The notes under the pieces were generated by a model. The model saw only the letters and a list, made by a program, of their open reading frames with translations. It was not told the origin of the DNA and did no database searches. Source: Raillietiella orientalis (taxonomy: Eukaryota). Taken from it: a stretch of 20,000 nt of DNA. This document shows, in pieces, positions 1-20,000 of the stretch; within the stretch, counting starts at the first letter, position 1; every line of letters begins with the position of its first letter. Location: NCBI GenBank assembly GCA_036172245.1, contig JAYWIR010000101.1:176382-196381 (forward strand), given 5' to 3'. The position numbers and the translations under genes were made by a program.

Positions 1-714
1 TACCACAGTTCAGTGCGGCTCCACGGCTGCCCGTGTGATCGTTAGGGAGGGCTCTACCCTTCCAAACAAACTGGTGGTCGGCGGAGAAAGCGTCGACCTC
101 TGGTACGTGGGAAGCCCAAATACTGTGGCTTCTGGAACACGTCGGGACACCTCAAAAGAAGGTGCCCCAACGTACAGTGCGAAGTATGCGGGACAATGGG
201 CCAAACGAAGGAACTGTCCACAATCCGCTGTGCGCGTGGTTTCCGCTAGGAGCATAAAAAAACGCACGCGGCTGCTACAGAAGAAACTGGCGGCGGAGGC
301 TGCCGCTAAGCTGTGCCACCCACTCCCGTGGTCCAGGCCTCAGCCGACACCCCGGCAACGAATGCCGAAAAGATTGACAAAAGCGGTCAGGTGTTGGAAT
401 GGCAAGAAGTCACGGCGAAAAAGAAAGAAAAGTCGCAGAAAGAACGACGGATCGAAAAAAAGCTCGCCTACCGAAATAAAAAACAGCAGGTTAGCGAGAA
501 TTAAAAAGAATGCAGCCTCGTCGTGGGACGCGTCCCCGCCGAACGCCGCAAGGTAGAAATCGCTGCTACCGGCGAGCAACCCACTGTTGAAAATGTCAAC
601 AGCGTGGGGAGCGAACCGGCGGAAGCGTCCGTCATCGAGACCATGATCGATGACGCCACCTTCGAGTTTGCGGCGGAGGAGCTGGCTGCATCGTTGCAGC
701 CAGCCCCATCCAAG
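1..714 (+). mobile_element. Copy B, left part: degenerate ORF1 (gag-like) of an L1/Tx1-type non-LTR retrotransposon, interrupted by copy A
   Basis: VDLWYVGSP followed by degenerate zinc knuckles (CGFWNTSGHLKRRC, CEVCGTMGQ...) and FAAEELA, all homologous to copy A ORF1, with several frameshifts. It ends at LQPAPSK, and ORF1 resumes at 6364 with SKSGKKAVRR, as in A (AAEELA...RKAVRR). Confidence 0.85.
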
Positions 715-808
715 GCCAGTTGGTTGACGTGTTTTTCCTTCACTCCTCAAAGGCTAGTAGGAAAGCGCTTTCTTGTGTGTGGTGTTTAGTGTACATCGTC
801 GGTGTCCA
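715..808 (+). promoter_or_regulatory. 5' UTR of copy A, putative internal Pol II promoter
   Basis: Lies between the insertion junction and the ORF1 ATG (809). Starts gCCAGTT (Inr-like), followed by GACGTGTTT, a motif resembling internal promoters of other non-LTR elements. Promoter function is inferred only. Confidence 0.4.
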
Positions 809-2559
809 ATGGCCAAGACGCCAGAGGACACCGCGATGGAGGTGAGAGTGGGGGAGGCTAGTTCGCCTTCACAGCCTACTGGAGCAGGGGCAGCCGCCCC
901 GGAATTATCCCCGGCCACGCCGAGGACATGGAGCGCCATGGTGGCCGCGCCCAGCGCAGAAGCCATGGCGGAGATGGCCGCATACAAGGCCTCCGGGTAC
1001 AAGCCATCGCTTGTCTACCAGGTAGGAAACTTGTTCGACGGCCGGACAGCGCGCGCCTTCAGCAAAGCGTTGAAGGACGCGAATGTCACTGAGAAGGATC
1101 TGGACGGCCTCTCCGTCCTCAGCGGCGGGCAGCGGGTCGAGGTGGTCTGCAAAGATGTCACCTGGGCTCACCGCCTAATCCATGCGCCGCTGAACGTAGA
1201 CGGCCGAAAGATCCTGCCAGTATCAATGGATCGCTCCGTGGTGGTCCACATGACTGGCATCACCAGCCGCATGACGCGGTCAGCGGTTGGTGAGGAATTG
1301 CGGAAATACGGTGAGGTGCACGCACTGTGGCCGAAACCCTCCATTTTCGACGGTTTCGATAGCCTTTTTGGTGAGCAGGCTGCAGCGCGGTCACCGTACG
1401 GGAGAATTGTGGGCTTCCCCACAAACTACAGGTGGCGCAAGAAAACGTCGACCTGTGGTATGTAGGGAAGCCCCGGTATTGCGGGCATTGTGATACCGTG
1501 GGACACCTACGTAAAAGGTGTCCCAATATACAATGCCATTTGTGCGGGGAGCGGGGCCACGTTCGGCGCGTGTGTCCCAAACGCCCCACCCCGGTTCCCC
1601 CTGCCGCGAAAACAGCGCAGGGGAAACGTGCTTCAAAGGTCTCTAGATCTAAAGTAGAAAAGGGCCAGCACAAGCTGCCAACACCTCAACCTCCAGAGCG
1701 TAAGCCGGAGGATAAACCTTCTGAAACGGTGGAAGGCGAAGAGGGATGGCAGCTTGTAGAGGCCAGAAAGCCGAGGAAACTCCCACCCGCGGAGAGCAAA
1801 GAGCGCAAGACGGCCGGTAAGCCGAAGAAACCCGGTCCGCGCTCGAAAACTTTGCGCGAGTGCACGGTGGCACTGGAACGAATCGTCGTTCCCGAGATTG
1901 CCACCCGGAGCGTCGATCCTGCCCTTGCCGTTTCCGCTGCGCCCGAGGCTTGCGACGCCGAACCCTCTGTTTACACAGAGGGTGAGCCGCGCGACATAGC
2001 GGCGGTCGAAGCCGCGAACGGCGCGTTCGCGCAGGCGGCGGAGGAGCTCGCGGTCACGCTGGCCGAGCGTGAGAACCCGTCGCGCAAGGCCGTGCGAAGG
2101 CCGGCTCCGGCGAAGAAGGCCCCCAAAGGTGAGTTAGACCTGGGGGCCGGAAGCACATCCTCCTTCTCGGATGCACCCCCCAGGAAGTCGGGACGCAAGT
2201 CCCATAAGCCCAGGAGGCGCCTCCCCTCCACCAGCGAGGAGGAGAAGACGGAAGCCGTCGCCAGCGTGGGAAATTCGGAGGAGGAATTCCCACGCTCGGA
2301 AGCCGTCGATCCGGCCACCCCCATGAAGGAGGGTGAACAGGGGGCAGAAGTCCCATCTGCAGGCGCCGACCCTGAACAGCCCGCCCCCATGGAGGAGGGC
2401 GAGCAGGTAGGCGCGTCTCCACCTGCGGGTGATCCGGCCGACGCACCGGCACCGATGGAGGAGGGGGACCAGGTGCCTTCAGCACCTGACCCCCCTCCTA
2501 CACCTAGCGTCCCGCCCCAGCAGGTGGCGGACGCCGCACTGCCATCTTCCCAGGAGTAA
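809..2559 (+). pseudogene. ORF1 nucleic-acid-binding (gag-like) protein of copy A with two CCHC zinc knuckles and one frameshift
   Basis: ORFs 773..1465 and 1432..2559 join if one G is restored at ~1390 (AAR-VTVRE matches AARVIVRE of copy B). Knuckles CGHCDTVGHLRKRC and CHLCGERGHVRRVC at ~1480-1576, then a long low-complexity P/E/K-rich C-terminus. Confidence 0.9.
2320..2475 (+). repeat. Three 66-bp-period coding repeats (PM[K/E]EG[E/D]Q) in the ORF1 tail of A
   Basis: atg(a/g)aggaggg at 2323, 2389 and 2455. Confidence 0.8.
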
Positions 2560-5500
2560 CACCTGGGCTCGCCAGTCGCCGTCGGATTCGCGCGGCCTGT
2601 TGGAATGTCAACGGGCTGCGCGACGACGGTAACAGGCGAGATACAGCCGACACCCTGCGGGAGTTCGACCTGGCCCTGTTGTAGGAGATCCACGTGATCA
2701 CCGCGGCAGACGTCCAGGAGATCGAGACGATCGCGGGGGGTCGGCTGTACTGGCAATGCGGCATCCGGAACACCTGCGGGGTCGCGTTCTTCGTGAAGCC
2801 GGCCGTCGACGCTGACGTGAAGGGCGTGCGCTTCGATGAAGACGGTCGGGTCGGTCAGCTGACTCTCGGGTGGTCCGACTCGATCGATCTGATCGTCACG
2901 AATGTGTACGCCCCAACCGGTCAAAAGGGATACAGCAACCGTGCCAGGCTGCTTGAATCCCTGAAGCGCGACTGGCTGGCGAACACGAGCGTGCGGAAGG
3001 CTAACCTGATAGTGGGAGATTTCAATCTCCGCCTGCTAACAGGGGAGCCGGAAACACAGGTGAACGCGATGAACGAGTTGTGCGCCGCCATGCGTGCGCG
3101 CAACTTCTTCGCGGGTGAGAGGGGAATGGTCCGCAGCATCGACCACGTCTTCCGCGACGGTGACCTGTGTTCACGGGTAGGCAAACGGGGGAGGGATGCG
3201 TCAACGTTCTCGGACCATTACCGGTTAATTTTCGAGATGCCGCCTCGCGACCGAAGACCGCCATCCAGGGACTGGCGTCTGCTGGGGGACTGGACGCGAC
3301 TCTCAGGTGCGAAGGAACACCTTCGCGAATACCTGAGAGGTGTCACGCTCCGGAATCTCCAAGACTGGGACCTTTTTAAGGAATCGGTCCGGGAATTCTG
3401 CGAGCAGTTCCCCCTGGACCGCCTGCCCTCCGGATTTGGCGAGGGTCCTCGCAACCATCGGGCCTATTTACAGGCCCGAAGGTACGAGCGAACCCCTAAT
3501 GTCCGTCGCCTGACCGAGTACCGCGCCGGGGCCGAACGCCAAGCCTGGCAATCCGGGTCGGCCAGCTTGCTGGACGACCAGGGCCGGGAATGTTCGTCCC
3601 CGGCGTCGGTACGGCATCTCGTGCGGAGTTATTATTCCTCCCTTTACGCCAGGGCGACCCCGGATCAAGATGCCTCTCGGCTCTTGCTTCCGGATGGTGC
3701 CCCGGCAATAGGGGAGGAGGAGTCGTTAAGCCTCGATGAGCCTTTAACCACCGGCGAAGTTCTCGCCGGTATCAAAAGGCTCAAGAGGCGGAAAGCTCCA
3801 GGGGAAGACGGCTTGCCCGCGGAGTTCTATCAGAGCTTCGCGGAAGAGCTGGCACCCCTGCTGCTTCAGCTGACAAAGCTGATCCGAGACGAAGGCGATG
3901 TTCCCGCCTCGTTTCGGTCAGCCAGAGGGAGGCTCCTTCCGAAAGGGGGAGACCTTAGGAATTTGAACAACTGGCGTCCGATCACGATTGTGAATAGGGA
4001 CGCCAAGTTGGTAGCCGGGCTATGGGCTTCGCGTCTGGAGCAGGTGGCAGAATCCAATATTAGCCCGGAGCAGACATATGCTGTTACCGGGCGAAGTATG
4101 GATCCCAACCTCTTCTTCGCGAGCACGTGGATGCACGCGCAGAGGTGTCAAAAGGAAGGGAAAGAAAAAATCGACAACCCCACTTTGGTGCAGCCAGCAG
4201 GGCAGGGAATGGATTCCCGGGCGGGGAAGGGGGCCTTAGCGCTCGCGGTCGATCTCCATAAGGCGTTCGACTGTGTTGACCAGGGGCTTTTTTTTGAGCT
4301 CCTGGGTCGCATGGGCTTCCCACCCTCCTTGATCAACTACCTGCGCTCCTGCTGACGCCATGCGATAATTTCCGTCTCTTTCAGCAGTCAGAAGGTGCAT
4401 GGCGTGCCGGTGCGGCGGGGCAACAGGCAGGGAGATAGCCTGAGTCCCCTGCTCTTCAGCACCTACTTTGAGTTGGTGCTGAGAGCCTACAGGGTGACTT
4501 TGGCCTCCTTGCCGAGCTCGTGTCCCGGCACGCCCGCCTTAGCAGCCTATGCCGACGATCTTCTGCTCCTGTTACCTATGTCCACCCCGGCGAAGGCGGT
4601 CGGAGACTTCTTCGATCTGCTCAGCCGTGGGACCGGACTGCAGGTCAACAGGGCGAAGTCGTCGGTGGTGCCAGTAGGTGCGGCGTGGGCAGGGCAGCAG
4701 GACTGGGTCCGTCTGGGGATTTTTACGGCGAGGTGCCTCGAGTACCTTGGTGTGCCGTTGGGTGACTACTCCCCTGCGGAAGCGTGGTCCAGCTGTCTTC
4801 AAAAAGTTGAGACGGCGATCGGCCCGTTCCTGGAAGGCAAGTTTCACTTGCCGGAACGGGCCGCGGTTTGGAACGCCTTCGCGGCCCCCATCCTCCGCCC
4901 CTTGCTTTTTGTTTGCCCCGCCCCCAGAGAATGCCAAAAGAGGACGAAGGACCTCCTCCGCATCGCCCTTTGGGGCAAGGGGAGGCCCCGAGTCCCTCTG
5001 CAGGACTTGTGCGCTCCGCGTCGGGACGGCGGCCTTGGCCTCCTGACGCTGGAGCGGGTGGAAATCCAGCTGCGGTGGCGAACCCTCGCCATCGCAGCGA
5101 AGATGTGGAGCACCCCTTGGTGCGTTCCGGCCCGCCACCTCGCCAGGCGTGTGTCCCGATGCGAAGGACTCGCGTCGTTTCTTCTGTGCGCTGGCCGGAA
5201 GATCCGAAGATGCGGCCTTATGATCGGACGCATAGCAACCTTGGCGAAAACGAACGGTTGGATGGTTTGTGGCCCCGCCAACTCCTCCGCCTGGTTGGAG
5301 GAGTCTGCTGGCACATGGGCTAAGCTGAACCGGAGGAGTAAAAACAATATGAACTTCCTGTGGATCGGCCCATACGCCAACCGCACCCTGCGGGAAATAC
5401 TGGAATTTCAATGGAGTCGCAGGTGGGCATTCATGACCCCCTTTGCTACGGCGATGCCCTACCTGTTGAGGGCGCTTCAGGATCGCCAGAAGCCGAGGTG

Positions 5501-6155
5501 GCAAGTCACCTGCCAGATCGCAGGCAGGGAGAAGATGTTAAGCGGCTGGACCACAGGAGAACTGGCGGACGCCACGACCCCGAGCGTCCAGCCGCGTAAA
5601 CTAATGAGATGGGGCGAGCTGCACGCCATCCCTACGGATGTGCTGAAGTGGCCCCCTGTATTAAAGGAATCCAGGATCCTGCCCCTTAAGTGGCAAGAGT
5701 CGGCGTTGCTTTTGTTGCACTGGGGTCTACCCTGCAACGCGCGCCGCTTCCACTGGACAAGTGGAGCTGTGGATCCTGCGTGTGCCAGGTGCGGGGAGCG
5801 GGAGTCGCTTCCCCACCTTATTGTGGATTGTGCTGCCATCCGACCCCTCTGGGAACGGTTCGGGGCGACCCTAGGGCTCCCTACGGACAGCACCCCTAGA
5901 GACGTTCTTCGGCCCCTCTTCGTGAAGGACGCACTGCAGCCAGACGCAGTCATCGCAGCCTTGTGCTGTGTCCGTGGCATCGTGGCGGCATGGAGCGACG
6001 CCAATAACGAAGGAGTGGGTCCACACGCGAGGGATGTCATCCTATACGCCCAACGCTTTATGCGGAGAGCTGCCTGATGGCCCCAACTGGGGAATATACG
6101 GACGGACCTCGAGGGCTTCCTTCAGCGGATGGGCCCTCCTCACAGCGTTTAGTGA
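2559..6155 (+). pseudogene. ORF2 of copy A: APE endonuclease + reverse transcriptase + C-terminal zinc finger, ~1200 codons in a single frame with premature stops
   Basis: EN motifs WNVNG, L*EIH, NVYAP, GDFN, IDH, SDH. RT motifs KAPGEDG, NWRPIT, DLHKAFD, RQGDSLSP, YADD, YLG. Zinc finger CARCGERESLPHLIVDC. Stops at 2682, 4353, 6075 and 6150. The terminal TGA at 6153-6155 is homologous to the stops of B, D and G (tgatccct). Confidence 0.95.
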
Positions 6156-6362
6156 TCCCTTCCCTGCCCTCCAACTTCTTTTTGTCTGTTTATTTTTTAT
6201 TTTTCTTTTTGTTTTATCCCTATCCCCATTCGCTGCTGAGGAACGCTGCGCTGGGCTGCGTCCCGGCGTCCTGGCAGGTCCAGTGTATATGGCCGTGAGC
6301 GGGGCCTTGTACCGCGGATGTAGGGTTTTAACAATAAACGCCCCGTGCGTACCCGGGTGTAA
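6156..6362 (+). other. 3' UTR of copy A: T-rich tract, conserved GC-rich block, AATAAA (6333-6338) and terminal CCGGGTG (6353-6359); no poly(A)
   Basis: Clearly homologous to the reverse complement of 11941-12161 (D) and 18134-18335 (G). Confidence 0.85.
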
Positions 6363-6363
6363 A

Positions 6364-9300
6364 CCTCCAAGTCTGGCAAAAAGGCAGTGAGGCGCCAGGC
6401 CTCCACCGAGGAGTCGGTAACCTCCGACCCCAAAGCGCAGACCGGAAACCAAGTTTACCTCTTCGCGGCACCCCTCCGGAAGGCTGGAAGGAATTCCAGC
6501 AAACCCCGGAAAGCCCCTCTCTAGGTCGAAGGCGTTGAGATGACTTCCGACTGCGAGGGTGCGGTGAGCGTGGGAGAATTCCGGGAATCGTCACTCGAGA
6601 GACCACCACGCACAGACACGGAGGAGATGGAGGGGGTTGAAGCTGGAAAGGTACCCAAGGTGCCTGAGGAGGCTGAAACCCTAATGGTCATCTCACTTGC
6701 CTCGGAAGAGGCGGGTTCCCCCACACCGTCATCTTCCCGGCAGTAATGCCGGGAATCTCCTCCCGCCGTCGTCTGCGCATCGCCGTTTGGAACGTAAACG
6801 GCATGACAGACGCCGGCAGGAGACGAGACATGGCCGCCCTTCTGGAGTTCCACGACGTTGTGCTGCTGCATGAGATCCATGTGATCTCTGCAGAACAAGC
6901 GCAGGAGATCGAACGCATCTACGGAGGGCGGCTGTGGTATCGGTGTGGAACATCGAGAAGTTGTGGTGTCGCCTACCTGCTTCGGCCAGCCATCGATGCC
7001 GCCGCTTGTGGAGTGCGGTTCGACGATCACGGTCGTGTCGGCCAGATCACTCTCAGTGGGTCCGACTCGATCGACCTGATCGTTACAAACGTTCACGCCC
7101 CGAGCGGAGCGGACCTGACGAAAATGAGAGCCAGAAAAGAATTTTTCCTTGCCCTACATCGCGACTGGTTGACCAAGGCAGGCGTGCGGAATGCCCATCT
7201 GGTGGCAGACGATTTTAACGATCGTCTGAAACTGGATAGGCCGAATCACGAGCGTGTCCTGGTCAACGAGGTGTGCGCGGCGGTGCACACTTGTAATTTG
7301 TTGGCCAGTGTCCCAGGGATGGAGGACAACATCGATCACGTTTTCTTTGACGAGCATCTGTGCACTCGTGTGGGCAGGCGGTGCAAGTTGCCGTGTGAGT
7401 TGTCCGACCATCGACCAATCGTGATTGAAATCCATTCGCGCCACAGGGGCTTCCCCTCGTCAGCGTGGCGTTTGCGAGGGGACCGGTTGAAGTCCCCGGA
7501 AGCGACGGAAGATCTCCGCACGTTTATACGGAGCTTTATGATGCAGACACTCTAGGATTGGGACCGCTTCAAATGGTCGGTCCAGGAGTTCTTCGACCAG
7601 TTCCCTCGGCACTGCCTTCCTTCGGGATTTGAGGACCGGGTACGTAACGGAGGAGCCTATCTGCAGGCTCGCCGTTACGCCAGGACCCCCGACATCCGCA
7701 GGCTGGCGGAATACAAAGCGGGAGCCGAGTGCCAAGCCTGGAAGTCAGGATCGGCCAGCTTGCTGGACGATCAGGGCGAGGAGCATTCGGCACCCGCTCA
7801 AATCTGCGGTCTGCTGCGGCGTTCTTTCTCCTCTCTGTACGCAAGAACGCCTCCCGAGCGGGATTTCTCACGAATCCTGCTTCCGGAAGGCGCTCCTGCG
7901 ATCGGGAAAGAGGAGGAAAAGTCCCTCGACGAATCTCTTACGATGGGCGAGATCATCTCGGCCATCGGAAAGCTCAAGAGGCGAAAGGCTCCAGGGGAGG
8001 ACGGCCTGTCCGCGGAGTTTTATCAAACTTTCGCGGCTGAGCTAACCCCCCTGGTACATCAACTCACCCTGCTAATACGCGAGACAGGTGACGTTCCCGC
8101 CTCGTTTCGTTCGGCAAAGGTGCGGCTTCTCCCTAAGGGAGGAGATCTGAGGAGCATGAACAACTGGCGTCCCATCACAATAGTGAATGCGGACGCCAAG
8201 TTGCTAGCCAAGCTGTGGGCAGAGCGCCTGTGACGGGTTGCATACGCCTCCATCAGCCCGGAACAGACGTATGCTATTCCGGGGCGAAGCATGGAGGCGA
8301 ACCTGTTCCACGCTTCCACCTGGCTAAAGCGCCAACACGAAAGGGGCTTGATGCGCACCGGAAATTCCGTTGAGCCCGTCAATCGTGCGACGGATGGTCG
8401 GAAGGTTGAGGGAGCACTTGCGGTCGCTGTCGACTTGCGGAAAGCATTTGACAGCGTCGACCAGAATCTCCTGCTGGCGCTTTTGAAACGCTTGAGTTCC
8501 CGGCCTCATTATTGGTTTATCTGCGCTCCAGCTGGCGCGATTCGCAAATCAATGTAACCTTCCGCGGGCATACTTTTCACGGCGTGCCGGTGTGACGTGG
8601 GTTCCGGCAAGGAGACAGCTTGAGCCCCATGCTCTTCAGTACCTACTTTGAGTTGGTACTGAGAGCGTACAGGGGAACTCTGGCGCACCTGCCGCATGAA
8701 TGCGCCGGAACGCCTGCGGTTTCAGCATATGCGGACGACAACCTGCTACTGCTTCCTATGTCCACCCGGGCTTCGGCGGTCGAGAAGTTCTTCGACCTGC
8801 TGAATCGAGGAACCGGGCTTACGGTGAACAGGGCGAAGTCGTCCGTGATGCCAGTTGGTGCGGCGTGGGCAGGGCAGCAGGACTGTATCCTTTTGTGGAT
8901 CCCCACGGTGAGGTACTTCAAGTACCTAGGTGTGCCGTTGGGGGACTACTCCCCTGCCGAAGCGTGGTCCGGCTGCCTTCAAAAAGTAGAGACGGCTATC
9001 GGCCCGTTCCGAGGCGGCAGGTTTTTCCTGCCTGAACGGGCCGCGGTTTGGAACATGTTCGCGGCTCCTCTACTCCGTTCAATGCTTTTTGTTTGCATCC
9101 CCACAGAGAGGATCCAAAAGCGGACGAAGGACCTCCTCCGTATCGATCTTTGGGACAATGGGAGGGCCCGAGTCTGCTTGAGGGACTTGTGCGCTCGGCG
9201 TCGGGACGGTGATCTCGGCCTCCTGACATTGGAGCGGCTGCAGCTGCAGCTCCAGTTCCGGATTTTGGCACTTGTGCCGGAGTTGTGGTGCACCTGTTGG

Positions 9301-10543
9301 TGCGTCCCTGAACGTCTTCTCGTTCAGCAAGCCACCGGCAAGGCGGGGCTTACGTCGTTTCTTGCACTCCATCGAAGCCGCATCAACTGCTGTGGGCTTC
9401 AGCTACGGAGGGTGGCTGCGCTGGCAAGGAAAAATCAAGGATGGATCACCTGTTTCCCCACGAACGGTAGTGCCTGGTTGCAGGAAACCTTTCGCACGTG
9501 GGGACAGTTCGGTATGCAACCCTCCCATCAAGAACGTAGGTTCCTGTTTGGGTGTTACAGAAGTTGCACGCTCAGTGAGATCATGGAGGATCCTAAGAAG
9601 AGAGCGTGGTCAGGAAGATCAACCTCGCTGCTGCGCTAGACTTCCTAGTGAAACATCAGGACAGCGATGTTGCGGCGAAGTGGGAGGTTACAATAAAAAT
9701 CTCAGGGAAGGAGAAGAAGCAGAGAGAGTGGAAGACGGGCCAGCTAACTGATGCTGCGTCCCTGAGTACGCCTCCTAATGGACTTGTGCGCTGGGGAGCG
9801 CTGCTGGATTTTCCGATTGAACATCTGAAGTGGCCCCCGATTCTTATGAACACTTCCATCCTCCCCATAAAATGGCAAGAGTCAGCATTCCTGTTGCAGC
9901 ACTGGGGACTCCCCTGCAACACCCGTCGAAACCACTGGACCTGGGGAGCGGTGGATCCCAATTGTGTAAGGTGCGGGGAACGGGAGTCCCTCCCCCACCT
10001 CCTAGTGGATTGTGTTGCCCTTCGGCCCCTTTGTTTCCGCTTTGCCGCGGCTATCGGTATCCTTTGCGGCAACCCAGGGACGCACTAAAAGCTTTCTTCG
10101 TTGCCGACGCCCTGCGTCCAGCGTCCTCGATAGCAGCCTTGTGCTGCCTTCGTGGGATCGTCGCCGCCTGAAGAACGGCGACGAGAGGAGCTGGGGATCA
10201 GGACGCCATCCAGTGCGCCTCCCAATTCCTGTGGAGGGCGTCGCGATGGCCCCACCTTGATGTTCATAACGAACAAGAGCTTGCCAGCATCCTGAGAGGG
10301 ATGATGCGGTCTCAGCAGCATCAGTGATCCCTTCCTGTTCCCTTCCACCCATTGTTTCTTTTTGTTTAGTTTTTTTGTTTTTCTAGTTTCCCCTGCTGCC
10401 TTGGTGGACCGTACCGGTCTAGAAACCGGTGAATTGGCAGGCTCCGTGGTTTTCAGCTTCTGGCTGGAGCATTGTCACAGCCATTAATAATTTCTTTATA
10501 AAGTTTCTTTTTAAAAAAACCACCTGGAGAAATCCGGGTGAAA
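6364..10543 (+). mobile_element. Copy B, right part: ORF1 C-terminus, degenerate ORF2 and 3' UTR
   Basis: ORF1 tail ends at TAA 6744-6746. The 3' end is taaaaaaac-cacctgg-agaaat-ccgggtg (10512-10540). Confidence 0.9.
6746..10327 (+). pseudogene. ORF2 (EN-RT-zinc finger) of copy B with multiple stops and frameshifts
   Basis: WNVNG, LHEIH, DDFN (for GDFN), SDH, KAPGEDG, DLRKAFD, YADD and CVRCGERESLPHLLVDC, spread over ORFs 6746..7555, 7760..8233, 8291..8557, 8620..9639, 9606..10088 and 9830..10171. Confidence 0.93.
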
Positions 10544-10668
10544 ATCGAAAGCTTTACGCAAATCGACTGCAACCGCAAGGGCTCCAGGCGCCGCATCTTC
10601 GTCCCGGCTTCCCTCCCCCCTGTCAATATAGAGTTCAGGACTTTCCCGACGTAGCTGCGCCTCGCGTT
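10544..10668 (-). mobile_element. Copy H: short minus-strand RT fragment, cut by the 3' end of copy B
   Basis: The minus strand encodes ...APGALAVAVDLRKAFD and stops at the B terminus. The right boundary is approximate. Confidence 0.8.
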
Positions 10669-10669
10669 T

Positions 10670-11938
10670 CTGCAACAGCCAGCCTAAGGCTGCAAAGAAG
10701 GCCGTCAGACGTCCGGCGGAAGTTAAAGGCCCGGAAACTTGCGGATCCGAGGCGGAAGCCGGAAACCCTCCCACCGTCGCCCTCCCGAAGAGGAAGGCGG
10801 GCCGGAAGTCGCGCAACTCTATGCGTGTCGCTCTCCATCTGGCTTAGGAGGAGGAGATGCGCTCGGATGGTGAGGAGGCGATGTCCGCGAGTGTCGCGGG
10901 ATCCCTCCATCGACAGCATCCGGTCGGTCCTTCCTATCGACCTCTGTCCGGCTGCAGACGTTCCGGTCGTTGCTGGAACGCCACCAGCGCAGATGTACAA
11001 CGACCAGCCGCCTCCCGAACAGGAGGCGGCATTACACACGCCACCACCATCATTAGTATGATGCGTGGAATCGCCTTTTGCCAGCAGCGGCATATGGCCT
11101 GTTGGAATGTCAACGGGCTGCGTAGCGAATGCAAGAGGTGTAGCGTGGCGGACACCCTGCGACCTTTCGACCTGGCACTTCTCCAAGAGGTGCATGCCCT
11201 CAGAGCAGAGGACGTCCAGGAAATCGAGTGGCTCACAGGAAGGAGGATAGTTTGGCGTGGTAAAGGAGATCACTCCCGCGGAGTGGCCTTCCAGCTGAAG
11301 CCGGCCGTTGCCAATAAGGTGCGCAGTGCACGATTCGACGAGGAAGGTCGACCTTGTCCTCAAGTGGTCCGAATCGATCGACCTCGTAGTCACGAACCTG
11401 TACGCGCCCTGCACCAGCCACAGGCGCGCAGAAGGCATTGCGTTCTCACGAAGCCCTGCGGCGAGACTGGCTGGTCGAAGCAGGCGTGCGGCGTGCGCAT
11501 CTGATAGCGGGAGACTTCAACGTCCGCTTGCTGTCGGAAGCGCCCGACATACGAGCACAATTGGTCAACGAATTGTGTGCAGCTATGCACACACGCAACT
11601 TGTTGGCCGATGAAGCCGCGAGGAGAAGCATAATGGACCACGTGTTCCTCGATAACCACTTGCGTACGCGGGTGGGGACTCGAAAAGCAATTGCGTCAGA
11701 GCTGTCCGATCACCCTCGGCTAGTGATCAACATTCATCCGCTCGACAGAGGTCCACCCTCCGAAGCGTGGCGCCTGCCGGGGGACTGGTTGCGGCTCGAA
11801 AGAGCGCGCGAACTTCTGCGCGCATTCCTGCGTAGTTGCCAATTGCAGACTCTTGCTGACTGGGAAAAAATAAAACGCTCAGTCCAAGAGTTCGGTGACC
11901 AGTTTCACCTCCATCAACTTCCTCCAGGTTTCAGCGAT
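10670..11938 (+). mobile_element. Copy C fragment: ORF1 C-terminus (stop 11059-11061) and degenerate EN domain, cut by copy D
   Basis: KKAVRR in ORF1; TGATG stop-start; ACWNVNG, LQEVH, NLYAP, GDFN, MDHVF, SDH. Ends at LPPGFSD. Confidence 0.88.
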
Positions 11939-13264
11939 GCCACCCGGATACGTTGGGACGTTTATTAAAAACATTTCGACAGTTAATACAGAACGTGGTA
12001 CAAGGCCCCACTGACGGCCACGCAATACCGGAACTGCCGGGACACCGGGACGCAGCCCGGGGATGCTCTGCTCGGCAGTGGAAGGGGATGGGGGAGAAAA
12101 CAAAAATAAAGTAAAAGAAAAAAACAAACCGCAAAAAAAAGTTTGGAGGGCCGGGAAGGGATCACAGAAAACTGCTGGGAGCGCCCATCCTATGCAGGAT
12201 GCCTTCTAGTTCCATTTTCGGTTTTCCTAGATGGGGCAATCGGGTAGCTCTCTGCAGGAAGCGAGAAGCATACTCGATGACGTCCATCACGATGCAGTCT
12301 CCATATTCGACATCACACCAGCCCGCCACGTTACCACGAATGCAGCAAAGTGCTGCCAGGGCTGCGGCTGGACTGAGGGCGTCCCGCACGAAGACAAGAC
12401 TAAAGGCACATCCAACATTGCTACCATTTGGTATCCGGAAGGCCGTTTTAAGACGATCCCAAAGAATCTGGACGGCAGAGCATTCAACTGAGAGGTGGAG
12501 GAGCGACTCTTGCTCCTCACACCTGGCACACGCAGGATTTACTCTTCTCCGCCTCCAGTGGAAGCGGCGCGCGATGCAGGGTAGACCCAAATGCAGACAC
12601 AGAAGCGCCGATTCTTGCCACTTCAGGGGAAGAATCCTGGATCCAAGTAGAACCGGGGGCCACTTCAGGTCATCCAATCGAATTCCGAGCAGCTCGCTTC
12701 ATCTTTTTGATCCACGCGGCTGGAGACTAGGGGTCGTTGCATCTGTCAACTCTCCCATGGTCCAGCCGCTCATCATCTTCTTTCTGCCTGCGATACGGCA
12801 GCAGACTTGCCACCTTGCCTTCCGGCTTTCGTGAAGCGCCCTTTGAAGGAAGGGCATCGCCGTAACAAGGGGTGTGCCTTCCGCCCACGTGCAACTCGGT
12901 GGAAATTCAAGAATTTTACGGAGAGTTCGGCGGGCGTAAAAGACGACTCGCAGGCAGTTCCCACGGTCTTCGCACCTCTGGTTCTGCTTGGCCCAGGTGC
13001 CAGCACTCTCTTCCAGCCAAGCGGAGGAGTTGGCAGGGCCAAAAACCATCCAGTCGTTCTCCTTTGCCAGGGTTGCCATGCGTCTGAGCAGTAGACCGCA
13101 TCTTCGAATCTTCCGGCCAGGGCACATTAGAAACGATGCGAGTCCTTCGCAGCGGGACACACGCCTGGCCAGGACGCGGGCCGGAATGCACCTAGCGGTG
13201 CTCCACATCTTCGCTGCGATGGCGAGGGTCCGCCATCGCTGCTGGATTTCCACGCGCTCCCAGC
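11939..13264 (-). mobile_element. Copy D: 3' part (post-RT region, zinc finger, 3' UTR)
   Basis: ERVEIQ..WRTLAIAAKMWS and CARCEEQESLLHLSVEC; ORF2 stop at 12162-12164; AATAAA (11961-11966, minus) and CCGGGTG (11941-11947). Confidence 0.92.
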
Positions 13265-13882
13265 AAATGGCGGTCGAGAAAACTCCCGACGACGCTGGCA
13301 ACAAGGAGGACTGGCGGACAGGAAGCAAAAAAGAGAAAAAATTCGAAAATCCGAAGAACCGACTGCGGAACCCGCGACCACTTCTCTAAATAGAAGGCAA
13401 CGCCGCGCTTTGCTCCGCGAATGTTCGGTCTCTTTGAAGCGAGTGGAGATCCCCGAGACCTTCACAGGGGGAGATATCTCCCGCCTCGTTGACTTTGAAG
13501 CCGCGATGGAGGAAGGCTAACCCTCTGTGCAAACAGAGGGGGAGCCGATCGACGCGCTCGCGCAATCGAGGACGCCGTCTTCCAGCAGGCGGCGGAAGAG
13601 CTCGCGGCGGAACTCAAGGAGCGTGAAAACGGCGCGCAAAAGGCCTTGCGAAGGCCGGCCGCGAGCATGGCACCTCAGAAAGGTGACCACGAACCGGATG
13701 CCGGAAGTGCGTCCTCCTCCGCGGAGGCGCCTCCGAAGAAGACTGGACGGAATTCCAAGAATCCCAAGAGGCGCATCCCGACAAAGAAGGAGGGGGACGC
13801 ACCGTCATCCGAGGGGGAAGCCGGCAGCGTGAGAACGGAGGGAGGGATTTTCCAGCCCTCCGCTACCGAGCAACTGGAGACC

Positions 13883-14118
13883 ACCATAGAGGAGGGGGAT
13901 AAGGTGAGTGATCGCGGCCCCCTTCCAACGGTGGAACCTGTCCAGGAGATAGCCATGGAGGAGGGGGAGCAGACAGCTGACAACCGCTCTCCTCTGCCGT
14001 CCAACGCAGCCGACGAATCGTCTCCCATGGAAGAGGGGGACCAGGTGCGTGAAACCCGCCCCCTTCAACCGTTGCGGTCCGCCGAGGAATCGGCCCCCAT
14101 TGAGGAGGGAGAACCGGT
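13883..14118 (+). repeat. Four 69-72-bp-period coding repeats ([M/I]EEG[E/D]) in the ORF1 tail of E
   Basis: Units start at ~13886, 13955, 14027 and 14099. Confidence 0.8.
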
Positions 14119-14374
14119 GCGCGGTGATCCCGTTCTTCCATCCGTCCCGCCCGATCAGGTAGCGGGCGCCCCATTGCCCCTATTCCAGGAGTAACACCTG
14201 GGCTCGCCTGTCGCCGTCGATTACGCGTGGCCTGCTGGAACGTGAACGGGCTGTGCGACGACGGCAACAGACGGGACACGGCCGCCACCCTGCGTGACTT
14301 CGACCTGGCACTCCTGCAGGAGATCCACGTGATCACCGCGGAGAACGCCCAGGAGATCGAAAGGATCGCAGGAA

Positions 14375-14384
14375 GACGGTTGAT
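14375..14384 (+). repeat. Target-site duplication of copy F, left copy (gacggttgat)
   Basis: Identical 10-mer at 17428-17437. Removing F restores the E EN sequence IAGRRLM*QCGTRYTCGVAL, homologous to IAGGRLYWQCGIRNTCGVAF of A. Confidence 0.9.
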
Positions 14385-17300
14385 TGTCACCCGGATGTGC
14401 CGGGGAGTTTATTGTAAACTATCAGGGAACAGGGTTCCCGGACAAAGAAAAAAACAAGAGACGAAGGGGGTGGGATCTCCGACACGCAGGTCGGTGTGCC
14501 GAAAGTCCGGAACGGGAGGGAAGGGACCACAAACACACTACTATATAAAAAAATAAAAGAAAAATATGGAGGGCAGTGGACAGGTGTCTTTGGTAAATCC
14601 GTTCCTTCCTTTCAAAACCGGCGATGGATGCCGGCGATCTATCTCCTTACGCCCTGTGGCAGATGGGCCCACTGGGCAGCCGACGACATGTTTGCGCTGG
14701 CTAATCCGGTGGGCTGACGAAGGATGGCCAGCTTCTCCAACTCTTGGTGGGCCTTTTCGATGGCGCGGATGCAACACACGGTTGCAACGACAGCACCCAA
14801 TGACAGACCGCCTGGCGTGAAGAAGCGGCGCATCAACTCCCTCGCGGTGTCCCCCTGGTGCAGGAGAGCTGAGGCCAGCCTCCGCCAGAGTCCTAGAAGG
14901 GCACCGCAGTCCAGGAGCAGGTGCGGGAGCGTTTCCACTTCCCCGCACCGCTTACAGTTTGGGGAGGGGACTCCCCCGGAAACAAGGTTCGTGCGCTGGT
15001 TGGAGTGAAAACCCCAATGCACCAGCATAATCACATCCTGCTTCCACGAAAGGGGGAACACAGAAGTGTTCAGACACGAGGGAGGAACCACAAGTTCTTC
15101 AAGGGGCACACTCAAGTGTTCGCTCCACCGAAGGAGTCCCTTCGGAACGTGGCGAGGTGTGGCGGCGTCCGCCAGCTCGCAAGTCTTCCAGCCGCCAATA
15201 GGTCGCGTTGTTTCTGCGATGGTGCAGGCGACCTCCCATCTCGCCGGTTCGCAACTGTCATCTCTTGCCCTGAGGGCTGACAGTGCGTCTTCGAGGGGGG
15301 TGACGGCCAGGCGGGTCCACTTCTCCTGGCTGTTGCACACCTCATCCACCGTGCAGTACGGGGAGAGGTGAGCGCAACGGAGTTCCAGGAGGGAAACATC
15401 CTGGTGCTTTGCCCAGCCATGCAACGGTTCCTGACGCCAGGCTTGAAAGTTCGTTGGGCGGCAGGAGATCCATTCATGGGCTTCCAGGAGCCGATACAGC
15501 GGTTTCAAGGGGAAACCGAAGCTTCTCGTGGCGCGCTCCGTGTGCGGCCGCAGCGACAGAAGTCCATCGCTGCCTGTGCAGCGCCGCAGAAGCAGGCGCG
15601 CGGGAGCGCACCACGGAGTGGATCAAAGGTTGGCGCACAGGGCCAACATCCGAAGCTGCACCTGCAGCTCGATTCTCTCCAGCGTCAGGATGCCTAAGCC
15701 AGCATCCCGACGCGGAGCCGCCAAGTCTTTGAGGCGGATCCTGGACCTCGCTGGTCCCCACAGAGCGTTCCTCAACAGGCTGTGCGCCTGGAGCTTGGCC
15801 GAGTAGGGGGGCGGGCAAACAAAAAGCAGGATGCGCAAGAGAGGGGCAACGAAGGTGTTCCATATCGTGGCCCGCTCCGGCAGGAAGAACCTGCCATGGT
15901 GGAACGGGCTCAGGGCATTCGAAGCCTTCCGAAGGCAGTCCGACCACACTTTCATTGGGCTGATGTTCCCCAGCGGAACGCCCAGATATTGCACGGAGGA
16001 AGCGGTCGGGATCCCCAGGCGGATGCAGTCGGACTGTCCCTCCCACGCCGCACCAATAGGTACGACCACGCTCTTGCTCCGGTTTACGCTCATGCCCGCT
16101 CCCCGGCGAATCAGCTCGAAGAAATCCTCGAGACTGGATGCCGGGGTGGTCATGGGTAAGATGAGGAGCAGGTCGTCAGCATAGGCCGCCACGGACGGCG
16201 TTCCTGGACAAGAGCTCGGCAGGTTGGCCAGCGTCAGCCTGTACGCCCTTAGCGCCAACTCAAAGAAGATGCTGAAGAGCAACGGGCTTAAGCTGTCGCC
16301 CTGCCTGATGCCCCGCCGCACCGGCACGCCGTACACGTGGCAGCCGCTAAAAGAGATGGAAATGAGCGCGTGGCGCCAGCAAGCGCGCATATACGCCACG
16401 AGGTGCACCGGGAGACCGAGGCGTTCCAGGAGCTCCAGCAGGAGATCCTGATTTACGCAATCGAACGCCTTGCGGAGATCGACCGCGACCGCCAAGGCAC
16501 CCGGCGCTTCCCCAGGCCGAATGCAGCGACGCTTAGCCTCGGCAGCCGCAGACGCGGTTGCCTGGCTGTCGTGCGCCACGCAGCGTTGCAGCTCGAGCCA
16601 CGTGCGCGCGAAGAACAGGTTCGCCTCCATGGACCGCCCGGGAACAGCGTAAGACTGTTCCGGACTTACCACGGATCCAGCGATCCTGCCCAGGCGCGCG
16701 ACCCACAGCCTGGAGAACAACTTGACGTCCGCATTCACCAAGGTGATGGGACGCCAGTTGCTTAAATGGCGCATGTCTCCGCCTTTCGGCAACAGACGCA
16801 CCCTTGCTGAGCGAAACGAGGCCGGGACATTGCCCGTCTCTCGCATCAGCGCAGAAAGCCTCAGCACCAGGGGGATGAGTTCCGCCGCGAAGCACTGGAA
16901 GAACTCCGCAGGCAGACCATCCTCACCTGGCGCCTTGCGCTTCTTGAGGCTCGCTATGGCGGAAGACACTTCTTCCGCCGTGAAGGGCAAGTCAAGAGTG
17001 GCGCGTTCCTCCTCGTCGACCGCCGGGCAATCCGCCGGCAGAAGCAGCTCCGAGAAACTGCGTTCCGTCGGCTCCCTAGCGTACAACAAGGAGTAATAGC
17101 GCTTTAGGAGGCGGCGAACTTCGGCCGCGCCCGAGCACTCCAGGCCCTGGTCGTCGAGCAGACAAGCTGCTCCTGACTGCCAGACCTGGCGCTCGGCCTT
17201 GGCCTTGTACTCCGCAAGGTACTGGACGTCCAGGCATCGAAAGAATTGGCGGGCCTGCAGAAACTCTCTGCTGTTGGCCACGCCTTCCCCGAAGCCACGG

Positions 17301-17427
17301 CGAAGCAGGCGCAAGAGGAACCGGCTGCAGAACTCGCGGACCGATCTTTTCAGATCGTCCCAGTCCACGAGCTGTCGAATGGCAAAGGTCCGGAGATGCT
17401 GGCGGAGGTGCTCCAGCCTCCAGGGGG
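14385..17427 (-). mobile_element. Copy F: 5'-truncated (~3.04 kb) divergent element with an uninterrupted RT domain, inserted into the EN of E
   Basis: KAPGEDG, NWRPITL, DLRKAFD, GIRQGDSLSP, YADD and YLG in ORF 15623..17569; frameshift near 15620; CKRCGEVETLPHLLLDC in 14639..15508; AATAAA at 14408-14413 and CCGGGTG at 14388-14394; TSD present. Confidence 0.95.
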
Positions 17428-17437
17428 GACGGTTGAT
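17428..17437 (+). repeat. Target-site duplication of copy F, right copy (gacggttgat)
   Basis: Matches 14375-14384. Confidence 0.9.
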
Positions 17438-18130
17438 GTAGCAATGCGGCACCCGATACACCTGCGGCGTCGCGTTGTTTATGAAGCCGGCAGTCGACGC
17501 AGCCGTGAAGGGCGTGCGCATCAACGAAGCCGGTCGTGTCGGCCAGCTGCTACCCAGGTGCTCCGACACGATCGCCCTCGTCGTAACAAATGTGTACGCT
17601 CCGAGCGGTCCTACCAGTTACCAGGAACGTAAGGCGTTCCTAGAAACCCTGAAGCGCGACTGGCTGGTGGAAGCAAACGTGCGCGTGGCTCACCTGATAG
17701 CGGGAAACTTTAATCTCCGCCTGCTATCAGGTGAGCCACACGCTACAGAACGGACGGCTAACGAGTTGTGCGCCGCCATTCGCACGCACAACTTGTTAGG
17801 GGATCTTTCGGAAATGGCCAGCAGCATCGACCACGTCTTCCTGGATGTCGACCTGTGTTCACGGGTCGGCAAACGGGGAAAAGTTGCGTCTGAGCTGCCT
17901 GACCATTTCTGGTTGATATTCGAGGTGTGCCCGCGCGACAAGTGCCCCCCATCCAGGGCATGGCGTCTGCCTGGGGAATGGACGCGACTCTCAGGTGCGA
18001 AGGAACACCTTCGCAAATTCCTGAGAGGCGTCACCCTCCGCAATCTCGTTGATTGGGACCTTTTTAAGGCCTCGGACCGCGAGTTTTGCGAGGAGTTCCC
18101 CTTGCACCTCCTGCCCCAAATATTTGGGGT
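17428..18130 (+). mobile_element. Copy E, right part: remainder of EN, cut by copy G
   Basis: NVYAP, GNFN (catalytic D lost), IDHVF, PDH, and WTRLSGAKEHLR (identical to A). Ends at LPQIFG. Confidence 0.9.
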
Positions 18131-20000
18131 TATCACCCGGGTACGCTCGGGGCGTTTATTAATGAACTCTACATGCGTGGTACAAGGCCCCACCACGGCC
18201 GTAAACACATGACCTGCCGGGACACCGGGACGCAGCTCGGCGTGGCACTTCCCGACAGCGAATGGGGATGGGGATAATACAAAAAGAAAAAATAAAAATA
18301 AACAAACAGAAAGAAGTTGGAGGGCGGGGAAGGGATCACTGGTCGCTGTGGGGAGGGCATATCCGTCGAACGAAGCCCTCGGGGTCAGTCTTCATATTCC
18401 CCAGTTGGGGCCATCCGGCAGCTCTTCGCAAGAAGCGTTGGGCATATGGGATGACATCCCTCACCTGTGGACCCACTCCTTCGTTTTTGGCGTCGCTCCA
18501 TGCCGCCACGATGCCACGGACGCAGCACAAGGCTGCAATGGCTGCGGCTGGCTGCAGTGCGTCCTTCAAGAAGAGGGGCCGAAGAACGTCTCTGAGGGTG
18601 CTGCCTGTAGGAAGCCCGAGGGGGGTCCCGAACCGTTCCCAAAGGGGTCGGAGGGCAGCACAATCCACAATAAGGTGGGGGAGCGACTCCCTCTCCCCGC
18701 ACCTGGCACACGCAGGATCCACAGCTCCCCTTGTACAGTGAAGGCGGCGCGCGTTGCAGGGTAGACCCCAGTGCAACAAAAGCAACGCCGACTCTTGCCA
18801 CTTGAGAGGCAGGATCCTGGACTCCTTCATCACCGGGGGCCACTTCAGCTCATCCCTGGGGATGGCGATCAGCTCGCCCCATCTTAATAATCCTCTCGGC
18901 TCGACGCTCGGGGTCGTGGCATCGAACAGTTCTCCTCTTGTCCAGCCACTAATCAACTTTACGCGTCCCTCGATGAAGCAGGAGACTTGCCACCTTGGCA
19001 TCCGGCTGCTGTGAAGTGCCCTCCTCAGGAAGGACAGCGCCGTAGCTAAGCAGTTCGTCTCTGCCCACGTGCATCTTGCTGGACTCTCCAGGAGATTCCG
19101 CAGCGTGCAGCGGGCGTAGGGGCTGCATCGGAGACGATTACACGTCTCGTGGCTTCTCTGGTGAACCACTGCCTACGTTCCAATATTCTCCTCCAGCCAG
19201 GCGGGGGAGTTGGCGGGGCAGCAAACCATCCAGCTGTTCTCCTTGGCCAATGTTGCCACGCGCCTGAGCAGTAGGCCGCATCTTCGCATCTTCCGGCCAC
19301 GGCTCAGAAGAAAAGACGGAAGTCCATCGCACCGGCACACACAGCTGGCCAGAAGGCGGGCCGGAGTGCACCAAGGGGTGCTCCACATCTTCGCTGCGAT
19401 GGCGAGGGTTCGCCACCGCAGCTGCTTCTCCACGCGCTCCAGAGTCAGGAGGCCAAGACCGCTGTCCCGACTTGGAGCGCACAAGTCGTTCAGGTGCTGA
19501 AGAGCAGGGGGCTGAGGCTATCTCCCTGCCTTATGCCCCGCCGTACCGGCACGCTATGCACCTTGTAAACTCTGAAAGAGACGGCGATCATCGCATTCCG
19601 CCAGCAAGTGCGCAGGTAGGAAATAAGGGAGGGTGGAAAGCCCATGCGACCCAGGAGCTCCAAGAGGAGTTCCTGGTCTACACATTCGAAAGCTTTGTGG
19701 AGATCGACTGCAAGCGCTAGGGCCCCTTTCCCCGCCCCGGGGGTCCCTTTCCAGCCCGGTTGGCTGCTTTAATGTGGGGTTGTCGACGTTCCTTATCCCT
19801 TTCTTCTCTCTTCTCTGCAGGTGCGCCCATGTGCTTGCGAAGAAGTGGTTGGCATCTCTACTTCGCCCGGGAACAGCATAAGTCTGCTCCGGGCTAATTA
19901 CGGATTCTGCTACCTGCCCCAGACGCGAAGCCCATAGCCCTGCTATCAACTTGGCGTCCGTATTAACGATCGTGATCGAACGCAATTTCTTTAAATCCCT
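18131..20000 (-). mobile_element. Copy G: A-like element (3' UTR, zinc finger, partial RT with an internal deletion), runs off the window
   Basis: CCGGGTG at 18134-18140, AATAAA at 18155-18160, ORF2 stop at 18336, CARCGERESLPHLIVDC, DLHKAFE and RQGDSLSP. The YADD region is missing. Confidence 0.93.

Follow-up and report, generated by a model that had tools for sequence, protein, structure and literature searches.

Two inserts of one LINE lineage group, D and G, lie antisense at the same codon position of the linker between the endonuclease (EN) and reverse transcriptase (RT) domains of two different LINE copies, C and E, and each probably arose by its own target-primed insertion at a site that these LINEs prefer in ORF2 of their siblings. 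This suggests that the elements target one another at a constant place within their genes.

A nest of L1-like LINEs

The window, which is the whole stretch of DNA analysed here, comprises 20,000 nt of Raillietiella orientalis (assembly GCA_036172245.1, JAYWIR010000101.1, positions 176,382-196,381, forward strand). It is a nest of L1-like LINEs with a predicted AP-type endonuclease, a reverse transcriptase and a putative zinc knuckle, in which every mapped segment is LINE sequence and at least four junctions are nested. The segments are as follows.

1..719, + strand: 5' part of element B, ORF1 with putative CCHC knuckles, extending past the window start and interrupted by A
720..6359, + strand: element A, near full length, in sense orientation inside ORF1 of B, with its CCGGGTG end at 6359
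6360..10540, + strand: remainder of B, starting with TAAA (4 extra nt) and the right copy of the duplication, with the tail end at 10540
10541..11940, + strand: host copy C, end of ORF1 and endonuclease domain, broken in the EN-RT linker
11941..13260, - strand: insert D, the 3' 1.3 kb of an A-like element (matching A 5051-6359), its full tail abutting the junction
13258..14387, + strand: host copy E part 1, 5'-truncated ORF1 and start of EN
14388..17427, - strand: insert F, of a different lineage, 5'-truncated, antisense in EN of E
17428..18133, + strand: host copy E part 2, remaining EN, broken at the same linker position as C
18134..20000, - strand: insert G, A-like, with a complete tail at the junction, extending past the window end

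Positions 59-192 of B align with ORF1 of A. The 5' end of E adjoins D head to head, and this boundary, drawn from the sequence, is good to about ±10 nt. G has an internal deletion at 19492/19493 that corresponds to A positions 4465-4997. D, E and F are 5'-truncated, and the tails are complete at all five visible 3' ends. Compared with A, the identity is 63.9% over 758 nt for C, 74.1% over 1278 nt for D, 77.5% over 699 nt for the second part of E, and 82.5% over 1362 nt plus 81.9% over 509 nt for G.

Judged from their translations, the elements are L1-like LINEs with a predicted AP-type endonuclease and an RT. The RVT_1 domain scored 78.8 bits in F and 34.3 bits in the second half of A (cut-off 29.6), and Exo_endo_phos reached an E-value of 3.4e-5 with 24.2 bits, slightly below the cut-off of 24.5, its copy in A beginning after an in-frame stop. 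Both zinc domains scored below their cut-offs (zf-RVT 17-19 bits against 27.5; zf-CCHC 20.0 bits against 20.8), and a C-x2-C ... H motif is seen in the translation. ORF2 of A carries in-frame stops at 2682-2684 and 4353-4355. The best solved relative of A is human LINE-1 ORF2p (E-value 7.6e-33), whose residues 392-569 align with residues 294-469 of the translation of A 2685-4352, and the L1 endonuclease chains matched the A translation weakly (E-value about 0.005). A protein search with the 664-aa ORF of F returned six matches at E-values up to 1e-10, of which only one was close, an unnamed JGI protein with 63% identity; evidently the searched collection lacks the other copies of this genome. 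The C-terminal half of A ORF2 gave 100 pattern matches in metagenome contigs, none of which was confirmed by tblastn.

The tails end in AATAAAC..CCGGGTG and lack poly(A) throughout, and the CCGGGTG terminus is common to all five visible 3' ends (A at 6359, B at 10540, D, F and G). D and G align with the last ~1.3 kb of A up to this terminus. The tail pattern of A and G had no match in metagenome contigs, nor did a degenerate tail pattern in genome contigs. The fold of the 3' UTR (19 predicted pairs, two of them with double changes, covariation term +0.88) gave no real evidence of structure.

Two further insertions in the nest have duplicated targets. F is flanked by a 13-bp target-site duplication at 14375-14387 and 17428-17439 (GACGGTTGATTGT and GACGGTTGATGT), and sequence of its host E is found on either side of it. 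The insertion of A in ORF1 of B is enclosed by an imperfect duplication of ~13-14 nt, of which the left copy, CCATCCAAGGCCAG, ends at 719 and the right copy, CCTCCAAGTCTGG, follows TAAA. In one related contig 716 runs directly into 6379 and A is missing, which is weak evidence (likeness threshold 80, side 67). A weight matrix of the five linker sites in the window, run over about 40,000 positions, put the ORF1 target of A at best ranks of 55, 359, 319 and 142, which is a weak match; since the matrix does not single out this target, the ORF1 site was dropped as a clear look-alike of the linker site. Contigs of sequencing run X1 (0.21 of sampled words), placed on the window at a likeness of 80, gave 754 records, 27 of them at ≥99%. 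Among the records listed (6 of 509 loose ends, 15 of 30 joints) none bears on 3445, 11940 or 18133, so the run neither supports nor weakens a hotspot. One X1 joint links 14338 to 17387 on opposite strands; its likeliest cause is that a full-length F-like element was cross-mapped.

The two linker junctions and the kinship of hosts and inserts

At the junction in C the host reads CTT CCT CCA GGT TTC AGC GAT GC up to 11940 and is followed by CACCCGG from 11941, and in E it reads CTG CCC CAA ATA TTT GGG GTT AT up to 18133, followed by CACCCGG from 18134. CACCCGG is the CCGGGTG terminus in reverse complement, and in both D and G the full A-like tail stands, reverse-complemented, directly after the host break. 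The homologous stretch of uninterrupted A is CTG CCC TCC GGA TTT GGC GAG GG, followed by T, with the equivalent break between 3445 and 3446. Both C and E are broken 8 nt past the conserved TTY (Phe) codon of an LPxGFxx motif, after the second codon base; thus position and phase are the same, if there are no indels. The initial annotation had placed both junctions at one homologous linker position, which is confirmed to the codon position and phase. Its coordinates 11941 and 18134 hold for the first insert base, while the last host bases are 11940 and 18133, and the stretch that it aligned in A at about 3423-3446 is the right one, at 3422-3445. The last 4 nt before the junctions (ATGC in C, TTAT in E) could be short additions rather than host sequence, as A carries 4 extra nt between its tail and the target-site duplication, and therefore identity of the nucleotide in C and E is good to about ±4 nt only.

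In the 20 nt upstream of the two junctions, C and E match each other at 8 positions, so any DNA sequence that is recognised would lie mainly downstream or be loose. The primer end in C is ...CAGCGATGC, and the site is not simply AT-rich. Five linker sites are present in the window: those of C and E are occupied, and those of A (3422-3445), B (7614-7637) and F are empty. From the side of the inserts, two of three A-like 3' junctions lie at the linker site, both antisense, and the third, that of A itself, lies in ORF1 of B in sense orientation. The E site also holds a 16-nt perfect palindrome (18114-18129), the sole 8+8 perfect palindrome in the window, where simulation gave a mean of 0.36 per window. 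As a recognised feature the palindrome was dropped because the C site is not palindromic.

A, D and G form one lineage group, with K2P distances of 0.20-0.37 among them versus 0.64-0.90 to B and F, and C, with about 60% identity to each of the other copies, is of a different lineage. Among the hosts, identity is 77.5% for A and E, 61.9% for C and E and 60.5% for A and C; among the inserts it is 82.3% for A and G, 73.5% for A and D and 71.2% for D and G. E is thus closer to A than to C, and G closer to A than to D, as had been noticed in the initial annotation. The ML tree of the hosts separates (A,E) from (B,C) with an ultrafast bootstrap of 100, and a topology uniting C with E is rejected (AU p = 0.012, delta lnL 10.8). 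Because uninterrupted A is nested with E, the interruption of E postdates the split of the C and E lineages, so that the junctions record two separate events at a single homologous position. Of the independent targeting of a hotspot inside the element's own ORF2 that had been proposed, the independence is supported and the hotspot amounts to two events in the window; 'own ORF2' suits the A-like host E but not host C, which is of another lineage.

Proposed targeted insertion and its alternatives

An old composite of host and antisense insert that was copied as a segment and later diverged would account for the identical architecture of the two junctions, and the insert tree, which is not settled, cannot by itself reject a D+G clade (AU 0.083). 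The earlier argument against such a duplication nevertheless stands on the host side, where the rejection of C+E and the grouping of uninterrupted A with E both speak against it. Clades C+E and D+G of equal depth had been named as its sign; the hosts form no such clade and the depths differ, with K2P 0.54 for C-E and 0.37 for D-G, both larger than E-A (0.27) and G-A (0.20). The flanks differ as well, as E has the F insertion and ORF1 upstream while C follows the tail of B. We regard duplication as next to inconceivable. That two non-specific LINE insertions should share a position by coincidence is hardly more credible: there are two events only and the alignment leaves a freedom of ±4 nt, but for the five visible 3' junctions (10 pairs) in an element of ~5.6 kb the chance of agreement in exact position and strand, an estimate and not a computed value, is p ~1e-3, or ~1e-2 with the ±4 nt tolerance. 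Furthermore, the strand and the insert lineage are the same in both cases, and the site is no AT-rich patch.

A one-step chimera would form if the 3' end of the RNA folded back on, or switched to, the linker of a sense LINE RNA and was extended, or if the 3' part of a single element was inverted; 'host' and 'insert' would then have arrived together, with neither a continuation of the host beyond the insert nor a duplication. Neither D nor G is visible on its far side, C/D and E/G each share no overlap for direct comparison, and with 77.5% and 82% identity to A, E and G may belong to one lineage. However, identity to A is ~60% for C in EN and 73.5% for D in the 3' region, while B, taken as a yardstick, is similarly distant in both (60.0% in EN, 57.2% in the 3' region), which indicates that C and D are of different lineages. 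Snap-back on a B-like linker would also leave the last 3 nt of the tail unpaired, and F and A in the same nest are insertions with duplications and host on both sides; a chimera is thus very unlikely. Somewhat less remote, yet still unlikely, is that homology between RNA and DNA and not a protein sets the position. A source copy already resident in a linker would yield read-through RNA with antisense linker sequence, or the tail itself would resemble the site, and this RNA would pair with the nicked linker; insertion would then fall on the homologous base even where the host has diverged, and some 'host' bases next to the junction would be copied from RNA. The last 23 nt of E are unlike A (13 of 23 matching versus 78% across the last 300 nt), the tail-side duplication copy of A, CCTCCAAGTCTGG after the 4 extra nt, differs from CCATCCAAGGCCAG, and 9 nt of the empty B linker (CCGGGTACG, 7636-7644) are also present in the reverse-complemented A/G tail. 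Yet other windows within the last 300 nt of E also score 12-13, so its divergence is not unique; the B-linker tile scores 19, equal to two unrelated loci and below another at 23, and is absent from the top 12 for the G or D tails. Resemblance between tail and target is not above background in the window, and there is no direct sign of a transduced flank.

Targeted insertion at the linker is favoured by the same codon position and phase of the junctions with complete tails at both, by the origin of both inserts from one lineage group (A, D, G), by a site that is not simply AT-rich, unlike the plain nick preference of L1-type elements, and by the insertions of F and A with duplications in the same nest. 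A preferred linker site is weakened by the location of A, the closest relative of G, in ORF1 of B in sense orientation, by the low agreement between C and E just upstream of their junctions, and by the presence of only two events in the window, where three of five linkers are empty. The far side of D is cut by E at ~13260 and that of G lies beyond 20000; insertion is therefore inferred by analogy with F and A, and on this analogy D and G would carry duplications and a continuation of the host on their far sides.

Under targeted insertion, A-like LINEs of the L1 type would enter the sense strand of another LINE at the LPxGFxx codons between EN and RT. The AP-type endonuclease of the element would nick the host sense strand at the linker site, at a position presumably fixed to ±4 nt, and the 3'-OH would prime cDNA synthesis from the ...CCGGGUG end of the RNA, which would place the insert antisense to its host; a second nick ~13 nt upstream would then give the target-site duplication. 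Most likely the site is recognised by a protein of the element, the endonuclease or an adjacent domain, as may be argued from Tx1L and R1Bm. The LPxGFxx motif is constrained at the protein level in all five lineages of the window, so the linker would be a durable landing pad. More tentatively, and with the chances slightly against it, the A-like lineage could be a dedicated 'LINE-homing' LINE that hits the sense strand, and so always lands antisense, at the conserved LPxGFxx codons in ORF2 of sibling and own-family elements. It would belong to a guild whose members each exploit a different indispensable coding motif of the rest; the insertion of F in the EN domain and that of A in ORF1, both with duplications of ~13 bp, would be further examples. 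Such homing might be guided in part by read-through RNA that carries the old target.

Comparison with known elements and significance

R1Bm and R2 resemble the proposed system in base-exact, target-primed insertion into a conserved multicopy sequence, but their target is the 28S rDNA, a host gene and not a retrotransposon, and R2 uses a restriction-like endonuclease, unlike the predicted AP-type here. For both, a pairing of read-through RNA with the target has been suggested; tail-to-target pairing finds no support above chance here. In the R1Bm study, the endonuclease domain itself confers target specificity (PMC1919474). Human LINE-1 is like the present elements in its ~13 bp target-site duplications and 5' truncation. 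It uses poly(A), whereas a fixed CCGGGTG end and a recurrent, non-AT-rich site are found here. Its nick site is a loose TTTT/AA, a consensus also given in PMC8565326.

The Tx1 clade is similar in being of the L1 superfamily, with an AP-type endonuclease and preferred sites inside transposons. These LINEs insert at preferred positions of other transposons, such as Tx1 in the piggyBac element Tx1D, the crocodilian Tx1-Mar in Mariner-N4_AMi, Tx1-8_Crp and Tx1-4_AMi in LTR retrotransposons, and Tx1-9_AMi in Harbinger (PMC4494074). Tx1-Mar has two sites in a single target, which are opposite in orientation and bear no recognisable likeness to each other (PMC4494074); this resembles the use of an antisense linker site and a sense ORF1 site by the A-like lineage. 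The difference is that the target here is the coding sequence of sibling LINEs, the same lineage group included, and the likeness concerns target use and the predicted endonuclease type. In the accessible portions of the literature searched on target-specific LINEs, no LINE with the coding sequence of another LINE as target was found. Zepp of Chlorella and Coccomyxa and ZeppL, which forms the L1 clusters of Chlamydomonas, also have copies inserted into copies in element-only nests. Their arrays consist mostly of 3' ends, and the accounts available describe neither a base-exact site in a coding motif nor an antisense rule. Zepp elements carry a poly(A) tail, unlike the tails here.

The known target-specific LINEs use rRNA, snRNA and tRNA genes, microsatellites, telomeres, DNA transposons and LTR elements. 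To land base-exact in the coding sequence of its own relatives would be a distinct strategy for a LINE, with a target that is multicopy, harmless to the host and kept constant by selection on the protein of the target element, and each hit would kill a competitor. The window gives two phylogenetically independent hits at this site. Such a LINE would also be a source of a natural AP-endonuclease for studies of specificity, as its target is defined and not AT-rich. If mutual targeting is true, it would produce self-contained, GC-rich repeat islands in which host genes are spared and competitors disabled. Insertion of LINEs into their own relatives could explain the growth of LINE-only islands such as the Zepp-type clusters, some of which mark centromeres.

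Element map of the nest

The map was drawn with BLAST and MAFFT using the near-full-length copy A as the ruler, and everything mapped across the 20 kb window is LINE sequence. Pfam recognises RVT_1 in these LINEs and, just below its cut-off, Exo_endo_phos; the matches to zf-RVT and to an ORF1 CCHC knuckle are weak. Among proteins of known structure, human LINE-1 ORF2p comes nearest (E 7.6e-33).

LINE copies in the window (coordinates, strand, copy)
720-6359, +, A: near full length, sits in ORF1 of B
1-719 and 6360-10540, +, B: holds A within its ORF1
10541-11940, +, C: host of D
11941 to ~13260, -, D: insert
~13258-14387 and 17428-18133, +, E: host of both F and G
14388-17427, -, F: insert
18134 to window end, -, G: insert, with a 533-bp internal deletion at 19492/19493

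The copies represent at least four lineages. One group comprises A, D, E and G (K2P 0.20-0.37), while B, C and F stand apart, identity to any other copy being about 50-60% in each case. None of the copies in the window is intact. A is the least decayed, yet it has two in-frame stops in ORF2 (2682-2684 and 4353-4355), and its ORF1 carries a frame change (~1375-1465). The stretch lost from G belongs to the RT domain and is equivalent to A 4465-4997.

There are two clear insertions in this nest. F lies antisense in the endonuclease (EN) domain of E, with E on both sides and 13-bp repeats GACGGTTGATTGT (14375-14387) and GACGGTTGATGT (17428-17439). F comes from another lineage, with a 3' end that shares about 50% identity with A, and its 5' truncation falls close to the end of its own EN; its position may point to a second landing site, specific to that lineage. 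A is inserted in the sense direction within B ORF1 and is flanked by imperfect repeats of ~13-14 nt (706-719 and 6360-6376); as weak evidence (likeness threshold 80), one related contig from a public run joins 716 to 6379 and lacks A. The head-to-head contact between D and E is at ~13258-13262: D breaks off in the RT C-terminal region (A ~5051 equivalent), and E, truncated at its 5' end, begins within ORF1 (A ~1757 equivalent), the 3' junction of E lying beyond the window. E was probably inserted antisense into D, and the order of the nest would therefore be C > D > E > F, G. In addition, the tail of B adjoins C at 10540/10541, inside C ORF1 and ~150 nt upstream of the homologue of A's site in B; B, carrying A, could likewise have been inserted in sense orientation into C ORF1, in which case the 5' part of C would precede the window start.

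All five visible 3' ends read AATAAAC (AAAAAAC in B), 12-13 nt and then a terminal CCGGGTG, and poly(A) is absent from all five. The 3' UTRs (6262-6359; 11941-12052, 14388-14480 and 18134-18232 on the minus strand) have in common a T-rich tract, AATAAAC and the hairpin-like block GGGGCCTTGTACC. Pairing would be possible between the terminal CCGGG and a CCCGG ~100 nt upstream; RNAalifold gave 19 pairs, of which just 2 show double changes, so the structure is unproven.

Two antisense junctions in the ORF2 linker

The initial annotation described two antisense insertions at the same homologous position between EN and RT, and both junctions were found as claimed, with the last host bases at 11940 (C) and 18133 (E), one base to the left of its numbers. 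C ends with ...TTC AGC GAT GC and E with ...TTT GGG GTT AT, and in each case the next bases are CACCCGG, which is the family terminus in reverse complement. Compared codon-wise against A (TTT GGC GAG GG/T, between 3445 and 3446), B and F, both breaks lie 8 nt past the conserved Phe codon of the linker motif LPxGFxx in the same codon phase. D and G align to the last 1.3 kb of A and reach the terminus itself; the 3' end turned towards the host is therefore complete in both, which target-primed insertion on the host sense strand would predict. Because 4 surplus bases (TAAA) separate the tail of A from the target-site duplication, additions of this kind might account for the final 4 'host' bases at both C/D and E/G, and the junction positions are precise to about +/-4 nt. 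By a rough estimate, two out of five junctions on a 5.6-kb element would coincide in base and strand by chance with a probability of 1e-3, rising to 1e-2 if +/-4 nt is tolerated.

The two events had been read as independent rather than as one old composite duplicated, and the host tree supports this. E is nearer to uninterrupted A than to C, as had been noticed (A-E 77.5%, C-E 61.9%, A-C 60.5% identity), the ML tree of the hosts separates (A,E) from (B,C) with an ultrafast bootstrap of 100, and the C+E topology of a duplicated composite was rejected (delta lnL 10.8, AU 0.012). Nor are the two pairs of equal depth, with K2P of 0.54 for C-E vs 0.37 for D-G. Since uninterrupted A groups with E, the interruption of E is younger than the C/E split, and the same grouping rules out a single duplicated composite as the source of both junctions. 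For the inserts, the earlier view that G is closer to A than to D holds in identity (82.3% vs 71.2%), and (A,G) is also the best tree of the inserts, but (A,D) (AU 0.47) and (D,G) (AU 0.083) are inseparable from it; the case for independence thus rests on the hosts.

Each junction might also have formed in one step as a chimera, either when the RNA snapped back by its 3' end onto a sense LINE RNA or when the 3' part of an element was inverted, with no continuation of the host. Such a chimera would yield the same junction, and the far flanks of the inserts are out of sight: E, joined head to head by its 5' end, cuts D off at ~13260, and G continues past the window end. However, C and D are not of one lineage, since identity to A is 60% for the EN of C but 73.5% for the 3' end of D, whereas B, the yardstick for a single lineage, gives 60.0% and 57.2%, respectively; snap-back pairing on a B-like linker, furthermore, would leave the final 3 tail bases unpaired. 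We assign the chimera a low probability and consider it likely that independent, site-preferring target-primed insertions explain D and G.

Choice of the insertion site

Linker sites are occupied in two of the five copies that show them (C and E) and empty in A, B and F; both occupied sites hold A-like elements, in antisense orientation in each case. Upstream of the C and E junctions the DNA is conserved at 8/20 positions, and AT richness is lacking at the C site; a preference for TTTT/A of the L1 type hence fails to account for the choice of site. Given this poor upstream conservation, any recognised sequence would lie mainly downstream, or be loose. Downstream of the linker site, AAC and a ...CAGGC(C/T)CG stretch are common to A, B and F. 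A, the nearest relative of G, sits at another site, and this target in ORF1 of B matches the linker-site matrix weakly (ranks 55-359 of ~40,000).

Guidance of site choice by RNA seems improbable. The empty linker site of B (7636-7644) has 9 nt (CCGGGTACG) in common with the reverse-complemented A/G tail, but in a window-wide scan the tail-target resemblance was not above background, unrelated loci resembling the A/G tail as well as the B linker does, or better. In favour of such guidance, the last 23 nt of E match A at 13 positions only and include the sole perfect 8+8 palindrome of the window, and the tail-side copy of A's duplication differs from its partner. The palindrome itself, CCCCAAATATTTGGGG (18114-18129), is separated by 4 nt from the E/G junction, in a part of E with unusually low similarity to A; simulation gives a mean of 0.36 such palindromes per window. 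It could be a templated quasi-palindrome correction, a chance occurrence or a mark left by the insertion.

Relation to known target-specific LINEs

According to one report (PMC4494074), Tx1 clade elements target DNA transposons and LTR elements, and Tx1-Mar uses two dissimilar positions in a Mariner element in opposite orientations, a two-site precedent for the antisense linker site and the sense ORF1 site of the A-like elements. In targeting mode the window elements act like these target-specific AP-endonuclease LINEs and like R1Bm, another such LINE, whose specificity resides in its endonuclease (PMC1919474). Zepp clusters grow through nested insertion in pre-existing copies (PMC8226300), and the window, as a LINE nest, is similar in pattern. 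In the portions of the literature covered by our search, a base-exact target within the coding sequence of a sibling LINE was not found; the present window holds two events at one linker site, the independence of which is tested here on the hosts.
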